DNA of 64,000 bases. It comes from an uncultured Gammaproteobacteria bacterium. Lineage in GTDB: Bacteria > Patescibacteriota > Microgenomatia > Levybacterales > JACOYD01. This document shows, piece after piece, positions 1 to 64,000 of the stretch (positions are counted from its first letter, which is position 1; each line of letters begins with the position of its first letter). The translations under genes and the position numbers were made by a program. The notes beneath the pieces are model-generated. The model made no database searches and was not told the origin of the DNA. It saw only the letters and a list, made by a program, of their open reading frames with translations. The stretch spans positions 5,176 through 69,175 of the forward strand of contig CAYUJR010000002.1 of NCBI GenBank assembly GCA_964445095.1, given 5' to 3'.

Positions 1-681
1 GTGCGGGGGAATTTTAAGGATTTAGGGGAAATTGCACGTTCAAATGGTTTTGATAAGGTGAGCGGCATAATTTTTGATTTGGGAGTTTCCAGTCATCAAT
101 TAGAGACTGAAGAGAGAGGTTTTAGTTTTCAGAAGGATGCGCCGCTTGATATGAGAATGAATTCGTCAGCTGACGAACAAGCGGTTACAGCGGCAGACTT
201 AATTAATGGCTTAACTAGAAAGGAGTTATATGAGCTTTTTACTAAATTGGGTGAGGAGCAGTTTGCTGGGCCCATTTCTGACTCTATTATTAGGGCCCGT
301 CAAGTAAAACCCATTGCGACAACCGGTCAATTAGCAAAAGCGGTAGTAGATGTTTATAAAAAATATCATATGAAAAGAGGAAAAATTAATCCGGCAACAA
401 AAGTTTTTCAAGCTTTACGAATGGCTGTTAACGACGAGCTTAACAATTTAAGACAAGCCTTGCCGCAAGCCTTAGACCTGTTATTGCCCGGCGGCCGCTT
501 GGTGGTAATTAGCTTTCATTCCTTGGAGGATAGAATTGTTAAAAATTTTGCCAAAGAACAGCAGGCATTGGTCTTAGCGCGTATTTTAACAGAGAAACCA
601 GTTACGCCCGATTTTACGGAAATAGAAAGTAACCCCAGAGCTAGAAGTGCCAAGATGAGAGTGCTGGAAAAATTAGCATGA
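1..681 (+). CDS. rsmH: 16S rRNA (cytosine1402-N4)-methyltransferase RsmH/MraW, C-terminal part (5' end lies outside the window)
   Basis: Translation contains GIIFDLGVSSHQLE...ERGFSF...DAPLDMRM, the RsmH signature. First gene of the dcw cluster. Overlaps the next ORF by 4 nt (ATGA). Confidence 0.85.
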   Translation: MRGNFKDLGEIARSNGFDKVSGIIFDLGVSSHQLETEERGFSFQKDAPLDMRMNSSADEQAVTAADLINGLTRKELYELFTKLGEEQFAGPISDSIIRARQVKPIATTGQLAKAVVDVYKKYHMKRGKINPATKVFQALRMAVNDELNNLRQALPQALDLLLPGGRLVVISFHSLEDRIVKNFAKEQQALVLARILTEKPVTPDFTEIESNPRARSAKMRVLEKLA

Positions 682-962
682 ATAATCGTCATATTTTATT
701 ATTAAGCCTGGTTGTAATTTTAGTAATAGCTCTAACTGTGATGCAGGTAATTCTTTCCAATAAGCTGTCAACGGCAGGAAAAGAATTAGCCAAAATTCAA
801 AACGTGATTAATGAGCAGGAGTTAATTGGCGAGGAGTTGAGGATTAAAATAGCCAGCGCCAGCTCACTTACCGCCATTGCCCAAAATGCGGGAAAACTGG
901 GATTTGTCAAAGATAGCTCGCCGCTGGTGGTGGGCGGCAGCGAATTTGTGGCTCAACGATGA
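678..962 (+). CDS. ftsL: FtsL/DivIC-like small bitopic division protein
   Basis: 94 aa with an N-terminal TM helix then a coiled-coil. Sits between rsmH and ftsI as in canonical dcw clusters. 4-nt overlaps on both sides. Confidence 0.55.
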   Translation: MNNRHILLLSLVVILVIALTVMQVILSNKLSTAGKELAKIQNVINEQELIGEELRIKIASASSLTAIAQNAGKLGFVKDSSPLVVGGSEFVAQR

Positions 963-2647
963 TATGGCGAACACAAACCCTGTTTTTCTTTTTCTTATTT
1001 TTATTTTTTCTCGTAATTGCCAGACTCTTTTACTGGCAAATTATCCGAGGGAGTGAGCTTTTCCTGCAGGGTCTTTCCCAATACACCCAAACCACTGTTC
1101 ATTTACCCGAGCGGGGGAAGATCTATACTTCCGACAACTTTCCCTTGGTAGCTAATTCTCCCGGATATCTAGTTTTTGTTCAGGCAAGTCTGGTAAAAGA
1201 CCAGGACAGCAAAAAACAGCTCATCAATAAACTTTCTTATCAGCTTAGCCTAGAGGTGGCTTCTGTAGCTGCTACTTTAAATCAAGATTTGCCCTGGATT
1301 CCTATTAAGCAGCGAGTTGATAGATCAATAAAAGAGCAGATAGAAAGTTTAAAACTAACCGGAGTCGGATTTAACAGGCAGGATTTCCGCTTTTATCCGG
1401 AGGCTTCTCTGGCGGCTCATCTGACAGGGTTTACCGGTAAAGACGAGAGCGGGGCAGATAAGGGCTATTTTGGCCTGGAGGGATATTATGACAGAGAACT
1501 GCGCGGTAGAGTTGGCCGAGTCAAAGAGACCAAAGATGCTCAAGGAAAGCCGATTTTAATTGCCGAGCGGCTGGGAGAGAATAAAATTGACGGGCAAGAA
1601 CTAGTTTTACACCTTGATAGGAGAATTCAATTTATAGCAGAAAATGCCTTAAGAGAAGGCGTAGAGCGCTACGGGGCCAAGGGAGGAACAGTGGCGGTGA
1701 TGGATCCTCAAAGCGGAGGAATTATGGCCTCTGCCTCCTATCCCAATTATGAGCAGGAGAAATACTTTAATTATGGCGAGGAGCAGTTTCGCGATTCTCT
1801 AATTTCGGATACTTATGAGCCGGGTTCAACCTTTAAGGTTTTGACTATGGCGGCGGCGTTTAATGAGAATGCGGTGACGGTGGACACTAAATGCGACTCT
1901 TGTGGCGGTCCGGTGACTATTTTTGATTACACTATTAGAAATTGGAATGATAAGTATTTTCCAGATACTAATATGAGAGATGTGATTATTCATTCCGATA
2001 ATACCGGCATGGTCTTTGTCTCCAAAAAATTGGGACTGGATAAAATGTTTACTTATCTCGAGAAATTTGGTATTGGCAGTTCAACCGGCATTGATTTACA
2101 GGGTGAAGCAAGTAGTAAGCTGCGGCCAAAAGACCAGTGGTATCCGATTGATCTGGCGACAGCCGCTTTTGGTCAGGGAGTGGCGGTTACTCCGATTCAA
2201 ATGCTGACGGCGGTTTCGGCTCTGGCTAACGGCGGTCGCCTGATGGAGCCCCACGTGGTCGCCAAAATTAAAGATAGCGGCGGTAAGGAATTTAATATCA
2301 AGCCAAAAGTGGTGCGAGAAGTAATTTCTCCAAATACCGCTCAACTCATCACGGAGATGATGGTAAACGCGGTAGATAATGGTGAAGCTAAATTTGCCAA
2401 GCCTCGCGGTTATCGCATTGCCGGAAAAACCGGTACCGCCCAGATCCCGATAGCCGGACATTATGATCCCAACCGGACCGTGGCTTCTTTTGTCGGTTTT
2501 GCGCCGGCGGATGATCCTAAATTTGTGATGATTGTGATAATTCGTGAACCAACCGCTTCAGTTTTTGGTTCGGAAACCGCCGCCCCCATTTTCTTCAAAA
2601 TCACCCGAGAATTATTAAGTTACTACAACATCCCCCCGAAGGAGTAG
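959..2647 (+). CDS. ftsI: Peptidoglycan D,D-transpeptidase FtsI (class B PBP)
   Basis: N-terminal poly-Phe TM segment. SxxK (GSTFK), SDN (HSDNTG) and KTG(T) motifs are all present. Position follows ftsL. Confidence 0.9.
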   Translation: MIWRTQTLFFFFLFLFFLVIARLFYWQIIRGSELFLQGLSQYTQTTVHLPERGKIYTSDNFPLVANSPGYLVFVQASLVKDQDSKKQLINKLSYQLSLEVASVAATLNQDLPWIPIKQRVDRSIKEQIESLKLTGVGFNRQDFRFYPEASLAAHLTGFTGKDESGADKGYFGLEGYYDRELRGRVGRVKETKDAQGKPILIAERLGENKIDGQELVLHLDRRIQFIAENALREGVERYGAKGGTVAVMDPQSGGIMASASYPNYEQEKYFNYGEEQFRDSLISDTYEPGSTFKVLTMAAAFNENAVTVDTKCDSCGGPVTIFDYTIRNWNDKYFPDTNMRDVIIHSDNTGMVFVSKKLGLDKMFTYLEKFGIGSSTGIDLQGEASSKLRPKDQWYPIDLATAAFGQGVAVTPIQMLTAVSALANGGRLMEPHVVAKIKDSGGKEFNIKPKVVREVISPNTAQLITEMMVNAVDNGEAKFAKPRGYRIAGKTGTAQIPIAGHYDPNRTVASFVGFAPADDPKFVMIVIIREPTASVFGSETAAPIFFKITRELLSYYNIPPKE

Positions 2648-2649
2648 TT

Positions 2650-3240
2650 TTAGGGTGAGTAAAATAAAGACAATGCTCAATCCTACAGATTATTTAATCT
2701 ATTGAAGATGGATCAAATTTGGGAAAGTCTTCATTTAAATATGCAGAACGAGGATCCCTTTTGGAGAAACCAAAAGTCCTCCCTCTCTCTGGTTGTCGCC
2801 TGACCACAATCTCAACCTCTTCTCCTGCTCTTCTTGCTGCTTCTTCCAATTCTGCCACACCTGCTCTTAATGTTCTTTCTCCTGCTCCAGGGGTACGCTC
2901 ATAGAGAGTAGTAGGTTCTCCTATAAATTTAATTGAGCCATCTTCTCCCCTTTTTGTTCCTATGGGTCTTAATCCCACGACTGCGTTTAAGGCAATATTA
3001 TCGCCTGTGTGTCGCCGCCTGGTTTAGCTTCTTTTCTCATGTAGAAGAATTTAGCAAATAGTAATTCAAAAGTCAAGTGTATGTCTTGTGGCGTTGAGCT
3101 TCAAATGGCCTGTGATGAGTTCTATCGAACCATGCCATGGCTCTGAGTTTATCGAAGGGTTATAGCATTGAGCCTGCCGAAATGCTTGCCCTGAGTCCAT
3201 CGAATGGGGTAAAATATGGGAAGAAAATATGAGTTTATTT
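2650..3240. other. Anomalous GC-/CT-rich non-genic-looking segment between ftsI and lexA (degraded gene or structured RNA; not identifiable)
   Basis: Composition differs sharply from the flanking AT-rich DNA. Overlapping ORFs on both strands (2694-2978 minus; 2719-2904 plus). No SD or promoter context. The minus-strand ORF starts at GTG and is rich in AGA/GGA/GAA codons. Confidence 0.3.
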
Positions 3241-3246
3241 TTCCTC

Positions 3247-3276
3247 TTGACAGACTGACTATTTAGTCAGTATACT
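3247..3276 (+). promoter_or_regulatory. lexA promoter with embedded perfect palindromic operator (putative SOS box)
   Basis: TTGACA at 3247-3252, then 18 bp, then TATACT at 3271-3276. The ATG follows 9 nt later, so the mRNA is near-leaderless. The perfect inverted repeat ACTGACTA-TT-TAGTCAGT (3254-3271) fills the spacer. Confidence 0.6.
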
Positions 3277-3285
3277 GGATGGGTT

Positions 3286-3900
3286 ATGGATAAAATAACT
3301 GCCCGTCAGGCAGAAGTTTTGAAACTGATTTATAAATCGATTTCCGATTCCGGTTACCCCCCGACTTTGGCCGAACTGCGTGAGTCTTTGGATGTTTCTT
3401 CCAATCAGGCAGTTTTGGATATTCTAAAAATTTTAGAAGATAAAGGTTATATACAGAAAGAGGAAGGAACAGCAAGAACCATTAGAATTTTAGATAAAGG
3501 CATTAAAGAATTGGGTTTAAAGCAAGTTGCTCCTGTTGCAGGTATCAGCGCAGCCGGCCCATATATGCAAGCCTATGAAATTAATGAATGGAAAGTTATA
3601 GACGATGTACAAGTAACCCCAAAAGACCGTCTGGTAAGAATTTCCGGGGATTCCATGATTGAGGCAGGCATTAATGATGGAGACATTGTCATAGTTCGTG
3701 AATCTAAAGAATTTAAAAACAGGGATATAGTTTTAGCCAGAAATAATGATGAAACAACAGTTAAAAGGTTTGTGCATGATGACGGTAAGGTTTACTTAAA
3801 ACCGGAAAACCCAAAATATAGAAATATTCCCATATATCCGGAGACTAGATTATTGGGTAAAGTTGTAGGTATACTTGGGAAAAGTAAAATTAATGACTAA
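3286..3900 (+). CDS. lexA: LexA-type transcriptional repressor (S24 peptidase)
   Basis: Canonical LexA winged-HTH N-domain (TARQAEVLKLI...YPPTLAEL...GYI). Ala-Gly cleavage site (AAGP), GDSM serine and VKRF lysine are present. The palindromic operator lies in its own promoter. Confidence 0.9.
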   Translation: MDKITARQAEVLKLIYKSISDSGYPPTLAELRESLDVSSNQAVLDILKILEDKGYIQKEEGTARTIRILDKGIKELGLKQVAPVAGISAAGPYMQAYEINEWKVIDDVQVTPKDRLVRISGDSMIEAGINDGDIVIVRESKEFKNRDIVLARNNDETTVKRFVHDDGKVYLKPENPKYRNIPIYPETRLLGKVVGILGKSKIND

Positions 3901-4717
3901 TGTTATGATACCGCAAATTATAAACAGAACAGGATTAGACCATCAGCCTAACAGAAATAATGCTAAAAAGCTTTTATATCCGGAAGATTTTATAAATAAA
4001 ATTATGTGTGGGGATGCTATCGAAATAATGAAACAAATCCCTAATCAAAAAGTAGACCTAGTTGTTACTTCGCCTCCTTATAATCTCAAAAATTCTACCG
4101 GTAACGGAATGAAAGACGGACGAGGTGGTAAATGGGCAAATGCTGCACTACAAAATGGATACACACATCACGACGATTGTATGCCCCATGATAAATATGT
4201 TAAATGGCAAAAAGAATGTTTGAATGAAATGATGAGAATAATTCCAGAAGATGGCGCAATTTTTTATAATCATAAATGGCGTGTTCAGGATGGCTTATTA
4301 CAAGATCGCCAAGATATCGTGGCTGGATTTCCTGTCAGGCAAATTATTATTTGGAAGAGAAAAGGAGGTCTTAATTTCAATTCCGGTTACTTCTTGCCTA
4401 CTTATGAAGTTATTTACCTTATAGCTAAACCGAAGTTTAAATTAGCGCCAAAAGCAAATGCTTATGGTGATGTTTGGGAATTTACCCAAGAAATGAAAAA
4501 TGAGCATCCCGCTGCTTTCCCTGTCAAATTAATTGATCGTATCATTTCTTCAACCAATGCAAAAATAATTCTTGATCCTTTTATGGGTTCAGGTACAACA
4601 GCTATTTCTGCGATTAATTTTAATAGAAAATATATAGGTATTGATATTTCACCGGAGTATTGTAAGATGGCACAGGAGCGAATTGAGCGCCACAATGCGC
4701 AAATAAAACTCCTGTAA
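3893..4717 (+). CDS. Beta-class N4-cytosine/N6-adenine DNA methyltransferase of a type II R-M system
   Basis: Motif IV TSPPY (VVTSPPYNL) precedes motif I DPFMGSGTT, which is beta-group order. SPPY is typical of N4C MTases. The ORF is open from TTG 3875; the start is placed at ATG 3893 and overlaps the lexA stop. Confidence 0.8.
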   Translation: MTNVMIPQIINRTGLDHQPNRNNAKKLLYPEDFINKIMCGDAIEIMKQIPNQKVDLVVTSPPYNLKNSTGNGMKDGRGGKWANAALQNGYTHHDDCMPHDKYVKWQKECLNEMMRIIPEDGAIFYNHKWRVQDGLLQDRQDIVAGFPVRQIIIWKRKGGLNFNSGYFLPTYEVIYLIAKPKFKLAPKANAYGDVWEFTQEMKNEHPAAFPVKLIDRIISSTNAKIILDPFMGSGTTAISAINFNRKYIGIDISPEYCKMAQERIERHNAQIKLL

Positions 4718-4721
4718 AACT

Positions 4722-5519
4722 ATGGCAAGTAAACCGATTATTTATACAAAACAAACGCTAATTGATAAACTTAAAGAAATTGTGGTTATGGGTTGGATTC
4801 CAAACGCCCGGCGAGGTAATTCTGGGGGTATAGGAAATACATTAGAAGATTTACTTGGTATTAAAGAAAATAATTTACCAATTCCAAACGCCGCTGAATG
4901 GGAGTTAAAAACTCAACGTATTAATTCTTCTTCATTAACGACCCTTTTTCATTCAGAGCCCTCACCTCGAGCTATTCGTTTTGTTCCACAAGTTTTGTTG
5001 CCAAAATATGGATGGGCTCATCAGGAAGATGGCAAGAAATATGCCAAAGGTGAGATGAGTTTTCGGCAAACAATTCATGGTCAATCAAGAAGTGATCGTG
5101 GTTTTATGGTTATTATTGATCGTTCAGAGAAAAAGATTTTAATTTCCTTTGATTCAAAAAGTGTGGCCATAAAGCATAAAGACTGGCTCGAATCAGTGAA
5201 AAAACGTGTTGGATTAAAAGAACTTGACCCCCAACCATATTGGGGGTTTGATGATTTAGAACATAAAGCCGGAACAAAATTACTTAATACCTTCTATGTT
5301 CAAGCTGAAGTGAAAGTTGAACGTAAAAAAGAATATTATAAATATACAAAAATTATGATGCTCCAAAAATTCAGTTTTGAAGGATTTTTGAAAGCATTGG
5401 AAGAAGGAAAAATTCTTGTAGATTTTGATGCTCGTACAGGACATAATCATGGAACAAAGTTTAGGATGAGACAGGATTGTTTACCAATACTTTATGAAAA
5501 AGTAACGGTGATTATTTAA
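4722..5519 (+). CDS. Type II restriction endonuclease partner of the MTase (size and context fit MvaI/BcnI-like enzymes)
   Basis: Starts 5 nt after the MTase stop. At 265 aa it matches the size of monomeric MvaI/BcnI-family REases that pair with N4C MTases. No motif strictly recognised; the call rests on context. Confidence 0.5.
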   Translation: MASKPIIYTKQTLIDKLKEIVVMGWIPNARRGNSGGIGNTLEDLLGIKENNLPIPNAAEWELKTQRINSSSLTTLFHSEPSPRAIRFVPQVLLPKYGWAHQEDGKKYAKGEMSFRQTIHGQSRSDRGFMVIIDRSEKKILISFDSKSVAIKHKDWLESVKKRVGLKELDPQPYWGFDDLEHKAGTKLLNTFYVQAEVKVERKKEYYKYTKIMMLQKFSFEGFLKALEEGKILVDFDARTGHNHGTKFRMRQDCLPILYEKVTVII

Positions 5520-5567
5520 ACATTAATCAGAAAAAGAAATTTTGGAGAATTTAAGAAAGGTAAAGAT

Positions 5568-6230
5568 ATGAATTCAACAACAGAAAAACTCATAGAACGA
5601 GTTAGCCAACTTTTGTCTAAGGGGCAATCTGTCGCTGGGACACGATACAATGATAGTTCTGAACATGTTTTCGCTCCAGACGAAGTAAATAGTACCCCAT
5701 TTCATGCATGGAAGAATAACTCACAAAACTGCGTTTTAATGGTTTGTGGAGAAAACAGTCCTTATTATAAAAACTTTATTGAAGGAGTGAAAATAGCTCG
5801 CCCTAGCGATGTAGATCGTGGTATTGGCATACTCACAGCACTGAAAGAAGATTTGGAGTTAGGTTATTTAACCAAAGTTAGAGATTTGGTAAGCGCTGAA
5901 ATCTTTACAGATTTTATCGAAATGGCTCAGCACCTCTTGGATAATAACTATAAAGACCCTTCCGCTTCCCTGATAGGTGCTGTATTGGAAAATGGCTTGA
6001 GACAAATCGCACAGAAAAATACAGTTGAAGTCAAATCGGGCGATGACATAGGATCACTTAATACAAAGCTCGCAGACAAAGAAGTTTATAGTCGCTTGTT
6101 ACAGAAACAAATTCAGGCCTGGAAGGCAATAAGAGATAGTGCTGATCATGGTAAGTTTGAGGATTACAAAACAGAGGATGTTAAGGCTATGTTAGAAGGT
6201 GTGAAAAGATTTTTAACGGAGAATTTGTAG
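5568..6230 (+). CDS. HEPN-domain protein, Abi-like (DUF4145-like), RNase-type Rx4HG motif
   Basis: The C-terminal helical domain carries ...AWKAIRDSADHGKF..., i.e. R-x4-H-G. It sits immediately downstream of the R-M genes, as stand-alone HEPN/Abi genes often do. Confidence 0.55.
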   Translation: MNSTTEKLIERVSQLLSKGQSVAGTRYNDSSEHVFAPDEVNSTPFHAWKNNSQNCVLMVCGENSPYYKNFIEGVKIARPSDVDRGIGILTALKEDLELGYLTKVRDLVSAEIFTDFIEMAQHLLDNNYKDPSASLIGAVLENGLRQIAQKNTVEVKSGDDIGSLNTKLADKEVYSRLLQKQIQAWKAIRDSADHGKFEDYKTEDVKAMLEGVKRFLTENL

Positions 6231-6232
6231 AT

Positions 6233-6589
6233 ATGCAAAATCAGATACCAATAACAAATAAAATAAAAACCATCAAACTTGAGAAGATGCCAACTCTTAT
6301 TAAAGAGTTTATGGTTGATAGAACTCCTCGCAATAAAAACTTCGGCCAACTCTTAAAAATTTTCAATTCTTGCTACAAATCTTTTTCTCCTGATCCATCT
6401 AACGATTTGCGAATACTGAAGTACGTCGAGGATATGAAGAGTGGGGAATGGAATGATTTGATAATTATAACTTTTCAAAATGGACAGGCTATAGACGGTG
6501 TGCATAGAGGTATTGCATATCTAAAATGCGTAAAAGAAGGAAGTAAGGAGGATACTCTTCCGCAGATTTATTTAAGTAGAGTAAAATAA
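6233..6589 (+). CDS. Hypothetical 118-aa protein whose first 8 codons are duplicated at 6591
   Basis: The ORF starts 3 nt after the HEPN stop. The 24-nt segment holding its start (6231-6254) is repeated exactly at 6589-6612. Confidence 0.5.
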   Translation: MQNQIPITNKIKTIKLEKMPTLIKEFMVDRTPRNKNFGQLLKIFNSCYKSFSPDPSNDLRILKYVEDMKSGEWNDLIIITFQNGQAIDGVHRGIAYLKCVKEGSKEDTLPQIYLSRVK

Positions 6590-6590
6590 T

Positions 6591-6737
6591 ATGCAAAATC
6601 AGATACCAATAAATTGGCAGTTGAAAGCTGTAGAATTAGTAAGTAAATCGCACGAGGCAAGAAAGAAATCAAAAGAGCTTTTGGAAGAAGCGAAAAGAAA
6701 AGTTGAGGAAATGGTTGAAAAAGGAGGTGAGAATTAG
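6591..6737 (+). CDS. 48-aa coiled-coil small ORF (MQNQIPINWQ...EKGGEN) sharing its start with the preceding gene
   Basis: Not in the ORF track because it is under 60 aa. It has the same ribosome context and first 7 residues as 6233-6589. Its 3' end encodes the AAAGGAGGTGA SD of the next gene, and its stop overlaps that gene's GTG start. Confidence 0.4.
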   Translation: MQNQIPINWQLKAVELVSKSHEARKKSKELLEEAKRKVEEMVEKGGEN

Positions 6738-7108
6738 TGAAACTTGATGAATTTATAACGAATGTTTTAATGGATATTGACAATGGATTAGCAGTCGCAA
6801 AAGAAAAAGCTAATAGAAATTATTATGTGTCATCTACAGATAAAGGGGGAGTTAGTTTCGATATTGCCGTAACCACAACTTCTTCAAGTGGTTCAAAAGC
6901 CGAAGGAACAGCAAAAGTAGGCATAATCCAAGTTTTGGGTGCTGGTGTTAATGCCGGGTTAGAAAGTAAGGAAGAAAATAGTCATGTAAGCAGAATACGG
7001 TTTTTTGTTCATGTACCAAGTAGGACAAAAACTGAAATTGAAGAGGATTCTAGAGAAATAGCAGAGTTAAATAGAAGACAAAGAGAAGAATCTAGTTTTG
7101 GAACTTAG
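6737..7108 (+). CDS. Small cytoplasmic protein, trypco2-like (trypsin-co-occurring domain 2-like) pattern
   Basis: GTG start 7 nt after a strong SD. Pattern: an amphipathic helix, then VSFDIAVTTT...KAEGTAKVGIIQVLGAGVNAG...H.SRIRFFVHV, resembling trypco2 conflict-system domains. This is recalled from memory, not aligned. Confidence 0.35.
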   Translation: MKLDEFITNVLMDIDNGLAVAKEKANRNYYVSSTDKGGVSFDIAVTTTSSSGSKAEGTAKVGIIQVLGAGVNAGLESKEENSHVSRIRFFVHVPSRTKTEIEEDSREIAELNRRQREESSFGT

Positions 7109-7306
7109 CTGGATGACCTCCCTCTTTCATTTCTCCTTCGTCCTTTGGGACTATGGAAGGACACAGTAAAATTACGGAAGGGCAGGCACGCCGGTTTGCC
7201 CTGAGCGAGGCCAAAGGAAAGAAATTGCAATTGTGGAGGATAGTGTAGCACAGTAATTTTATGAAACAGATGAAAATTAAATTAGCAATTTTTGAAGGAA
7301 GTGAGT

Positions 7307-7325
7307 CGGTGACAAATTGTCACCG
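7307..7325. repeat. Perfect 19-nt palindrome CGGTGACAA-A-TTGTCACCG in the spacer after the defence-like operon
   Basis: Exact inverted repeat. No U-tract follows it, so it is more likely a protein-binding site than an intrinsic terminator. Confidence 0.6.
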
Positions 7326-7465
7326 TTTGAAAATGTTGGCTGTTTACGAGATAATTATTTACCAAGTAATATAATTAAAAAACTAAAATGAGCAATTATT
7401 ACAACATTTAAATTCCCGAGGTGTTTTTGGTTGCATTGCGGATATATTTCCATAAATAATACTAA

Positions 7466-7891
7466 ATGAATAAAGACAAAAGTTATACATGGAATGCCCC
7501 AGACAAAGAAGTTAGCCAGTTAAGCAGTAAAGAGATTGTAATAATATATATTCTTAAAAAGATTAGTCCCTATCTAACAACTCTAACAAGATTTTTCCCA
7601 TTCTCATTACTCTGGCAGGATCGAAGATTTCATTACAAACACAAAAAGATTGCTGACGCCGATGATCTTATTATTAAAATTGCCGGAGAAAAAGACTTTT
7701 GGTTTAAATTATTTTCTTACGATGAAGATGATCGTTTTTTAAACATTATCGGTAAATTTATACCTTTAAAAAAAGACTCTAGCAAAGATAAATTGTTCCA
7801 GTATTTTAGAAAGAAAATGGAGAATGAAGACTTTTATATAAATGACTTGGAGGATGGGAGAGTTAAAATTTCCTTAATGCAAAAGAAATAG
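7466..7891 (+). CDS. Hypothetical protein (AT-rich orphan)
   Basis: 141-aa ORF with no recognisable motif. Very AT-rich and isolated by a 357-bp spacer. Confidence 0.4.
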   Translation: MNKDKSYTWNAPDKEVSQLSSKEIVIIYILKKISPYLTTLTRFFPFSLLWQDRRFHYKHKKIADADDLIIKIAGEKDFWFKLFSYDEDDRFLNIIGKFIPLKKDSSKDKLFQYFRKKMENEDFYINDLEDGRVKISLMQKK

Positions 7892-8001
7892 ATATGAGAT
7901 TATAATCAAAACAAGCTGGTCCTTCGGTAGACTCAGGATAAAGGGATTTTGGAAATGTTTTAATTTTCGTTATACTTAAATAGTAGAGAGGAGGTGAGGA
8001 A

Positions 8002-8523
8002 ATGAATATTAAGAAATTGTTAATAGGTGGTGCGGCCGGGGCGATCATGTTTGCTGCGGTAGTCGCACCGGCTTTGGCAGCGGGTGGATTTGACCAGTTT
8101 GGCTATAACAGAACTGCCAGAAACTTTGTGGGTACCTGTTTAAGCTGGGGCATGGGTAAATATGGATGGACCCAGGCTCAAGCTCAAGCTTACTGCGGAG
8201 TTTACTCCAATGATAAACTGGTGATGAAATGGAATGCCGAGTGGGACCGGGGTAATGCCGAGGGTTGGGCAAACGGCCCGTATGATGCCTGGATTGATAA
8301 TGAGTGGAATGGCAGAAACAATGGGTCAGGGGAAATCTGGCATTATAAAATAGCCTGGGACAGGGGTTGCGCAGACTCCGGTACTCCTTCGGGAGCGGCT
8401 GTCAAAGGAGGGGCCTATTGTATTTGGGGGCCTTTTGCCATGCTGCAAAGCCAGGGGTCTGGTGCGGATAAAGTGCATTATTGGGATGTGCTGCTGGCGC
8501 CTGCCGGTTACGGAGCATATTAA
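8002..8523 (+). CDS. Secreted Trp/Gly-rich hypothetical protein (Sec signal peptide)
   Basis: Strong SD (GAGAGGAGGTGAGGAA) 6 nt before the ATG. Signal peptide with AxA site (APALAAGG). Higher GC than its neighbours. Three Cys. Confidence 0.6.
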   Translation: MNIKKLLIGGAAGAIMFAAVVAPALAAGGFDQFGYNRTARNFVGTCLSWGMGKYGWTQAQAQAYCGVYSNDKLVMKWNAEWDRGNAEGWANGPYDAWIDNEWNGRNNGSGEIWHYKIAWDRGCADSGTPSGAAVKGGAYCIWGPFAMLQSQGSGADKVHYWDVLLAPAGYGAY

Positions 8524-8572
8524 TATAAGGAGAAATGGAGTTTTGGGGCTTTCTGAGGTATAATAGAGCCTG

Positions 8573-9709
8573 ATGTGGCAGAGCCTCAAAAACATCTATC
8601 ACTTGGCCATGGCGGTGGTGGCTAATTTGTGGTTTGGTTTTCCCTCAAAAAAGCTGACGGTCATTGGCGTGACCGGCACTGACGGTAAGACGACTACTGT
8701 TAACCTCATTTACCATATCTTAAAAACCGCCGGAAAACAGGTTTCGATGATTTCTTCGGTGGGGGCGGTTATTAATAGCAAAAATTATGAGACAGGTTTT
8801 CATGTGACCACTCCCTCTTCCTGGAAACTGCAAAAGTTTATCAAGAAAGCAGAAGGTTATTTAGTTCTCGAAGTTACTTCGCACGCTCTTGACCAGTACC
8901 GTGTTTGGGGCATAGATTTTGCAATTGGGGTACTGACTAATGTTACCAATGAACATCTTGATTACCACAAAACCTGGGAACAATATGTGAAAGTCAAATC
9001 AAAGTTGTTAAAAAACGCCAAGATAGCAATTGTTAATAAAGATGACAACTCCTACGGAGTAATTTCCAATTTCCAATTTCCAATTTCCAATAAATTAATT
9101 ACTTATGGATTAAAAAACTTTTCTTTTAAGACAAAATTGATGGGGGAGTTTAATAAATATAATATTTTGGCGGCGGCGGCGGCGGCAAAGACTTTAGGAA
9201 TAAAAGATCAAGTGATAAAAAAAGCAATAGCCAGTTTCCAATTACCGATTGGCAGGATGGAAGTTGTTTATAACGGCGCGTTTATGGTTATTATTGACTT
9301 TGCTCATACTCCAAACGCCCTAGAGCAAGCTTTATCGACAGTGAAAAAAAATGTTAGTGGTCGGTTAATTCATATTTTTGGTAGTGCTGGAGAAAGAGAT
9401 TTTCAGAAACGGCCGGAAATGGGAAGAGTTTCTAGCAAATACGCAGACATTATTATTTTGACTGCGGAGGATCCACGTTCGGAATCGGTTGATAAGATTA
9501 TCGAAGAGATTGAATCAGGAATTAAAAAGTCAGGAGTTTTGAGGGTTCAAAACAGGCAGGAGGCGATTAATACTGCTATTAAAATGGCCAAAAAAGGAGA
9601 TGTGGTGTTACTTACCGGTAAAGGGCACGAACAGTCGATGAATTATGGTCGGGGGGAGGAGCCGTGGAGTGAACATGAAGCAGTTAAACAAGCACTTAAA
9701 AAAAGTTAA
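8573..9709 (+). CDS. murE: UDP-MurNAc-L-Ala-D-Glu:meso-DAP/L-Lys ligase MurE (short form)
   Basis: GVTGTDGKTTT P-loop and DFAHTPNALEQAL (MurE DNAAHTPDAL-like) motifs. TATAAT at 8559-8564 sits only 8 nt before ATG 8573; the true start could instead be M at 8609. Confidence 0.85.
   Translation: MWQSLKNIYHLAMAVVANLWFGFPSKKLTVIGVTGTDGKTTTVNLIYHILKTAGKQVSMISSVGAVINSKNYETGFHVTTPSSWKLQKFIKKAEGYLVLEVTSHALDQYRVWGIDFAIGVLTNVTNEHLDYHKTWEQYVKVKSKLLKNAKIAIVNKDDNSYGVISNFQFPISNKLITYGLKNFSFKTKLMGEFNKYNILAAAAAAKTLGIKDQVIKKAIASFQLPIGRMEVVYNGAFMVIIDFAHTPNALEQALSTVKKNVSGRLIHIFGSAGERDFQKRPEMGRVSSKYADIIILTAEDPRSESVDKIIEEIESGIKKSGVLRVQNRQEAINTAIKMAKKGDVVLLTGKGHEQSMNYGRGEEPWSEHEAVKQALKKS
9062..9089 (+). repeat. (ATTTCCA)x4 heptanucleotide array, in-frame in murE
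   Basis: Four perfect units. With flanking bases it forms a 30-nt insert encoding ISNFQFPISN. Confidence 0.9.
9169..9186 (+). repeat. (GGC)6 trinucleotide repeat in murE (poly-Ala)
   Basis: GGCGGCGGCGGCGGCGGC encoding AAAAAA. Confidence 0.9.
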
Positions 9710-11099
9710 ACGCATCCATTTTGTCGGGATTAAAGGCGTAGGGGTGGCGCCGTTGGCAATTTACGCCAAACAGGCCGGCGTTATTGTTAGTGGAAGTGAC
9801 ATTGAAGATGAGTTTATTACAGACTTGCCTTTGAAAGAAGCGGGCATATCCTGGACTGTGGGATTTGACTCCAAAGATTTACCTGACAAGTTGGACTTGG
9901 TAATTGCTACCGGTGCTCATGGTGGGATGACTAATTCGCAAGTGGCGGAAGCCAAAAAGCGGGGGATTGCCGTTTGGATGCAGGGCGAGGCAGTGGGTAA
10001 ATTTATGGAGGATTTTTTTGGTATTTCGGTCACCGGTTGCCATGGTAAAACTACCACCGCGGGCATGTTAGCCACGTTACTGGTTAAATCTGGTCTTGAT
10101 CCCTCATATATTGTCGGTTCGGGAACAATCCGGCCCCTCGGAGCGGCCGGACACAAAGGTAGGGGTAGATATTTTATTGCCGAAGCGGACGAGTACGCCA
10201 ATGAACCGACATTTGATAAAACTCCCAAATTTTTATATCAAGACCCCAAAATGATAATTCTCACCAACATTGATTTTGACCATCCGGATTTGTTTAACAG
10301 CATTGATCAAATTAGAGAAAGCATATTAAAATTCTTACAAAAACTGGGTAAAGACGGCGTGGCTATAGTTAATGGCGATGACAGTCAAATTCAAAAAATC
10401 CTTCCCCAGATTGGAGCTAAAGTAATTACTTTTGGCACTACGCCCAAAAATGATTTTTATCTAGCCCGCGTAGGTACCATTCCCGGTAAAACTACCCTTA
10501 ATATTATCAATAAAAATGTCAGTCTGGGTGAGTTCTTGCTTAGTCTGCCGGGAGTTCATAATGCCAAAAATGCCTTGGCGGTGGTGGTGGCGGCTTTGGA
10601 GCTGGGTATTTCTGTAGATAAAATAAAACAATATCTGCCGGTCTTTGCGGGAGCCAAAAGACGGTTTGAGTTAGTCGGTAAGTTAAAAAGCGGCGCCCAA
10701 GTTTACGATGATTACGCTCATCATCCCAAAGAAATTACCGAAACGCTTTTATCTGTCAAGCAATGGTTTCCCAAATCAAGAATAACTGTTATTTTTCAGC
10801 CTCACACTTATTCCAGAACCAAAGCCTTATTTATTGATTTTATCCACGCTTTTTCCCAAGCCGACCAGGTTATTTTTACCAATATTTATCCATCTTTGCG
10901 GGAAGAGCCGGATTTAACAGTTTCCTCTCAAAAACTGGCTGCCTCGACCGGTAAATTTCATCCCAGCGTTAAGTTTTTAGCCCAGCCTCGGGATGTGATA
11001 GAATATATAAACAATCAAGAATGGACGGAGAAAGATTTAATAATGACCATGGGAGCGGGAGACGTGTATAAGATTGCAGAAGCAATCTTGCGCGCATAG
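9675..11099 (+). CDS. murC: UDP-N-acetylmuramate--L-alanine ligase MurC
   Basis: IHFVGIKGVGVAPLA...SGSD N-terminus, GCHGKTTT and DDYAHHP motifs. The ORF is open from 9645; ATG 9675 is chosen and overlaps the murE 3' end. Confidence 0.9.
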   Translation: MKQLNKHLKKVKRIHFVGIKGVGVAPLAIYAKQAGVIVSGSDIEDEFITDLPLKEAGISWTVGFDSKDLPDKLDLVIATGAHGGMTNSQVAEAKKRGIAVWMQGEAVGKFMEDFFGISVTGCHGKTTTAGMLATLLVKSGLDPSYIVGSGTIRPLGAAGHKGRGRYFIAEADEYANEPTFDKTPKFLYQDPKMIILTNIDFDHPDLFNSIDQIRESILKFLQKLGKDGVAIVNGDDSQIQKILPQIGAKVITFGTTPKNDFYLARVGTIPGKTTLNIINKNVSLGEFLLSLPGVHNAKNALAVVVAALELGISVDKIKQYLPVFAGAKRRFELVGKLKSGAQVYDDYAHHPKEITETLLSVKQWFPKSRITVIFQPHTYSRTKALFIDFIHAFSQADQVIFTNIYPSLREEPDLTVSSQKLAASTGKFHPSVKFLAQPRDVIEYINNQEWTEKDLIMTMGAGDVYKIAEAILRA

Positions 11100-11132
11100 C
11101 GCTAAAAATTGCCGATGCAATTTTGTCAAATC

Positions 11133-11153
11133 CTAAATTCTAATTTCTAAATC
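11133..11153 (+). repeat. Three heptamer units CTAAATT-CTAATTT-CTAAATC abutting the murB ATG
   Basis: Occupies the expected SD position. Same ATTTCYA family as the murE array. Confidence 0.8.
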
Positions 11154-12146
11154 ATGAACATTATGGATAAAAAACTACAAGAATTGGAGAAAAATTTAGG
11201 GGCGGGTAGAGTTCGTGTCGGTGAGGTGATGAGCGCACATACTACCTTTAAAATTGGCGGGCCGGCCCAATTTTATTTTGAAGCAAATACCATTGACGAT
11301 TTGGTAAATGCAGTCAAAACAGCCAATAAATTAGATCTACCTTTTTTTGTTTTTGGCGGAGGTTCAAACATTATAGTTTCCGACAATGGCATTAAAGGTC
11401 TGGTGATTAAAAATAACTGCCGAAAATTCACCGTCTCTAAAATGAGCGGAAGCGTAAGGGGTAAAAAAGTGGGAGTTGATAAGGCATTGGTAGCGGCAGA
11501 AAGCGGAGCGCTAATGAATCAATTGGTGCGTTTTACCATCGACCAGGGTTTACAGGGTTTGGAATATCAATTGGGATTGCCGGGAACAGTAGGTGGGGCA
11601 ATATATATGAATTCCAATTTCCCCAAAAAGGGAGCCTACGCGGGAGACTCCCTATATCAGGCTAAGCTCATAACTCGAGAGGGAGAAATAAAAGAAGTTA
11701 GTAATTCTTATTTCCAGTTTGGTTACGATAAGAGCATCTTGCAAGAAACAGGGGAGATAGTTTTATCAGTAGTTTTTCGTTTTAAACCGGCCGATAAAAA
11801 AATATTGTGGGAAAAGGGAATGGAGGCCTTAAATTATCGCAGCCTAACTCAACCTAAGGGAGCATCAGCCGGTTGCACCTTCAGAAATATTTCCGTAGTT
11901 GATGCGGTTAGAATTCCCACCCCGCAGCAAATTACTTCCGCCGGATACTTAGTTGATAAGGCTGGGTTAAAAGGAAAACGAATAGGTGACGCCATGATTT
12001 CTCCGCTTCATGCCAACTTTATTCTGAATTTTGGTCGAGCTCATGCTCAAGATGTGACGTCGCTAGTTAAGCTCGCCAAAGACGAGGTTTATAAAAAATT
12101 CGGCGTAAATTTACAATTGGAGGTTAAAACCGTCGGTTTTAGTTAG
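11154..12146 (+). CDS. murB: UDP-N-acetylenolpyruvoylglucosamine reductase MurB
   Basis: HTTFKIGGPAQFYFEANTIDDL and GGGSNII FAD-binding motifs. Three heptamer units (CTAAATT CTAATTT CTAAATC) abut the ATG. Confidence 0.9.
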   Translation: MNIMDKKLQELEKNLGAGRVRVGEVMSAHTTFKIGGPAQFYFEANTIDDLVNAVKTANKLDLPFFVFGGGSNIIVSDNGIKGLVIKNNCRKFTVSKMSGSVRGKKVGVDKALVAAESGALMNQLVRFTIDQGLQGLEYQLGLPGTVGGAIYMNSNFPKKGAYAGDSLYQAKLITREGEIKEVSNSYFQFGYDKSILQETGEIVLSVVFRFKPADKKILWEKGMEALNYRSLTQPKGASAGCTFRNISVVDAVRIPTPQQITSAGYLVDKAGLKGKRIGDAMISPLHANFILNFGRAHAQDVTSLVKLAKDEVYKKFGVNLQLEVKTVGFS

Positions 12147-12157
12147 ATAAGCTCACT

Positions 12158-13480
12158 ATGAAAAAATACATTGTTAAGGGCGGAGTCCCATTAAGAGGTG
12201 AGGTGAGCGTTTCCGGAGCAAAAAACGTGGCGCTTAAGGCACTGGTGGCGGCCGCTCTAACCAGGGAGGAAGTAGAGATTGATAACGTTCCGCTGATTTC
12301 CGACTTGTTTATTATGATAGACATTATTCGTGAATTGGGAGGCGAGGTCAAGATTTTAGATCATCAGTTAAAAATTAGAGTAGGAGATATTAAAAAGCAT
12401 AAAATCTCGCTTGACAAAGCCAGCGAAATCAGAACTTCTTCAATGTTTCTCGCGCCACTACTGGCCAGAACCGGTCAGGCGATTATTCCCAATCCCGGCG
12501 GTTGCAGAATCGGCGCCCGGCCAATAGACAGGATAGTAGAAGGTTTGAAAAAACTGGGATGCGATATTATCTATGACAGTAATGATGGATACTTTCATGC
12601 CAAAACCAAAGGTTTGGTAGGCGCTCATCATAAATTTGATAAAAATACCCATACCGGAACGGAAACGATGATTTTGGCCGCAGTGCTGGCTCGTGGCCGG
12701 ACGGTGCTGGAGAATGCCGCTCAAGAGCCGGAAATAGATGAGCTGATAATTCTGCTTAACAACATGGGGGGAAAGGTTATTCGAAGCCGCTCTCGCACTA
12801 TTGTAATTGAAGGAGTAGAAAAACTTCATGGAACGAAATTTTCGATCGGCCCGGATAGAAACGAAGTAGTCACCTTTGCCCTGGCTGGATTGGCGACGGG
12901 TGGAGAGGCGACAGTAGTAGGTGCCGAAAAAAAATCAATCAAGGCTTTTTTAGATAAACTTTCCCAAGCTGGAGCAAATTGGCAGGAAGTTGAGAGAGGA
13001 ATACATTTCTCGGGTAAGAATCTGCGGTCTACAGAGGTGACGACTTCTTTTTTTCCGGGTTTTATGACTGATTGGCAGGGACCCTGGGCGGTGTTAATGA
13101 CCAAGGCTCAAGGCATATCAATAATTCACGAAACAGTCTACGAAAATAGATTCTCATATATTGGCGAGTTGTTAAGAATGGGGGCCAAAATTGAATTGTT
13201 TAACCCCAAAGTTAAAAACCCGCAAGAGCTCTATAATTTTAATTGGGCAGATGACAAAGATGAATACTTTCATGCTGCCAAAATTTACGGTCCCACCCCG
13301 CTGCATAATGCCGCTCTGTCAATCTCTGACTTACGGGCCGGAGCGACGTTGGTTTTAGCCGCTTTGGCGGCCTCGGGCGAAAGCGTTATTCATGGCATAG
13401 AGCATATTGACCGCGGATATGAAGATTTTGCGGGAAGATTAAAAAAACTTGGCGCCAATATCAAGAGGTTAGAGGATTAA
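12158..13480 (+). CDS. murA: UDP-N-acetylglucosamine 1-carboxyvinyltransferase MurA
   Basis: KGGVPLRGEVSVSGAKNVALKALVAAAL N-terminus typical of MurA/EPSP-fold enzymes. Length 440 aa. Confidence 0.9.
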   Translation: MKKYIVKGGVPLRGEVSVSGAKNVALKALVAAALTREEVEIDNVPLISDLFIMIDIIRELGGEVKILDHQLKIRVGDIKKHKISLDKASEIRTSSMFLAPLLARTGQAIIPNPGGCRIGARPIDRIVEGLKKLGCDIIYDSNDGYFHAKTKGLVGAHHKFDKNTHTGTETMILAAVLARGRTVLENAAQEPEIDELIILLNNMGGKVIRSRSRTIVIEGVEKLHGTKFSIGPDRNEVVTFALAGLATGGEATVVGAEKKSIKAFLDKLSQAGANWQEVERGIHFSGKNLRSTEVTTSFFPGFMTDWQGPWAVLMTKAQGISIIHETVYENRFSYIGELLRMGAKIELFNPKVKNPQELYNFNWADDKDEYFHAAKIYGPTPLHNAALSISDLRAGATLVLAALAASGESVIHGIEHIDRGYEDFAGRLKKLGANIKRLED

Positions 13481-13481
13481 T

Positions 13482-14708
13482 ATGCAGGCAATTTTACTAG
13501 CAGCTGGCAGTTCCAGTCGTTTTTATCCTTTTAACGGGACGCATAAATCAATGGTTTATCTTTTGGGCAAGCCGATACTAGCTCACGCAATTGATGGACT
13601 AAGAAGTATTGGCATAAAAGAGCTTATTATTGTAGTAAGAGATGATGGAATAGTTAAAGATTATTTTGGCGATGGTAAAAAATTTGGAGTAGAAATTAAT
13701 TATGTTGTCATAAATCAACCCTTGGGAATGGGTGATGCCCTACTTCAAGCTAAAAAACACCTTAAGGGTGATTTTATTTTTTTAGGGGGAAACCATGTTA
13801 ATAGTAACATTTTAGTTAGTAAATTATTGACTAACAGAAAAAATACTGATGCGGTAGTATTAATTAACCAAAGATTAAATACTTGGGAATATGGAGTTGT
13901 TAAGCTGGTAGGGCAGCAGGTTAAGGGAGTGGTGGAGAAGCCCAAGAAAGGTCAAGAACCGTCAAAATTTTGTTTAGTCAGTATCTATTTATTACCTATT
14001 AATTTTTTGGCGGTTTTAGAAAAAACTAAAGTGCATCAGTATAATTTTGAAGAGGCTTTGGATGAGTTTACCAAGATAGCAAAAGTCGCGGCAGTGGAGA
14101 TTAAAGAGGAGATAGCCACCTTAAAATACCCTTGGGATTTATTAAACGTTAAGAACATGCTGCTAAAAAAGATGAAAGACTATCGGGGAAAAAATGTCAA
14201 AATTGCCAAAAGCGCGGAAATTATTGGCGAAGTTTCTATTAGTGATGGTGTAGTAATTATGGAAGGAGTGCGTATTAAAGGTCCTGCTTATTTGGGAAAA
14301 AATGTGACAGTTGGTAATAATGCCTTGTTGCGTGGTGGAGTTGACGTGGAAGAGGGGTCGGTAGTTGGTTCTTATATGGAAGTTAAAAATAGTCTGGTAA
14401 TGAAAAATAGTACTACCCACTCCGGTTTTATTGGAGATTCAGTAGTTGGAGAAGCTTGCAAAATTGGCGCCCAATTTTGCACCGCTAATGTCAGAATTGA
14501 CAGAAAAACTATTCATGATAGTGGTCGTAAATTCTTAGGCGTAATTATGGGAAATAATGTTCATATCGGTATTAAATCATCCACCATGCCGGGAGTTATT
14601 ATTGGTAATAATGCTACCATTGGCCCCTCTACCACAGTTTTGCAAAACGTGTCTGATGATTCCCGTTACTACACCAAATTTGAAAAAATAGTGGAGGAGA
14701 AAAATTGA
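13482..14708 (+). CDS. GlmU-like bifunctional sugar-1-phosphate nucleotidyltransferase / left-handed beta-helix acyltransferase (archaeal-type)
   Basis: N-terminus LLAAGSSSRFYPF...K (NTP-transferase G-loop). C-terminal hexapeptide repeats. Lies between murA and glmS. Confidence 0.7.
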   Translation: MQAILLAAGSSSRFYPFNGTHKSMVYLLGKPILAHAIDGLRSIGIKELIIVVRDDGIVKDYFGDGKKFGVEINYVVINQPLGMGDALLQAKKHLKGDFIFLGGNHVNSNILVSKLLTNRKNTDAVVLINQRLNTWEYGVVKLVGQQVKGVVEKPKKGQEPSKFCLVSIYLLPINFLAVLEKTKVHQYNFEEALDEFTKIAKVAAVEIKEEIATLKYPWDLLNVKNMLLKKMKDYRGKNVKIAKSAEIIGEVSISDGVVIMEGVRIKGPAYLGKNVTVGNNALLRGGVDVEEGSVVGSYMEVKNSLVMKNSTTHSGFIGDSVVGEACKIGAQFCTANVRIDRKTIHDSGRKFLGVIMGNNVHIGIKSSTMPGVIIGNNATIGPSTTVLQNVSDDSRYYTKFEKIVEEKN

Positions 14709-15376
14709 AAAAGAAACTAATACTTTTTGATTTGGATAATACTCTTTTTAATTCTGCTTCTTTAAGAGAAGCGATTTTTCTTAAAGTAGGGCAAGTATTG
14801 GCCAGTGATAAAAGTGAGATTGGCATAATAAGCGCCGTTGCTTCACGGATTTATGACGAACTAATGCGGGAGTTTGGCATATTTGATCCAACGCTTTTTT
14901 TGGAAGAAGTATTCAACCAAACCGGTAAGGGTGATGCAAAAGAAAAAAGAGAAATAATTCGTTTTATTATGGATAGAAATACTATCAAGGGACATTTCCA
15001 TAAAGAGGTGATGAATATTTTACTGCAACTATCAAAAATCGGACATTTGGGGATTTATTCCCAGGGAGAGAAAAAATTGCAGCGCCGAAAAATATCTTTT
15101 ATCAAACACTTGTTGCAACCCAAAATAATTCATGTCACTCGAAGTAAAAAATCGCAAATGAGAAGAATTTTTCGAAAATACAATAACTATAAAATATTTT
15201 ATATTGACGATAGATTACCGATGTTACAGCTTGCCAAGGAGATAGGAACAGATGTGGTTGGCGTTTGGGTTAAACGCGGTGGATATGCTAAGATGCAGCA
15301 ACCAATCGCCGGTTTTAAACCTGATGCGCAATTTAGTGATATTAAAAAAATTGTGGAACTAGTTGCTAATTATTAA
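14705..15376 (+). CDS. HAD-superfamily hydrolase/phosphatase
   Basis: ILFDLDNTLF motif I (DxDxT). 4-nt overlap with the upstream gene. Confidence 0.7.
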   Translation: MKKKLILFDLDNTLFNSASLREAIFLKVGQVLASDKSEIGIISAVASRIYDELMREFGIFDPTLFLEEVFNQTGKGDAKEKREIIRFIMDRNTIKGHFHKEVMNILLQLSKIGHLGIYSQGEKKLQRRKISFIKHLLQPKIIHVTRSKKSQMRRIFRKYNNYKIFYIDDRLPMLQLAKEIGTDVVGVWVKRGGYAKMQQPIAGFKPDAQFSDIKKIVELVANY

Positions 15377-15386
15377 TTTCTAATTT
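15366..15386 (+). repeat. Three heptamer units CTAATTA-TTAATTT-CTAATTT abutting the glmS ATG
   Basis: Occupies the expected SD position. Confidence 0.8.
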
Positions 15387-17153
15387 ATGTGTGGAATATT
15401 CGGTTACGTAGGTAAAAAAAATGCCTCCGATGTTGTAATAGCCGGTTTAAAAAGACTGGAATACAGGGGTTATGATTCGTGGGGTATTGCCGTAGTAGCC
15501 GATGAAATAAAACTCAATAAAAAAGTGGGAGCGATCGGAGATATGCTTCCGTCATCCAACTTCCAACTTCCAGCCTCCAACATCGGTATTGGCCACACCC
15601 GCTGGGCTACTCATGGGGGAATCACCGAAACTAATGCTCACCCACATTTTTCCACTGATAAATCTTTTGCCCTAGCCCAAAATGGAATTGTGGAGAATTA
15701 TCAAGTATTAAAAGATGAACTTAAGGAAAGGGGTTACAAATTTTTTACAGAAACAGATACGGAGGTAATTGTCCGGTTAATAGAAGATAAATTGAAGCTA
15801 ATTAAAGACCTGCAGGAAGCTGTCAGAAAAGCTTTTTTGGAGCTTGAAGGTAGAAACACAATTATTATTTTGACTAAGGATGGTCAAATTATTTCTGCCA
15901 GAAATGGTTCTCCCTTGGTGGTTGGAGTTAATCAAAAAGAAGTATTTTTTTCATCCGATACTTTATCTTTTGCGCCATTCGTCAAAAAAGTAATAGTGAT
16001 AGATAATGGCCAGATGGTTTATTATAACGGTAAACTTAATGTAGTAGATATTAAGTCCGGCAAAAGTCTCCAATACCATCTTGAAAAGATCGATTTTAAA
16101 AACAGTAAGGTTGATAAAGAAGGCTACGACCATTTTATGTTAAAAGAAATTCATGAAAGTCCTTATGTGATTGGTCAAGTAATCAATCAAGCTCGTGGCT
16201 TAGACGCTCTTGGTAGAGCTATAAAGAAAGCTAAAACTGTCTACTGCGTCGCTATTGGCACAGCTGGTGGTGCTGCTTCCCAAATAGCCTTCTATTTAAG
16301 GGTTCATTCTGGGATTAAAGCCTTGAGTTTAACGGCAGCTAATGCTCTTGATTATTACCCTTTGTTTACCACAGACGATTTGATCATTAACCCCTCCCAA
16401 TCCGGAGAATCAGCTGATGTTTTGGAGGTTTTGGAAAAAGCTAAAGAAAAGGGAGTAAAAATCGCTTCTTATGTTAATATGCCGGGTTCAACTACGACCA
16501 GAATGTCAGATTTTAAGTTCATGTCTAATGCCGGACCGGAAATTTGCGTGATGTCCACAAAAGTTTATGCTTCTCAAATAGCCTGGGGGTATTTGCTGTC
16601 AAAAGTGGTAAGCAGAAAGCAGGAAGATGGACAGACAAACCTTAAGTCTTTATCTTTGGAGGTGGAAAAGTATTTAAATACCGAAAATAATCACGATTTG
16701 ATAAAAAACCTGGCAAAGGAGCTGGTTAAAAAACAGCACATTTTTCTTCTGGGTAAATACCAAAACTTAAATATAGCTCGCGAAGGTATGATTAAAATTA
16801 TCGAGGGTTCATACATTCATGCTCATGCTATGCCGGCAGGAGACTTAAAGCATTACGCCATTACTCTAATGGAAAAAGGGGTGCCAGTGATTGTAGTAGT
16901 TTCTGAAGATATAGCAAGAGATGATGTGATAAACGCCGTAAATGAGGTCAGAGCCAGAGGGGCTTGGGTAATAGGCATTGCGCCCAAATCACACCCGAGT
17001 TTTGATGTCCATCTACCAGTGCCTAATACAGGGGAAACATCAGCCATCATGAATATAATCCCTTTACAGCTTTTAGCTTATTATATGGCAGTAGAACTGG
17101 GTCACAATGTAGACAAACCCAGAAATATTGCTAAGAGTGTAACAGTCAAATGA
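15387..17153 (+). CDS. glmS: Glutamine--fructose-6-phosphate aminotransferase GlmS
   Basis: MCGIFGYVG Ntn-amidotransferase start with two SIS domains; 588 aa. Three heptamer units precede the ATG. An internal (TCCAACT)-type 4-unit array lies at 15555-15582. Confidence 0.92.
   Translation: MCGIFGYVGKKNASDVVIAGLKRLEYRGYDSWGIAVVADEIKLNKKVGAIGDMLPSSNFQLPASNIGIGHTRWATHGGITETNAHPHFSTDKSFALAQNGIVENYQVLKDELKERGYKFFTETDTEVIVRLIEDKLKLIKDLQEAVRKAFLELEGRNTIIILTKDGQIISARNGSPLVVGVNQKEVFFSSDTLSFAPFVKKVIVIDNGQMVYYNGKLNVVDIKSGKSLQYHLEKIDFKNSKVDKEGYDHFMLKEIHESPYVIGQVINQARGLDALGRAIKKAKTVYCVAIGTAGGAASQIAFYLRVHSGIKALSLTAANALDYYPLFTTDDLIINPSQSGESADVLEVLEKAKEKGVKIASYVNMPGSTTTRMSDFKFMSNAGPEICVMSTKVYASQIAWGYLLSKVVSRKQEDGQTNLKSLSLEVEKYLNTENNHDLIKNLAKELVKKQHIFLLGKYQNLNIAREGMIKIIEGSYIHAHAMPAGDLKHYAITLMEKGVPVIVVVSEDIARDDVINAVNEVRARGAWVIGIAPKSHPSFDVHLPVPNTGETSAIMNIIPLQLLAYYMAVELGHNVDKPRNIAKSVTVK
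15555..15582 (+). repeat. TCCAACT-TCCAACT-TCCAGCC-TCCAACA heptamer array, in-frame in glmS
   Basis: Encodes SSNFQLPASN, close to the murE insert peptide ISNFQFPISN. Confidence 0.9.
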
Positions 17154-17860
17154 AAAATATTCTTATTCTGCATGGTTGGGAATTGCGCGGCAGTGTTTAT
17201 AATCAGTTAAAAAAACTTCTGGAGAAAGAGGGTTTTACAGTTTTTGTTCCTGATTTGCCGGGGTTTGGTGAACGGCCATTGTCAAAACCGGTTTTAACTC
17301 TTGCCGATTATGTTAATTTCGTGAAAGATTTTATTAAAAAAAATATCAAACAAGATCTGGTTATTATTGGTCATTCTTTTGGGGCGCGGGTGGCGATTGT
17401 GCTAGCTTCACAAAACCCAGAAAATTTAAAAAAATTGGTATTAACCGGAGCGCCGGGAATTCGCCGACCCCTGCCTCTTCGTTCAAAAATTGCTTTTTTT
17501 CTGGCTAAAACTGCTAGTGGAATCTTTACTGTACCGCCATTCTCTTTTCTCCAAGGTTTTTTTCGAAAATTATTGTATAAATTTACCGGAGAATTTGATT
17601 ATTATAAAGCCGGAAACTTAAGAGAAACTTTTAAGAATATAATTGCTCACGAGCTGACAGATCATTTAGCAAAAATTAAAATACCAACATTACTGGTATG
17701 GGGAGAACAGGACTTGATTGTACCTGTTTCTGATGGTCAGGCAATGCGAGAGTTTATATCCAATGCCAAATTAATAGTTATTAGAACAGCCAATCATAAA
17801 TTGCCCTATCTTCAGCCGGATATTTTTGTCAAAACAATTTTACCCTTTCTCATAAAATGA
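17150..17860 (+). CDS. Alpha/beta-fold hydrolase
   Basis: GHSFGARVA (GxSxG nucleophile elbow). 236 aa. 4-nt overlaps with both neighbours. Confidence 0.7.
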   Translation: MKNILILHGWELRGSVYNQLKKLLEKEGFTVFVPDLPGFGERPLSKPVLTLADYVNFVKDFIKKNIKQDLVIIGHSFGARVAIVLASQNPENLKKLVLTGAPGIRRPLPLRSKIAFFLAKTASGIFTVPPFSFLQGFFRKLLYKFTGEFDYYKAGNLRETFKNIIAHELTDHLAKIKIPTLLVWGEQDLIVPVSDGQAMREFISNAKLIVIRTANHKLPYLQPDIFVKTILPFLIK

Positions 17861-19425
17861 TAGACAAAATTTTTTCAAACATTGTTATTATTGCTTTTAC
17901 AATTCGCACAATTCGCAGTGCTCTATTGCTGGTCGGGCTATGGCAAGTAAAAGAGTATCGTTTTGATAGATTGTGGATTCATTTGCGAGAAACACAAGTC
18001 GGCAGGGAATTTCTCTTTAGTAAAATATCAAACCTCAAATGGCTGCTCGTTATTCTTTATCCTCTAACTTATGCGATGCAATTTCCTGATTGGTTTTTTC
18101 CCTTGCTGGTGGTAGCTATTTATGGTTGGGAAATAATAACTACAAGGCAAATTAAACGTCCAGTTTTAACCGCTAAATCAGTCGTTTTAGTTGGGTTAAC
18201 TCTGTTTATGGCTTTTGTTTTTCTTAACCTACCGCTCTTTGAGATCTTTTTTTGGGTGTTGATACTGGATAAAAGCTTACCTTTGATAGTAGCTATAGTA
18301 GTCTTTTTGCTATCGTTTCCGACGGAAATCTGGCGAGATAGGATAATTCTGCAGGCAGAAGAATTACTGCGCCAGCGCAAAAAATTAACTGTTATTGGTG
18401 TTACCGGTAGTTTTGGCAAAAGTTCCACCAAGGAGTTTGTAGCTCAAGTTTTAAGTGAAAAATTTAAAGTCCTAAAAACTCCCGGTTCACAAAATACTCC
18501 AATTGGTATTGCCAAAACAATCATTAAAGGACTAAGAAAAGATACACAGGTTTTAGTAGTAGAAATAGGAGCTTATAAAATTGGAGAAATAGAAGAAGTT
18601 TGCCAAATTATCAAACCCTCGATAGGTATTTTAACAGGTATTAGCGCGCAGCACCTGTCTCTTTTTGGCAGTATAGATAATATTATTCAGGCTAAGTACG
18701 AACTGATAAAATCTTTACCAAAAAACGGCTTGGCAGTTTTTAACAGTAATAATTTATATTGTCGGGAGCTTTATCAAAAAACAAAAATTAATAAATTAAG
18801 ATATGGTTTTAGTCAGGAAAGTGATGTTAAAGTTAAAGACTGGAAAGTTAACCCGCAAGATTTGAGATTTACTTTTCAGATTGGCCGGACTCGGCAGTCG
18901 GTAAAAATTAATTTACTGGGACGCCATAACGTCGAAAATCTGCTGCCGGCGATTCTGGTGGCTCATCATTTAGGCATGACGCTAATACAAATAAAAAAAG
19001 CTCTGGAAAAAATTTCTTATCTGCCCCTGACCATGCAACCGATTAAGTTTATGAACGCCATGTTTATTGATGACACTTTTAATGCCAGCCCCGAAGGAGT
19101 CAATGCCGCCTTTGACTATCTAAAAGTTTTCAAAAAAAGAAGAAAAATTCTTATTCTTACTTCCCTGATTGAATTGGGAAAAGAAGCGGATAAAGTTCAT
19201 GAGAACTTAGGCCGAGAAGCCGGCAATATTTTTGATATCGTATATCTAACTAATAATAATTTTGCTCAAAGTTTTGCCGATGGCCTAAAAAGAGGAAAAA
19301 AAACAACTAATTTCCGAATTGCCAGAAGTAAAGAAATTAAGGAGATGCTTCTGGGAAATATAGAGAAGGGCGATGTAGTGCTTTTTGAAGGAAAAGAGGC
19401 GGGGACAGTTCTAAAATTACTATGA
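17857..19425 (+). CDS. murF: UDP-MurNAc-tripeptide--D-Ala-D-Ala ligase MurF with an unusual N-terminal polytopic membrane extension
   Basis: VIGVTGSFGKSSTKE P-loop and IDDTFNASPEGV (MurF IDDSYNANP) motifs. The first ~170 residues are hydrophobic with several predicted TM helices, replacing the usual short MurF N-domain. Confidence 0.8.
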   Translation: MIDKIFSNIVIIAFTIRTIRSALLLVGLWQVKEYRFDRLWIHLRETQVGREFLFSKISNLKWLLVILYPLTYAMQFPDWFFPLLVVAIYGWEIITTRQIKRPVLTAKSVVLVGLTLFMAFVFLNLPLFEIFFWVLILDKSLPLIVAIVVFLLSFPTEIWRDRIILQAEELLRQRKKLTVIGVTGSFGKSSTKEFVAQVLSEKFKVLKTPGSQNTPIGIAKTIIKGLRKDTQVLVVEIGAYKIGEIEEVCQIIKPSIGILTGISAQHLSLFGSIDNIIQAKYELIKSLPKNGLAVFNSNNLYCRELYQKTKINKLRYGFSQESDVKVKDWKVNPQDLRFTFQIGRTRQSVKINLLGRHNVENLLPAILVAHHLGMTLIQIKKALEKISYLPLTMQPIKFMNAMFIDDTFNASPEGVNAAFDYLKVFKKRRKILILTSLIELGKEADKVHENLGREAGNIFDIVYLTNNNFAQSFADGLKRGKKTTNFRIARSKEIKEMLLGNIEKGDVVLFEGKEAGTVLKLL

Positions 19426-20645
19426 TTGCTATTTCACTTTCTCCAAATACGCAAAAAAAGGATTATATGACAGCTCTTGCTCAGCTTTTCTCTCCCTGGT
19501 CTTATATCCATGGGCAATACGTCAAGAAAGTTGAGCAATGGTTTCAAAAATATTTTAATGCTCGTTTTGCCATTAGTTTTGACAGCGGCCGCTCGGCCCA
19601 ATACGCTATTCTCTCGGCGTTAGGGATAGGAAAAGGGGACGAGGTGTTAATTCAGGCTTTTACTTGCGTGGCAGTACCTAATTCTGTGTTGTGGACCGGA
19701 GCAAAACCCATTTTTGTTGATATAGAAAAAAATTCTTATAATATGTCGCTAGGGGATCTGGTAAAAAAGATTAACAAAAATAGTAAGGCCATAATTGTCC
19801 AGCATACTTTTGGTCAGGCGGCCAAAATTAGTGAAATTTGTCAAATTGCCAAAAAACACAAATTAGTATTAATCGAGGACTGCGCTCACGCGCTGGGCGC
19901 CAGCGTTAATAGTCAAAAACTAGGAACATTTGGAGAGGCGGCCTTTTTTAGTTTCGGACGCGATAAAGTGGTGTCTAGCGTTTTTGGAGGAATGGTTGTT
20001 ACCAGGGATAAGAGGATAGAGGAAAGGGTTAAGGAGTTTCAAAAAAATCTCGCGTATCCCTCAATTTTTTTGATAGTTCAGCAACTGCTTCATCCGATAT
20101 TTTTCTCCATGATTCTGCCAACTTATAATTTTTTTAATCTTGGTAAAGTTATTTTGAAAGTTAGTCAGGCGCTCCACTTATTAGGTAAACCAGTGATAGA
20201 AATGGAAAAGAAGGGACAGAGGCCCAGGTTTTATCCCCGAAAACTGCCTAATAGTTTGGCCAGACTAGCTCTAGTTCAGTTAGGGCGACTGGAAAGTTTT
20301 AATAAAAAAAGAAAGGTAATAGCCGCTGTATATGCCAAAGAGCTTAGTATCAAGATAAAAGACCAAGATATTCATGTCCGTTTTCCGCTTTTGGTTAATC
20401 GTCGAGACGAGTTATTAAAATCGGCCAAGAGTAGGGGAATTCTGCTGGGTGACTGGTATTCTCACGTGGTCGACCCCAAAGGTGTAGATTTGACAAAAAT
20501 CGGTTATGCTTTCGGTAGCTGTCCGATGGCAGAACAATCAGCAACCAAAATTGTTAATCTGCCAACCTATCCCAGGATGTCGGTTAATGATGCCCAAAAA
20601 GTTGTACGAATTGTCAAAAACTATGTTAATAATAAAAACAGTTGA
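19422..20645 (+). CDS. DegT/DnrJ/EryC1/StrS-family PLP-dependent sugar aminotransferase
   Basis: ...FDSGRSAQYAILSALGIGKGDEV...AFTCVAVPNSV... and a conserved SFGRDK lysine region. Confidence 0.8.
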   Translation: MIAISLSPNTQKKDYMTALAQLFSPWSYIHGQYVKKVEQWFQKYFNARFAISFDSGRSAQYAILSALGIGKGDEVLIQAFTCVAVPNSVLWTGAKPIFVDIEKNSYNMSLGDLVKKINKNSKAIIVQHTFGQAAKISEICQIAKKHKLVLIEDCAHALGASVNSQKLGTFGEAAFFSFGRDKVVSSVFGGMVVTRDKRIEERVKEFQKNLAYPSIFLIVQQLLHPIFFSMILPTYNFFNLGKVILKVSQALHLLGKPVIEMEKKGQRPRFYPRKLPNSLARLALVQLGRLESFNKKRKVIAAVYAKELSIKIKDQDIHVRFPLLVNRRDELLKSAKSRGILLGDWYSHVVDPKGVDLTKIGYAFGSCPMAEQSATKIVNLPTYPRMSVNDAQKVVRIVKNYVNNKNS

Positions 20646-21639
20646 TAATAAAGACAATTGGGAAAAATTTTTGCTTGCTCAACCCTATCAGCCTTTTTTC
20701 CAGAGTTGGAGTTGGGGAGAAATACAGGAAGGGTTAAGGAATCGTGTTTTGAGACTTGGTGTTTATGACCCTTCAACAAGTTCAGGGCTGGTGGGTATTT
20801 GTCAGATCGTCGAAGTTAGGGCTAAACGCGGTAATTACTTTCACCTGCGGCATGGTCCGCTATTGACAAATTTTAAGAAACAATTCCCCTTGTTAATAGC
20901 TGAAATTATTAAGATAGCCCGCGCCGCCAAGATGGACTTTATTCGGATGTCACCATTATTGACCGAAGACTTTGAGATTAAGTTTTTACAAAAACGGGGG
21001 CTTCGTAATTCTCCAATTCATAATATGGATGCGGAAAATGCTTGGGTTTTGGAACTTAACATTAGTGAAGAAGAATTATTAAAGCAGATGAGGAAGACCA
21101 CTCGTTACTTAATTAAAAAAGGGGAGCGGTCAGGTTTAGAGATTACCCCAGCCAAGTCAACGGATGATACTAAAACTTTTCTTAAACTTTATCAAAAGAC
21201 TGCTCAAAAACACGGCTTTGTCCCCCACGGGGGGATTGGGGAAGAAATTGAAGTGTTTAAAAAGGATGGGCAGGCAGAATTGTTTTTGGCGCGGTACAAA
21301 AAAAAGATAATTTCTGGGGCATTGGTGATATTTTATGGTAATTCGGCCATTTACCATCATGGGGCGACAGACCCAAAGTACGAATATCTCTCCCCTTCTT
21401 ATTTACTGCAATGGGAAGCGATCAAAGAAGCTAAAAAAAGAGGAAAGAAAATCTATAATTTTTGGGGAGTGGTTCCCCCATCAAAACCTCACCATCCCTG
21501 GCAGGGTTTGACTCTTTTTAAAACCGGCTTCGGCGGCCGTCGCGTCAACTTCATCCACGCCCAAGACCTGCCGTTAACGCCTTGGTATTGGAAAACATAT
21601 ATAATTGAGACTATAATGAGGATTAGGAAAGGATATTGA
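20623..21639 (+). CDS. FemAB-family peptidyltransferase (peptidoglycan cross-bridge formation, FemX-like)
   Basis: FemAB-like length and composition, e.g. YHHGATDPKYEYLSPSYLLQWEAIKEAKKRGKKIYNFWGV. The ORF is open from 20506; start placed at ATG 20623 to avoid a long overlap. Confidence 0.6.
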   Translation: MLIIKTVDNKDNWEKFLLAQPYQPFFQSWSWGEIQEGLRNRVLRLGVYDPSTSSGLVGICQIVEVRAKRGNYFHLRHGPLLTNFKKQFPLLIAEIIKIARAAKMDFIRMSPLLTEDFEIKFLQKRGLRNSPIHNMDAENAWVLELNISEEELLKQMRKTTRYLIKKGERSGLEITPAKSTDDTKTFLKLYQKTAQKHGFVPHGGIGEEIEVFKKDGQAELFLARYKKKIISGALVIFYGNSAIYHHGATDPKYEYLSPSYLLQWEAIKEAKKRGKKIYNFWGVVPPSKPHHPWQGLTLFKTGFGGRRVNFIHAQDLPLTPWYWKTYIIETIMRIRKGY

Positions 21640-22260
21640 GTGGAAGTTGCATCGGCTGTAGCAAGAGTTGCACGAAGAACTGTTGAGGGTCGTACTCACG
21701 CCCCAGATGTGATTAGTTGGATTGAGACAAATCCGGTCGAACTTCAAAATCTACTTGATAATTTTGATAAGGTTATTAATAGATTTAATAGTATAAATTT
21801 AGGAGAACCTCCAGTTAGTTTAATTAATGCCATAATAGTCAAAGGAGAGCTTAGTCAAGATCAATTACCAACTTTTAATACAATAATTTCACAATCTCAA
21901 TCAGCTTTCTCCAAAGGATTTCGTTCTTTTGTTAATACACTGAAAGATATGAATAAAATGATGGAAAGAGGCGAAACTACGCAAGCCGAACCGTTTCTTG
22001 CTTTCCATAAGACCGAAACAGATACTCCGGCTTTAGTTATAGGTGGCATTTTCCATACATATGAAGAAATGTTGATGCGTGATCCAAAATTTTCCGGGCG
22101 ATTCAAATGGGGACAATTAGTAGATGCACTTGTTGAAACACTAGCCGAAGATAAAACAAATCCTCTTTATGATGCGGTGGCAAATAAAAGTAGACTGGAT
22201 TGGATTGATGGATGGGAAGGATTTTCGGAGCAATTTCGTAAAGAAAATGGATTTAATTAA
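21640..22260 (+). CDS. Hypothetical protein
   Basis: 206-aa ORF with a GTG start after an AGGAAAGGA SD. No recognisable motif. Confidence 0.45.
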   Translation: MEVASAVARVARRTVEGRTHAPDVISWIETNPVELQNLLDNFDKVINRFNSINLGEPPVSLINAIIVKGELSQDQLPTFNTIISQSQSAFSKGFRSFVNTLKDMNKMMERGETTQAEPFLAFHKTETDTPALVIGGIFHTYEEMLMRDPKFSGRFKWGQLVDALVETLAEDKTNPLYDAVANKSRLDWIDGWEGFSEQFRKENGFN

Positions 22261-22267
22261 ATGAAAA

Positions 22268-22597
22268 ATGAGTAAATTTGTTAAAATTGTTGTTTATGTG
22301 CCAGAAAGTCATGCCGATATTATCAGACAAGCTATGGGAAATGCCGGAGCCGGAGTAATTGGCAATTATAGTCACTGCACTTTTTCTATTAAAGGCAAGG
22401 GGAATTATAAACCCCTAGAAGGAGCGAAACCATTTATTGGAGAAGTAGGAAAATTTGAAGAGGTGGAGGAAGAAAGAATAGAAACAGTTTGTCCTCAAAA
22501 AAAAGTTAAAGAGGTAATAGAAGCTATTAAAGAAGTCCATCCGTATGATGAAGTAGCCCTAGATATTTATTCGTTGCTAAGTAAAAAAGATTTATGA
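22268..22597 (+). CDS. Small PII/CutA-like protein related to the insert domain of Nif3 (YqfO)-family proteins
   Basis: 109 aa. The C-terminal EVHPYDEVALDIYSL resembles the HPYEEPAYD signature. Pattern recalled from memory. Confidence 0.35.
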   Translation: MSKFVKIVVYVPESHADIIRQAMGNAGAGVIGNYSHCTFSIKGKGNYKPLEGAKPFIGEVGKFEEVEEERIETVCPQKKVKEVIEAIKEVHPYDEVALDIYSLLSKKDL

Positions 22598-23106
22598 AGA
22601 CGATTTTGTATATGGCTATAACTGCTAATGGGTTTATTGCCAGAACTGATGGTAACACAGATTGGACGTCAGAGGAGACTTGGAATGAGAGCTATTTCAA
22701 GCTCTTAAAAAGAACTGGAAATTTAATTATTGGCCATAATACATATGACATTATGCCGCCAAAAGAATTTTTACCAGAAGTTTTGTATATAGTTCTTACC
22801 AAAGGTAAGCCTCTCAAGAAAAAAGTCCCTAATGTTATTTTTACGAATCAAACTGCAAAAGAAGTTCTAAAAATGCTTAGCGACAAGGGTTTTGAAGAGA
22901 TATGTATAGGAGGTGGCAGTATAATAAATTCCTCTTTCATCAAAGAAAATTTAATAGATGAGATAATTCTAGATGTTGAGCCAATTGTTTTTGGGAAAGG
23001 GATCCAGCTTTTTGCCCCGGAAGACTTTGAATATAAATTAAAACTGCTGTCAGTTAAAAACTTAAACAAAAACACAGTTCAATTACATTATAAGGTTTTG
23101 AAGTAA
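22594..23106 (+). CDS. Dihydrofolate-reductase-family protein (RibD C-terminal-domain-like)
   Basis: MKTILYMAITANGFIARTDGNTDW start and 170 aa length are typical of the RibD_C/DHFR-like family. Confidence 0.6.
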   Translation: MKTILYMAITANGFIARTDGNTDWTSEETWNESYFKLLKRTGNLIIGHNTYDIMPPKEFLPEVLYIVLTKGKPLKKKVPNVIFTNQTAKEVLKMLSDKGFEEICIGGGSIINSSFIKENLIDEIILDVEPIVFGKGIQLFAPEDFEYKLKLLSVKNLNKNTVQLHYKVLK

Positions 23107-23161
23107 GGCTCCAATAAACTTTGCTACTGCGGGATTAAATGTAGTATAATAACCCAATCTT

Positions 23162-24169
23162 ATGCAGTTGTTGGGTTTAATTATACTTTCTACCTTTATC
23201 ACCGGTCTACTGCTTGTTCCTTTTATTGACTTTCTCTATAAGATGAAGTTCCAGCGGCAAAAGCAGAAGACACGGGATGTTTTTAATAGACATACTCCCA
23301 TTTTTGATAAATTTCATGCCTGGAAAGCCGGTACGCCTTTTGGCGGAGGAGTATTAATTTTAGCAGTAGTGACAGTTTTGACTCTGTGGGCCTACGGCAT
23401 TTTTGAGATTAACATCAAAGGCTGGGAGCTATTTGTTCTGCTTTTTTCTTTTCTGTCCTTTGGGGCGTTGGGATTTTACGATGACCTAAAAAAAATGATT
23501 AATGGCAAAAAGTCAGATTTTTTTGGATTGCGTTTTCGTTATAAATTTTTCATCCAATGGGTGCTGGCCTTTATTATCGGCACTATTTTTTATACTCAAC
23601 TCGGCTACGACTTTTTCTTCATCCGTTTTTTAGGCGAATTTAATATTGGAATTTTATACATTCCTTTGGCGGCTTTTATTATTGTTTCTTTTACCAATGC
23701 CTTTAATATTACAGATGGTTTGGATGGCTTGGCCGGCGGACTTTTCCTCATTTGCATGATTGCTTTCCTGGTTATTTCAGCCGGTTTATTAAATCAGTGG
23801 CTGGGAATTTTTATTGCCATACTAATTGGTTCAGTCATCGCCTTTTTATACTTTAATATTTTTCCGGCCCGGCTGTGGTTGGGAGACGTTGGCTCAATGT
23901 CTCTGGGGGCAATGCTGGCGGTAGTTGGACTTTTAACGGGAAAAATTACCGCTTTGGCTATTATCGGCGGCGTTTTTGTAATAGAAGTAGCTTCTTCTCT
24001 TTTTCAGATTTTGGCAAAGAGATTTTTAGGTAAAAAAATTCTGCCTGTCACCCCCTTTCATCTCTTTTTACAAAACCAGGGATGGGAAGAGCCCAAAATT
24101 GTGATGCGACTATGGCTGCTGGGAGTTCTTTTTGCCGTAGTAGGGCTCTTTATCGCCGGTATTAAGTAA
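23162..24169 (+). CDS. mraY: Phospho-N-acetylmuramoyl-pentapeptide transferase MraY
   Basis: NAFNITDGLDGLAGG signature and polytopic membrane topology. Confidence 0.92.
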   Translation: MQLLGLIILSTFITGLLLVPFIDFLYKMKFQRQKQKTRDVFNRHTPIFDKFHAWKAGTPFGGGVLILAVVTVLTLWAYGIFEINIKGWELFVLLFSFLSFGALGFYDDLKKMINGKKSDFFGLRFRYKFFIQWVLAFIIGTIFYTQLGYDFFFIRFLGEFNIGILYIPLAAFIIVSFTNAFNITDGLDGLAGGLFLICMIAFLVISAGLLNQWLGIFIAILIGSVIAFLYFNIFPARLWLGDVGSMSLGAMLAVVGLLTGKITALAIIGGVFVIEVASSLFQILAKRFLGKKILPVTPFHLFLQNQGWEEPKIVMRLWLLGVLFAVVGLFIAGIK

Positions 24170-24177
24170 ATTTCTTC

Positions 24178-24942
24178 ATGAATAATTATCCAATCGGCAT
24201 TCTTGATTCTGGAGTTGGGGGTTTATCTATCTGGCGAGAATTAGTCCGTCAGTTGCCCCGCGAGAGCACCGTTTACCTGGCGGACCAGCAAAACTTCCCT
24301 TACCGCCAGAAAAAAGGCTACGAACTCTACCAAATTGTTTCCCAGAGAGTTAACTGGTTTTTAAAAAATAACATTAAGCTGTTGGTAATTGCTTGTAATA
24401 CTGCCACAGTGCATACCCTTGATAAGCTTCGTCAAAATTTTTCAATTCCCATGGTGGGAATAGTTCCCGTTGTCAAAAAAGCAGCCGAGTTAAGCCGAAA
24501 GAAAAAAATCATCGTTTTGGCAACTTCGGCTACAGTCAAAAGTAGATATTTAAAAAAACTCATTGAAAAATTTGCCAACAGCTGCCAGGTTTTTACCCAC
24601 GGGCTTGATGAGATAGTTGACCAAATTGAAGACCTACAAAAAGTGGTTATTACAGAAGAATTAGCCACTTTATTAAAAAAAGATGTTGATGTGGTGGCGC
24701 TGGGTTGTACCCACTACGGTTTTATTAAACCGCAATTGCAAAAACTTTTTGGTAAAGAAGTACTGATTCTCGAGCCTGCCGGAGCTGTCACCAGACAGGT
24801 CAAGCGAGTTTTAACCAACAATCAGACTCTGGCTGGAAAGACAAAACCGCGCTATACTTTTTATACCACGGGAGATGTGGAAAAGTTTAATAAGCAATTA
24901 GGGGTTTTACTAAAGAAAGAATACAGAGTAAACAAGTTATGA
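24178..24942 (+). CDS. murI: Glutamate racemase MurI
   Basis: IGILDSGVGGLSI and VIACNTATV motifs, including the catalytic Cys pair. Confidence 0.88.
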   Translation: MNNYPIGILDSGVGGLSIWRELVRQLPRESTVYLADQQNFPYRQKKGYELYQIVSQRVNWFLKNNIKLLVIACNTATVHTLDKLRQNFSIPMVGIVPVVKKAAELSRKKKIIVLATSATVKSRYLKKLIEKFANSCQVFTHGLDEIVDQIEDLQKVVITEELATLLKKDVDVVALGCTHYGFIKPQLQKLFGKEVLILEPAGAVTRQVKRVLTNNQTLAGKTKPRYTFYTTGDVEKFNKQLGVLLKKEYRVNKL

Positions 24943-26246
24943 AAAAGTTTAATATTAAAGAAAAAAAAGTTTTGGTCATGGGATTAGGTTTATTGGGCGG
25001 AGGGGTAGCAGCCGCCCGTTATTTTGCACGAAAAGGAGCTAGAGTAACCGTAACTGATTTACGATCTCGAAAGACTCTTCTACCTTCAATTAAAAAACTT
25101 TCAAGGTTACCAATACGATTTATACTAGGCGAACACAGAATAGAAGATTTTGCTAATACAGACTTAATCATTCGCAATCCCGATGTAATGCCCGACTCCC
25201 CATACTTAGAAGTTGCCAGAAAAAAGGGGATTCCCATAGAGATGGCGGAAAGTTTTTTTGCCAAGAACTGCCCGGGTAAAATAATCGGAGTCACGGGAAC
25301 GCGGGGTAAGTCAACTACCGCCACTCTCATTGCTAAAATCTTACAAGATGCGGGAAAAGATGTGGTATTGGCAGGCAACGTGGCAGGAATTGGCACTCTT
25401 ACCTATCTTGATAAAATTGACGTTCGGACAATTGCGGTTCTTGAGCTTTCTTCTTTTCAGTTAAACGCATTAGGTGAGGTTAAGATTAGCCCTGACATTG
25501 CGGTTATTACCAATATTTATCCTGAACATCTTAATCACTATGCTACTTTTGATAACTACGTTGCTGACAAAAAAAATATCTTCCGCTATCAGACCAAGAA
25601 AGACTATCTGGTGCTTAATAAAAACAGCAAGTTTTCTCAAGATTTTGCCAAAGAGGCTCCCTCTAAAGTAATATTTTTTGACTCCGACAATTTATCAAAA
25701 AACTTACCAACCAAATTATTAGGCGAGCACAATAGAGAAAATATAGCGGCGGCTTTAGCGGTGGGACAACTGTTGGGAGTAGAAATGGACTTAATGAGAA
25801 AAACCATCGCTAACTTTAGTCCACTGCCCTATCATCTAGAAAATGTGAGAACTATTAAGAAAATTAAATTTATCAATGACGGAGTCAGTACTTCGCCGGA
25901 GGCTACCATAGCCGCTCTTAATACGTTGAATGGTAATATTATCCTTATTTTGGGCGGTAATGATAAAAAATTAGATTTTAGAGAGCTGGGTTTACTAGTG
26001 TCACGAAAAGTAAAGGCCATTATTATAATGCGAGGAACAGCCGAGTCAAAGATTAAAAAAGCAATTCCCCAAAAGGGGTTGATAAAGGGAGAATTTGATA
26101 ATCTTAGAGAAACAGTCCGGTCAGCCTGGGCGCTTGCCAAGCCGGGAAGTATAATCCTTTTTTCTCCTGCAGCCACCTCTTTTAACTGGTTTAGTAATAC
26201 CTACCAACGAAGTAAGCTGTTCACTGAAATTGTGAAGAGTTTATAA
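24939..26246 (+). CDS. murD: UDP-MurNAc-L-Ala--D-Glu ligase MurD
   Basis: VLVMGLGLLGGG Rossmann start and GVTGTRGKSTT P-loop. Lies between murI and ftsW. Confidence 0.9.
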   Translation: MKKFNIKEKKVLVMGLGLLGGGVAAARYFARKGARVTVTDLRSRKTLLPSIKKLSRLPIRFILGEHRIEDFANTDLIIRNPDVMPDSPYLEVARKKGIPIEMAESFFAKNCPGKIIGVTGTRGKSTTATLIAKILQDAGKDVVLAGNVAGIGTLTYLDKIDVRTIAVLELSSFQLNALGEVKISPDIAVITNIYPEHLNHYATFDNYVADKKNIFRYQTKKDYLVLNKNSKFSQDFAKEAPSKVIFFDSDNLSKNLPTKLLGEHNRENIAAALAVGQLLGVEMDLMRKTIANFSPLPYHLENVRTIKKIKFINDGVSTSPEATIAALNTLNGNIILILGGNDKKLDFRELGLLVSRKVKAIIIMRGTAESKIKKAIPQKGLIKGEFDNLRETVRSAWALAKPGSIILFSPAATSFNWFSNTYQRSKLFTEIVKSL

Positions 26247-26251
26247 GTGTT

Positions 26252-27322
26252 ATGAGAAATATTGACTTATCTATTTTTTTGATTACAGTCGTACTGGTTC
26301 TTTTTGGAGTTTTGATGGTTTATGATGCTTCATCCGTTATCGCCTTTCGGGATTTTGGCGATAAATACCACTTTATCAAAGATCAAATTAGATGGGTAGC
26401 GGTAGGATTTATTTTTTTAGTTTTTTTTGCCAATTTGGATTACCATTTATTAATAAAATTGGCAATACCGCTCTTCATTTTAACCATAGTTTTTTTAGTG
26501 AGTGTTTTTATACCGGGCTTGGGGATAAAAGCCTCGGGAGCCAGCCGTTGGCTTGATTTTAAATTTTTCGTGCTGCAGCCGACAGAGTTTGCTAAATTAT
26601 CGCTGACAATTTATTTGGCAGCTTGGTTTGCCAATAAGGAAAAAGGCAGGTTTTGGGCTTTTCTATTATTGTTAATGGTGGTAGTGGGATTAGTCATTGC
26701 CCAGCCAGATATGGGGACTGGTATAATTTTAGCTAGTACTTCCATCGCTCTTTATTTTTTATCGGGAGCCAGTATTCTCCACTTTTTACTTATTTTGCCT
26801 ATTTTTGCCCTGACTGCTTTTGCCTTTATCAAAATTGCTCCGTATCGAATGGCTCGAGTACTGACCTTTTTTGACCCGCTGCGCGATCCGCAGGGCACCT
26901 CATATCATATTCAACAAATTTTAATTGCCCTGGGTTCAGGGGGTCTAGTTGGTCTGGGATTAGGACAGTCAAAGCAAAAATTTGAATATCTGCCGGAGGC
27001 CATGACTGACTCGATTTTTGCCATCATCGGTGAAGAAATAGGCTTTATAGGCACTCTATTTTTACTTCTGCTTTTTATCTTACTTTTTGCCAGATGTTTT
27101 AAGGTGGCGCGGGAGGCCCGAGATAATTTTGGCAGACTTTTAGCCGGAGGGATAGTCAGCTTTCTTGCTATTCAAACAGTTATTAATATTGGAGCGCAGG
27201 TGGCTCTTCTGCCGCTAACCGGCGTTCCCCTGCCATTTATATCCTACGGCGGCTCTTCTTTAATAATTTCTCTATCGGCAATTGGTATTATTCTAAATAT
27301 TTCCAAAGTAAAAGATAAATAA
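26252..27322 (+). CDS. ftsW: SEDS-family peptidoglycan glycosyltransferase FtsW
   Basis: 10-TM SEDS protein between murD and murG. Conserved C-terminal ...PLPFISYGGSS. Confidence 0.85.
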   Translation: MRNIDLSIFLITVVLVLFGVLMVYDASSVIAFRDFGDKYHFIKDQIRWVAVGFIFLVFFANLDYHLLIKLAIPLFILTIVFLVSVFIPGLGIKASGASRWLDFKFFVLQPTEFAKLSLTIYLAAWFANKEKGRFWAFLLLLMVVVGLVIAQPDMGTGIILASTSIALYFLSGASILHFLLILPIFALTAFAFIKIAPYRMARVLTFFDPLRDPQGTSYHIQQILIALGSGGLVGLGLGQSKQKFEYLPEAMTDSIFAIIGEEIGFIGTLFLLLLFILLFARCFKVAREARDNFGRLLAGGIVSFLAIQTVINIGAQVALLPLTGVPLPFISYGGSSLIISLSAIGIILNISKVKDK

Positions 27323-27324
27323 AG

Positions 27325-28374
27325 ATGAAGATTCTAATAACCGGTGGACATTTAGCGCCTTTACTGGCAGTATTGGAGGAGTTACCTAAAGAAGCTCAAG
27401 TGCTGTTGGTGGGTAGAAAACATGCTTTTGAGGGAGATAAAAGTCTTTCTTTAGAATTTCAAATAACTAGGAAGCTCAAAATTCCTTTTCAGGAAATTAC
27501 CACCGGCAGGCTGCAGCGGACATTCACCAAATATACAATTCAATCATTGCTCAAATTTCCCTGGGGTTTTTGGCAAGCCTGGGGAATAATTAAAAAATAT
27601 CAACCCGACGTCATTCTTTCTTTCGGCGGCTATATTTCTCTGCCGGTGGTATTAGCAGGAGCAATACTGCGAATACCAATCGTAGTGCATGAACAGACGC
27701 TTAGTGCGGGTTTGGCTAACAAAATCGCCTCACTTTGGGCCCATAAGATATGCATTTCCTGGGAGGAAAGCAAAAAATATTTTCCAACTGCAAAAACAGT
27801 TTTAATCGGTAATCCGGTTAGAAGTTTTAAAATTGACAAACTCCCCTTTAAAATTTCCGACGAGGCTCTACCCCTGCTCTATATTACCGGTGGAAGTACA
27901 GGCTCACACGCTTTAAATAACCTCGTTGCTAAAAACCTGGAGAAGCTGGTGACAAAATTTCGCATTATTCATCAAATTGGAGGCAGTTGGGATTTTAAAT
28001 CAAGAAAGAGATATTTATCTATAAAATTTATTAATCCATCGGATGTGGGGATAATTATTAGCAGAGCAGATTTGATAATTAGTCGAGCGGGGATTAATAC
28101 CATTAGCGAGTTGCTGTTCTTTAAAAAACCCGCTCTGCTGCTTCCCCTCAATAAAGAACAAATAGAAAATGCCTTATTTTTTAAAAAATTAGGACTGGGA
28201 GAAATTTTAGCGGGAGGAAATATTTCCAGTAAAGACTTTTATAATGCTATCATTCTAATGATGGAAAACTATAATAAATATAAAATAAATAAAAATGTGA
28301 CAGAACTAATCCGATCGGATGCCAGTAAAAATTTAGTTGCTATTATTTATGAAGTCTGTAAGCAGAAATATTAA
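27325..28374 (+). CDS. murG: Lipid II synthase MurG (UDP-GlcNAc:MurNAc-pentapeptide-undecaprenol GlcNAc transferase)
   Basis: MKILITGGH...GG start and a GT28 C-domain. Lies between ftsW and ftsA. Confidence 0.85.
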   Translation: MKILITGGHLAPLLAVLEELPKEAQVLLVGRKHAFEGDKSLSLEFQITRKLKIPFQEITTGRLQRTFTKYTIQSLLKFPWGFWQAWGIIKKYQPDVILSFGGYISLPVVLAGAILRIPIVVHEQTLSAGLANKIASLWAHKICISWEESKKYFPTAKTVLIGNPVRSFKIDKLPFKISDEALPLLYITGGSTGSHALNNLVAKNLEKLVTKFRIIHQIGGSWDFKSRKRYLSIKFINPSDVGIIISRADLIISRAGINTISELLFFKKPALLLPLNKEQIENALFFKKLGLGEILAGGNISSKDFYNAIILMMENYNKYKINKNVTELIRSDASKNLVAIIYEVCKQKY

Positions 28375-28756
28375 TGGTAAATCAAGAAGGCGCCTATTTA
28401 TAGCGATAGCTCTGGTAATTATTTTTTTGACGCTTACGGCTGTAGGTTTTTTAAAAAATTGGAGCTTACCGTCTTTTTCCAGCGAAACAGTCACGCCGCT
28501 ACCCGCAATTGATCCGATTAATCAATTAACCAATTTGCTGTCGGAAAAAAATATCCCGGTTAGCTTTCCCCTGATAGCCACCGGTTCCGGAATTTTAGCT
28601 CGACTGACAGATGGAGGCGAAGTTTATCTATCAATTAATAAAGATTTTACTTCCCAAGTTGAGACTTTACAGATAATGTTGGCTCGTTTTAAAATAGAAG
28701 GCAAACAAATGAAAAAAATAGATCTTCGCTGGGCACAGCCAATTGTGGTATACTAA
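28337..28756 (+). CDS. Short FtsQ/DivIB-like bitopic division protein
   Basis: Basic N-terminus and TM helix (RRRLFIAIALVIIFL), small extracytoplasmic domain ending IDLRWAQPIVVY. Lies between murG and ftsA. Confidence 0.45.
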   Translation: MLLFMKSVSRNINGKSRRRLFIAIALVIIFLTLTAVGFLKNWSLPSFSSETVTPLPAIDPINQLTNLLSEKNIPVSFPLIATGSGILARLTDGGEVYLSINKDFTSQVETLQIMLARFKIEGKQMKKIDLRWAQPIVVY

Positions 28757-28761
28757 AAAAG

Positions 28762-30078
28762 ATGACTAAACCTACGCAAATTGTGGTGGGGATAGACGTG
28801 GGCACAAGTAAGATTGTGACTATGGTAGCTGGTTTTACCTCTGATAATGCTCCTTGGGTCAATGTTCTAGGAGTTGCCAGCGCCCCTGCAGACGGCATAA
28901 AAAGCGGACAAATTGTCGATATCAATAGTGCGGTGACTGTTATTAATGCGTCTCTTGAGGCAGCCGAGAGAATGGCCGGACACTCTGCTTCTCATGCAGT
29001 AGTTTCTATCAGCGGCAAGCACATAGAAAGTCAAAATTCACGGGGGGTAGTGGCAGTGTCTAGCCCAGAGCGAGAAATTTCTCAAAATGATATTACCAGG
29101 GTTTTGGAAGCGGCCAAAGCCATCTCTCTTCCCACCGCCCGAGAGGTTATCCATGTTATTCCCAGAATGTTTATTGTTGATGGCCAGGAGGGTATTAAAG
29201 ACCCAATTGGCATGACTGGAGTGAGACTAGAAGTTGATACTCATATTGTCAGCGCCAACTCCACCGCTCTTAATAACTTGGTTAAAGCTATCGAAGAGGT
29301 TGGGGTGGACGTGGATGATGTTATTTTTAGCGGTTACGGCTCAAGTCTGGCAGTGTTATCTCCTACCGAAAAAGATTTGGGAGTGGTGCTAGTAGATATC
29401 GGAGCAGGTACTACCGATATCTGTATTTTTATCGAAGGATCACTTTCTTACTCAAGCGTGTTGCCAATTGGGGCCCGTCATATCAGCAATGACTTGGCTA
29501 TTGGGCTGCGAATATCTTTTGAGTCGGCAGAAAAGATAAAATTATTTTTAACTCCTAAAAAGTCAAAAACAGTTTTAACTCCAGAAGATCCGGCAGAAAA
29601 AGAAGAAAAAACTATCAAAGAAGGAGACGAAATTGATTTAGCAGCGCTTGGGATGGCAGAAGAGATTAGAAAAGTTTCCAAGAAAACTTTAATTGAGGGA
29701 ATTATTAAACCTAGACTCAACGAAATTTTTACCATGGTGGGACTGGAAATCAAAAAAAGCGGTTTTGGAGGTCAAACCCCATCCGGGGTGGTGTTAACCG
29801 GAGGCGGAGCGCTGACCGTAGGTGCGCCAGAGGCTGCCAAGAAGATGTTGTCTATGCCGGTGCGGGTAGCTGTCCCGCAAGAGATGAACGGTTTAATTGA
29901 TGAGATAGAACATCCCAGTTTTGCTACCGCCGTGGGGTTGGTCAAATATGCCGGTATGGAGATTGATGAGCAAGCCGGTCTGCCCTTTGGCCTAGCCATG
30001 CCCAAAATTCCCTTTAACTTTCCCATGAAAAAGAGCTTTGGCAAAGTGATCGATTTTCTAAAATCCTTCCTACCATAA
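28762..30078 (+). CDS. ftsA: Cell division protein FtsA
   Basis: IVVGIDVGTSKIVTMV actin-fold phosphate-1 motif. 438 aa. Directly upstream of ftsZ. Confidence 0.9.
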   Translation: MTKPTQIVVGIDVGTSKIVTMVAGFTSDNAPWVNVLGVASAPADGIKSGQIVDINSAVTVINASLEAAERMAGHSASHAVVSISGKHIESQNSRGVVAVSSPEREISQNDITRVLEAAKAISLPTAREVIHVIPRMFIVDGQEGIKDPIGMTGVRLEVDTHIVSANSTALNNLVKAIEEVGVDVDDVIFSGYGSSLAVLSPTEKDLGVVLVDIGAGTTDICIFIEGSLSYSSVLPIGARHISNDLAIGLRISFESAEKIKLFLTPKKSKTVLTPEDPAEKEEKTIKEGDEIDLAALGMAEEIRKVSKKTLIEGIIKPRLNEIFTMVGLEIKKSGFGGQTPSGVVLTGGGALTVGAPEAAKKMLSMPVRVAVPQEMNGLIDEIEHPSFATAVGLVKYAGMEIDEQAGLPFGLAMPKIPFNFPMKKSFGKVIDFLKSFLP

Positions 30079-30130
30079 AAATTTTTATGGGGTTGCAAAG
30101 ATAAAAAACTTGTGGTAGGATGCGGGCAAG

Positions 30131-31228
30131 ATGCTGATTCGTCCTCAAACTCCCAATTTTGCCAAAATCCGCGTCATCGGAATTGGCGGCGGCGGCAATA
30201 ATGCCGTTACCTCGATGATTACCGTTAATCAAATCCAAGGAATTGAGTTTGTGACAGTAAATACCGATGCCCAAGCTCTCCTTATGTCTCAAGCCGCTAC
30301 TAAAGTACAAATTGGGGAAAACTTGACTAAAGGATTAGGCAGTGGCGGGGATCCCGAAATTGGACAAAAAGCAGCCGAGGAATCTGGAGAAAAATTAAAA
30401 GACCTAATTGCCGGTTCAGACATGGTTTTCTTGACTGCGGGGTTTGGTGGCGGTACCGGAACGGGAGCTACTCCAGTAATTGCCAAAATCGCCAAAGATG
30501 GGGGAGCGCTGACGGTGGCGGTCATTACCAAACCCTTTACTTTTGAGGGGACCAGACGCATGGTGGCGGCAGAAGAAGGTATAGAGAATTTAAAAGATAA
30601 AGTTGATACGTTAATTGTCATACCTAATCAGAGAATTCTAGATGTGGTAGACAAAAAAGTTTCATTGATAGAGGCCTTCCGAGTGGCCGATTCGGTGCTT
30701 GGGCAAGGGGTGCAGGGAATTTCTGACCTTATTACCATGCCGGGATTGGTCAACGTGGATTTTGCCGATGTCAGAACTATTATGAAAGATGCCGGTTCGG
30801 CTCTAATGGGAATTGGTACCGGCGTGGGAGAAAATAGAGCTCAAACTGCCGCCCGGAGCGCCATCGCTTCTCCTTTGCTGGAAGTCTCAATAGAAGGAGC
30901 TCGGGGAGTGTTATTTAATATTATCGGCGGACCGGATCTGACCATGAATGAAGTTGATGAAGCGGCCCGAATTATTTCAGAGAGTGCCGATCCCGATGCC
31001 AATATTATTTTTGGGACTACCATTGATGACACCATGCACGATCAGATAAAAATTACAGTGATTGCCACCGGTTTTGATCAGGCTAGGCAGCGACTAAAAG
31101 ATTTGTCTAAGCCTCTTGAAGCAACCAGAGTCCCCCAACCGCCAACATCAGTCGCTGAAGAAGAGATTGTTAAAAAGGAAGAAGAAGACATTTTCGACAT
31201 CCCAGCCTTCTTAAGACAGAGGAATTAA
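30131..31228 (+). CDS. ftsZ: Cell division GTPase FtsZ
   Basis: [10 protein letters not shown] tubulin signature and NTDAQAL motif. C-terminal DIPAFLR peptide. Confidence 0.95.
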
Positions 31229-31256
31229 ATAGCCTGCTGATATAGTCTCTGTTATA

Positions 31257-31856
31257 ATGCCGCTTATGTATATTTACTTTGAAGATTGGAGTGCTTTTAA
31301 GTGGATGCTTGGGGGAAAGGGTGTACCTAGAAGATTTATTGCAGATAGATTTATTAAGGCTATTGCTTCGGAAACTCACCCGCAAGACTTGGGATATAGC
31401 GGTGTGGTTTTGGAGTATGATGCAAATCCATTTAGGGCTGATTCGACATATGTAATTGGACCATCTGATAGCACGTTTACTTATAATGGACAAGAACTGG
31501 AAGAACAAATAGCAGCTTTAAGTTTAACGTATAATGAGAAAAACAGATTTCGGGCACTACTGCGTTTTGGATTCGATCAAAGATTAAAGTATGTTGAACA
31601 GGCAGTAACCACTGTAATTGGAGGAAGGCGATTAAAAGACCATCCGGTAGATACAGTAGATGTTCATTTAGATAAACGAACAGGTAGTAGGTTGCCGCAT
31701 TTTGATTTTTTTACAGAAGGAACTTTGGATAGGCTTAATAGAATAATAGGTTTTAGAGATAGGGAAAATATTTTGTTTTCTCCCCGTGAAGGTAGATTTT
31801 TTAGACAAGGAACTCCTCGAGCGCGGTTAGAAGGAAATAACATAATAAGAAGATAG
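31257..31856 (+). CDS. Hypothetical protein
   Basis: 199-aa ORF after ftsZ. No recognisable motif. Confidence 0.4.
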   Translation: MPLMYIYFEDWSAFKWMLGGKGVPRRFIADRFIKAIASETHPQDLGYSGVVLEYDANPFRADSTYVIGPSDSTFTYNGQELEEQIAALSLTYNEKNRFRALLRFGFDQRLKYVEQAVTTVIGGRRLKDHPVDTVDVHLDKRTGSRLPHFDFFTEGTLDRLNRIIGFRDRENILFSPREGRFFRQGTPRARLEGNNIIRR

Positions 31857-31880
31857 ATTTTTTTCTTAGCAATGAATAAC

Positions 31881-31912
31881 AAGGTCGGACCTTATGTCAA
31901 GGTCCGACCTTA
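31881..31912. repeat. REP-like hairpin repeat, copy 1 (13-bp stem, 5-nt loop)
   Basis: AAGGTCGGACCTT-ATGTC-AAGGTCCGACCTT followed by A. Identical to the copy at 32635-32666. Confidence 0.8.
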
Positions 31913-31941
31913 ATAATCTAAACTTTAATAACATAACGTAC

Positions 31942-32619
31942 TCACAATTCATCTTCCAGAATTAATTCGCCAAGTAGCTCTGTTGATTCTTGACTATAGT
32001 CTTCAACAAAGCTCTGATAAGATAGAACATCTTTTAAGCCTTTTAGTTGGGCATTACGGAAATAGCCAAGAATTTCCTGCGGTTTAATCCAGCTTGCTTC
32101 TTTCTTACCTAAATAATAGTGGTAACTTGAAAAATCTATAAAATCGATTGATGGACTAGAGATATTAATTGGATTAAGGTGGATGTATCGTGAAAGGTGA
32201 AGAAGATAAGATTCGGTTTCAATAAGCGCGGCTTTATATTTATTTTGAAAAAGAGAACCCACGCGTTGATATTTCTTATTGAAGTACATAGCGTAGCTAG
32301 TTAATACACGCCTCGTGAGTTTTATAATCCCATCTATAGTATGCTGTTTTATTTGTAAATGAATATGATTTGGCATAAGAGAAAACGCAAGAAGGTCTAC
32401 CTCGGATGATAAGTTTAATCTAATGAATCTTCTAAGACGCATATGAAGATCTGCTTGTTGTTTGATTTCTTCAACAGGAGAAAGATACAGCTTTAAATAA
32501 TAGAGGAATGTTGCGCAATCTTGCTTATCTATGAAGATTTGCCGTTTTTCTACGCCACGATTATAGATGTGATAATATCCATTCTCAACATATGTCTTAA
32601 CAGTATTTTTAGCAGGCAT
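31942..32619 (-). CDS. IS200/IS605-family Y1 (HUH) transposase, RAYT-like
   Basis: HUH motif (MPNHIHLQIK) and C-terminal catalytic-Tyr helix RYIHLNPINI (Y1_Tnp yixxNP pattern). Flanked by identical hairpins. Confidence 0.8.
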   Translation of the reverse strand: MPAKNTVKTYVENGYYHIYNRGVEKRQIFIDKQDCATFLYYLKLYLSPVEEIKQQADLHMRLRRFIRLNLSSEVDLLAFSLMPNHIHLQIKQHTIDGIIKLTRRVLTSYAMYFNKKYQRVGSLFQNKYKAALIETESYLLHLSRYIHLNPINISSPSIDFIDFSSYHYYLGKKEASWIKPQEILGYFRNAQLKGLKDVLSYQSFVEDYSQESTELLGELILEDEL

Positions 32620-32634
32620 ATCTTTATATTAATT

Positions 32635-32666
32635 AAGGTCGGACCTTATGTCAAGGTCCGACCTTA
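32635..32666. repeat. REP-like hairpin repeat, copy 2
   Basis: Exact 32-nt copy of 31881-31912 in the same orientation. Sits 16 nt upstream of the transposase start codon. Confidence 0.8.
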
Positions 32667-32717
32667 TTTGTTTGGCGGCTTGCGGGTTAGTTCGGTTTCT
32701 ATTACAATATAGTTTGT

Positions 32718-35534
32718 ATGTTTAAACCGGTGACGCCGCAAGTTGATTTTCCCAAGCTGGAAGAAGAAATACTGCAGTATTGGAAGAAAAATAAGATTTT
32801 TGAGAAATCACTTGCCAAAGATACTCCCAAAGGTAACTGGACTTTTTTAGATGGGCCGCCGTTTATTACCGGCCTTCCTCATTACGGCAGTCTTCTTTCA
32901 AGTATCCCCAAAGATTTATTTCCTCGTTACAAAACCATGCAAGGTTATCGAGTTAGACGAGTTTGGGGATGGGATTGCCATGGATTACCGGCCGAAAATA
33001 AAGTAGAGCAGGAACTGGGAATAAAAAGAAAGAGAGATATTGAAGAAAAAATTGGTATTAAAAAGTTTATCGAGTCCTGCAAGCTTTATGTTAAAAATGT
33101 TTCTTCCGAATGGCAATGGTACGTTAATCATGTGGGGAGATGGGTGGATTTTGAGAATGCTTATAAAACCATGGACTTATCATACATGGAAACGGTGATG
33201 TGGGTATTTAAGCAGATGTACGACAAAGGATTTATCTACAAAGGTCTTCGAGTACTCCTCTATTGTCCACATTGTGCGACGCCAATTTCCAATTTTGAGG
33301 TAGCTATGGATGCCGATAACTTTAAGGACTTATCCGATCCGTCCACAATTTATAAATATCAGCTAGCTGGTAAGCCAAAAACATATTTACTGGCTTGGTC
33401 AACCACGCCGTGGAACAAAATTGTAACCCCGGCTCTGGCTGTAAATCCTAAACTTACATATGCAAAAGTAAAACTGGGACAGGAAAATTATATTCTAGCT
33501 AAAACCACCCTGAAAATTTTGGGAAATGAAAAATATCAAGTTGTGGAGGAGTTTGGGGGTGAAAAACTGGTTGGTCAAAAATTTGTCCCCCATTACGACT
33601 ATTACAAAATTGATAAAGGTAAAAAAGCTTTTATAGTAGTCGGCGGCGACTTTGTAACTGCGGAAGAAGGAACTGGTATCGTCACGCTAGCCGTCTACGG
33701 CGAGGAAGATTTGGCCGTCATGCAAAAGGAAAACATACATATAGAAGTCCATCTCAATGAAGAAGGAATCGTTAAAAGTGAAGTGCCGAAATTTGGCGGT
33801 CTATATTATCTTAAGGCCAATGAAGCTGTCAACGAAGATCTTAAAGAAAGAAGATTAATTTATCGGGAAGAAGATTATATTCATACAGTTCCCACCTGCT
33901 GGCGATGCGGTACTAGGCTTTATTATGCGCCGCAAAACGCTTGGTATGTTGCCGTGCAAAAATTAAAAGTCCAAATGGAGAAAACTAATGAGTTCATTAA
34001 TTGGTTTCCTGAGCACTTTAAGCACGGACGTTTCTTAAAAAGTTTACAATCTGCCCCTGACTGGAATATTTCCAGAAACCGTTATTTTGGTTCGCCTGTC
34101 CCTGTTTGGGAATGTATGTGTGGTGAGCGTTTTGTGCCGGGGTCTATCAAAGAATTGGAAGAAAGAGCTGATCAAAAGATTACAGATTTGCATAAACCAC
34201 AGATTGACGAAATTACGATTACCTGTAAGAACTGTAGTAAAAAAGTAAAACGAGTACCGGAGGTTTTGGATAGCTGGATAGAGGCAGGAAGCGCTTCATT
34301 CGCCGAGCGCCACTTTCCATTTGAGAAGAAAATAAGATTGTCAGAATTTTTTCCGCCTGATTTTATTGTAGAATATACAGGGCAAATTCGTGCCTGGTTT
34401 TATGTTTTACATGTGATTGCCGCGGCTCTTTTAGACTCACATGCCTTTAAAAATGTTATTGTAACGGGTGTTATTTTGGGAACAGACGGAAGAAAGATGA
34501 GTAAAAACTACGGTAACTATCCGGATCCTCGGGAAATGCTTGGGAAATATGGCGGAGATGCGCTGCGTTTATATCTGATGGGTAGCCCGGTTATGAAAGG
34601 CGAGGATATTCTTATTTCGGAGGAACAATACAGAAATCAAGTACGAGGATTACTTTTAATTCTTTGGAATGTATACAATTTCTTTGTAGTTAATGCCAAT
34701 GCTGATAAATGGATACCGCCTTCTAATAATCAAAAATTTAAACCTATTCATGTTCTTGATCAGTGGATTTTATCTCGCCTTCATGGAAACGTCAGTAATG
34801 TTACTAAGGCGCTTGAAAGATTTGATACGGTTGATGCAATAGGTCATGCGGGAATCCTTTTTATTCACGATTTGTCAAACTGGTATGTGAGAAGAATTCG
34901 CGACCGGGTTGGACCAAGCGCACCTAATAGTCAAGACAAAAAAGATGCTTATCAAACTCTGTGGCTTGTTCTTAGTGAATATTGCAAAGTGCTTGCGCCC
35001 ATAATTCCCTTCGTTACGGAAGAAATCTATAAAAATCTGACTGGAGAAGAGTCAGTTCATCTTGCAAGCTGGCCTGCACTTAATAAGTCTTTACGTGATG
35101 TTAAGCTTGAAAAAGATATGAACAACGGGATAAATTTGGCTTCGGTTATTCACTCATTTCGTAAGACGGCGACTCTTAAAGTGCGGATTCCGCTGCAAAC
35201 ACTTACCTACGAAGGTCCTCAGCAATTATCAGATGAGGCAAGAAAGGTTGTTGAGGATGAAGTTAATGTGTATAAACTTATCTATCAGGGTAAAAGTAAA
35301 GAATATACGGTTACCGGTGATACAAGCGAGAAGAACCAAGATCTAGTTGCCGGAGAGGCTAGAGAAATTATCAGGCAAATTCAGCAAGAAAGAAAAAAGT
35401 TGGGAACTCGACTTGATGAAAAGGTTGATGTGTTTTTGCCCGACTGGCCAGAAGATTTTACAGAAGTTATTAAAAGTCAGGCTTTGGTTAAAAACATTGC
35501 CAAGGGAAACGAGTTTTTTGTTAAGCGGTTATGA
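32718..35534 (+). CDS. ileS: Isoleucyl-tRNA synthetase, type 2 (eukaryote-like)
   Basis: PPFITGLPHYGS (HIGH-region variant of type-2 IleS), WDCHGLP, KMSKNYGN (KMSKS). 938 aa. Confidence 0.92.
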   Translation: MFKPVTPQVDFPKLEEEILQYWKKNKIFEKSLAKDTPKGNWTFLDGPPFITGLPHYGSLLSSIPKDLFPRYKTMQGYRVRRVWGWDCHGLPAENKVEQELGIKRKRDIEEKIGIKKFIESCKLYVKNVSSEWQWYVNHVGRWVDFENAYKTMDLSYMETVMWVFKQMYDKGFIYKGLRVLLYCPHCATPISNFEVAMDADNFKDLSDPSTIYKYQLAGKPKTYLLAWSTTPWNKIVTPALAVNPKLTYAKVKLGQENYILAKTTLKILGNEKYQVVEEFGGEKLVGQKFVPHYDYYKIDKGKKAFIVVGGDFVTAEEGTGIVTLAVYGEEDLAVMQKENIHIEVHLNEEGIVKSEVPKFGGLYYLKANEAVNEDLKERRLIYREEDYIHTVPTCWRCGTRLYYAPQNAWYVAVQKLKVQMEKTNEFINWFPEHFKHGRFLKSLQSAPDWNISRNRYFGSPVPVWECMCGERFVPGSIKELEERADQKITDLHKPQIDEITITCKNCSKKVKRVPEVLDSWIEAGSASFAERHFPFEKKIRLSEFFPPDFIVEYTGQIRAWFYVLHVIAAALLDSHAFKNVIVTGVILGTDGRKMSKNYGNYPDPREMLGKYGGDALRLYLMGSPVMKGEDILISEEQYRNQVRGLLLILWNVYNFFVVNANADKWIPPSNNQKFKPIHVLDQWILSRLHGNVSNVTKALERFDTVDAIGHAGILFIHDLSNWYVRRIRDRVGPSAPNSQDKKDAYQTLWLVLSEYCKVLAPIIPFVTEEIYKNLTGEESVHLASWPALNKSLRDVKLEKDMNNGINLASVIHSFRKTATLKVRIPLQTLTYEGPQQLSDEARKVVEDEVNVYKLIYQGKSKEYTVTGDTSEKNQDLVAGEAREIIRQIQQERKKLGTRLDEKVDVFLPDWPEDFTEVIKSQALVKNIAKGNEFFVKRL

Positions 35535-36601
35535 GTCGAGTTTTAAAGTTTGACCTATTAATTCCCATTTTTATTCTCATCTTTTTTAGTCTAACGACTC
35601 TAGTTTCGCTTGATTTTGCTCTTTTTAGAAACCAACTAATCTTTACTTTTCTTGGCTTAATAGTTTTTTTCACCCTTTCTTTGATAGATTATAGAGTCCT
35701 TAAAAAATTAGCAAGTCCTATATTAATTTTTTCTTTAATTGCTCTTTATCTAGTTTTACTGATAGGAATTGAAGCTAGGGGGGCTACGCGGTGGCTCGCG
35801 ATAGGAGGATTGCGTCTTCAATTATCAGAAATTCTTAAGCCCTTTTTGCTGGTTAGCTTTGCCTCTTTTTTAATTCGTCAAAAACTTTTCTTCATGGCGT
35901 TTTTAGCGACTCTAGTAGTTATCGGCCTAGTTGTTCTGCCGATATTTTTTCAACCTGACCTAGGGAACACTTTGGTTTATATTTTTACCGCAGTCATTAT
36001 CTTTATTTTTTATGGGGTGCCTATTATTTGGTTTATGGCGCCCACTCTTGTTTTAGCTATCGCTTCACCAATTTTATGGCAGATATTACGCGACTATCAA
36101 AGAGAGAGGATTATATCTTTTATCAATCCAACTCTTGACCCCCAAGGCATTTCTTATAATTTAATTCAATCTGTGATAGCGATAGGCGGAGGACAATTTT
36201 TTGGCAAAGGATTAGGGCACGGCACACAATCTTTGCTGAAATTTCTACCCGAACGTCATACGGATTTTATTTTTAGCACAATTGCTGAAAATTTTGGTTT
36301 TGTGGGTGCCGTTATTGTAATTGCGGCATTCGTTTTTCTATTGTTTAGAATATATGATGCTTTAAATAAAGTTGATGACCAGTTTGGTAAGCTGATTTGC
36401 GGGGGCGTTTTCTCCTTTTTATTAGTACATTTTATTATTAATATAGGAGGTAATTTGGGAGTTTTACCGATTACCGGTATAACACTGCCTCTGGTTTCTT
36501 ATGGCGGAAGCTCCCTCTTGTCCACATTTATACTACTGGGGCTGGTTAGCTCTATAGCTAATTTGACAGCAAGAAGCCCTCAAGTACTGGAAATTCGCTA
36601 G
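35531..36601 (+). CDS. rodA: SEDS-family protein RodA (second SEDS paralogue)
   Basis: Polytopic, ending PLVSYGGSS. 4-nt overlap with ileS. Confidence 0.75.
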   Translation: MSRVLKFDLLIPIFILIFFSLTTLVSLDFALFRNQLIFTFLGLIVFFTLSLIDYRVLKKLASPILIFSLIALYLVLLIGIEARGATRWLAIGGLRLQLSEILKPFLLVSFASFLIRQKLFFMAFLATLVVIGLVVLPIFFQPDLGNTLVYIFTAVIIFIFYGVPIIWFMAPTLVLAIASPILWQILRDYQRERIISFINPTLDPQGISYNLIQSVIAIGGGQFFGKGLGHGTQSLLKFLPERHTDFIFSTIAENFGFVGAVIVIAAFVFLLFRIYDALNKVDDQFGKLICGGVFSFLLVHFIINIGGNLGVLPITGITLPLVSYGGSSLLSTFILLGLVSSIANLTARSPQVLEIR

Positions 36602-36625
36602 TTTTTCTGCTACAATTCATAAAAT

Positions 36626-36940
36626 ATGGATTACGCAGTCATCAAAACCGGTGGAAAACAGTATAAAGTCAGTGAGGGAGAAACGATTGAAGTAGATAAG
36701 TTAGCTGCTAGTAAAGATGGCGTGGTAAATTTTGACCAGGTCTTATTGGTAGTAAGAGAAAACAAAATAGAGATCGGCACTCCGACTGTGGCTGATGTGA
36801 CTGTTAAGGCTAAAGTGCTGGAACAGAAAAAAGGAGAAAAAATAAGAGTAGCCAAATTTAAATCTAAAGTCCGTTATCGCCGCGTCATGGGCTTCCGGTC
36901 ACTACTAACAAAAGTTAAAATTGAAAAAATCGGAAAGTGA
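36626..36940 (+). CDS. rplU: 50S ribosomal protein L21
   Basis: MDYAVIKTGGKQYKVSEGETIEV start, canonical for L21. Confidence 0.95.
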   Translation: MDYAVIKTGGKQYKVSEGETIEVDKLAASKDGVVNFDQVLLVVRENKIEIGTPTVADVTVKAKVLEQKKGEKIRVAKFKSKVRYRRVMGFRSLLTKVKIEKIGK

Positions 36941-37003
36941 TATATTTTGATAGTCTTGACTTATGTGAAAAGTCCTACTAAAATATGCTAGTTTTCACAA
37001 AAG

Positions 37004-37024
37004 TTTCAAATTTTAAATTTCAAT
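37004..37024 (+). repeat. Three heptamer units TTTCAAA-TTTTAAA-TTTCAAT abutting the rpmA ATG
   Basis: Same placement as at murB and glmS. Confidence 0.75.
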
Positions 37025-37276
37025 ATGGCACATACAAAAGCACAAGCAGCCACCAAGGGCAATAGAGATTCAATCTCTAAAAGATTGGGCGTCAAACTTT
37101 TTGGCGGACAAAAGACTTTTCCTGGTAATATCATCATCAGACAACGGGGAAGCAAAGTTCATCCCGGAGAGGGCGTAAGGATGGGGCGGGATTTTACCAT
37201 TTTTGCCGTCAAGGAAGGGCAGATTAATTTTAAAACACATCGTGGACGTGCATTCGTGGAGGTCATAAATGGATAA
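37025..37276 (+). CDS. rpmA: 50S ribosomal protein L27
   Basis: [16 protein letters not shown]...GGQ start, canonical for L27. Three heptamer units (TTTCAAA TTTTAAA TTTCAAT) abut the ATG. Confidence 0.95.
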
Positions 37277-38081
37277 GCAGGAAGAAAGAATTTTTGAAAT
37301 AGATATAAATTTACTGGAAACAAATCCTCATCAGCCGCGGGGAATTATTATTCCGGAGTCTTTAACGGAATTAGTAGATTCTATTAGAGAACAGGGGATA
37401 CTTGAGCCATTGGTGGTAGCTAAGACCCCAGCCGGCTATCAAATAATTGCCGGTGAACGGCGATGGCGGGCGGCTAGAATTGTGGGGCTCAAAAACGTGC
37501 CGGTAGTTATTAAAGAGACTTCACCGCAAGGGATGCTTGAGATGTCCATCGTAGAGAATATTCAAAGAGAAGATTTAAACCCAATAGAAAGAGCGCAAGC
37601 TTACAGAAAATTGATTGACGATTTTGGTATTACGGTAGGAGAAATAGCCACTAAAATCGGTAAAAGTGTCCCTTACGTTTCTAATACTCTAAGACTTTTG
37701 GCACTTCCTGATGCCATTAAAGATTCTCTAGCGGCAAATGTGGTAGTTGAAGGACAAGTTAGACCGCTTCTGGCACTGGGAGATCAAAAATTAATGATAG
37801 AGGCCTTTAAAATGTTGCTGCGTCGGGGAGGAACTGTGCGTATGGCTGAAGAATTAGCCAGAAAATTAAAGGATCAAATTGTAAAAACTAAGCTTACTCC
37901 TGCCTTGGGACTTTTGGGGCAAGAGCTAGAGGTATTGGAAGAAGATTTACGAAAGAAGCTAGAAGCCGATGTGAGGGTTGATCAAACCAAAAATCGTGCC
38001 CGCTTTATAATTGTTTTCCGAGGAACACCCGAAGAAACTACACAAAAAGTTAAAAAGTTTTCTCAGCTCCTACAATCTTAA
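37269..38081 (+). CDS. parB: ParB/Spo0J-family partition protein (orphan; no parA adjacent)
   Basis: [10 protein letters not shown]...[13 protein letters not shown] ParB box and an HTH. Its start overlaps the rpmA stop. Confidence 0.85.
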
Positions 38082-38610
38082 AAGAACTCAAGGGCCAATA
38101 GACGATAAATGATCGGCCAATTATTTGCTCCCTTTTAACAAAACCCCATTCGCGAGAATCAGAACTATTGGTTCTGTTGTCTCCCAAGACAAAATATGAA
38201 CCTGCGGGAACTGTATATTCTACCCCCTCTTTAATAGTTGAACCAGAATATGTTTTGATATCTGCCGGAAGGTATTGTTCAATGAGCAGCTGGCCATTGA
38301 TAAAAACCCGGCCTTTTTCAATTTTTACTTGATCGGCGGATTTAGCAATAATTCGTTTAATGTAGTCACGTTCTAGATTATTGGGAGCTTTAAAAACAAT
38401 GACTTCCCCTACTTGAGGAGGACGAAGTCTATAGGAAATTTTGTCGGTTAAAATATATTCTTTATTATGGAAGTTGGGAAACATGGAGTCGCCTACTACC
38501 TGATGTGGTTGGGCAAAAAGCCAATAGATGAGAGCAAAAATTGCCGCGGCCGTAACGATGGTTTGCAGGCTGTCTGCTAAAAAAGAACCAATTCTACGGG
38601 TCAGCGGCAT
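38050..38610 (-). CDS. lepB: Signal peptidase I (S26)
   Basis: GDSMFPNF catalytic Ser box, K in ...YIKRIIA, and GDNRTNSSDSR box. Confidence 0.9.
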   Translation of the reverse strand: MPLTRRIGSFLADSLQTIVTAAAIFALIYWLFAQPHQVVGDSMFPNFHNKEYILTDKISYRLRPPQVGEVIVFKAPNNLERDYIKRIIAKSADQVKIEKGRVFINGQLLIEQYLPADIKTYSGSTIKEGVEYTVPAGSYFVLGDNRTNSSDSREWGFVKREQIIGRSFIVYWPLSSFKIVGAEKTF

Positions 38611-38617
38611 ATTAAAA

Positions 38618-39775
38618 TTATTGTTTCAGATTGACTGGTCGTGTGTCAAGGACAAAACCGCTACGAAGAATATCTGAACCATATTTTCTTTTTAGCATCA
38701 GAATAGTTTTTACTCGCGGTATTAAATTATTTTCTTTTTTGAGTTTTGATGTCCTGACGCCTAGCAGGCGAACTTTAGTTTTTTTATCCCAGGCTGTATT
38801 AAATAATTCTACTGCCTGATGATACAGTTCGCTAGGATTTTTGGGAAAATCAGAGATTGTTTTACTTTTTTGTTTATCGGTAAAGTTGGGATAGCGAAGT
38901 GATATCCCCACGCATCCGGCGGTTAAATTTTTATCCAGTAATTCATAAAATACTTCGTCACATAATTGAAAAAGAATAGAGTTGATATGGCTGGCGTTAT
39001 TAGTATTTTTTGCTAAGGTAGTTGAGCGGCCGATGCTTTTTATTTCTGCTCTTTCTCCAAACCAGATATTGTCAATTCCGCAAGCCGCCAGGTACAGATT
39101 ATATCCAAATTTACCCAAAAGATTTGTTAGTTTAATCTCATTCTTTACCAAATCGGCGATTATTTTAATGCCGTTATTCCCTAGAACTATTTGTGTTTTG
39201 GGACCAACTCCGGGTAAATACTCAACAGGTAGAGGATGGACAATTCTTTTAATATCTTCTTTGCCAATAGTAAATAATCCATTTGGTTTACCTAGGTTAC
39301 AGGCAATTTTAGCCAGTATTCTAGAAATAGATAACCCTATAGAAACCGGTAGACTGACCTGGTTTTGAACTTGGCGGCGTATTTTCTCACACAGTATTTT
39401 TGTATCGGGGTATAATTCTTGGCATCCAGTAAAGTCCAGGAAACCTTCGTCTAAGCCGGTTTGTTCAAGCTTAGGAGTAAACCTTTTTATAATTGTTAAA
39501 ACCATCGCCGAATGAGCTTGGTAGGCAGAAAAATTTCCCCCCACGTAAATCCCTTGTGGACATAAAATTCTCGCTTGGTAGACAGGCATTCCAGATTTAA
39601 CTCCGTAGCTTCGGGCTTCATAAGAAGCAGTTGAAACAACGCCGCGGTTAACATTTTGACCTTGAGGATCAACTCCACAGACAATAACTGGTTTACCGCG
39701 CAGTCTGGGGTTTAGTTTTTGTTCAACCGAAGCAAAAAAGGCATCTAAATCAAAATGAGCAATGGGCAGAAACAT
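38618..39775 (-). CDS. dinB: DNA polymerase IV (Y-family) DinB
   Basis: IAHFDLDAFFASVE catalytic start with SYEARSYGVKSGMP. 385 aa. Confidence 0.9.
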   Translation of the reverse strand: MFLPIAHFDLDAFFASVEQKLNPRLRGKPVIVCGVDPQGQNVNRGVVSTASYEARSYGVKSGMPVYQARILCPQGIYVGGNFSAYQAHSAMVLTIIKRFTPKLEQTGLDEGFLDFTGCQELYPDTKILCEKIRRQVQNQVSLPVSIGLSISRILAKIACNLGKPNGLFTIGKEDIKRIVHPLPVEYLPGVGPKTQIVLGNNGIKIIADLVKNEIKLTNLLGKFGYNLYLAACGIDNIWFGERAEIKSIGRSTTLAKNTNNASHINSILFQLCDEVFYELLDKNLTAGCVGISLRYPNFTDKQKSKTISDFPKNPSELYHQAVELFNTAWDKKTKVRLLGVRTSKLKKENNLIPRVKTILMLKRKYGSDILRSGFVLDTRPVNLKQ

Positions 39776-39864
39776 AGTAAGTTTATATTTCCATAAAAAA
39801 TCCGAAAAGTCAATCGGTAAATTGAGGTTACCTGGCTATTTATGTTAAAATACTAAAAAAAGAT

Positions 39865-39936
39865 GGACTCGTAGCTCAGCGGTAGAGCGCTGCATTCACA
39901 TTGCAGATGCCAGAGGTTCAAATCCTCTCGAGTCCA
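39865..39936 (+). tRNA. tRNA-Val (anticodon CAC)
   Basis: Acceptor stem GGACTCG/CGAGTCC with discriminator A. D-arm GCTC-AGCGGTA-GAGC. Anticodon stem-loop CTGCA-TTCACAT-TGCAG. T-arm AGAGG-TTCAAAT-CCTCT. 72 nt; CCA not encoded. Confidence 0.85.
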
Positions 39937-39946
39937 CCCGCGCTTT

Positions 39947-40936
39947 ATGAAGATTGTTTTTCTCTGCCGCTTTTCTGCTTATAGAGTTGGTGGTGTGGAA
40001 ACGCATGTAAAAAAAGTTGCCGCCGGGTTAGAAAATAAGGGCCATACAGTTAATATTATCAGTAACATCAAATATCCGAAGATAAAATTTTTAGGGTTAC
40101 TGGTCATTTGGTGGCAGTTATTAAAAACATTTAAAGTTATTAAAACGGCTGATGTCGTTCATGTTCATGACGTTTTTATCTGGTATCTGCCGCTTCGTTT
40201 TCTATTCCTCAAAAAGCCTGTTTTTATTACTTTCCATGGCTATGAGACCAAATTTCCTCCTTCAAGATGGTCAATATTAATTAGAAAAATTAGCGAGAAA
40301 TTATCTTGGGGAAATATTTGCGTTGGTGATTATATTAAAAAATGGTATGGGACAAAGCCGACTTACACCACCTATGGTGGCGTAAGAATACTACCAATAA
40401 ATACCAATACTACAAATACTACCAATAAAAATAATAAACTCAAAATTTTATTTATTGGAAGATTAGAGAAGGATACGGGAGTTAATATTTATTTACAAGT
40501 CTTAAAGATTCTTAAGAAGAAAAGAATTAGGTTTGAGTTTGAAGCCTGTGGAGATGGACAGTTGCGGAGTGAGGTAGAAAAAATTGGCCAAGTCCATGGT
40601 TTTGTCAAAGATATATCTTTCTATTTAGCGAGGTCGGACCTGGTTTTTAGCTCGTCTTATCTTTCTATTTTAGAAGCAATGGTGAATAAAAAGCTGGTCT
40701 TTGCAGTTTTTAATAATCCGCTTAAAGAAGATTATCTCAAAATGACTTCTTTTGCTCAATGGATAATTATTGAAAATTCGTCGATTAAGTTGGTCAAAAA
40801 AATGCAATACTACTTAAGTCATAAAATTACCCGAGAAAAATTAACAAACAGGGCTTATCAGTGGGTCAAAAGTCAAACATGGGAGGAGGTCGTAAAAGTT
40901 TATGAAAGTTTCCATAGTGGTTACGGTCTTAAATGA
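39947..40936 (+). CDS. GT-B glycosyltransferase, family 4/group 1
   Basis: GT4-type N-terminus (RVGGVETHV) and a C-terminal EX7E-like region. Contains an Asn/Thr-rich low-complexity insert from short tandem repeats at 40387-40435. Confidence 0.7.
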   Translation: MKIVFLCRFSAYRVGGVETHVKKVAAGLENKGHTVNIISNIKYPKIKFLGLLVIWWQLLKTFKVIKTADVVHVHDVFIWYLPLRFLFLKKPVFITFHGYETKFPPSRWSILIRKISEKLSWGNICVGDYIKKWYGTKPTYTTYGGVRILPINTNTTNTTNKNNKLKILFIGRLEKDTGVNIYLQVLKILKKKRIRFEFEACGDGQLRSEVEKIGQVHGFVKDISFYLARSDLVFSSSYLSILEAMVNKKLVFAVFNNPLKEDYLKMTSFAQWIIIENSSIKLVKKMQYYLSHKITREKLTNRAYQWVKSQTWEEVVKVYESFHSGYGLK

Positions 40937-41834
40937 AGAAGAGACAATAGGTGAGCTATTATCGTCAATACTTCAACAATCTGCGTTGCCAGATGAGGTG
41001 ATTGTTGTTGATGGAGGTTCAACTGACCTGACGGTCAGTAATATCAAATATCAAATATCAAATATCAAATATTTCAAAAGCAGATTAAGACCTTTTATTA
41101 AAAAAAGTAATAGGGCAATAGGTAGAAATTACGGGATTTCCAAGGCAAAAAATGAGATTGTCGCTCTCACCGACGCGGGATGCATTCTTGATAAAAATTG
41201 GTTAAAAAATATTACAACTCCATTCGAGAGTACAGAGGTCGATGTCGTTGCCGGATTTTATCAAGGATTACCGAAGAGTATTTTTGAAAAGTGTCTGGTG
41301 CCTTATGCTCTGGTTATGCCCGATAAGGTTAACCCCAAAACATTTCTGCCCGCTTCACGCTCGATGGCGCTGCGACGATCTATTTGGCAAAGGGCTGGTG
41401 GTTTTCCGGAAGAATTTTCAGATAATGAAGATTATGTATTTGCTCATAAATTAAAGAAAATGCATGCCAAAACTGTTTTTCAGAAAAAAGCGGTGGTTTT
41501 TTGGATGCCCAGAAAAAACTTGATAGAAGCTTTTATGATGTTTTTCAAGTTTGCTAAAGGGGATATGGAGGCCCAAATTGTCAGACCAAAGGTAGTATTA
41601 TTATTTCTGCGCTATATAATCGGACTGACTTTGGTTATACTGAGTATAGAAAGAATTTGGTTACCATCATATTTTTTAATACTAGTCACGGTTTATTTAT
41701 TTTGGGCAATTGGGAAAAATTATCGATATGTGGCTGACTGGCGAGCAATTTTTATCTTGCCACTTTTACAGCTAACAGCAGATACATCTGTTTTAACAGG
41801 AAGTATTTATGGGATATACAAAAGAGGCAATTAA
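40902..41834 (+). CDS. GT-A family 2 glycosyltransferase with C-terminal TM segments
   Basis: VSIVVTVLNEE...DEVIVVDGGSTD (GT2 DxD region). Contains an (ATATCAA)4 array at 41041-41075. Confidence 0.75.
   Translation: MKVSIVVTVLNEEETIGELLSSILQQSALPDEVIVVDGGSTDLTVSNIKYQISNIKYFKSRLRPFIKKSNRAIGRNYGISKAKNEIVALTDAGCILDKNWLKNITTPFESTEVDVVAGFYQGLPKSIFEKCLVPYALVMPDKVNPKTFLPASRSMALRRSIWQRAGGFPEEFSDNEDYVFAHKLKKMHAKTVFQKKAVVFWMPRKNLIEAFMMFFKFAKGDMEAQIVRPKVVLLFLRYIIGLTLVILSIERIWLPSYFLILVTVYLFWAIGKNYRYVADWRAIFILPLLQLTADTSVLTGSIYGIYKRGN
41041..41075 (+). repeat. (ATATCAA)x4 plus a degenerate fifth unit, in-frame in a GT2 gene
   Basis: Encodes SNIKYQISNIKYF. Confidence 0.9.
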
Positions 41835-43020
41835 GGGAATTTCCTGGGTGACTGCTTTTAGGGGAGTCTCCAGAGGAATAGCCTTTACGAGAACCATTAT
41901 TTTAGCCCGTCTTCTAACGCCGTCTCAATTTGGACTGGTCGGTATAGCTACCATTATTTTGGGATTAGTCGAGATGTTGACTGAAACAGGAATTAACATT
42001 TTCCTTGTCCAAGAGAAGAAAATCGACAAATTTTTGGATACAGCCTGGATAATATCTATTATTCGCGGTTTTATTATAGCCATTTTAATTGCCGCAACAG
42101 CTCCTTTAGTTGCTAAATTTTTCAATAGTACCGAGAGTTATCAGTTGCTGTTACTCATCAGTCTGGTTCCTATTATTAGAGGTTTTATTAATCCCGCTAT
42201 AGTTAGCTTTCAAAAAGAACTAGCTTTTGATAGGGAGTTTTGGTTTCGTTTATCTATATTTCTAGTTGATTCGCTGACCGCAATTATTCTAACCTTTATC
42301 ACGCGCTCCGCCACCAGTCTTATTTTCGGTTTTATAATAGGTGCTTTAGTAGAAGTCGCGTTATCATTTCTAGTAGTTTTACCAAAACCCGTATTCCGTT
42401 TTAACCTTTCTCATGCGGGAGAAATTTTTCATAAGGGTAAGTGGGTAACAGCTTTCTCGCTTACCAACTACGCCTTTCAAAATGGAGATAGTGCCGTAAT
42501 TGGTAGATTATTAGGCTCTTTTTCTCTTGGTCTTTATCAGGTCGGTTATAAATTAGCCAATATCCCAACGGAAGTGGTAGATAGCATCTCGCGGGTAACC
42601 TTTCCGGTCTATACCAAGATAGCCGGAGACAAAACTAGGCTAAAACGGGCGTTTTTTAGAACCATCGCCGGGGTGGCTATTCTGACTATTCCCTTCGGCA
42701 TTATTCTATTTTTATTTACCAGAGAGCTTGTTTTATTGTCGTTGGGAGAAAAATGGTTAGAAGTGGTGCCGACTCTTAAAATATTGGCTATTTTTGGAGT
42801 GGTGCGGGCAATTTACGCTTGCGCCTCACCTCTTTTTTTATCGGTCAAAAAACAAAAATATGTGACAGTAGTTACTTTGGTTAGTTTCGGGGGATTGATA
42901 ATTTCCATTATTCCTTTAATATCTCGCTTTGGCATTATCGGAGGAGCACTGTCAGCATTAACCGGCGTCACGCTCGCTTTACCCTTGACTATTTATTTTT
43001 GCTGGAGAATTCTTAAATGA
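41809..43020 (+). CDS. Wzx-like polysaccharide flippase (MOP superfamily)
   Basis: 12-TM protein with a Wzx-type N-terminus (RGVSRGIAFTRTIILARLL...FGLVGI). Confidence 0.7.
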   Translation: MGYTKEAIKGISWVTAFRGVSRGIAFTRTIILARLLTPSQFGLVGIATIILGLVEMLTETGINIFLVQEKKIDKFLDTAWIISIIRGFIIAILIAATAPLVAKFFNSTESYQLLLLISLVPIIRGFINPAIVSFQKELAFDREFWFRLSIFLVDSLTAIILTFITRSATSLIFGFIIGALVEVALSFLVVLPKPVFRFNLSHAGEIFHKGKWVTAFSLTNYAFQNGDSAVIGRLLGSFSLGLYQVGYKLANIPTEVVDSISRVTFPVYTKIAGDKTRLKRAFFRTIAGVAILTIPFGIILFLFTRELVLLSLGEKWLEVVPTLKILAIFGVVRAIYACASPLFLSVKKQKYVTVVTLVSFGGLIISIIPLISRFGIIGGALSALTGVTLALPLTIYFCWRILK

Positions 43021-43766
43021 TAAGCGCTGTTATTTTAACAAAAAACGAAGAAAAAAATATTGAAGTTTGCTTGAAGAGTCTGGATTTTTGCGATGAGATA
43101 ATCGTGATTGATGATAATTCTGCAGATAAGACGGTGGAGTTAGCAAAAAAATCAAAAGCAAAAGTATTTGCTAGGACGCTTAATAATGATTTTTCTCGTC
43201 AAAGAAATTTTGGATTAGAAAAAGCCCACGAGGAATGGGTATTATTTATTGACGCCGATGAAAGAGTATCTCCATCGCTTTGCGATGAAATAACCCAATT
43301 AACTAATAACCCAATAACCCAATGTAATGGATTCTATATCAAGAGACGAGATTTTATGTGGGAAAATGAGTTAAAGTATGGTGAGACTGGAGATATAAAA
43401 TTATTACGATTAGCCAGAAAGGAAGGGGGCAAATGGGAGGGGAGAGTTCATGAGAAATGGAAAGTTAAAGGTAAACTGGGTGAGCTGAAAAATCTCCTGC
43501 TTCATTATCCTCATCAAACAATTACGGAATTTTTGCGAGAGATAAATTTCTACACCGATATTCGAGCTCAAGAACTTTACGAAAAAGGGACCAGCGTATA
43601 CTGGTGGTCAATTATTCTTTATCCTAAGGTAAAGTTTTTCCGAAACTTTTTTGTCAAAAAAGGTTTTCTTGACGGACTGCCGGGGCTAATCCTGGCTCTA
43701 ATGATGAGTTTTCATTCATTTTTAGTTAGAGGCAAATTATGGTTAATGCAGCAAAAGAAAAACTAG
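43017..43766 (+). CDS. GT-A family 2 glycosyltransferase
   Basis: ISAVILTKNEE...IIVIDDNSADKT, with DAD in FIDADE. Contains short AATAACCC repeats at 43291-43322. Confidence 0.75.
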   Translation: MISAVILTKNEEKNIEVCLKSLDFCDEIIVIDDNSADKTVELAKKSKAKVFARTLNNDFSRQRNFGLEKAHEEWVLFIDADERVSPSLCDEITQLTNNPITQCNGFYIKRRDFMWENELKYGETGDIKLLRLARKEGGKWEGRVHEKWKVKGKLGELKNLLLHYPHQTITEFLREINFYTDIRAQELYEKGTSVYWWSIILYPKVKFFRNFFVKKGFLDGLPGLILALMMSFHSFLVRGKLWLMQQKKN

Positions 43767-44935
43767 TAATTATTCTTATTTTAACTTTGGCTTTAGGGCA
43801 GTTAGTTAGAATACCAATAGAATATCAAGGTCTGCAAAGTATTTATATTACTCCTTTTGATCTGATAGCCGTAATATTAGTGACGTTATGGATTATGAGT
43901 AAGCCAAATCTAGCGCAGGCAGAATTAGCTCAACCGATAGCGATTTTTGCCGGTCTGGCTTTGTTATCCCTAGTAGTTAACGCTAGGAATCTTTTATCAA
44001 ATGAGCTTATCGCCTCTTCTCTTTATTTTTTTCGTTGGTTAATGCTAACTTCTTTATATTTTATAGTAAAAGATTTTACTCTGCAATTTAAGAAAAGGTT
44101 GTTGGGGTGGCTAGTATTGAGCGGGATGTTAGTGGTTTTGGCGGGAATAATTCAATATTTTTTCTACCCTGATTTGCGAAATCTTTATTATGCCGGGTGG
44201 GATGAACATCTTTATCGTGTTTTTTCCACCTTTCTTGACCCTAATTTCGTCGGGGCATTTTTTGTGCTTAATTTTATTCTCATGTTAGTATTAGCTCTAC
44301 ACACCAGGAGTGTAGCCTGGAAATTTAGAATACTAGTTATTGGGGCAGTTTTAACTTTGGTGGCAATTTTACTAACACATAGCAGAAGTGCTTACGTGAT
44401 GTTTTTTGTTACCAATATAATGCTACTTTTACTTACTAAAAAAAAGATGCTTTTGATATTTATGGCGGTTTTTATTATTGGAATAATTCTTTTGCCAAAA
44501 AATTTACCCGGCGAGGGAGTTAATCTCGCTCGGACCGCCTCGGTTGCGGCTCGACAACAAAGCATGGAGCGGGCAGTAAAAATTTGGCAAGACCATCCGT
44601 TATTTGGCGTAGGATTTAATGCCTATCGATATGCACAAAAACAATACGGTTTTTTACCGGAGGATAATTGGCAGACGCTTCATTCCGCGGCAGGAACAGA
44701 TAATAGTTTTCTTTTTGTGGCTTCAACAACCGGAACAGTGGGTTTATTATCCTTTTTTTATTTATGGTACTGGGTAGTAAGACTTACCTGGCGGCAAAAA
44801 CAGAGGCAAATTTCCCAAGTTGTGCTGGTTTTGGTGGTGGGAATTTTAGTTAACAGTCTTTTTATAAATAGCCTTTTTTTTGAAAGTATACTGGCCTGGA
44901 TATGGATACTGGTGGGGATTAGGGAGAAAAATTGA
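43739..44935 (+). CDS. O-antigen ligase/polymerase-family membrane protein (Wzy_C/WaaL-like)
   Basis: Polytopic. Carries a THSRSAYV loop motif typical of the O-antigen ligase domain. Confidence 0.6.
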   Translation: MVNAAKEKLVIILILTLALGQLVRIPIEYQGLQSIYITPFDLIAVILVTLWIMSKPNLAQAELAQPIAIFAGLALLSLVVNARNLLSNELIASSLYFFRWLMLTSLYFIVKDFTLQFKKRLLGWLVLSGMLVVLAGIIQYFFYPDLRNLYYAGWDEHLYRVFSTFLDPNFVGAFFVLNFILMLVLALHTRSVAWKFRILVIGAVLTLVAILLTHSRSAYVMFFVTNIMLLLLTKKKMLLIFMAVFIIGIILLPKNLPGEGVNLARTASVAARQQSMERAVKIWQDHPLFGVGFNAYRYAQKQYGFLPEDNWQTLHSAAGTDNSFLFVASTTGTVGLLSFFYLWYWVVRLTWRQKQRQISQVVLVLVVGILVNSLFINSLFFESILAWIWILVGIREKN

Positions 44936-45629
44936 CTTTTCTTTCCAAAGACGTTTCGTTGCCGGCCGGGTCAAGAGATTTTATATTAATGATATTTTCC
45001 CCATTAGTCAGTTTAAAGAGATAAGAAAATTTACCCTCGCTATCGACAATTGCCCGAAAGTCATTAACAGTCACGGTTGAGTCGACATCGGTTTTTCCTC
45101 TCACTTCAACCGTATTTTCTCCGCCGGCAAAGGATTGATTTGATGTTGGGTTGGTAACCTCAAGCATGGGCCCAGTATCATCAAAAATGACGGTTTGTTC
45201 CGGCGAAAAATCACTGGTATTATCGTTGTCGCGCGTCCTGGCTTTAATTGAATTCTGTCCGCTGTTAAGCTTAAGACTGGCAATTTCAAATTTACCAACG
45301 TGGTCTGATTTAATTGTATTGACAAGACTATTGCCCACAAAAACTTCTATTTCTTTATCTGTAATTGCTAAACCACTAATTTTGATGGTAGCGGAATTAG
45401 TAGCTATGGGGAGCGGGTCAAGCTGTGGCGGCTGGATAAATGATGGTTTATCAGATTGAGTTTGAATGTTTGACTGTCCAATTTGGGCAAGCAGCGGTAT
45501 ACCAAGTTTAAAAATGGCAATGATAATCAGAATAGTTCCGGCTACAGTCAATATAAAATTTCTTTTACTTTGCTTTTCTACTTTCCGTAGGATTCGCGAG
45601 CGATTGCGCCTCATATTAGCTACTCCCAT
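44919..45629 (-). CDS. Membrane-anchored protein with Ig-like beta-sandwich repeats
   Basis: Signal-anchor (FILTVAGTILIIIAIF) followed by Thr/Asn/Val-rich repeats typical of Big-like domains. Confidence 0.5.
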   Translation of the reverse strand: MGVANMRRNRSRILRKVEKQSKRNFILTVAGTILIIIAIFKLGIPLLAQIGQSNIQTQSDKPSFIQPPQLDPLPIATNSATIKISGLAITDKEIEVFVGNSLVNTIKSDHVGKFEIASLKLNSGQNSIKARTRDNDNTSDFSPEQTVIFDDTGPMLEVTNPTSNQSFAGGENTVEVRGKTDVDSTVTVNDFRAIVDSEGKFSYLFKLTNGENIINIKSLDPAGNETSLERKVNFSP

Positions 45630-47146
45630 TCCATGGTGGCTGGTGGTTTAGTAGTTATATCATACACTACCCGAGAAATTCCCTCAACCTCGCTGGTTAA
45701 GCGTGAGGTAATTTTTTGCAGCAGCTGGTAGGGAACTTTACCCCAGTCTGCCGTCATGCGATCTTTAGAAGTAACTAGGCGGAGTGCTACTACCTCGCCT
45801 AAAAAGCGGCCATCCCCCTTAACGGAAGTACTGTTAACTCCCGTAAGAACGGGAAAAGAATGAAGAAGTTTTTTATACCAACCGGCTTTTTTAACTTCCT
45901 CGACTACAATTTGGTCTGCTTGTTGAGCTAGTAAAAGACGAATAGGCGTAACCTCTCCCATAATGCGAATGGCAAAGCCGGGACCTGGATGTGGTTGTTG
46001 GTTTATTATTTCTGGAGGAATTGCCAATTTTTTGGCCAGCTGTCGGACTTGGTCGGTATACAAAAAGCGGATTGGTTCTAGTAATTTAAGTTTAAGATTT
46101 TTTGGTAGACCCCCTACATTATGATGAGACTTAATATTGACAGCATTTTTTGTTCCTTTACTTTCGATCACATCAGAGTAAATGGTTCCCTGGACTAAAA
46201 AGTCAACGTTTTTGTATCTTTTAATCACCTGCTGAAATAAATCGATGTAAAGCTTGCCAATGCGTTTTCGCTTTTCTTCCGGATCAGCTACTCCTTTCAG
46301 CGTTTTTAAAAAGACATCCTCTTTTTTAAGAATAATAGGTATGAGGTCAAGCTTACTTTGAAAAAAATCTTTTACTCTTTCGGTTGTACCTGTTCGCATT
46401 AGCCCACTGTCGACGTAGACTGGCAGGAGTCGCTTGCCAATAGCTCGAGCCACCAAGGTAGCGGCCACTGTCGAATCCAGTCCGCCTGACACTGCCGCCA
46501 GAGCCCGAGAGCTACCGACGTCTTTTTTAATTTTGTTGATAATACTCTGGAGATCGATAGAGTATTTAGTAGTGGTAACTTGACAAACGTGTTCTAAAAA
46601 ATTTTTTAAAATAAGCAGGCCGTGTTCCGTATGCTCAACTTCGGGATGGAATTGCACTCCATAAATTCGCCGTTGTTCGTTGGCCATGACCGTACCCTGG
46701 ATGCGGTCCGACTGACCAATAAAGCTAAAGCCGGGCGGGGGCAGAACTACCTCATCACCATGGCTCATCCAGATACGGGAGTGAGGGGAAATAGAATCTA
46801 GCAGAGGAGAAGAGAGATTAATTTTTAAGGTGGCTGGTCCATCTTCCCGCACTTTTCCCCGCCTAACTTTTCCTCTCAATAGATGAGCGATTAGTTGCTG
46901 GCCATAGCAAATTCCCAGAATGGGAATACCCAGGGTAAAAATTTTCCTCTCAAGGGTAGGTGCGCCTTTTTCATAGACCGAAGCAGGACCGCCGGATAAA
47001 ATAATTCCCTGGGGTTTTATTTTCTTGATTTGAGTTAAGGCTTGTTCCGGTTCAATAATAGAGACAGTTGCGCCTAGCTCTTTAATTCGGCGGGCGATTA
47101 AGTGGCAGGTTTGGGAACCAAAATCAACAACAACTATCATAGACAA
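45620..47146 (-). CDS. guaA: GMP synthase (glutamine-hydrolysing) GuaA
   Basis: Class I GATase N-domain (ICYGQQL Cys). SGGLDSTV PP-loop. 508 aa. Confidence 0.92.
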   Translation of the reverse strand: MSMIVVVDFGSQTCHLIARRIKELGATVSIIEPEQALTQIKKIKPQGIILSGGPASVYEKGAPTLERKIFTLGIPILGICYGQQLIAHLLRGKVRRGKVREDGPATLKINLSSPLLDSISPHSRIWMSHGDEVVLPPPGFSFIGQSDRIQGTVMANEQRRIYGVQFHPEVEHTEHGLLILKNFLEHVCQVTTTKYSIDLQSIINKIKKDVGSSRALAAVSGGLDSTVAATLVARAIGKRLLPVYVDSGLMRTGTTERVKDFFQSKLDLIPIILKKEDVFLKTLKGVADPEEKRKRIGKLYIDLFQQVIKRYKNVDFLVQGTIYSDVIESKGTKNAVNIKSHHNVGGLPKNLKLKLLEPIRFLYTDQVRQLAKKLAIPPEIINQQPHPGPGFAIRIMGEVTPIRLLLAQQADQIVVEEVKKAGWYKKLLHSFPVLTGVNSTSVKGDGRFLGEVVALRLVTSKDRMTADWGKVPYQLLQKITSRLTSEVEGISRVVYDITTKPPATMEWE

Positions 47147-48777
47147 TTTCGCAAGAATTCAATAAAAATTGGGTGAGGCGACAGCGGTCTGCTTTTATAT
47201 TCGGGATGTCCTTGAGTACCAAGATAAAAGGGGTGGTTGGGGATTTCGATAATTTCTGCCAAGTTTTCTACCACCGAGCGAGCAGAAATAATCAGGCCAT
47301 TTTTTTCAAAAAGAGAGGTAAACTTATCATTAAATTCATAGCGATGTCGGTGTCTCTCGCTGGTTAAGCCGGTCTTCTTGTTTAAGAACGCATCGTTCTT
47401 ATTATAAATATCCCAAGTTAGCGTCCCCCTTTTAACTACTGCCTGCCAGGCGCCCAGCCTCATGGTACCGCCATAAGCGCGATGTTCCATAAACTTTTTT
47501 TGGGCCGGCATCAGATGAATAACAGGATGAGAAGTTTTTGGATCGTTTTCCGTAGTGTTGGCATCCTCGAGGTTTAATACATCGCGAGCAAAAGAGATAA
47601 CTGCCAACTGCATGCCGTAGCAAAGACCTAAATAGGGGATTTTTTTATCACGGGCAAAGCCGGCGGCCTTAATCATTCCTTCCGCTCCTCGCTCTCCCCA
47701 GCCAATCGGTACAATTATGCCATCAACTTTTCCTAAAGACTCTTCTGGTTTAAACACTTTTTCTGCATCCACCCAGTGGGTTTTTAAATTGATGTTGTGA
47801 TATAGGGCGCCGTGAGACAGAGCGTCAAAAAGAGCGGCGTAAGAATCGCGTAACTGATAATTGCCAGTGCCAAAATATTTGCCGACAATGGCAATCTCGA
47901 CTGTTTTATTTTTTGGGCTGTTAATTTTTTCGACTAATTTTACCCAACTGGTTAAAGCCGGTTTTTTAAAAGGCAGGCCCAGTTTCCGGCAAATTTTGCT
48001 GTCTAAATTCTGCTCTCGCAGTTGTAGCGGAATTTTATAAACAGAGGAAACATCGGGGCTCGAAATAATATCATCTTCATGCATATTACAAAATAAGGCA
48101 AAGCGCTGCCTTCGGCGTAAATCTAAATACCGGTCAGAACGAGCGATGATAAAATCCGGTTGAATTCCCATAGAATTGAGCGTCTTGACAGACAGTTGGG
48201 TAGGTTTGGTTTTGGGCTCGCCCAGATGCGGCGGCGTCGGCACATAACTGACATGAACATGAATGACATCTCGGGGGTTTTTTAAGGTTAAAATTCTGGC
48301 AGCCTCATAGTATAAGGCATTTTGATATTCTCCCACGGTTCCGCCGAGTTCAATAATGACGATTTGCATACCTTTACCAGCCCGATTAATTCTTCTCTTA
48401 ATCTCGTCGGTAACATAGGGAATGGCCTCCACATCCTCCCCTTGATATTCAAAGGCCCGTTCTTTATCAATCACCGTTTTATAAATTTGACCCATGGTAA
48501 CAAAATTATTTTCTCCCATATTTTCATTAAGAAATTTTTCATAACTGCCAATATCCATGTCTGTTTCCGTACCGTCCTCGCATAGAAATGGGTCGCCATG
48601 TTCAATGGGGTTGATAGTACCGGCATCTAAATTTAGATAATTTTCAAACTTTACGGGGGCGATTTTAAATCCGGCACTTTTTAAAAGAAGTGCGATAGAG
48701 GCGGTGGTGATTCCCTTACCAATACCAGAGATTACTCCACCGGAAACAAAAATGTACTTAAGGTTTTCGCGCGGCAT
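47137..48777 (-). CDS. pyrG: CTP synthase PyrG
   Basis: KYIFVSGGVISGIGKGITTAS start and a C-terminal GATase with GLCYGMQ. Confidence 0.95.
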   Translation of the reverse strand: MPRENLKYIFVSGGVISGIGKGITTASIALLLKSAGFKIAPVKFENYLNLDAGTINPIEHGDPFLCEDGTETDMDIGSYEKFLNENMGENNFVTMGQIYKTVIDKERAFEYQGEDVEAIPYVTDEIKRRINRAGKGMQIVIIELGGTVGEYQNALYYEAARILTLKNPRDVIHVHVSYVPTPPHLGEPKTKPTQLSVKTLNSMGIQPDFIIARSDRYLDLRRRQRFALFCNMHEDDIISSPDVSSVYKIPLQLREQNLDSKICRKLGLPFKKPALTSWVKLVEKINSPKNKTVEIAIVGKYFGTGNYQLRDSYAALFDALSHGALYHNINLKTHWVDAEKVFKPEESLGKVDGIIVPIGWGERGAEGMIKAAGFARDKKIPYLGLCYGMQLAVISFARDVLNLEDANTTENDPKTSHPVIHLMPAQKKFMEHRAYGGTMRLGAWQAVVKRGTLTWDIYNKNDAFLNKKTGLTSERHRHRYEFNDKFTSLFEKNGLIISARSVVENLAEIIEIPNHPFYLGTQGHPEYKSRPLSPHPIFIEFLRNCL

Positions 48778-48847
48778 GATTTATCATAACAAAAACAACA
48801 AAAATAGTCAAGAGAAAAAAACCAAGGGATCAGAGGTGTTTAGACAT

Positions 48848-49537
48848 TTATTTACTTAAAATTTCAGAATGCATTACTCTAAAGGCCTGTGAGCTTCCGT
48901 CTTTAACAAATATTTCGGGTATCACTCCTAAGGGGGAAAGAGAAAGACTCTGCTTATGATAATCTACTTTAGTAGGTATACCATGGAGCGGAACACTAAA
49001 AGACCCACCAGCTTCTGATTCTAAAGCTGCCGTTACCCCTCCATTAGTAGCTGGTACGTTTATATATGGTTTGCCATCAATTAAAATATTTTCTAGATTT
49101 CTCTTGTCGTTCAAATACACTGCCGTAAAATTGCCGTCCAAACCTGATCGATAAATCAACCACGCTTGCCCTTTTTGATGATCAATTGCTTCCCAGGGGT
49201 TATTAACGATCTCTACTAAAGTACCACTGCCGCCTTTGTATCCCACAGCGGGACCAGTTTGAATATCATCTGAATATGCTGGGGAAGCAAACCATCTTAA
49301 TCTTGTAGCTCCTTTATTAATTGTCACAACTCCTCTAACTATTTCTAATGGTTGTCCAGGTTTTATCCTTTCTCTCATTAGTTCTTGAAATCTAATTGCT
49401 TCTGGGGGTAATTGTTCTTCCTGACGATATGCAAGACATGATGTCACTAGCAACGGAGAAACTACAACTAAACTACCTCCTAGTGAGAGTTTTTGTAAAA
49501 ATTTTCTTCGTGTGCTTCCGCGTTCCAACACCTGCAT
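48848..49537 (-). CDS. Hypothetical exported protein with twin-arginine signal peptide
   Basis: STRRKFLQKLSLGG matches the S/T-R-R-x-F-L-K Tat consensus. Confidence 0.55.
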   Translation of the reverse strand: MQVLERGSTRRKFLQKLSLGGSLVVVSPLLVTSCLAYRQEEQLPPEAIRFQELMRERIKPGQPLEIVRGVVTINKGATRLRWFASPAYSDDIQTGPAVGYKGGSGTLVEIVNNPWEAIDHQKGQAWLIYRSGLDGNFTAVYLNDKRNLENILIDGKPYINVPATNGGVTAALESEAGGSFSVPLHGIPTKVDYHKQSLSLSPLGVIPEIFVKDGSSQAFRVMHSEILSK

Positions 49538-49595
49538 AAGTAGAAGTATTATATCACACTATATCACATCTTGTCAAATAAAATGGTTATTGGCC

Positions 49596-50780
49596 TCATT
49601 TTAACTCAAAAGGTACTCTCACCATAGAATGAGGATTATCCCATATTCCTCGAGAGTAGACCAAAACTCCAGTTCTATCCGTAATTTGATCTGTAGGTTT
49701 ATTTAAAGACCAAAGGCTCGGATTACTGGCCCATAACTGACCTCTTTTATGAGGATATTGCCCTTGAGGAAATTTTAAGATAAGCTTAGCCTCGTCCCAG
49801 GTTAAACCATCGTTTGAAGTAGTTACGCAAAATCCAACATGCGTTTCAAAAACAGCCAGGTATTTACCTAAATAGGTATTATAGCTTACACTAGGGAGTG
49901 CGGCATACCCACTCTCCGCTATATCGGCTGGTATAGGAATAACTGGTGATACAGTAGTGGGGGAAACTTCAACTCCTTTTTGAAAACCATTTTTTGTATA
50001 ATGTTCGAAGGCTCCAACATTATCCCCTTTTACCTCTGTTCTAGAAAGGTGAATTTGATATTCTCGCCCTTCATGAGAAGGCCAATAAATATAATAAACA
50101 TAGACAAATCGCTTATCCCCTTCCTCTTTAATAATCGCACAAGGTTGACCTACTCCAGTAACATTTTTTCCAGGTTGTAATGCATCAGCTGCTTTTAAAG
50201 CAACTCCTTTATCCAACCAATTTTTTCCTCCATCAACTGATTCTAAAATACCAATAGTACTCGTGAAGTTACGATAATCTAAAGAACCATCTCTATTTGC
50301 CCATTGTTCATTGTGGGTTATCCCAAAAAGATGATTAGGATTTTCCTTGTTTAACTGAAGGATGCTTGTAATTGCAGTATATCCATTTCTATATTCCCCC
50401 CCCCTATCAGGGCCAACCACAGGTATGGCTTGTCCTTGCTGGTTACGTTCTCTTGGTATAAATAGACTTCCTTTATCTTCTAGCATGGCGAACGAAGCTG
50501 CATTTCCAGAAACATAATATTCCCGCCTTCCATCGGGAAAAGTTATATAAGGAATATGGCCGTCGGGAGTCCAGTTGATACCATATTTTGACAGCTGAAT
50601 TGGTTCCTCTTTACCAAGCATCATCAAATCATTTTCCGGAGTTTCAAATCCTCCTCTGGTTGACCGTTCATTAACAAGCAGTGCGCCTCGTCCTAGAGCA
50701 ACAGCTCCCAATCCAATCGCTCCCCATTTAATTGCAGTTCGTCGAGTTATTTGAAGTCGTTTAGGTGTATCTTCTGCCAT
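49596..50780 (-). CDS. Tat-signal exported protein, beta-propeller/glycosidase-like (function unknown)
   Basis: ITRRTAIKWGAIGLGAVALG Tat-type leader. Rich in W/Y/G, as in propeller folds. Confidence 0.45.
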   Translation of the reverse strand: MAEDTPKRLQITRRTAIKWGAIGLGAVALGRGALLVNERSTRGGFETPENDLMMLGKEEPIQLSKYGINWTPDGHIPYITFPDGRREYYVSGNAASFAMLEDKGSLFIPRERNQQGQAIPVVGPDRGGEYRNGYTAITSILQLNKENPNHLFGITHNEQWANRDGSLDYRNFTSTIGILESVDGGKNWLDKGVALKAADALQPGKNVTGVGQPCAIIKEEGDKRFVYVYYIYWPSHEGREYQIHLSRTEVKGDNVGAFEHYTKNGFQKGVEVSPTTVSPVIPIPADIAESGYAALPSVSYNTYLGKYLAVFETHVGFCVTTSNDGLTWDEAKLILKFPQGQYPHKRGQLWASNPSLWSLNKPTDQITDRTGVLVYSRGIWDNPHSMVRVPFELK

Positions 50781-53700
50781 ATTTTATTAAATACATTATA
50801 GCCGATATTATGAGCAATAGAAAGCCTAGATACTCGAGGTATTGGGGAAGATAAAGAATGACGAGGCTGGAAGCTGGAGGCTGGAAGCTGGAATTATTCA
50901 GCACCCATCCATTAGCCCAGTTGTTAACTAGGACGTGGTTTTTAATTTCTCTACCAAACACCATTGGTAGTATTTGACATTTGACATTTGACATTTGACA
51001 TTGATACGCTTTCCATCCTGTGTCATAAGACTGGGAAAGAACAAGGACGGGATTATTAATTGTTAAATTGTTAAATTGCTCAATTGTTATGGAATAAAGA
51101 CTGGGGTTGGGGTGATTGACCTCGAGCTCGGTTAATCTGACAGGAAACTGGTTAGTGCTTGATTTTTTCAAAACCAGACCGGTTAGGAATTTATAGGGGA
51201 TGGGGTTGACAGTAATTTTACCCAGTTCATTAGTGGATTTTTCTTTACCGATTGAGACATTGTCAAAATGGAGGACGTATCCTACCCCGTCTTTTTCCAT
51301 GGGAGGCTGGATAAAATAGCTAGACGCTAAATGCTTGCTGCTAGACGCTGGTAAATAAGTTTCAATGTCGGCACGTCTCGAGTTGGGGTTTTCCAGCCAA
51401 AAAAGAATAGGGCGACCAGAGATGTTTTTAGTTTCCGCTGTAATAAGGTAGGCCATGTCATGCGTCAAATTGGGTAGATTAAAAGCGGTACAGTTACTGT
51501 TATTTATTAACGTCAATCGCAAGAAGCCGCGGACAACATTGTCGCAATTGACAGTAGTCGGTTCAATCTCGGCACTGAAGTAGCCGCCGGCTTTGGGAAC
51601 TTTGACCTCGATATTTTTGCCGTCAAAAAAGACATCAAGCGGCACGGTTTTTGTTTGAGACAAGTCATTGGGGTCAACCCAGGTTAAGATTTGACTACTT
51701 GGTGGTGGCACTTCTAAAACATAGTTGTCGCTACCGGCAGGTAGAGTTTTACTAAAGGCAAAATAATCGCCCCTGTCTTCTACCGTAAATTCTAAATCTT
51801 GTTGGCTCCTGCCCGTAAATAAACTCCTAAATGGATAGTAAAAACTGGAAGCTGGAGATTGGATGCTAGAAGCTAGATAATAACCATTATCATTAAAGGC
51901 GCGGTCGTAATTATTCCATTTGTAAATGGGGCCGGTAGTAGCGAGATTTTCTGCCAAAAAGACAAAGTTGTTAACCGGCGCTTCAAGATTTACTCGATAA
52001 ACTTTAATTTTGCCTGCTTGCGCAGGCGAGCCGAATTGTTGGGTTAGGGTGACTTTATTTGAATTTTTAAGCGTCTCTTCCAATTCATCCAGATAAAGCG
52101 CCTTGGAAGAGGGAGGATTAATAATATTTTCATCAACCAGCAGCCACCTGATTTGATATTTTTCAAGGACATTTTCAAGTAACGCAGGATTTTTAGAATA
52201 AACAGCATAAGAAGCTTCCCAATAATAATTCTCATTATATGGAGACCACCGGTCAAATTCCCGATCGAGCAACGGTTGTTTTAAACCAAACCACAAAAAT
52301 CCTGCACCTTCATACTGCCAATCATAGTAAGCCCAGCCCCAAAAAGTATGGACGGGAAATTCGGCAATTCTGCCTGTTGTTTCCTGCTTGTTTAACCAGT
52401 TAAACATAGCAAAATACTCCTTTGGTATTTGTACTTTCATGCTATGACTGATTAAGTTTCCTTTAAATGCTGGCCACATATAATAAACAAGGGCAATTAA
52501 TATAGTTAAAGCTTGTAGTAAATAAAGTATTCGTTCTTTTTTTACCCTTTTAATTAATAGTCCAGTTAGCCAATTCAAGGCAACTGCAAAATAAACGGTG
52601 TAAGCAAAGAGTAGTAAAATAGAAAATTTAGTAAAGGGAAAGCGGAGAGCCTCTCTAAAAAAGGGGACCTCATTTTGTAAAAAGGCAAAAATTTCTCTAA
52701 AAAGCGGCAGATCATTAGCAATAAATAAAAACGAGACAATAAAAACAGGTAAAATTGCTAAACCATACTTTTCTTGTCTGCGAAATACTATAGCTATTCC
52801 TCTTAAAACTAAAGTAAAAATACCGTAAGCAATAAAATTTGCAATCGGGCTATTTAGATGTGGAGTCCACTCATCAAATAAACTAATAGATTCTTGTTTT
52901 TTGTCATCATATTCTCCCCAGTCAAATAAAAAGTTTTTCAAAATTGCCGTGTCTTTGATGGTGCCAAATTGTCTGCCAGTTAAAAAAGCTTTTTCCGAGA
53001 ATTGAGTATGAATTTTTGAGTCGACTACATCCTTGCCGTGACTTGCAACAAAATAAATATTAGGCAATAACCAGAAGCTATTTAATACGAGAGTGGTCAG
53101 TAGAATTAACAAAGCTCGCCGAATAGTCTCCTTGAAAGAGAAAAAGGCTAAAGTACTAATATATAATAGTAAACCCAAAAAATAGGCATAAAAAAGCGTG
53201 GCGGTGTGGGCCATAGAGGTTGACAGAATAGTTATTAATGAGAAAAATATCAGATTTCTGCTTGTTCCATTCTCTAAATATTTACTGGTAAAAAGAAATA
53301 GCCAGGGAAGGGTGGCAAAGTGGGTGGCAAACATCTCCAGCGGTACATAATAATGTTGAAGGGTAGCTAGATTTAAAAGATATAGCAGAGCTCCACTAAA
53401 AGCGGCTGTTTGGCCAGCTATGCGGGGCAAGTTTTTTAAAATAACCCGTTCTAGAAAAAAGTAAGTCCCCAGCGTGCCAGCAATTAGAGTCAAGAAAAAA
53501 TAGCCGTAGCGCAAAAATGAGTCGGGAAGAATAAGCGAAGATAAATAATAAATAAACATTCGGGGAAGCTCCGAAGCATGGGCTTGCGAAGCAACAGCCC
53601 CCAGTCCTTGATGTTCTTGCCAAACACCAAAGAAAATTCGTTTAAAATAAAGTCCAAAGTCAAACTCCGGATGTAGCGTATCCCAACCGGAAAGATAAGT

Positions 53701-53793
53701 GCCAGGCGAATAATTTACCCAACAAATAATAACAGTAAGAATAAATAATGCTAAAGGAAAAATATTTCTTTTAAATATTGGAGATATTCGCAT
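50761..53793 (-). CDS. Large (1010 aa) polytopic membrane protein with huge extracytoplasmic domain; GT-C-like (YfhO/AftD-like) candidate
   Basis: About 12 N-terminal TM helices, then roughly 550 aa soluble, then a C-terminal TM. Carries three heptamer-array inserts (50866-50893, 50973-51000, 51846-51877). Confidence 0.5.
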   Translation of the reverse strand: MRISPIFKRNIFPLALFILTVIICWVNYSPGTYLSGWDTLHPEFDFGLYFKRIFFGVWQEHQGLGAVASQAHASELPRMFIYYLSSLILPDSFLRYGYFFLTLIAGTLGTYFFLERVILKNLPRIAGQTAAFSGALLYLLNLATLQHYYVPLEMFATHFATLPWLFLFTSKYLENGTSRNLIFFSLITILSTSMAHTATLFYAYFLGLLLYISTLAFFSFKETIRRALLILLTTLVLNSFWLLPNIYFVASHGKDVVDSKIHTQFSEKAFLTGRQFGTIKDTAILKNFLFDWGEYDDKKQESISLFDEWTPHLNSPIANFIAYGIFTLVLRGIAIVFRRQEKYGLAILPVFIVSFLFIANDLPLFREIFAFLQNEVPFFREALRFPFTKFSILLLFAYTVYFAVALNWLTGLLIKRVKKERILYLLQALTILIALVYYMWPAFKGNLISHSMKVQIPKEYFAMFNWLNKQETTGRIAEFPVHTFWGWAYYDWQYEGAGFLWFGLKQPLLDREFDRWSPYNENYYWEASYAVYSKNPALLENVLEKYQIRWLLVDENIINPPSSKALYLDELEETLKNSNKVTLTQQFGSPAQAGKIKVYRVNLEAPVNNFVFLAENLATTGPIYKWNNYDRAFNDNGYYLASSIQSPASSFYYPFRSLFTGRSQQDLEFTVEDRGDYFAFSKTLPAGSDNYVLEVPPPSSQILTWVDPNDLSQTKTVPLDVFFDGKNIEVKVPKAGGYFSAEIEPTTVNCDNVVRGFLRLTLINNSNCTAFNLPNLTHDMAYLITAETKNISGRPILFWLENPNSRRADIETYLPASSSKHLASSYFIQPPMEKDGVGYVLHFDNVSIGKEKSTNELGKITVNPIPYKFLTGLVLKKSSTNQFPVRLTELEVNHPNPSLYSITIEQFNNLTINNPVLVLSQSYDTGWKAYQCQMSNVKCQILPMVFGREIKNHVLVNNWANGWVLNNSSFQPPASSLVILYLPQYLEYLGFLLLIISAIMYLIKYGRRYT
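50866..50893. repeat. (GCTGGAR)x4 heptamer array inside the 1010-aa membrane-protein gene
   Basis: The minus-strand reading TTCCAGC TTCCAGC CTCCAGC TTCCAGC encodes SSFQPPASSL. Same family as the glmS array. Confidence 0.9.
50973..51000. repeat. (TTTGACA)x4 heptamer array inside the same gene
   Basis: The minus-strand reading (TGTCAAA)4 encodes QCQMSNVKCQ. It is one transition away from the GT2 ATATCAA unit. Confidence 0.9.
51846..51877. repeat. Degenerate heptamer array (CTGGAAG CTGGAGA TTGGATG CTAGAAG) inside the same gene
   Basis: The minus strand encodes ...SSIQSPASSF... Confidence 0.6.
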
Positions 53794-53801
53794 ATTGTAA
53801 G

Positions 53802-54716
53802 TTAAGTTTTTATTGCACTGGGTGTACTAGGTATTATTGGATTTTGGAATGGAGTTGTTAAAATTTTAGTGTATATAAAGTAATAAAGATTATTAACAGT
53901 CTGCGGTGGGAAAAATTCCGATAACGCTTCAGCGAAAAAATTATAACCGTGAAGTGCGTATTTTATTATATCAAAAACAAATCGACTATCACGATATCTT
54001 TCTAAGTCTGAAGGCGTCAGGTTATCGCCGCTTCTTCCTCTGCTAGGACGACCTAAAGTTGACGACATATCTGAGTAGAACTTACATTTTTCTTGTACTT
54101 CAGGCTCCAGTCTATCACAACCGCCGCTTTCTAGAGCTCGTTTATTAAAAATACTGTATTTTTCTTCAATCCTTTGATATAACTCGCCCTCCGGATTTCT
54201 TAACTCTGAAAGTTTTTTACCTAATATTCTCTCAACGTTTAGTACCCATGGCGTCCAACCTGCAGGGCTAAGACCATCAGGATGATTTCTTGGTATCCAG
54301 AGATCCACCAACTTTTCAAGAAATGTTTCATGAAATCGAAATTGTGGATAGTTTTCAGGTAAAAATTGGTCTGGGAATATTTGTATAGCATACTCGTGTG
54401 GAGATAAATATTCACCTCTATTTTCCCTAATTATTTTTAAACGCAAACCCTTAGATTCGTTTCTGTAAAAGTGACGGGGAATTCTGTCTAAAGATGATTC
54501 CAATAGATCGAGCTCCTGTTTATGCCAGTAGCCTGCACGAACATCTGCAGAAAAATTAATATCAAATCTTATTGCAATCTCACGTTCTAGTTGTTGCACT
54601 GTTTGAAGCTCTGTAGGTTCTCTAAAGACATGAAAATTCTCTACGGCTTTTCCTACAGCTAAACCTGCCAAACTTGCTGATGCTCCAATAATTAACTCTC
54701 TTCGTGTGAATGGCAT
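53802..54716 (-). CDS. Hypothetical exported protein with Tat-type signal
   Basis: FTRRELIIGASASLAGLAVG leader. Confidence 0.5.
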   Translation of the reverse strand: MPFTRRELIIGASASLAGLAVGKAVENFHVFREPTELQTVQQLEREIAIRFDINFSADVRAGYWHKQELDLLESSLDRIPRHFYRNESKGLRLKIIRENRGEYLSPHEYAIQIFPDQFLPENYPQFRFHETFLEKLVDLWIPRNHPDGLSPAGWTPWVLNVERILGKKLSELRNPEGELYQRIEEKYSIFNKRALESGGCDRLEPEVQEKCKFYSDMSSTLGRPSRGRSGDNLTPSDLERYRDSRFVFDIIKYALHGYNFFAEALSEFFPPQTVNNLYYFIYTKILTTPFQNPIIPSTPSAIKT

Positions 54717-54733
54717 AGACGAAGTATAGCATA

Positions 54734-56308
54734 CTATAAGTCTTTTATCAAGGTGATTTCATAGATGGATAAATTATCTCCATCAGGTAAGGAGTATTGT
54801 TTAATTAGCTTTACTTTCTCAGGGTAAGAATGAATTAAATATTCTTTTAATTGTTTTAGGATAGATAAATGACGTAGCACACCTTCTGGGCCAAAGCTTT
54901 CATTTGGAATCAAAACGTAATCAAAATAAGCTAAATATGCCTTCATTTTTGATGTTTCAGTAAACGGGTTTAAATTGTAAGGAGCCCTAAATTTTATGGA
55001 AGTATTTCTCTGTTTTCTCTGATGTAGTTCTAAATTCATTGCATTAAGCTCACTTTTATCGACTAAAACTAAAACTTTTATGAGCTCATTCGAATTTATT
55101 GAGCTTAAGTCAGCAATAATTTGCTTGTGGGGCCAGACCGTTGTTTCATGTTTCGGGGCCAAATATTGACTGGTGTTTTTACCCAAGTTAATATAGTCAA
55201 TCCAACCGACTATAGGAAGCTTAACTGCTCTTTGATAGTCAACTATTTTGGGATTGAAAGGAAAGCCAAAAGACAGACTAAAGAAATATAGAAAAAAATA
55301 TAGGCCAACGAATAGACTTATCAAAATACCCCAAAATTTTATAGCATTAATTATTTTTAATAACAGAAAGCCAATAGCCATTGAGGCAAAAGGTAATATA
55401 GGTAAAATATAGCGCGGGTCCTTATTGGGAATAAAGGTAAAAATGAGATAAATAGAGAATATAACTACGGTAATTAAAATACCCTTTTCTCTTTTGGTAT
55501 AAATAAGCACCGGAATAGCTACCAAAAGTAGGATTATTCCTAGCCAGGTTAAATGAAAGTTAACTAAAATCGACAAATAATAAGTAAAATTTGGTATACT
55601 TAATAGCGCCTGAGGATCAACTGCTTCAGCTGTAAAACTGACTTTTGCCCGGTTTAATATATTAGTAAAATTAATAAGATACCAGGGTAAACTGATTAAG
55701 GCAACTGTGCCTAACGATATGAACAAGTTTTTTAGATGAATTTTTTTAAGCGAAATTATAATAGGAATTAATAAATAAACTATTGCTACCCATTTTGTTA
55801 GCAGAGCAAAGCTTAAGAAAATTGTTGCTAATAATGAAGTTCTTAGATTCGCAAATTTTTTTGATTTTTCCAGGAAATATAAACTACCTAAAATCAAGGC
55901 TATCAGCGGTATTTCTAGTAAAAAATTCCGGGACTGGCTATAGACAACAGGTAAAAAAGAGAAAAAAAGAGCTGAAAATATGGCTATTTTCCCATCATTA
56001 AAAACTTCTTTGGTGTAAAGATATAAGAAACTTATTGCCATAAGGAAAAACCCAGTTACCACTAAAGGCCCAATTAATAGCAGTGGTCCAGTAAAAATCA
56101 TTATTAATGCAACTATAAGATGTGCTAATGGTGGATAATAATCCGAAATCTGGAAAAAATTAACTTGACCTTGACCTTTAAAGAAATCTACGAGGTCAAA
56201 AGAGATTAGAGTATGGCCTGCTTGATCCCAAGCTAAAGGTGATTTATCAAGTAAGATCCAAATTAAATTAGCCAGAAAATGAAAAGCAAGAAGTAGAAAC
56301 AACGGCAT
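54734..56308 (-). CDS. GT-C fold glycosyltransferase (ArnT/PMT family-39/83-like)
   Basis: Polytopic, with an N-terminal loop ...DKSPLAWDQAGH... resembling the GT-C catalytic loop. 524 aa. Confidence 0.55.
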   Translation of the reverse strand: MPLFLLLAFHFLANLIWILLDKSPLAWDQAGHTLISFDLVDFFKGQGQVNFFQISDYYPPLAHLIVALIMIFTGPLLLIGPLVVTGFFLMAISFLYLYTKEVFNDGKIAIFSALFFSFLPVVYSQSRNFLLEIPLIALILGSLYFLEKSKKFANLRTSLLATIFLSFALLTKWVAIVYLLIPIIISLKKIHLKNLFISLGTVALISLPWYLINFTNILNRAKVSFTAEAVDPQALLSIPNFTYYLSILVNFHLTWLGIILLLVAIPVLIYTKREKGILITVVIFSIYLIFTFIPNKDPRYILPILPFASMAIGFLLLKIINAIKFWGILISLFVGLYFFLYFFSLSFGFPFNPKIVDYQRAVKLPIVGWIDYINLGKNTSQYLAPKHETTVWPHKQIIADLSSINSNELIKVLVLVDKSELNAMNLELHQRKQRNTSIKFRAPYNLNPFTETSKMKAYLAYFDYVLIPNESFGPEGVLRHLSILKQLKEYLIHSYPEKVKLIKQYSLPDGDNLSIYEITLIKDL

Positions 56309-56424
56309 ACAAAAAATATATCATACTATAAGTCTTTCGTCAAGAAGCGATAGGGGAGTTATGCAAACAACCCCGTTTAAAATTTAAAACGGGGTTGCTG
56401 TACTACGATATTTTGGGCAGCGGG

Positions 56425-57420
56425 TTAATAATTCTTAAACTTGGCAGTCCAGCCTTTACCAGCATTTGCAATAGCTTCTTGCAAATTGGCTCCCCGGCCC
56501 GCACTATGTTCCCACACGCCAAAAGCTCTGGTATTTAGATCCAGATAGACAATTGTTACTCTACTGCAACCTTCAAGTCCGCAATTTGAGTCGCTTCTAT
56601 GTGAAGTTGCTACCATTTGCTTAGCTTGACCTTCAGACCAGAAAGCACTATTTTCTGCCTCACTACCTCCCGGATGTCTCATACCTAAGGTGGCCGCAGG
56701 TTGGTAGTCGGTTAACCTTACTATGGTATTTCTTGGGCTATCTTGCTTGCCATCTGGGTAAAGACCTCTAACAACAATTAAGTAGTTTCGACCCTTTTCT
56801 GCTGGTGCTTCGACTTTCATATCAGTACCAGCGATTTCAAAACTTAATTGAGGAGCGCTAAACACCGCCCATCCGCCTTCTGAAGCCAGATATGATGCTG
56901 GTGGGTCAGTAACAAATGAGTGTTGGCTATCTGGACTAAATGGTCTAATATGACCTTTGCTATCCCACATAGTTTGCCACCCATTAGGATTATCTCCCCA
57001 GGGATTATTCTTGCTTTTAGATTCAAAATCTGGTCCCACCCATAAAAAGCCAGGTTCTGCGGCAAAAGCTTCCATGCCCTGACCAAGGCTAGATTTAAAA
57101 CTACCCCGGGCCAGTTCTACGTTACTGGCGCTGTCAGGAATACCAACTGTTTTTACCCCACCCCTATCAACCATCTGAACAGGGTCTTTTTGGTCCGGTG
57201 ATGGAGCAGCCCCAGCTCTATCCGGGAGTGGTGCTCTGCCTCCGCCAGATTGAGTTCTGCTTCTATTTTCTCCAGCTGCGTCTGTCTTTGAAGCTCCTGA
57301 TAATAACCATGCTACACCAGCACCACCACCAAGAGCGCCTAATCCACCAGCTGCTACCAATCCAAGCAGTCTCCTTCTTGATGGCTGAGGTACTTGTCCT
57401 AGTTGTCTTTCTTGTGCCAT
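56425..57420 (-). CDS. Hypothetical exported protein with Tat-type signal
   Basis: SRRRLLGLVAAGGLGALGG leader. Its 5'UTR (GGGGGTGAAAGAT) is the same 13-mer as in the next gene. Confidence 0.55.
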   Translation of the reverse strand: MAQERQLGQVPQPSRRRLLGLVAAGGLGALGGGAGVAWLLSGASKTDAAGENRSRTQSGGGRAPLPDRAGAAPSPDQKDPVQMVDRGGVKTVGIPDSASNVELARGSFKSSLGQGMEAFAAEPGFLWVGPDFESKSKNNPWGDNPNGWQTMWDSKGHIRPFSPDSQHSFVTDPPASYLASEGGWAVFSAPQLSFEIAGTDMKVEAPAEKGRNYLIVVRGLYPDGKQDSPRNTIVRLTDYQPAATLGMRHPGGSEAENSAFWSEGQAKQMVATSHRSDSNCGLEGCSRVTIVYLDLNTRAFGVWEHSAGRGANLQEAIANAGKGWTAKFKNY

Positions 57421-57455
57421 TTATCTTTCACCCCCTTTTCCGTTATCAATCCTTA

Positions 57456-58034
57456 TTACGGATAAACGACTCTAGTTTCTCGAATTTTTCCAGTTTGACC
57501 ATCAATAACAACAACGTCAACCGGACCGGTCAGTCCACCACCGTCCCGACCATTTTTATTCGCGGGATCTCTTAGAGAACTAACCCTTTCATCTATAAGT
57601 TCTTGTAACTGGTTTCCATCTAACCGCGTACTGCCATTTGGTTTCGGAGTAACTCCTACCCAATTATATTTTGCTCTTACAACTGGATTAACCTCTGCTC
57701 CTCCATTTGATAAACCAACAGGACCTTCGGCCAATATTAGACTAGCGCGATCCTGACTAGCCCCTTTCCCTACGAACTCTACTCCACGACCGGCAGAGTC
57801 TGTAAAAGTAAAATCCCCAGTAGTAACAGCCACGACATTGCCATCAGCTGTGCTAAGTCCTAATGGTACCTTGTCACCGGGATTTCCTTCTGGAATACCT
57901 ACTGCAGAATAACCCCACTTAATCCACGAACCATCTGCCCGTGCTTCCCTTGACCCTAATCCGACAGCTGCTAATCCTGCGCCTGTTGCTATTGCTGCTC
58001 CTGCCTTTAACGCTTCACGTCTACTAAAACCCAT
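57456..58034 (-). CDS. Hypothetical exported protein with Tat-type signal
   Basis: FSRREALKAGAAIATGAGLAAVG leader. Same GGGGGTGAAAGAT RBS context as 56425-57420. Confidence 0.55.
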   Translation of the reverse strand: MGFSRREALKAGAAIATGAGLAAVGLGSREARADGSWIKWGYSAVGIPEGNPGDKVPLGLSTADGNVVAVTTGDFTFTDSAGRGVEFVGKGASQDRASLILAEGPVGLSNGGAEVNPVVRAKYNWVGVTPKPNGSTRLDGNQLQELIDERVSSLRDPANKNGRDGGGLTGPVDVVVIDGQTGKIRETRVVYP

Positions 58035-58049
58035 AATCTTTCACCCCCT

Positions 58050-58676
58050 TCATCTTTTCTTTACTCTTACTAAATAAACACCACTTGTCAAAGCGAGAAG
58101 AGAGAGAACGGTAAATAATATAGTATGTTCTGGGCCGGTGGGCGGAAGAACCGGAGCGCCTTTTTGGGGAAGAACTTTGCGCTCCAGACAAACTTGGGCG
58201 GTGTCGCGGTCTTTATCCTCGCCGCTTACCGCTTCTGCCACATTGACTACGCATACTACGCTTTTGTCTTTAGGAAATTTATCAGCTCCGGCCACTTTGA
58301 CTTTTATCTCCTGCTCTTTTTCTTCGCCCACTTTCAAGTCTTTAATTTGAAATTGGGGATTACCGTCAGTTTTTAAGAGGTCCGGCAGAATATCTAAAAC
58401 ATTGATGGCGTCAAAAGTGTTGTCTCCCACATTTTTAACTTTAATTTTAAAAGTAACTTGTTCGCCAGGGGAGAATTTGTGGTCGTTAAGACCCAGGTTA
58501 TCCACAAACTTTTTATTGCGGGGATCAAAAACTTCTTTATTAACCTGCAGTTTACCGGTTCTAATGCAAACTTCTTTTCCTCCATATTGAGTTTCGCAAC
58601 GAACAGCCGCCAGCGATGGTTTTACCAGAAAAAAACCCGCCAACATAATTATTAATAATATAGAAAAGGTCTTCAT
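58050..58676 (-). CDS. LPXTG-anchored cell-wall surface protein (sortase substrate)
   Basis: Sec signal peptide. C-terminal LPPTG, then a hydrophobic stretch and a KKR tail. Upstream promoter: TTGACA (plus-strand 58737-58742, reverse complement), 17 bp, then TATAAA (58714-58719). Confidence 0.8.
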   Translation of the reverse strand: MKTFSILLIIMLAGFFLVKPSLAAVRCETQYGGKEVCIRTGKLQVNKEVFDPRNKKFVDNLGLNDHKFSPGEQVTFKIKVKNVGDNTFDAINVLDILPDLLKTDGNPQFQIKDLKVGEEKEQEIKVKVAGADKFPKDKSVVCVVNVAEAVSGEDKDRDTAQVCLERKVLPQKGAPVLPPTGPEHTILFTVLSLLALTSGVYLVRVKKR

Positions 58677-58761
58677 AAAAACAAAAACCTACCATTTAGG
58701 CAGATTAAGAACTTTTATAGCAATAATTTATTAGTTTGTCAAGTAAGAGCTTTGTAAGAGT

Positions 58762-59557
58762 TTAGTCTGTCAATACGGGCTCCGCGACAATTATTAATCT
58801 CTTCCAAGTAGTGCCGGGCGGCCAGCAGGTTTGTAAAATCAGGCGCTGGCTGCCGTTACTGCTTTTTGTTAACCAAGAAGTGTCATTGGCTGCGGTAACA
58901 TGTTTTTGCGAAACTTTATATTTGTAGGCTTTGTTTAGAAAAAAAACATAAATTTCATCATTTGGCTCTAGCTCCCGTAGCAGATAAAAAATAGCATTAT
59001 ATTGGGAAACGTTCCAGGCCACATCGGTTGAATGAGCAAACAGATAAGTTGCGCCATCTATGCCGGGAAAGCGGGAGCCGGCCGCGTGAGCCACTCCTCT
59101 CATTAATGCCTCCTTCATGGCCTCCGGATTACTGGGGTCAACGTTAGAAATAACTGGGGCTCGAGCATTAATTTTAGGAATATACAAAGAAAAGTTAGTA
59201 TTTTGGATGTTAAATTGAGTAGCTAATTTTTGCGTTTCATAAAAATCTTGATTAATGGCCGCCTCATATTCATTTTGAGCTAGTAAAAAGGAGAAACCGC
59301 TAAAACTTTGTTGTTGGGGAGCGACCTTGGTTATTTGACCGCTTCTATAATTTAATTCGGCAGACACCACCGGCCAAAAAGTGATTAAAATTCCGGCCAG
59401 AGCCGCCACTATCAATCCATGGCCAAACAGCCGGACAATCCGCCAGGTCAGACGGCGGATAGTTTCCCTTTTCTCCTCAAAAATCACCCCGCTGGTTTTT
59501 AGCATAAAGGTAAATTCAATTATAGCACGTTGAAGCCACAATTGTTTAACTTGCATT
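58762..59557 (-). CDS. Sortase (C60 cysteine transpeptidase)
   Basis: N-terminal TM anchor, His in YLFAHST, catalytic LILQTC (TLxTC-type). Adjacent to the LPPTG protein gene. The ORF is open to 59823; start placed at ATG 59557. Confidence 0.6.
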
Positions 59558-59590
59558 TTACTTAAACCTATAGTATACTTATTTACAAAT

Positions 59591-61438
59591 ATGAATGAAC
59601 GTTCTACCGCAGTTGAGCAGTTTAGATTGTCAAGAAGAAGTCTTTTGGGTTTAGGAGCAGCGTCAGCATTAGGTGGGATAGCTGCTGGACCAATTACAAG
59701 AGTATTACAATACGGAGATAGTATTCGATTTATGTTGGATAGAAGGTCGTGGAACACAGAAGAAAATTCATACTTTCCGCCAGTTCCAGACAATATATTA
59801 TCTAGAGAAGCATCTGACCGCATTCTTGATGCATTAAATCTCGTAGCAGAAAATCAGTATTCTCATACAATTACACCAGAAGCATTTCAGGTAATTATTC
59901 AACGCCCCGCCAGAATTGCTAGTTTATACTTCCACCCTAACGAAAATAAAACCCTGCAAGAAACAGATAGGGATTTTGCTGATCATTGTGTACGATTTTT
60001 TACTGCTATGAAGAGCCAGGCTGATTTTATGGAAACGGATTTTATCGCCACCTTGCTAATGTACCAAGTTTCAGGTGACGCCAATTCAACCCAACGAGCA
60101 TTTAATAAAGATATCATGGAAGAACGAGTACGTGTTGCATTAAATATAGCAAGGAAGGAACTTGGACCTATCGCATCAGATGCGCTGATCAATATTTTGA
60201 GAGAAACAGAATTATTAGATTTTGCAGTACCATATTATGCAATGCCTCGGTTGGAGGGAGTTGTAACTATGGGCATTCATGATATAGAGACGGTTATAAC
60301 AGCACGTTCCCTAAGAGATTTTGAACAAACGTTGCCAGATAAATGGATACAAGTAGCTCATTATCTAAAAACTCGTGCTCCAAAATTTTTTTCACAATAT
60401 GGTAGTTACGCTGAAATGTATGACCAGTTTGAGGCAGAATCGGAACAGCTTAAACAAGACTTAATGAGCTTACCTCAATTTGGTGAATATCTTAGTAGAT
60501 TATATACACCTGAAGTTATGCGAAGAATTCTCACGACGGATGATCAGGTAGATGCCTATCAATTACAAAGAACCACACTTTTTTGGGCGAATGTTTCAGA
60601 GATTAATGTCAAGAATGGGTTTGCGATGCAAGCGCCTGGTAGAAAAAGAACTGAACAGCAAGCGCTTGAGCGCACCCTTCAACAATATGTGCAAGCAGGA
60701 TCACCAATCCCTTTTTTCTTAGACCAAATTTTAAACCCCAAAATACTACAAATGATTTCGGCCGATGCTAATCGTGGTAATACGACAGCCCAGGAGCTCC
60801 TTGCTAGGTGTAAAAAGTTTGAAGCTGATGGCGAGCGACTAATTGTTGCAGATCGAGCAATAATTGCGGCACTTGCCGAAGAACAGACTGAACAAGATAT
60901 GCAATTCCAACTTGTTACAGGGCAAGCATATGTACGGATGTTACTCCATGATGCATACACATTTACTCATAGAAAATCCCCTAAAGATGGGAAAATTAGG
61001 TATGATAATTCTGACGAGCTTGCTTATGATGCGTTTATGGCAAATGGGAACCGTGAAAATTCACCAACATATCAGCTTGCAGGAACGCGGCCTCTGCATC
61101 GTGCGACATTACCCTTTAGAACACCCGATATAGAATTTGATACAATGCAAGACTTTATTGAACAAGTTTATAGGCAGGTTGAAACGCTAGATCCACAAAT
61201 GGACTTTAAGAAATTTTCTAATTATTTATTTCTACTACTTATTGAGCGTTTTCTAGAACCATTTATAGGAATAAAAAATTACTATCCATCTATAGACCAG
61301 GAAAGCGCAAGAAGGGCATCAGTATTTCTTCATAAAGCAGAGGCATTCGGTGTAGATAGAAAAATAATCACGCCACCACATTGCAACTGGATGCGTGCTA
61401 TTGAAGCAACTACGGGGTACATTAACACTATGCAGTAA
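59591..61438 (+). CDS. Large hypothetical exported protein with Tat-type signal
   Basis: LSRRSLLGLGAASALGGIAAG leader. 615 aa. TATACT sits 11 nt before the ATG. Confidence 0.55.
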   Translation: MNERSTAVEQFRLSRRSLLGLGAASALGGIAAGPITRVLQYGDSIRFMLDRRSWNTEENSYFPPVPDNILSREASDRILDALNLVAENQYSHTITPEAFQVIIQRPARIASLYFHPNENKTLQETDRDFADHCVRFFTAMKSQADFMETDFIATLLMYQVSGDANSTQRAFNKDIMEERVRVALNIARKELGPIASDALINILRETELLDFAVPYYAMPRLEGVVTMGIHDIETVITARSLRDFEQTLPDKWIQVAHYLKTRAPKFFSQYGSYAEMYDQFEAESEQLKQDLMSLPQFGEYLSRLYTPEVMRRILTTDDQVDAYQLQRTTLFWANVSEINVKNGFAMQAPGRKRTEQQALERTLQQYVQAGSPIPFFLDQILNPKILQMISADANRGNTTAQELLARCKKFEADGERLIVADRAIIAALAEEQTEQDMQFQLVTGQAYVRMLLHDAYTFTHRKSPKDGKIRYDNSDELAYDAFMANGNRENSPTYQLAGTRPLHRATLPFRTPDIEFDTMQDFIEQVYRQVETLDPQMDFKKFSNYLFLLLIERFLEPFIGIKNYYPSIDQESARRASVFLHKAEAFGVDRKIITPPHCNWMRAIEATTGYINTMQ

Positions 61439-61489
61439 TACACAAAAATCACCCCACTGCCGGTTAACATAAAAACAGTGCTGATTATA

Positions 61490-62674
61490 CTATATTTTAA
61501 GGGGTAACTCCAGAATAAATGTAGAACCTTTCTGTAATTTGCTATAAATCTTAACTCTTCCCTTATGAGCTTTAATAATTTGAGAAGAAATATATAAACC
61601 TACCCCTAAACCGTTTGAGTGTTTGTTTGAATAATCAGTTCGTTTGAAAAGATCAAAAATAAGCTCTTGATCTTTTGGGGAAATTCCAATTCCCTGGTCT
61701 TTTATAGCAAGTCTGGCTATATTCTTATCATTTGATATTTGAATACTAATAGGTTTACCTTCTCCATATGCAATAGCATTTGATAAAAGATTAGTTATTG
61801 CTTGCTCGAGTCTTGCTTTATCAAATTTTCCCGAAACAGCAGAATTTGCTTCAAATTTTATTTTATATTTCTCCTTTTTTAAAATTTCCGAAAAATTTTC
61901 TAACACTTTTTTTGTAATCTGGACCAGATCAGTTTCTTCCGGTTTCAATTTCATCCTACCTGTTGTTATAAGGGAAATATCTAACAAATCATTAATCATT
62001 GCGGTTAGATTCTTTATCTGTTTTTCAGAAATTTTTATTACTTTCATAAGCTGGGGAACAGAAAAATTGGCAAAGGAAACATTTTGAATAGTATTCAACA
62101 AATTGTGTAGCTTAAGAAGCATTATAGTGAGAGGAGTTCTTAACTCATGAGACACAACAGAGAGAAACTCATCCCTTGCCTTAATTTCGCTTTGAGCTTT
62201 TGTATATGCGTCATGAAGTTGCACGAGTGAAAGTGCATAACTTTTTTCTTGCCTTTTTAGCCTGTTTATAATATTTGTTCGTCGAATACTATCTATAAGT
62301 AAACTCGCTACTACAGCACCGATGATAAAGAAGACAATTTCTAGAGATAAACCTATTCCAAATTTGAAAAAAGCCACCACAGAGATGATTATAGTTGCTA
62401 AAAGAGCAGGGCTTAAACCGCCAATACCGCCGCAAAGTAACACAAGAATAAGATAGAAAATAAAAATCGGCGTCTTATCGGGATAGAGTTTTACTAAAGG
62501 GGTTACAAAATAAGCAACCACGGAAACGGTAATAGAAAATCCGTATGTAATAAAAATATTTAACCATCTATGCGATATATACTTTTTTGAATACGTATAT
62601 AATTTTGTATATGATTTTTTTTGAGCATTTAGACTATTTTCCATATAGAAAAGCTTTCTAAAATATCTACCCAT
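61490..62674 (-). CDS. Sensor histidine kinase (DUF4118/KdpD-like membrane sensor + HisKA + HATPase_c)
   Basis: H-box VSHELRTPLT. N, G1 and G2 boxes (NAIAYG, KDQGIGI, GLGVGLYI). Four N-terminal TM helices. Confidence 0.85.
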   Translation of the reverse strand: MGRYFRKLFYMENSLNAQKKSYTKLYTYSKKYISHRWLNIFITYGFSITVSVVAYFVTPLVKLYPDKTPIFIFYLILVLLCGGIGGLSPALLATIIISVVAFFKFGIGLSLEIVFFIIGAVVASLLIDSIRRTNIINRLKRQEKSYALSLVQLHDAYTKAQSEIKARDEFLSVVSHELRTPLTIMLLKLHNLLNTIQNVSFANFSVPQLMKVIKISEKQIKNLTAMINDLLDISLITTGRMKLKPEETDLVQITKKVLENFSEILKKEKYKIKFEANSAVSGKFDKARLEQAITNLLSNAIAYGEGKPISIQISNDKNIARLAIKDQGIGISPKDQELIFDLFKRTDYSNKHSNGLGVGLYISSQIIKAHKGRVKIYSKLQKGSTFILELPLKI

Positions 62675-62746
62675 GGAATATACCAGCTTTTTTTATTTAA
62701 TTCAAGAAAATCTACTAGTTAGCTAATGTGGTATAATCCAGGTAAA

Positions 62747-63673
62747 ATGAAAAAAACAATCCTTATCGTAGAGGATGATGCGGATTTAAGGGTTTTTTTA
62801 CGTAAAATTCTAGCGGCAAATAACTTCAGAGTGTTAGAAGCTGCTGATGGAGCAGAAGCTTTAGAAAAAGTAGAAAACGAATTGCCTGAATTGGTAATAT
62901 TAGATTTTGGGTTACCCCTTGTCCCCGGAGAAACTGTTTGTGTCAAAATTAAAGAAAATCATCCTGAAATAATTGTAATTGCAGTTACTGAAAAAAAACT
63001 AAGCTCTGATGTCGTCCGTGGTTTACAAATTGGAGCAGATGATTATATCAGCAAGCCTTTTGTGGCCGAAGAATTGATTGCCAGAATTGATGCAAGACTA
63101 AAAAGCGTAAAAAGTGAGGACGCTCCTGTCAAAACAAAATCACAGGATCTAAAATCAAATGAACCTAGATTGGTATTTAGGGAAAGTGTTGTTTTAATTG
63201 CCATAAGACTTATTATGGTTGAACTGCTTTTTGGGCTGACAATAGTTTTATCAACCTCACTTTTTTCTTTCCTAGGAACTCTTTTACAAACATCTAATAC
63301 TTTTGCCTTGAATTCAATTATTCTAGTTACAATATTTATTTCTAATATAGTATTTGTGGTTTTTATTATACTGAAGTGGGGATCCGAATTTATTGAATTG
63401 ACTCAAGATAGCCTGATTAAACATAAGGGGATCCTTAACAAAACAGAAGAGAAATATGCCTGTAACTTTGTAGAAACAATTACCATTGAGCAATCTATGC
63501 TTGGAATTATGTTCAATTATGGAACAATAGAGTTATATGACCCGGCTCTAAAAGAGCGGATTTATCTTGTAAATATAGCGAGTCCAAAAAAATACAGAGA
63601 GATTATAGAAAAAAGAGTTTCCAAAGGTCGGGATCGGCCAATACCATTTGTTGCTCAGCAAGAGGGGGGATAA
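62747..63673 (+). CDS. Response-regulator receiver fused to a membrane-anchored bPH-like (YdbS/YdbT-type) domain; no DNA-binding output
   Basis: REC domain: ILIVEDD, phosphoacceptor D in LVILDF, and K in ISKPF. Then two TM helices and a roughly 100-aa domain with bPH_2-like features. Extended -10 TGgTATAAT at 62729-62737; ATG 62747 preferred over 62726. Confidence 0.7.
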   Translation: MKKTILIVEDDADLRVFLRKILAANNFRVLEAADGAEALEKVENELPELVILDFGLPLVPGETVCVKIKENHPEIIVIAVTEKKLSSDVVRGLQIGADDYISKPFVAEELIARIDARLKSVKSEDAPVKTKSQDLKSNEPRLVFRESVVLIAIRLIMVELLFGLTIVLSTSLFSFLGTLLQTSNTFALNSIILVTIFISNIVFVVFIILKWGSEFIELTQDSLIKHKGILNKTEEKYACNFVETITIEQSMLGIMFNYGTIELYDPALKERIYLVNIASPKKYREIIEKRVSKGRDRPIPFVAQQEGG

Positions 63674-64000
63674 TATGTTTGAAGTAAAAGAGGTTCAAGC
63701 AAAATCTATTCTGACAGAGACACATCTGAAAGACGCTGACTTTGACTATAGCGTCAATCCTTACATTGGTTGTCGTTTCGGCTGTATTTACTGCTATGCC
63801 AGTTTTATGGGAAGGTTTGTGGGAAAAAAAGTAAAGGATTGGGGAGAATATGTTTATGCCAAAGTCAACGCCCCAGAGTTACTCGAGAAGGAAATTAAGA
63901 AATTAAAGAACAAAGGTAAAGGTAAGACAATTTGGTTTAGTTCAGTCACCGATCCATATCAAGGACTAGAGATGAAATATCAATTAACCAGAAAATGCTT
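63674..64000 (+). CDS. Radical-SAM protein, SPL/DNA-photolyase-like family (3' truncated by window edge)
   Basis: CRFGCIYC is a CxxxCxxC cluster in the context typical of the spore-photoproduct-lyase family. The ORF runs off the window end. Confidence 0.7.

Follow-up and report, generated by a model that had tools for sequence, protein, structure and literature searches.

A putative LexA-headed defence operon inserted between ftsI and murE in a Microgenomates bacterium

In CBASS, the CapH/CapP regulators place a repressor beside the defence genes, and repression is relieved by a signal of the DNA-damage or single-stranded-DNA type. The WYL-domain proteins BrxR and CapW are likewise repressors encoded beside defence genes and relieved by such a signal (PMC9122601, PMC9122589). 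In the restriction-modification (R-M) systems PvuII, Esp1396I and Csp231I, small autoregulated C proteins set the timing and level of R-M expression (PMC2175313, PMC2377437, PMC8053105). A LexA can also lead genes of its own: Pseudomonas putida has a second LexA, whose regulon differs from that of the first, and the widely dispersed lexA2 cassette forms one transcription unit, repressed by LexA via its own operator (PMC3901139).

Here we describe, from a 64-kb window (the whole stretch of DNA that was analysed), a multigene unit at 3245-7108 that we read, with rather more confidence than doubt, as a defence operon headed and repressed by its own LexA, which has come to lie between ftsI and murE (Table 1). 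As in the lexA2-imuA-imuB-dnaE2 (imuC) cassette of P. putida and other Proteobacteria, a LexA gene comes first in a multigene cassette; unlike in that cassette, the cargo consists of R-M and anti-phage effector genes and not of translesion polymerases, the host belongs to the CPR Microgenomates, and cargo appears to be swapped between the lexA and hsdS ends. As in C-protein systems, a predicted autoregulated DNA-binding protein heads a mobile R-M operon. C proteins, however, are HTH activator/repressors of ~80 aa that act on C-boxes and are usually co-transcribed with the endonuclease, whereas here a LexA of 204 aa, equipped with a self-cleaving S24 domain, lies ahead of the methylase and would respond to DNA damage, an input not available to C proteins. 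CapH/CapP pairs an HTH protein with a separate metallopeptidase and BrxR/CapW carry a WYL ligand-sensing domain, whereas the window encodes a canonical LexA, presumably RecA-reliant, which accompanies classical R-M where the compared regulators accompany CBASS or BREX. An earlier note on this DNA knew of no description of a LexA-MTase-REase-HEPN-Trypco2 arrangement; we found none in the literature either.

Table 1 Features of the ftsI-murE interval (window coordinates)
Feature	Position	Strand	Description
94-aa ORF	2694-2978	-	left flank (2648-3244); gene call in source record, singleton cluster
Promoter	3247-3276	+	-35 TTGACA 3247-3252; -10 TATACT 3271-3276
LexA-type operator, 18 bp, ACTGACTATTTAGTCAGT	3254-3271	+	fills spacer between -35 and -10
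lexA	3286-3900	+	winged-helix DNA-binding domain and S24 autopeptidase; 204 aa
MTase	3893-4717	+	beta-class DNA methyltransferase, probably N4-cytosine
REase	4722-5519	+	predicted type II restriction endonuclease, MvaI/BcnI family
HEPN	5568-6230	+	220 aa, C-terminal HEPN domain, RDSADH motif
p118	6233-6589	+	small conserved protein, DLR...DGIHRGIAY motifs
p48	6591-6737	+	48-aa relic of hsdS-like specificity gene 3' end
p123	6737-7108	+	Trypco2-like small protein; GTG start overlaps p48 stop by 1 nt
Hairpin CGGTGACA-AAT-TGTCACCG then TTTGAAAATGTT	7307-7325	+	inside 7109-7465 spacer
p141	7466-7891	+	AT-rich, 30% GC; singleton cluster; within insert, outside LexA unit
p173	8002-8523	+	predicted secreted; N-terminal signal-like segment; 51% GC; own Shine-Dalgarno
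Right boundary	8556-8572	+	homology to L002 resumes at 8556; murE -10 box TATAAT 8559-8564

The last nucleotide of ftsI is 2647 and the first of murE is 8573; the insert of ~5.9 kb between them (2648-8555) has an identical gene order in an independent read-level assembly (L143). We counted nine + strand ORFs and one - strand ORF in the interval, where 12 features, all on the + strand, had been listed earlier; the strand assignment held for the nine but not for the 94-aa ORF. The window's insert genes were absent from the ftsI-murE site in all 35 related genomes, whose gaps ranged from ~20 nt to 6 kb, and the closest relative (L002), which matched the window at 88% over 250 nt from 8556 (blastn), had an empty site of only 103 nt. 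These comparisons support the proposal that the insert is accessory DNA at this site. The premise that ftsI is normally followed directly by murE fared less well, as the junction is not tight in this clade, where other host genes take up 0.7-1.5 kb of it in many relatives.

Nor is the whole 5.9 kb a single cassette, as had been suggested: the conserved unit is 3245-5519, and the remaining insert comprises mosaic cargo and the unrelated genes p141 and p173. No homologues of p141 were found. p173, which is within the inserted DNA and outside the LexA unit, has four relatives (identity at least 90%), all on short contigs, and gave no family matches. The - strand ORF is also part of the inserted DNA outside the conserved unit, with no family matches, no Rfam match and no homology to related loci. 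The flanks had been called compositionally odd, CT-rich on the left and GC-rich and structured on the right. Neither description held as given: GC and AT skew are negative over 2600-3200, which makes the left flank look CT-rich and fits - strand coding of the 94-aa ORF; the right spacer is only 36-40% GC, and its folding was not clearly better than that of shuffled sequences (z = -1.6 on the + strand, -2.9 on the - strand). One hairpin in this spacer, with a stem seen in the MFE fold as well as in the centroid, may act as a weak operon terminator; it was not among the sites called by a consensus terminator scan.

The conserved unit opens with a near-consensus sigma-70 promoter (TTGACA-18-TATACT, score 11/12, top of the region), and nucleotide homology to other cassettes starts just ahead of it, at 3245. 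The palindrome that the earlier note had placed at 3254-3271 lies inside this promoter and is perfect (ACTGACTA-TT-TAGTCAGT). Judged by its sequence, the first gene is a true, catalytically intact LexA: it matches PF01726 and PF00717, scores 160 bits against the TIGR00498 equivalog (cutoff 111), retains conserved recognition-helix residues and shares 40% identity with E. coli LexA, in an alignment that matches up the cleavage and catalytic sites. The Ala90-Gly91 cleavage site and the Ser123/Lys160 dyad are invariant across 39 homologues, which points to selection on self-cleavage stimulated by RecA. Neither a second lexA nor recA is present within the 64-kb window.

The MTase start codon (ATG 3893) overlaps the lexA stop, as previously pointed out, by 8 nt (ATGACTAA), and this junction is also kept in loci L132, L041 and L039. 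Profile searches (Pfam, PADLOC), which the earlier note had suggested, bore out its LexA, MTase and REase identities. The MTase matched PF01555 (N6_N4_Mtase, 2.8e-41) and PADLOC MTase_II (PDLC03305, 1e-123), its nearest solved relatives being the N4-cytosine MTases 8s9n/8s9m; the REase matched PF15515 (MvaI_BcnI, 5e-67), PADLOC REase_II (1e-83) and, as its nearest solved relative, R.MvaI in the PDB (9e-22). The window REase shares 84-88% identity with those of L036, L132 and L041, and nucleotide homology to these loci stops at 5518. An MvaI_BcnI endonuclease next to an N4-cytosine-type beta-class methylase is the arrangement of MvaI/BcnI type IIP systems, although the window endonuclease shares ~30% identity or less with MvaI, and we know of no characterised MvaI/BcnI system with an associated LexA. 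The R-M pair is accompanied by neither a separate C protein nor a C-box. Neither CCWGG nor CCSGG is avoided in the window, which thus carries no footprint of long-term restriction pressure.

The promoter-operator-lexA head lies directly upstream of R-M genes in 8/8 contexts, which lends the earlier note's central idea, a LexA-type repressor ahead of R-M and defence genes as a unit, much support from outside the window; these contexts are the sampled loci of LexA homologues (54-91% identity), and they are not fully independent because the head shares ancestry. LexA is followed by the same MTase and MvaI_BcnI REase in L036-38, L132 and L041-43, and by an HSDR_N_2/N6_Mtase/Eco57I fusion in L039, L133, L134/135 and L144-147, accompanied by HsdS in all of the latter except L133, whose contig ends soon after. 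The 8-nt overlap occurs with both cargo types; some other loci have gaps of 82-150 nt between genes. The same operator, CTGACTA-NN-TAGTCAG, occupies the -35/-10 interval in every locus (with one mismatch in L133) and was not found elsewhere in ~780 kb of Microgenomates sequence. Its conservation across LexA proteins only 54% identical suggests that this LexA probably serves the lineage as its general SOS repressor too, rather than being a regulator for this locus alone. The tandem LexA paralogues of L041-43, which have different palindromes, mirror the two LexA proteins of P. putida. Trailing defence genes vary between contexts (TIR/PDC-M50, MBL-fold or HEPN): the L041 operon holds PDC-M50A and a ThsB-like TIR protein, and that of L039 a PDC-M48B-like MBL protein.

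The chromosomal site differs for every LexA-headed locus. LexA and cargo are 80-90% identical between genomes, far above the 39-52% of housekeeping proteins, indicating that the unit moves horizontally; between the window and L039, for example, identity was 86% for LexA, 52% for ParB, 42% for L21 and 39% for RodA. Compared with L041, the methylase and endonuclease are 79-89% identical though LexA is only 65%, and close relatives elsewhere, at 84-91% identity, have unbroken frames. The homology blocks stop precisely at 3245 and 5518, and cargo appears to have been swapped by recombination between two conserved segments, the lexA 3' end and the hsdS 3' end. The p48 relic represents the cassette's conserved 'tail': it shares 80% (L039) and 73% (L134) amino acid identity with HsdS C-termini, the DNA at 6633-6739 is 86% identical to L039, and a weak PADLOC Specificity_I match covers profile positions 427-461 of 473. 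A relic of this type also lies 3' of the TIR gene in L041-43.

Genes from lexA to p123 (3286-7108) had been described as overlapping or no more than 5 nt apart, which holds at every junction but that between REase and HEPN. There, a 48-nt gap (5520-5567) falls exactly where homology to other cassettes stops, so HEPN and the later genes could have their own promoter. Promoter-like sites within 3286-7108 (26, against 18.9 +/- 4.2 expected) were not above chance, and no + strand terminator-like sites were found there. Gene spacing is the evidence from which we infer co-transcription across the unit.

The HEPN assignment stood up: across 37 aligned sequences R189 of the Rx4H motif is invariant and H194 is at least 90% conserved, the AF2 model has a pLDDT of 91, and its best PDB matches (Foldseek) are the HEPN proteins 2hsb, 2q00, 1o3u and HepT. 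Homologues lie in a type III R-M operon (L136-138) and a defence-island-like region (L139). The protein is a predicted RNase effector, which shares fold, motif and R-M-operon homologues with the HEPN proteins of R-M/abortive-infection systems and HepT/MntA; unlike HepT/MntA it has no MNT antitoxin partner, and it carries an extra ~100-aa N-terminal helical domain and scores below the Pfam HEPN gathering score (9e-4). The next gene, p118, has 34 representative homologues, mostly of ~110-120 aa, and gave no Pfam or PDB match; a direct repeat of 24 nt, with identical copies at 6231-6254 and 6589-6612, flanks it. For the 'Trypco2-like' label of p123, matches were sub-threshold and confined to other family members: the window protein itself had no Pfam match, but 12/37 family members gave sub-threshold matches to PF19631 (best E-value 3e-3), and the homologue in L140 is directly upstream of a trypsin-domain gene. 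Every member of the family (n = 43) begins MKLDEFI. The AF2 model of p123 reached a pLDDT of only 68, and neither a trypsin partner nor a trypsin remnant was found in the window. Overall, what the earlier note observed was partly confirmed, and its interpretation partly supported.

Could lexA instead be an ordinary host SOS repressor, a reading that the earlier note did not weigh, with the DNA just downstream a preferred landing site for defence genes (a lexA-anchored defence island) and the R-M and HEPN genes using their own signals, free of LexA control? A full-equivalog LexA with conserved recognition-helix residues, an operator maintained over 54-91% LexA identity as expected of a lineage-wide SOS box, cargo as variable as in known defence hot spots, and the intergenic gaps ahead of HEPN and in some other loci would all suit such a site. 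Nevertheless, we think it unlikely, because in the window and in L132, L041 and L039 the downstream gene, with either kind of methylase, begins inside the last lexA codons, leaving no room for an independent promoter, and because the head was transferred with its cargo and occupies a different chromosomal site per genome, unlike a fixed host locus.

A different main role for LexA would be that of a C-protein analogue: it would set timing and dosage for a mobile, selfish R-M unit, with a burst of methylase as the unit enters a new cell and tight repression afterwards, and damage sensing would be secondary or irrelevant. The mobility of the unit, the regulator-first order with methylase before endonuclease in all MvaI-type loci, an operator that fully occludes a strong promoter and the lack of a separate C protein or C-box fit this idea. 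It seems quite improbable to us: a simple HTH repressor would be enough for timing, whereas here the cleavage site and catalytic dyad are invariant, and known C proteins activate the endonuclease gene (PMC2175313, PMC2377437). Least of all do we expect the insert to be a patchwork of dead or dying recombination fragments with no coordinated function today, as the hsdS relic, the duplication around p118, a Trypco2-like gene without its trypsin partner and unrelated orphan ORFs in the flanks might suggest. The main ORFs are all intact and full length for their families, catalytic or motif residues are conserved in LexA, methylase, endonuclease, HEPN and p123, the gene order recurs in L143, and relatives elsewhere have kept their frames.

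In the operon model that we favour, LexA would bind the 3254-3271 palindrome and so hold down expression of the entire polycistronic unit to a low, homeostatic amount. RecA on single-stranded DNA, whether this comes from general damage, phage replication or breaks made by restriction of incoming or under-methylated DNA, would trigger LexA self-cleavage, raising methylase and endonuclease and switching on the second-line effectors (the HEPN RNase and the Trypco2-like protein). On entry into a cell without the LexA repressor, the promoter would be unrepressed, the methylase gene would be read before the endonuclease gene and LexA would then shut the unit down, the job done by C proteins in other R-M systems. 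Against this model, making more endonuclease at a time of DNA damage would seem hazardous to the cell, and in a survey of E. coli strains defence-system expression was negatively correlated with recA (bioRxiv 10.64898/2025.12.14.694197). That the LexA-first layout recurs in all eight sampled contexts suggests that phage defence is tied to the DNA-damage alarm in these bacteria.

The window is DNA of a CPR bacterium in the Microgenomates group, and its dcw cluster holds nine plus-strand ORFs and one minus-strand ORF between ftsI and murE. FtsI has its nearest relatives among proteins labelled Levybacteria/Microgenomates, and LexA, encoded in the interval, among proteins labelled Daviesbacteria. 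We mapped the window proteins onto 35 loci encoding FtsI relatives (43–57% identity, save one outlier at 31%), and the intervening genes, searched with tblastn, tblastx and blastn, were absent from every one. ftsI and murE were adjacent, 19–150 nt apart, in about 10 of these loci; the distance was 0.7–1.5 kb in many, 3 kb in locus L010 and 6 kb in L011, with host-type genes as fillers (a CsaA-like tRNA-binding protein, a YdjM-like membrane protein or an extra Mur ligase). The closest relative on the murE side, L002 (MurC 70%, MurB 73%), has a gap of 103 nt, and its nucleotide homology to the window (88%) restarts at 8556, the murE −10 box. As relatives lack the intervening genes and L002 homology resumes at this point, we regard 2648–8555 as extra DNA. 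An insertion in which a lexA gene precedes defence genes and would make them damage inducible had been proposed in an earlier note on this DNA; the observation was largely right and its central interpretation was strengthened, but the object of interest proved smaller, and more general, than the whole insertion.

Coordinates of features in the window
Feature	Position	Remarks
rsmH	1–681	dcw cluster
ftsL	678–962	dcw cluster
ftsI	959–2647	dcw cluster
94-aa ORF	2694–2978	minus strand
lexA	3286–3900	PF01726 1e-17; PF00717 1.2e-25; TIGR00498 160.2 bits (cutoff 110.95)
Beta-class DNA methylase	3893–4717	PF01555 2.8e-41; SPPY motif; PADLOC MTase_II 1e-123
MvaI/BcnI-family endonuclease	4722–5519	PF15515 5.3e-67 over full profile; R.MvaI 2oa9 at 9e-22
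HEPN protein	5568–6230	family of ~190 proteins
p118	6233–6589	
p48	6591–6737	hsdS relic
p123	6737–7108	Trypco2-like
p141	7466–7891	
p173	8002–8523	
murE	8573–9709	TIGR01085, 382 bits; then murC, murB
ftsA/ftsZ	28.7–31.2 kb	continuation of dcw cluster

The flanks of the insert carried only short chance repeats and no target-site duplications, the sole exception being a 24-nt repeat around p118, and no recombinase was found adjoining it. C/T richness of the left flank, remarked on in the earlier note, is accounted for by the 94-aa minus-strand ORF; the right spacer, described there as GC-rich and structured, has 36–40% GC, and its folding is not clearly superior to that of shuffles. An RNA element in the flanks was rejected, as Rfam gave nothing at gathering thresholds over the whole window and noise only at E ≤ 1 in 2600–3300 and 7050–8050, and the 7105–7345 fold was not clearly above shuffles.

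The ftsI–murE junction itself, as judged from these alignments, is a recurrently variable site in the clade. Frequent occupants of the gap in Levybacteria-type relatives (L001–L034) are a gene for a CsaA-like tRNA-binding protein, on the minus strand, and one for a YdjM-like membrane protein of 192 aa; L007 and L017 have an additional Mur-ligase paralogue of 445 aa there, and the ~6 kb of L011 contains large ORFs, one encoding a GHKL-ATPase-like protein. A search of the window for traces of the CsaA-like and YdjM-like genes detected none. On the murE side, about 250 nt covering the murE start and −10 box (8556–8805, matching L002 5194–5442) have 88% nucleotide identity, and MurE residues 1–78 are 94% identical to L002, compared with 69% for the remaining MurE and only 57% for FtsI; this contrast indicates that the two sides of the junction have different histories. 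L002 MurE lacks residues 79–122. At 378 aa, window MurE is short: its alignment to murE profiles starts at about position 95, so the usual N-terminal domain is missing; MurE relatives at other loci align to it across nearly full length.

The first gene of the unit encodes a LexA with an N-terminal winged-helix DNA-binding domain and a C-terminal S24 peptidase domain, both above curated cut-offs. Residues A90-G91, S123 and K160 align with the Ala-Gly cleavage site and Ser/Lys dyad of E. coli LexA (A84-G85, S119 and K156). Upstream, TTGACA-18-TATACT (11/12) is the highest-scoring promoter match in the region, and the spacer between its −35 and −10 boxes is occupied by a perfect 18-bp palindrome, ACTGACTA-TT-TAGTCAGT, which occurs once in 64 kb with up to 3 mismatches allowed. 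This palindrome, a predicted site of autoregulation, is conserved upstream of all LexA homologues fetched. No copy of its core, GACTANNTAGTC, was found elsewhere in ~780 kb of Microgenomates sequence, and the 64-kb window contained no recA or other SOS genes. The operator and recognition-helix residues S39, N40 and Q41 remain conserved between LexA proteins with as little as 54% identity, suggesting that this LexA is probably the general SOS repressor of the lineage and not a module-private regulator.

Directly behind lexA lies a restriction-modification (R-M) pair, which PADLOC model PDLC03305 covers together as a fused M–R; the best solved relatives of the methylase are N4-cytosine methyltransferases. 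We found no clear avoidance of CCWGG or CCSGG as a sign of activity, observed/expected ratios in the window being 0.84 and 0.68 and similar in genomes without an MvaI-type system. A different site, the pseudo-palindrome CTSAG (CTCAG/CTGAG), was strongly depleted in the window (17 observed versus 61 expected under a third-order Markov model) and absent from L021 (0 versus 17.5 expected). Across the sequences considered (the window, L021, L025, L018, L022, L012, L027 and L002), CTSAG avoidance was unrelated to whether an MvaI-type pair was present, and a further restriction system of such or related specificity therefore probably acts in these lineages.

The HEPN gene follows the endonuclease after 48 nt, a wider gap than the 5 nt or less that the earlier note had given for the junctions of the unit. 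Its Rx4-6H motif reads R189-DSAD-H194, with R189 invariant and H194 kept in at least 90% of 37 sequences. The top PDB matches that Foldseek returned for its AlphaFold (AF2) model (pLDDT 91) were HEPN proteins, namely 2hsb (TM 0.76, r.m.s.d. 2.1 over 115), 2q00, 1o3u and HepT toxins, with probabilities of 0.9–1.0 but E-values of only 0.04–0.8. The Pfam HEPN profile PF05168 scored below gathering (19.8 bits versus a cutoff of 22, E = 9e-4), and a few homologues have a precomputed match to it. In Woesebacteria, homologues occur within a type III R-M operon, and elsewhere in a defence-island-like region. The Woesebacteria operon (L136–L138, 6813–14518) reads HTH_17 (63 aa), HEPN, N6_N4 methylase (555 aa), ResIII/RE_endonuc (773 aa) and a 954-aa protein, a type III-like R-M system with a different small regulator first and the HEPN homologue second.

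Of the small ORFs that follow, p118 belongs to a real, small, uncharacterized family. Its DGIHRG motif prompted the idea of a ParB/Srx-like domain, which was rejected, as Pfam and PDB profile searches gave it no support. An exact 24-nt direct repeat, ATATGCAAAATCAGATACCAATAA, brackets p118 at 6231–6254 and 6589–6612, giving p118 and p48 identical first seven codons (MQNQIPI), and resembles a scar left when p118 arrived. By its alignments, p48 is not a gene of its own but the 3′ end of an hsdS-like gene: it matches the HsdS C-terminus of L039 with 80% amino-acid and 86% nucleotide identity, and that of L134 with 73% amino-acid identity. The p123 family has 43 members, 12 of 37 giving weak matches to Pfam Trypco2 (PF19631; best 3.1e-3); window p123 had no PF19631 match even at E ≤ 10, and its predicted model is of low confidence. 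A homologue 63% identical directly precedes a 435-aa trypsin-domain gene in a mobile island of defence type (L140, 1–16366) that also encodes a serine recombinase, PIF1-like helicase, NmeDI_C, HATPase_c_3, PD-(D/E)XK, AAA_15 and TrwB/DUF87-like ATPase proteins. No trypsin gene or remnant was present in the window, including a trypsin pseudogene sought in the 7109–7465 spacer. p141 and p173 are orphans of very different GC content, outside the conserved unit.

Homologues of LexA number more than 5,000, dozens of them at 80–91% identity; a metagenome search added one short close match (L044) and 79 distant, gut-type LexA loci. We examined the contexts of seven homologues (54–91% identity) by exact-protein look-ups, and in all eight contexts, counting the window, lexA was followed at once by R-M genes. 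Each also had TTGAC(A/T), then ACTGACTA-NN-TAGTCAGT (one mismatch in L133), then a −10 box, directly before lexA.

Gene contexts of lexA in the window and in related loci
Locus	LexA identity	Left neighbour	Genes following lexA
Window		ftsI	methylase, MvaI_BcnI, HEPN, p118, hsdS relic, Trypco2-like
L036–38	90%	RlaP	methylase, MvaI_BcnI, 367 aa
L132	86%	ruvCAB-DUF2130	methylase, MvaI_BcnI
L041–43	65%	second LexA	methylase, MvaI_BcnI, PDC-M50A, ThsB-like TIR
L039	86%	trehalose-P synthase	HSDR_N_2/N6_Mtase/Eco57I fusion, MBL-fold (PDC-M48B-like), 205 aa, 237 aa, HsdS
L133	82%	4HBT	HSDR_N_2/N6_Mtase/Eco57I fusion, Bro-N, two small ORFs
L134/135	57%	ftsZ	fusion, 236 aa, HsdS, 152 aa, then ileS
L144–147	62%	secDF	fusion, 105 aa, HsdS, then msrB

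Daviesbacteria GW2011_GWA1_41_61-type contigs (L041–L043, 9187–10618) carry two tandem lexA genes, mutually 48% identical, each with a palindrome embedded in its own promoter; the first has CCGACTA-AA-TAGTCGG and the second, which alone heads the R-M/TIR operon, has CTGACTA-TA-TAGTCAG.

Homology between these loci came in blocks. Against L036 and L132, nucleotide homology (~82.6%) began precisely at the −35 box (3245) and ended precisely at the endonuclease stop (5518); against L039 and L133 it covered the promoter and lexA (3245–3900), returning in L039 at the hsdS relic (6633–6739). Against L041 it began in mid-lexA, at 3537 (80.7%, versus only 65% for the 5′ part), and the hsdS relic was found there too, behind the TIR gene. 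Methylase and endonuclease were 79–89% identical across the four MvaI-type loci, including the one with a LexA identity of only 65%. Between the window and L039, LexA identity was 86%, compared with 52% for ParB, 42% for L21 and 39% for RodA; for L134 it was 57%, in line with FtsZ (63%) and ParB (56%). These blocks and identity contrasts indicate that the head (promoter, operator palindrome and lexA) and the cargo behind it moved recently between distantly related Microgenomates, and suggest that cargo is exchanged between a pair of conserved ends, the 3′ ends of lexA and of hsdS. Together, these comparisons identify the object as a mobile LexA–promoter head with interchangeable R-M/defence cargo, spread across Microgenomates, of which the window holds one copy at ftsI–murE.

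The L134 copy lies between ftsZ and ileS, an interval filled otherwise in the window, by a 199-aa ORF and an IS200-like Y1 transposase homologue; the window unit is thus not at the L134 site. The 199-aa ORF of this interval (31257–32619) has no family match, the 225-aa Y1 homologue is on the minus strand, and a Y1 homologue 47% identical to it lies inside the L134 dcw cluster. Carriage by phage was rejected: a LexA search of IMG/VR gave nothing above 47% partial identity, and the four viral contigs that matched the operator pattern lacked both a promoter context and a LexA, as expected of chance palindromes.

From the established behaviour of LexA, we infer that it would occlude its own promoter and hold the polycistronic unit low until RecA on single-stranded DNA triggered its self-cleavage, which would raise R-M expression and activate the HEPN and Trypco2-like effectors. 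When the unit enters a naive cell, its promoter, not yet repressed, would allow an initial burst, with methylase ahead of endonuclease, after which the unit would shut itself off, a role comparable to that of C proteins elsewhere. On its fullest reading, which we put forward tentatively and consider rather doubtful as a whole, Microgenomates LexA would be the standard infection/damage sensor of a mobile modular defence cassette, with the promoter–operator–lexA head and hsdS tail as fixed recombination arms between which R-M systems and effectors (HEPN, TIR/PDC-M50, MBL and Trypco2) are exchanged among distant genomes.

Three other models bear on the same evidence. Defence genes could have collected at a hot spot without LexA co-regulation. 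Against it stands the start of the methylase, which overlaps the lexA stop by an identical 8 nt (ATGRCTAA) whichever cargo type follows; a separate methylase promoter would have no space there, and the overlap suggests that the two genes are translationally coupled. Gene junctions in the unit are tight or overlapping; within 3286–7108, we found no plus-strand terminator-like site, and promoter-like matches were no commoner than in shuffles. LexA could alternatively be an establishment-only controller; against this, A90-G91, S123 and K160, the residues of self-cleavage, are invariant across 39 homologues. A decaying remnant is the third model, and the hsdS relic would suit it; the endonuclease matching its profile in full and the retained HEPN motif are to be set beside that relic. 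Under the LexA-sensor reading, if true, the head would anchor a cassette-exchange system, restriction would be SOS-inducible, and DNA breaks generated by restriction could trigger abortive-infection effectors.

CapH/CapP is a damage-responsive regulator of defence islands. BrxR/CapW WYL proteins likewise offer a functional resemblance, as damage-responsive regulators of defence islands (PMC9122601, PMC9122589). C-protein R-M systems resemble the unit functionally in their control of R-M, with an initial burst followed by shut-off (PMC2175313, PMC2377437), but here there is no small HTH controller with C-boxes, co-transcribed with the endonuclease: the sole regulator is a 204-aa LexA before the methylase, and no other HTH ORF was found in the unit. 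The unit fails to show the defining features of any of these families. Its closest precedent is lexA2-imuA-imuB-dnaE2 of Pseudomonas putida, in which a lexA gene likewise comes first, has its own operator and heads a cassette dispersed among genomes, whereas the cargo here is R-M and defence genes rather than imuA-imuB-dnaE2. The tandem LexA paralogues of L041–43 echo P. putida, where a further LexA controls a different regulon (PMC3901139). Our literature search yielded no paper tying a lexA gene to an R-M operon; a 2017 study of the Patescibacteria SOS network, which might already describe the motif or linkage, lay outside it. LexA is nowhere mentioned in a 2025 review of R-M biology.

To our knowledge, CRISPR is absent from most CPR bacteria, whose defence is believed to rest on R-M. 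ACTGACTA-NN-TAGTCAGT is a candidate LexA box for Microgenomates, and promoter–lexA–M–R would be a simple synthetic construct for E. coli with mitomycin C. Translational coupling of a true LexA to R-M in a conserved mobile operon would wire restriction and second-line effectors directly to the RecA/LexA alarm. Such an operon would be a third mode of control for mobile R-M units, in addition to C proteins and autoregulation by the methylase, and an example of layered defence, with restriction as a first line that could signal to abortive-infection effectors.

Follow-up and report, generated by a model that had tools for sequence, protein, structure and literature searches.

The described systems that come closest to the segment analyzed here include the orphan small-protein genes found in islands of Patescibacteria (CPR), to which it likewise compares in being short, hydrophilic, domain-less and patchily distributed, in a hotspot beside restriction-modification (R-M) and accessory genes. 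It differs from these, however, in that its near-consensus promoter is conserved and has a leaderless geometry, that its alleles are mosaic with a dN/dS of about 1 and that this copy is frameshifted. With diversifying mosaic accessory genes, such as those of immunity, anti-defence and surface variation, it shares conserved ends, hypervariable internal blocks and again a dN/dS of about 1, but no toxin, defence or secretion gene is conserved next to it as a partner, and neither its sequence nor its fold connects it to any of these families. Leaderless bacterial genes offer another parallel, as the ATG of the cassette is placed 7 nt after the -10 box with no Shine-Dalgarno sequence, although leaderless genes represent a mode of expression rather than a gene family, and the start of the cassette gene is predicted from geometry only. 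Finally, yneA, sosA, chiZ and divS are divergent from lexA and encode inhibitors of cell division in the SOS response, and the likeness here is a small open reading frame (ORF) divergent from lexA; the cassette differs in having no LexA-box-like palindrome and no transmembrane or LysM segment, and in that its homologs are unlinked to lexA. With moderate confidence, we favor the reading that the segment, at 2650-3240 of the window (by which we mean the whole 64-kb stretch of DNA that was analyzed), represents a self-contained, mobile orphan small-protein cassette on the minus strand, accessory in nature and frameshifted in this copy.

The window starts with rsmH and ftsL, followed by a PBP/FtsI-type gene (959-2647) with Transpeptidase and PBP_dimer domains. 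The Mur ligase gene, located at 8573-9709 in the window, comes next after ftsI in 35 related Microgenomates/Levybacteria-type loci, where the gap between the two is either short (100 bp in locus L002) or occupied by csaA-like and YdjM-like genes. Based on this arrangement, 2648-8572 of the window is inserted, variable DNA of about 5.9 kb, compared with the 100-bp spacer of relatives such as L002. As csaA-like (tRNA-binding) and YdjM-like genes fill the same gap elsewhere, the gap represents a variable hotspot in the division and cell-wall cluster. The insert contains lexA (3286-3900, with Peptidase_S24 and LexA_DNA_bind domains) and, 3' of it, an N4/N6 DNA methylase and an MvaI/BcnI-type endonuclease that constitute a type II R-M pair, a weak HEPN-like ORF and three small ORFs (6737-8523) without a Pfam or other family match. 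The CT-rich segment 2650-3240 occupies the left edge of the insert.

A preliminary description of the segment, prepared from the letters alone, had pointed out a CT-rich run at 2790-2890, ORFs on both strands, no ribosome-binding site, and ftsI and lexA as flanks. All of this was recovered: C and T make up 75 of the 101 positions of the run, a GTG-started ORF of 94 aa on the minus strand (2694-2978) overlaps a TTG-started ORF of 61 aa on the plus strand (2719-2904), neither is preceded by a Shine-Dalgarno sequence, and the flanking genes are indeed the PBP/FtsI-type transpeptidase and LexA. On the other hand, the segment is not GC-rich as had been stated, its GC fraction of 0.44-0.46 being lower than the value of about 0.50 at the 3' end of ftsI and only moderately higher than the window mean of about 0.39. 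Nor are its AGA, GGA and GAA codons unlike those of the neighbors, as core and island genes favor the same Arg, Gly and Glu codons (AGA 36-45%, GGA 30-35%, GAA 61-72%); the sole outlier is GCA for Ala, with 8 of 9 compared with 15-29% in neighboring genes.

The 100 nt from position 2777 are 77% pyrimidine, the top purine/pyrimidine strand skew of the whole window. The pyrimidine-rich run of the plus strand (2769-2892) is the complement of the codons for ...GAGERTLRAGVAELEEAARRAGEEVEIVVRRQPERGR..., and both the CT-richness and the ORFs on two strands derive from a purine-rich coding strand built of GAA, AGA, GGA and GCA codons. The composition anomaly is thereby explained, as the run lies antisense to a coding sequence rich in purines, of which the overlapping 61-aa ORF is the shadow, a by-product with a codon log-likelihood ratio of 0.078 compared with 0.243 for the sense frame. 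The antisense frame matching this ORF is moreover interrupted by 1-3 stops in each of the three copies of the cassette described below. When the region was shuffled with dinucleotides preserved, open frames of at least 94 codons arose in 17-21% of the shuffles and those of at least 109 codons in 6-8%. Thus, ORF length is not significant by itself and the ORFs are, taken singly, no evidence of a gene; it is comparative evidence on which the reality of the feature rests.

The whole open frame (2697-3023, minus strand) served as query for an exhaustive HMMER search of 1.84e9 representatives. A single true relative was recovered, P0005 (117 aa, E 9e-22), which is 64% identical over 81 aa by BLASTP, all other matches being to long proteins with repetitive, E/R-rich sequence. 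A profile of these two sequences retrieved P0011 (113 aa), and the resulting three-sequence profile identified no member beyond the window copy, P0005 and P0011 among 5.8e9 proteins. The family hence comprises three members, from three environmental genomes. P0005 and P0011 are intact, ATG-started ORFs, which is to say a clean protein hit with an intact gene on one strand, the outcome that the preliminary description had set against its own proposals.

Further searches gave negative or marginal results. A word-indexed search of 5.8 billion proteins with the 94-aa ORF returned only the self match. Comparison of the region with the 35 related ftsI loci using blastn, nhmmer and tblastn yielded nothing, and DNA and protein profiles run over approximately 1 Mb of locus sequence found no further copies. 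BLAST against phage and plasmid collections gave matches of at most 33 nt only, a scan of viral contigs with the small protein gave nothing, and the window itself contains the cassette only once. Scans of viral contigs with DNA patterns detected one 24-nt match and four matches of 19-20 nt, without wider homology. The 24-nt identity (2753-2776, minus strand; IMG/VR contig L122) encodes GLRPIGTK in a phage protein of 791 aa with many ELGGG repeats. This octapeptide is the most conserved one of the small protein, but flanking homology is lacking, and the match may represent a coincidence or a short shared motif.

The three copies reside in three unrelated contexts, with no neighboring gene conserved across them. 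P0005 is present on five near-identical contigs (L116-L120), where it directly follows tRNA-Val(CAC) and precedes a Polysacc_synt-family (flippase-type) gene, in a neighborhood (ftsW, L21, L27, parB, signal peptidase and tRNA-Val) that is syntenic with 36.3-39.9 kb of the window. In L116 (2420-2500), the -35 box of the cassette starts 7 nt past the 3' end of the tRNA gene. The tRNA-Val(CAC) of the window (39864-39939), 90% identical, has no cassette and is directly followed by a 329-aa ORF (39947-40936). Thus, the content of the tRNA-Val 3' flank also differs between these genomes. The contig that encodes P0011 (L121) is 1.2 kb long, and the gene is flanked there by a T5orf172-domain gene on one side and an unannotated ORF on the other. 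The former (1-243 of L121, minus strand), with a T5orf172/MUG113 domain, is cut by the contig end and is divergent from the P0011 cassette; this domain is frequent in phage and mobile DNA. The DNA of the cassette is 78-83% identical. Against L116 the value is 83%, whereas the host proteins of L116 are only 45-63% identical to those of the window (ParB 63%). Judging from these comparisons, the cassette has most likely moved between distantly related Microgenomates-type genomes.

Following repair of the frameshift, the small-protein gene spans 2694-3040 on the minus strand, with about 115 codons from the ATG (3040-3038) to the TAA stop (2696-2694), homologous to P0005 and P0011. A promoter scan detected a sigma-70-type promoter immediately upstream (3048-3076, minus strand), with a -35 box TTGACT (3076-3071), a 17-nt spacer and an extended -10 box TGcTAAATT (3056-3048). 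The block from the -35 box to the ATG is near-invariant across the three homologs (1 mismatch in 45 nt against L116), and in all three copies the ATG starts 7 nt past the -10 box. This spacing suggests a leaderless start at ATG 3040. At the opposite boundary, the conserved 3' end TCAATAGATTAAATAATCTGT (2678-2696, minus strand) encompasses the final SID codons, the stop codon and, in addition, a weak hairpin rich in A/U, and homology to both relatives ceases about 8-10 nt past the stop codon (alignments A2, A4 and A7).

The upstream boundary varies between the copies. In L116 the homology sets in at the -35 box, and in L121 some 160 nt further upstream, at about 3235 of the window. The intervening conserved non-coding region (3077-3235, minus strand) displays approximately 75% identity with L121 (alignment A5) and is absent in L116; by blastn, the match between L121 and the window extends up to 3150. 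No consistent open frame is common to the window and L121 copies of this region, and its fold z-scores are close to 0 (+0.09 and -0.14). An origin as a tRNA remnant was tested and rejected. Four direct repeats of TGAG-N5/6-CGAA, also written TGAG(T)YYNNNCGAA, are found on the plus strand at 3116-3129, 3144-3156, 3169-3181 and 3192-3204, upstream of the promoter of the small gene and with a spacing of 23-28 nt. A search with TGAG-N5/6-CGAA, a pattern defined post hoc from these repeats, returned 3 exact copies here and 1 elsewhere compared with 0.33 expected, and L121 retains about one exact copy. The repeats may be candidate protein-binding or regulatory sites.

In the three-way DNA alignment (A4), the window copy exhibits a 1-nt deletion (3012-3013, minus strand) that shifts the frame after codon 9-10. 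The window reads GGCGGCG-ACACACAG where both homologs have GGCGGCGAACACACAG, with one A missing between 3013 and 3012; the assembled letters of this region, within 3000-3025, are GGCGGCGACACACAG. Adding one A yields MRKEAKPGGEHTGDN..., aligned with MRIEDKAGGEHTDH... and MKRESEPGGEHTDH... of the homologs, and the repaired frame MRKEAKPGGEHTGDNIALNAVVGLRPIGTK... is collinear with both relatives. As assembled, the ATG frame is cut to 17 codons (MRKEAKPGGDTQAIILP; 2987-3040, minus strand), with a stop (2989-2987) that precedes GTG 2978 by 8 nt. From the sequence, the window copy is probably a young pseudogene, inactivated by the deletion, although the missing A could be an assembly error. The deposited 94-aa protein (P0001; 2694-2978, minus strand) covers the downstream five-sixths of the gene and calls for a correction of the annotation, as it is the out-of-frame tail of a ~115-codon gene from which one base is missing. 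The codon matching its GTG start is GTA in L116, which is no start codon. At best, the maximal product of the window copy would be an N-terminally truncated 94-aa protein from GTG 2978.

Comparison of the three copies reveals a frame that is kept open with indels in threes. In-frame stops number 0, compared with 6-11 in the other two sense frames of all three copies (7-8 in the window), and the net length differences among copies are 6 nt, in multiples of three, the exception being the 1-nt deletion of the window. When the same codons were randomly substituted in simulations, the frame remained stop-free in 0.8-7% of trials (P 0.008-0.07 per pair). Replacements are more conservative than random in two of the three pairs (P 0.004-0.03), with no such excess in the window-L116 pair (P ~0.2), and in the most conserved block, AVVGLRPIGTK, all differences are synonymous. 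The codon log-likelihood ratio of 0.243 bits per codon is near the gene mean of 0.26, and G at first (42%) and A at third (49%) positions are gene-like.

On the other hand, dN/dS is not well below 1. The NG86 estimates are 0.88, 0.92 and 1.03, with bootstrap intervals that span 0.5-1.9, and differences are evenly spread over the codon positions (30/32/29, 17/24/21 and 33/33/32), compared with a dN/dS of 0.05 and a distribution of 21/6/77 for lexA of the window and of metagenome contig L036, used as control. Thus, the bulk of the amino-acid sequence falls outside ordinary purifying selection, with the reservation that three homologs render every one of these evolutionary tests weak. The substitutions are furthermore clustered (runs test P 0.013, 0.03 and <0.0002), and the phylogenies of individual blocks conflict: codons 10-45 group L116 with L121, codons 50-70 the window with L116, and codons 85-115 the window with L121. 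Clustering and incongruence together indicate mosaic alleles. A target of a diversity-generating retroelement was considered and rejected, as A accounts for 58-61% of the differences, about the expectation from composition and hence no adenine bias, the window holds no second copy of the cassette, and the Pfam-matched flanking genes (PBP, LexA, methylase, MvaI/BcnI endonuclease, HEPN-like and Mur ligase) are not reverse transcriptases, with the three small island ORFs at 6737-8523 lacking a Pfam match. From the three sequences at hand, we conclude that the segment holds a protein-coding gene in which the frame and a few motifs appear to be selected, with most of the sequence free or diversifying.

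The protein itself does not resemble described families. Searches of the small protein against Pfam, PHROGs, NCBIfam, PADLOC and PDB sequences gave nothing credible, and the four ORFs of the segment and the extended frame produced sub-threshold noise only in Pfam, NCBIfam, PHROGs and PADLOC (DUF7171 at 19 bits compared with a threshold of 27, ParB at 15 compared with 144). The proposal of an integrase or regulator remnant, put forward in the preliminary description, finds no backing in these searches; the wider suggestion of a decayed, horizontally acquired gene marking the left edge of an island holds in part, namely in the 1-nt deletion and in the position at the edge of the insert between ftsI and the Mur ligase gene, and fails as to the integrase or regulator identity. 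As read from the sequence, the small protein is hydrophilic and has no hydrophobic segment. When modeled by AlphaFold2 from the three aligned sequences, residues 20-80 are predicted to form a beta-hairpin, a helix and a strand (pLDDT 74-88) between disordered ends, and a Foldseek search of the PDB with this model recovered no better match than E 0.03, with a TM score below 0.4. A similarity to the hnRNP RRM was rejected, as P0005 does not conserve the segment involved.

In the reading that we favor, the near-consensus sigma-70 promoter with its extended -10 box would drive transcription from or beside ATG 3040, giving what, by its spacing, would be a leaderless mRNA. This would be translated to a hydrophilic protein of about 115 aa, belonging to a very rare, lineage-restricted family and predicted to have a core of beta-hairpin, helix and strand with disordered tails. 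The cassette would have moved among distantly related Microgenomates-type genomes, its alleles forming mosaics of near-identical and hypervariable blocks with a frame that stays open despite an overall dN/dS of about 1, a pattern that we read as diversifying or relaxed selection on an accessory protein. Here, the 1-nt deletion after codon 9-10 leaves a 17-codon frame and at best a 94-aa product from GTG 2978.

Of the competing explanations, the one that survives best, albeit as an unlikely one, is an inert relic, i.e. a piece of what was once a larger mobile element, carried as a passenger into three genomes and subject to neutral decay in all of them, with an ORF that is inherited rather than selected. 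A dN/dS of about 1, the extreme rarity (3 members in 5.8e9 proteins), the frameshift of the window copy and the mobile-type genes that adjoin the copies (the R-M system and the T5orf172 gene) would all be compatible with such a fate. Neutral decay is however difficult to reconcile with a promoter and ATG that remain near-invariant next to blocks differing by more than 40%, or with the absence of stops from the frame of every copy when the pairs are separated by 62-98 substitutions. The conservative replacements in two of the three pairs and the clustered rather than uniform substitutions also argue against it.

Marginally less probable again is that the cassette encodes a functional non-coding or dual-function RNA, expressed from the conserved promoter, with the open frame as a side effect of purine content. 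The dN/dS of about 1 without third-position excess is what such an RNA could display, and so is the block-wise conservation of nucleotides, with a 65-nt block containing a single mismatch and a near-invariant promoter and 5' end. It would also account for a window copy that bears a frameshift without further decay, and for a cassette that is better conserved than the housekeeping genes of its hosts. Nevertheless, the stop-free frame, the length differences in multiples of three and an ATG that coincides, in each of the three copies, with the predicted start of transcription favor a protein. The structured non-coding RNA that had been offered as the other candidate in the first account of the segment is likewise unsupported by Rfam matching, fold stability or covariation. 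At E<=10, Rfam gave no match for the segment beyond eukaryotic snoRNA models (12-22 bits compared with thresholds of 38-80), tRNA-Val only for the whole window and tRNA only for the homologous loci. Membership failed for tmRNA, RNase P, SRP, 6S, group I and II introns, OLE, ROOL, GOLLD and other families; ARAGORN detected no tmRNA either. Relative to shuffles, the folding z-scores of the ORF part are -0.93 and -1.24, with no stable centroid. The RNAalifold covariation term is -0.08 kcal/mol, of low power with three sequences, and the hypervariable patches have no compensating partner; a general test for structured RNA by stability and compensatory changes was thus negative, at the same low power. 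Furthermore, a strand with 60-64% purine, locally up to 77%, makes extensive pairing impossible.

Regarding function, a role of the small-protein cassette in genetic conflict is a guess, and a doubtful one, drawn from the evolutionary pattern and the neighboring genes only. Bolder, and with a slim chance of being correct, is the idea of a new small mobile unit of CPR bacteria, in which a module of promoter and leaderless gene would insert at hotspots near tRNA genes and defence cassettes, and in which a hypervariable protein or a purine-rich transcript would act in conflict between host and phage or between symbiont and host. We found no evidence of a new mechanism.

The adjacent lexA raised a further alternative. 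Contig L036 matches the window at 3246-3901 only (83% nt identity, LexA 89% aa) with unrelated flanks, an M56/BlaR1-type peptidase gene being positioned upstream of its lexA. By this homology, lexA with its promoter (3246-3901) is a discrete cassette separate from that of the small gene, with the junction placed at 3245-3246, where the L036 homology begins. The lexA promoter, TTGACA-18-TATACT, contains a perfect 18-bp palindrome, ACTGACTA-TT-TAGTCAGT (3254-3271), which is 100% conserved in L036 and is probably the LexA operator, and as the ATG is located 9 nt after the -10 box TATACT, lexA is nearly leaderless too. A small ORF divergent from lexA, about 250 bp away and beside ftsI in the division cluster, could in principle encode an SOS-induced division inhibitor like those of yneA, sosA, chiZ and divS, yet this is highly improbable. 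The two homologs are not adjacent to lexA, being placed by tRNA-Val and the flippase gene or by the T5orf172 gene, and the small protein has no hydrophobic segment and no Pfam domain, LysM included. The palindrome occurs once only: even when up to 3 mismatches were tolerated, the window yielded no second copy of ACTGACTA-N2-TAGTCAGT. Since L036 shares 3246-3901 only and the palindrome is unique, the idea was rejected, and the boundary at 3246 means that the adjacency to lexA is a junction of two independent cassettes.

Least probable of all is that the gene is what remains of the N-terminus of a decayed NAD(P)-binding dehydrogenase from the imine-reductase/3-hydroxyisobutyrate-dehydrogenase family, for although phmmer against the PDB gave 9 matches (E 0.007-0.07), all to the N-terminal Rossmann region, with, for example, VVGLRPIG..GEPTTLYERTPGAGE aligned to VIGLGPMG..GHPTTVWNRTPGKAD, the three-sequence profile weakens the same matches to E 0.065-1.9, Pfam NAD_binding_2 (PF03446) is absent even at E<=10, the glycine-rich loop is GLRPIG in all three homologs where GxGxxG is required, the AlphaFold2 model is not a Rossmann fold, and all three proteins end at the same ...SID stop, which identifies them as full-length family members rather than truncations. 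Imine reductase or PF03446 membership was hence rejected.

For this lineage, the data portray the gap between ftsI and the Mur ligase gene as a hotspot built of independent, sharply bounded cassettes. If the reading as a mobile module of CPR bacteria were true, the sharp junction at 3246 with the similarly organized lexA cassette would hint at a shared mechanism of cassette assembly. As a family, the small proteins are few and oddly evolving, combining an open frame with a dN/dS of about 1 and mosaic blocks, and may thereby offer a case for how orphan small proteins originate and spread in reduced genomes.

What the first reader, a model, noticed from the sequence alone, without database searches (positions are those of the whole stretch)
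3247..3290. Textbook repressor-controlled promoter: perfect 8-2-8 palindrome filling the spacer between TTGACA and TATACT, near-leaderless lexA
Seen in the sequence: TTGACA (3247-3252), then ACTGACTA-TT-TAGTCAGT (3254-3271), then TATACT (3271-3276), then 9 nt to the ATG. The palindrome matches neither the E. coli CTGT-N8-ACAG box nor the Gram-positive GAAC-N4-GTTC box, so it may define a lineage-specific SOS box. dinB at 38618-39775 is a canonical SOS gene, but its upstream region does not carry the same palindrome, which is worth testing.
Basis: seen in the sequence. Interest (0 to 1): 0.5.

Follow-up and report, generated by a model that had tools for sequence, protein, structure and literature searches.

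The report
LexA operator driving a restriction-modification operon
The palindrome is a real, strongly conserved binding site for the LexA repressor in its own promoter, but in this group of tiny uncultured bacteria the genes it visibly controls are LexA plus a restriction-modification (anti-phage) cassette, not the usual DNA-repair genes.

Summary

A perfect 8-2-8 palindrome is not rare by itself. The window has 3, against about 1 expected. Position and conservation make this one real. Nineteen distinct lexA promoters from Microgenomates (Patescibacteria) carry CTGACyA-N2-TrGTCAG between a TTGACA -35 and the -10. Several show symmetric two-arm changes. A tandem lexA paralogue has its own variant, CCGAC...GTCGG.

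The ORF is a bona fide cleavable LexA.

The "lineage-wide SOS box" reading is only partly supported. Four dinB promoters and three recA promoters lack the box. About 430 kb of related DNA held no further site.

lexA overlaps or abuts an MvaI/BcnI-type methyltransferase and endonuclease. In 21 of 21 informative related loci the gene after lexA belongs to a restriction-modification system, of five different architectures.

Best reading: LexA occludes a (near-)leaderless promoter and makes a lexA-M-R operon autoregulated and probably DNA-damage-inducible.

I could not read the one paper on the Patescibacteria SOS network, so prior description cannot be excluded.

The parts
3247..3252 (+). -35 hexamer TTGACA of the lexA operon promoter
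   Evidence: Read directly. Scored 11 of 12 with an 18-nt spacer in the promoter scan. TTGAC(A/T/C) sits 0-2 nt upstream of the palindrome in all 19 distinct orthologous promoters.
3254..3271 (.). LexA operator ACTGACTA-TT-TAGTCAGT. The core is CTGAC-N6-GTCAG (3255-3270), with half-site centres 11 bp apart. It fills the promoter spacer and overlaps the first base of the -10.
   Evidence: Perfect 8-2-8 inverted repeat, unique in the window. Conserved at 1.73 bits per column against 0.31 in the flanks across 19 distinct lexA promoters. Variants change symmetrically: ACTGACCATATGGTCAGT in L007, ATGACCATATGGTCAT in L011, ACCGACTATATGGTCGGT in L148, and CCCGACTAAATAGTCGGG before the L004 paralogue. 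Binding by LexA is inferred, not shown.
3271..3276 (+). -10 hexamer TATACT
   Evidence: An A/T-rich -10-like hexamer starts at or next to the last T of the palindrome in the orthologous promoters.
3283..3286 (+). Predicted transcription start zone, giving a leaderless mRNA or one with a leader of at most 3 nt. This is inferred, not mapped.
   Evidence: Only 9 nt separate the -10 from the ATG. In most orthologues the start codon lies 11-15 nt after the palindrome. Two exceptions (L012, L098) have a longer leader with a GGAGG-type Shine-Dalgarno sequence.
3286..3900 (+). lexA, 204 aa: winged-HTH LexA DNA-binding domain plus S24 self-cleaving peptidase domain
   Evidence: PF01726 at 1e-17 and PF00717 at 1.2e-25. 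Full-length match to solved LexA structures. A90-G91 aligns with E. coli A84-G85, S123 with S119 and K160 with K156. These residues are invariant in 27 orthologues. More than 5000 homologues; the closest named ones are Candidatus Daviesbacteria LexA.
3893..4717 (+). Type II N4/N6 DNA methyltransferase. The ATG at 3893 overlaps the lexA stop codon by 8 nt; an alternative ATG lies at 3905.
   Evidence: PF01555 matched over 1-221 of 221 at 2.5e-41. PADLOC MTase_II at 1e-123. No + strand terminator-like site, and no room for a promoter, lies between lexA and this gene. Found 85-88% identical directly after lexA in L001, L003 and L004.
4722..5519 (+). MvaI/BcnI-family Type II restriction endonuclease, starting 4 nt after the methyltransferase stop
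   Evidence: PF15515 matched over 1-227 of 227 at 5.3e-67. PADLOC REase_II at 1.3e-83. DNA homology to L001, L003 and L004 ends sharply at its stop codon, about 5520.
5568..8000 (+). Low-GC tail of the inserted island. It holds a weak HEPN-like ORF (5568-6230) and small ORFs of unknown function on the same strand. Membership of the operon is uncertain.
   Evidence: GC is 0.30-0.40 over 3200-8000 against 0.43-0.47 in the flanking ftsI and murE regions. HEPN scores only 9e-4, below Pfam's cut-off. No PADLOC hits. No + strand terminator-like site before 8603. This stretch is not shared with L001, L003 or L004.

Best explanation
The palindrome is the autoregulatory operator of the Microgenomates LexA repressor. 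A LexA dimer binds the two CTGAC/GTCAG half-sites, whose centres lie 11 bp apart on one face of the helix. The site fills the spacer between a near-consensus -35 and -10, so bound LexA blocks RNA polymerase. The promoter makes a leaderless or nearly leaderless mRNA that reads through lexA into a tightly coupled Type II methyltransferase and an MvaI/BcnI-type endonuclease, giving a lexA-M-R operon. Negative autoregulation would hold LexA, M and R at a low steady level. RecA-stimulated self-cleavage of LexA at Ala90-Gly91 would raise all three after DNA damage. This would include breaks and single-stranded DNA produced when invading DNA is cut. The same promoter-operator-lexA unit heads restriction-modification cassettes of five unrelated architectures across Microgenomates. 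In this lineage the operator therefore works chiefly as the control element of an exchangeable defence cassette, not as a box spread over DNA-repair genes. Shown here: the sequence anatomy, the conservation, the co-variation, the gene order and overlaps, and the absence of the box at the sampled recA and dinB promoters. Inferred: LexA binding, the transcription start, co-transcription, RecA-dependent cleavage, and the physiological logic.
For: Anatomy. LexA identity and catalytic and cleavage residues. Operator conservation: it sits in the same promoter position in 19 distinct promoters from Daviesbacteria, Woesebacteria, Curtissbacteria, Levybacteria and others, at 1.73 against 0.31 bits per column. 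Variants change symmetrically in both arms. A tandem lexA paralogue has its own variant operator in the same promoter architecture, as expected for a dimeric repressor co-evolving with its site. Metagenome scan: among the rows returned, which were cut at a limit of 120, all 8 low-GC hits with an adjacent TTGAC are lexA promoters. Operon: the methyltransferase start overlaps or abuts the lexA stop in the window. The next gene overlaps lexA or lies 20 nt or less away in most related loci, and no + strand terminator-like site follows. Restriction-modification genes follow lexA in 21 of 21 informative loci. RecA, the needed co-protease, exists in the lineage. No box was found at dinB or recA, nor elsewhere in about 430 kb.
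Against: No binding, transcript or cleavage data exist; every functional step is inferred. The regulon test is thin. I had no complete genome. recA was sampled only in Levybacteria, and dinB is patchy in this lineage. uvrA, ssb, ruvAB, nrd and others were not tested. Weak or degenerate sites would be missed. Two related loci have a 146-nt gap between lexA and the methyltransferase, so an internal promoter is possible there. Inducing an endonuclease on DNA damage looks risky for the cell. This argues that autoregulated steady expression, rather than induction, may be the selected property.
Confidence: 0.7

Rival explanations
1. Ordinary lineage-specific SOS box. The same LexA represses a dispersed regulon (recA, uvrA, translesion polymerases and others) through this motif or degenerate versions of it. 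The restriction-modification genes merely ride behind lexA.
For: LexA is canonical and apparently cleavable. LexA motifs are known to differ widely between phyla (PMC8565304). lexA operators are usually the strongest sites, so weaker regulon sites could escape my PSSM thresholds. Only a small fraction of any one genome was available.
Against: Four dinB promoters score below 4 bits. Three recA promoters score below 6 bits or lack the motif on reading. About 430 kb of Patescibacteria DNA yields no non-lexA site above 15 bits, and the one 14.5-bit hit lies inside a glycosyltransferase coding sequence. All stringent matches in Patescibacteria-like metagenome contigs are lexA promoters.
Confidence: 0.2
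2. Integration hotspot without regulatory meaning. The conserved 3' end of lexA is simply a favoured recombination target for restriction-modification cassettes. These cassettes are expressed from their own signals, and the palindrome regulates only lexA.
For: Between the window and L004, DNA identity is about 60% over the 5' two-thirds of lexA. It then jumps to 73-94% from about 3700 through the end of the endonuclease gene and stops at about 5520. This is a cassette exchange with one crossover inside lexA. Five different R-M architectures occupy the same slot. Some loci have a 146-nt gap after lexA.
Against: In most loci the downstream gene overlaps the lexA stop or starts within a few nucleotides. 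That leaves no room for a separate promoter. No terminator-like site follows lexA. Repeated independent capture into translationally coupled positions suggests selection for expression from the lexA promoter.
Confidence: 0.2
3. The palindrome is a C-box-like operator for a restriction-modification controller rather than for LexA.
For: The core GACT-ATTT-AGTC resembles the PvuII-type C-box half-operator GACT-N3-AGTC. C-regulated operons also start with a leaderless regulator mRNA (PMC2175313). The site heads an R-M operon.
Against: No small Xre-type C gene lies in 2900-5600. The spacing is N4, not N3, and there is one dyad rather than two. The site stays the same while the R-M type changes, and it changes when the lexA paralogue changes.
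Confidence: 0.03
4. Chance palindrome or RNA hairpin with no operator function.
For: Perfect 8-2-8 palindromes occur about once per 64 kb by chance, and the window has three.
Against: It is conserved in 19 distinct promoters while the flanks are not. It lies upstream of the predicted transcription start, so it would not be in the RNA. No Rfam family matches there.
Confidence: 0.02

Closest known systems
Autoregulated lexA promoters with SOS boxes (E. coli CTGT-N8-ACAG; Gram-positive GAAC-N4-GTTC; many phylum-specific variants)
   Same: The repressor family and domain pair are the same, as are the cleavage site and catalytic dyad. It is a dyad-symmetric operator overlapping the core promoter of lexA itself. 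Motif divergence after lexA duplication (the L004 tandem paralogue) fits the model described in PMC8565304.
   Different: The half-site sequence (CTGAC) and spacing differ. No copies were found at recA or dinB. lexA is the first gene of a restriction-modification operon. In E. coli, by contrast, lexA is co-transcribed with dinF, and in B. subtilis it lies divergent from yneA (both from established knowledge).
C-protein (controller) regulated Type II restriction-modification operons, e.g. PvuII, Esp1396I, AhdI
   Same: An autoregulatory DNA-binding protein is encoded as the first gene of an R-M transcription unit. The operator lies inside the promoter, the regulator mRNA is leaderless, and the half-site GACT/AGTC is similar (PMC2175313).
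   Different: The regulator here is a 204-aa LexA with a self-cleaving S24 domain, not an Xre-type protein of about 80 aa. There is a single dyad with N4 spacing instead of two dyads with N3. The predicted mode is repression only. The output is predicted to respond to DNA damage. The gene order is lexA-M-R.
LexA-binding motif and SOS network of the Patescibacteria (Sanchez-Osuna, Barbe and Erill, Environ Microbiol 2017, doi 10.1111/1462-2920.13826)
   Same: Same superphylum and same regulator. That study defined a Patescibacteria LexA motif by comparative genomics and in vitro assays. I know this only from its title and from how PMC8565304 and PMC7739468 cite it.
   Different: Unknown. The paper is not held, so I could not check whether its motif is this palindrome or whether it reports R-M genes in the lexA operon. 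PMC7739468 cites it among examples of direct-repeat LexA motifs, which would differ from the inverted repeat seen here.
DNA-damage or infection-responsive regulators of defence systems (CapH/CapP of CBASS; WYL regulators BrxR/CapW of BREX and CBASS)
   Same: A repressor gene placed directly upstream of a defence operon couples defence expression to a DNA-damage-type signal. This comes from general knowledge; BrxR is described in PMC9122589, which I saw only in a search list.
   Different: Those regulators are not LexA and use a WYL ligand domain or a separate metallopeptidase. Here the classical RecA-LexA module itself would be the sensor.

Membership tests
LexA repressor (SOS regulator) | N-terminal LexA-type winged-HTH DNA-binding domain | tested here: met
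   PF01726 matched over 1-65 of 65 at E 1e-17. Aligns to the E. coli LexA DNA-binding domain 1lea.
LexA repressor (SOS regulator) | C-terminal S24 peptidase domain with Ser/Lys catalytic dyad | tested here: met
   PF00717 at 1.2e-25. S123 in GDSM and K160 in VKR align with E. coli S119 and K156 and are invariant in 27 orthologues.
LexA repressor (SOS regulator) | Ala-Gly self-cleavage site in the linker | tested here: met
   A90-G91 in ISAAGP aligns with E. coli VAAGEP A84-G85 and is invariant. Cleavage itself was not tested.
LexA repressor (SOS regulator) | Dyad operator overlapping its own promoter (autoregulation) | tested here: met
   Sequence anatomy and conservation with symmetric co-variation. 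This is in silico evidence only.
LexA repressor (SOS regulator) | The same box upstream of DNA-repair or translesion genes (recA, dinB and others) | tested here: not met
   Four dinB promoters score below 4 bits. Three Levybacteria recA promoters lack the motif. No non-lexA site appears in about 430 kb. The sample is limited and no complete genome was available.
LexA repressor (SOS regulator) | RecA-nucleoprotein-stimulated cleavage and DNA-damage induction | not testable with these tools
   RecA genes exist in the lineage. There are no biochemical or expression data.
E. coli-type or Gram-positive-type SOS box | CTGT-N8-ACAG or GAAC-N4-GTTC consensus | tested here: not met
   ACTGACTATTTAGTCAGT contains neither pattern.
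C-protein-controlled restriction-modification system | Small Xre-type HTH controller protein | tested here: not met
   The only regulator gene in 2900-5600 is the 204-aa LexA.
C-protein-controlled restriction-modification system | [quoted passage not shown] | tested here: not met
   There is a single dyad, with a GACT-N4-AGTC core. The consensus is taken from PMC2175313.
C-protein-controlled restriction-modification system | Regulator gene co-transcribed with the endonuclease gene | tested here: inconclusive
   The gene order is lexA-M-R, with overlapping or 4-nt junctions and no terminator-like site. No transcript data exist.
Type II restriction-modification system, MvaI/BcnI type | Cognate N4/N6 methyltransferase next to an MvaI/BcnI-family endonuclease, both full length | tested here: met
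   PF01555 matched over 1-221 of 221 and PF15515 over 1-227 of 227. PADLOC MTase_II and REase_II. The recognition sequence and activity were not tested.
Patescibacteria LexA motif of Sanchez-Osuna et al. 2017 | Identity with the published motif | not testable with these tools
   The paper is not in the held library, and citing papers give no sequence.

The most novel reading that the evidence does not exclude
In Microgenomates the classical RecA-LexA switch has been largely withdrawn from DNA repair. It now serves as the resident controller of an exchangeable defence slot. One conserved promoter-operator-lexA unit drives whichever restriction-modification cassette sits behind it, and at least five unrelated architectures are seen. 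Cassettes are swapped by recombination anchored in the conserved 3' end of lexA. Restriction-modification expression would then be both autoregulated and DNA-damage-responsive. recA and dinB would be controlled by something else.
Probability: 0.4. Interest if true: 0.8.

Novelty: new variant of a known kind. Interest (0 to 1): 0.6.

Why it matters
If the reading holds, it has three consequences.

1. It gives a clean, experimentally tractable LexA operator for a large uncultured lineage. The natural specificity variants (CTGAC, CCGAC and ATGAC half-sites) could be used to map the LexA recognition code.

2. It describes a way of regulating restriction-modification systems that the 2013 review of R-M regulation does not list (PMC3874152): control by the SOS repressor itself rather than by a C protein.

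3. It suggests that in genome-reduced, phage-exposed episymbionts the SOS circuit is kept mainly to govern defence. The lexA locus would act as a hotspot where defence cassettes are exchanged.

It also warns annotators that finding a LexA and its box does not by itself imply a conventional SOS regulon.

Tried and rejected
- An exact look-up of the window's LexA in the contig index found nothing.
- The genome-contig scan with a LexA alignment returned only 11 loci.
- The metagenome scan for ACTGACYANNTRGTCAGT was cut at 120 rows. Most hits were chance or unrelated: high-GC contigs, sites before TetR-family genes and a methyltransferase-like family, and a tandem array in L034. Only the 8 low-GC hits with an adjacent TTGAC were informative.
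- A viral-contig scan for TTGAC-NN-operator gave two unrelated phage contigs where the palindrome is part of a longer GC-clamped hairpin.
- The second perfect CTGAC-N6-GTCAG in the window (41023-41038) lies inside a GT2 glycosyltransferase coding sequence, so I rejected it as an operator.
- TTGACTATAGCGTCAA at 63742 lies inside a radical-SAM coding sequence.
- The CCGA-N8-TCGG repeat before dinB looked at first like the CCGAC operator variant. The spacing is not conserved in orthologues, and it is followed by a T-run, so it looks like a terminator hairpin for the upstream tRNA.
- The 199-aa ORF after ftsZ, at the ancestral lexA position, is not a LexA.
- Rfam found only one tRNA in the window.
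- The Patescibacteria SOS paper could not be retrieved by PubMed id or DOI. Citing papers give no motif. A text search for the half-site sequence returned only noise.
- I found no simple correlation between recognition-helix residues and operator class, so I dropped that line.

Full report
**1. Observation**

The sequence is exactly as described.
- TTGACA lies at 3247-3252.
- ACTGACTA-TT-TAGTCAGT lies at 3254-3271.
- TATACT lies at 3271-3276.
- Nine nucleotides then precede the ATG at 3286.

The inverted-repeat finder reports 8-nt arms, 100% complementary, 2 nt apart. The promoter scan scores the site 11 of 12 with an 18-nt spacer, the best in the region. The 18-mer has no second copy in the window even with three mismatches, with 0.15 expected.

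A perfect 8-2-8 palindrome of any sequence is not rare. The window holds three, and block shuffles give about one. The case for function has to come from context and conservation.

**2. The gene**

ORF 3286-3900 is a canonical LexA, with PF01726 plus PF00717. It aligns over its full length with solved LexA structures. A90-G91 falls on the E. coli cleavage bond A84-G85, S123 on S119 and K160 on K156. All of these are invariant in an alignment of 27 orthologues. The closest named homologues are Candidatus Daviesbacteria and other Microgenomates, within the Patescibacteria.

**3. The palindrome is a conserved operator**

I collected 23 lexA promoters, 19 of them distinct. They came from a genome scan, a metagenome motif scan and contig look-ups. 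I later fetched three further loci with contig look-ups; their promoters were read separately.
- In every one, TTGAC(A) is followed within 0-2 nt by (A)CTGACyA-N2-TrGTCAG(T), and an A/T-rich -10 begins at or next to the last T.
- Anchored on the palindrome, information content is 1.73 bits per column inside the site and 0.31 in the flanks.
- The two central bases vary freely (TT, AA, AT, TA).
- Changes in the arms are mirrored: ACTGACCA..TGGTCAGT in a Curtissbacteria locus, ATGACCA..TGGTCAT in L011, and ACCGACTA..TGGTCGGT in L148.
- In L004 two lexA genes lie in tandem. The upstream paralogue (47% identical) has the same promoter layout but the operator CCCGACTAAATAGTCGGG.

Mirrored substitutions and paralogue-specific variants are what a dimeric repressor co-evolving with its own site should leave. 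They also match the duplication-and-divergence model for LexA motifs (PMC8565304).

The start codon lies 11-15 nt after the palindrome in most loci. The mRNA is therefore predicted to be leaderless or nearly so. Two loci have a longer leader with a GGAGG-type ribosome-binding site.

**4. Is it an SOS box?**

I tested the genes I could reach.
- dinB (38618-39775, confirmed IMS family) has no site.
- Three dinB orthologues with the same dinB-lepB-parB synteny also have no site. All score below 4 bits, although a promoter block (TTGACTTTTcGGGTTTTTTATGG) is conserved among them.
- The window holds no recA or uvrA.
- A partial recA next to lexA in L119 let me retrieve Levybacteria RecA proteins and three different recA promoters. 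None carries the motif.
- A position-weight matrix built from the operators found only lexA promoters above 15 bits in about 430 kb of Patescibacteria DNA.
- The single 14.5-bit hit (41022) lies inside a glycosyltransferase coding sequence.
- In the truncated metagenome scan, all eight Patescibacteria-like hits were lexA promoters.

This is a limited sample, with no whole genome. As far as it goes, the box is private to lexA.

**5. What the promoter actually drives**

The methyltransferase ORF begins at ATG 3893, 8 nt inside lexA, or at 3905. The endonuclease begins 4 nt after the methyltransferase stop.
- The methyltransferase is a full-length N4/N6 enzyme (PF01555).
- The endonuclease is a full-length MvaI/BcnI-family enzyme (PF15515).
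- PADLOC calls them Type II MTase and REase.
- No + strand terminator-like site lies between 3300 and 8600.

The same lexA-M-R trio occurs in L001, L003 and L004.

Every other informative lexA locus also has restriction-modification genes directly downstream. The types differ:
- A fusion of about 650 aa (HSDR_N_2 plus N6_Mtase) followed by a Methylase_S specificity subunit, in 13 distinct loci.
- An Eco57I-type methyltransferase plus a BsuBI/PstI endonuclease, in L007.
- An N6_N4 methyltransferase plus a MutH-family endonuclease, in L148.
- A small HSDR_N_2-like protein with a convergent methyltransferase, in L150.
- L125 keeps only the methyltransferase.

That makes 21 of 21 informative loci and five architectures. 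The downstream gene usually overlaps lexA or lies within 20 nt of it.

**6. Genome context and mobility**

In several Microgenomates, lexA-R-M follows ftsZ and precedes ileS. In L012 it follows mraY. In the window it sits between ftsI and murE, genes that are normally adjacent (established knowledge of dcw clusters).

The window locus lies inside a 3200-8000 stretch of GC 0.30-0.40, flanked by GC 0.43-0.47. The slot after ftsZ holds an unrelated 199-aa ORF and an IS200-like transposase gene.

DNA identity between the window and L001 or L003 begins at the promoter (about 3200) and ends at the endonuclease stop (about 5520). Against L004 it is about 60% through the first two-thirds of lexA. It then rises to 73-94% from about 3700 to 5520. 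The cassette has therefore been exchanged between lineages, with one crossover inside the conserved 3' end of lexA.

**7. Mechanism proposed**

LexA dimers occupy the spacer operator and exclude RNA polymerase. The operon is negatively autoregulated, which gives low, buffered levels of LexA, M and R. RecA filaments promote LexA self-cleavage and de-repress all three. Such filaments form on single-stranded DNA after damage or after processing of cut foreign DNA.

The sequence-level facts are shown. Binding, the transcription start, co-transcription, cleavage and the benefit to the cell are inferred.

Induction of an endonuclease by damage looks hazardous. The selected property may therefore be autoregulated expression of promoter-less cassettes rather than inducibility.

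**8. Comparison with known systems**

It works like an autoregulated lexA promoter, and the protein passes every sequence-level test for LexA. It fails the one regulon-level test I could apply.

It also resembles C-protein-controlled restriction-modification operons:
- the regulator is the first gene;
- the operator lies in the promoter;
- the regulator mRNA is leaderless;
- the GACT/AGTC half-site is shared (PMC2175313).

It is not a member of that family. The regulator is not an Xre-type C protein, there is one dyad rather than two, and the spacing is N4 rather than N3. A review of restriction-modification regulation mentions LexA only in connection with toxin-antitoxin genes (PMC3874152).

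**9. Novelty and limits**

The only study of the Patescibacteria SOS network (Sanchez-Osuna et al. 2017) is not held. I cannot say whether this palindrome or the operon link has been published. One citing paper groups that study with direct-repeat LexA motifs.

I therefore rate the operator as a new or possibly known member of the LexA-box kind. I rate the lexA-restriction-modification operon as a new variant of known regulatory kinds, at moderate confidence. Interest is 0.6.

Noticed in passing
L004 1195-1243 (operator 1208-1225) and L004 1241-1879: A second lexA paralogue (47% identical) lies in tandem upstream of the R-M-linked lexA. It has the same promoter layout but a diverged operator, CCCGACTAAATAGTCGGG. 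A single-copy lexA in L148/L149 uses the related ACCGACTATATGGTCGGT. Together these form a natural specificity series (CTGAC, CCGAC and ATGAC half-sites).
   Followed up: partly
window 3700-5520 versus L004 about 2450-4260: Nucleotide identity jumps from about 60% to 73-94% inside the 3' third of lexA and stops at the endonuclease stop codon. The restriction-modification cassette seems to be exchanged by recombination anchored in lexA.
   Followed up: partly
L138 5955-6000; L142 5953-6000; L156 535-582: Levybacteria recA promoters carry a different inverted repeat between TTGCAT/TTGTAT and the -10: TAACA-N6-TGTTA in L138 and L142, and an imperfect, differently spaced version in L156. recA may have its own repressor, which I did not identify.
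   Followed up: partly
window 31257-32619: In relatives, lexA-R-M sits directly after ftsZ and before ileS. In the window this slot holds an unrelated 199-aa ORF and an IS200-like (Y1_Tnp) transposase gene on the minus strand, suggesting a rearrangement.
   Followed up: partly
window 39776-39865; L145 1-144; L146 1-141; L147 1-132: dinB promoters share a conserved block, TTGACTTTTcGGGTTTTTTATGG, just downstream of a tRNA gene. All three orthologous contigs end about 140 nt upstream of dinB, within or near that tRNA. dinB has few close relatives; the next-best hits, at about 40% identity, are Bacillota polymerases. It may have been acquired horizontally.
   Followed up: partly
window 41040-41076: A short tandem repeat (ATATCAAAT, about 4 copies, 9-nt period, in frame) lies inside the GT2 glycosyltransferase gene 40902-41834. 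It sits directly after a chance CTGAC-N6-GTCAG match.
   Followed up: no
L027 296; L052 170; L080 5819; L096 738: In unrelated metagenome contigs the same ACTGAC-N6-GTCAGT palindrome lies just upstream of TetR-family regulator genes. In L075, L093, L110 and L118 it lies upstream of a conserved methyltransferase-like family. Searches by motif alone for this LexA box will therefore pick up other regulators' operators.
   Followed up: no
L119 790-792: The recA gene immediately upstream of lexA in this Levybacteria contig has an in-frame TGA where orthologues have Gly (GVEMGIIQ). This could be a sequencing error, a nonsense mutation or recoding.
   Followed up: partly
L004 4575-5249; window 5568-6230: Genes after the R-M cassette look defence-related: a ThsB-type TIR protein in L004 (2.4e-20) and a weak HEPN-like ORF in the window (9e-4, below the Pfam cut-off). 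The region downstream of lexA may be a small defence island.
   Followed up: no
window 63675-64000: A radical-SAM ORF runs off the end of the window. On reading it resembles the SplB-type 'DNA repair photolyase' group, but only PF04055 was detected. It contains an intragenic TTGACTATAGCGTCAA, a 2-mismatch match to the operator core.
   Followed up: no
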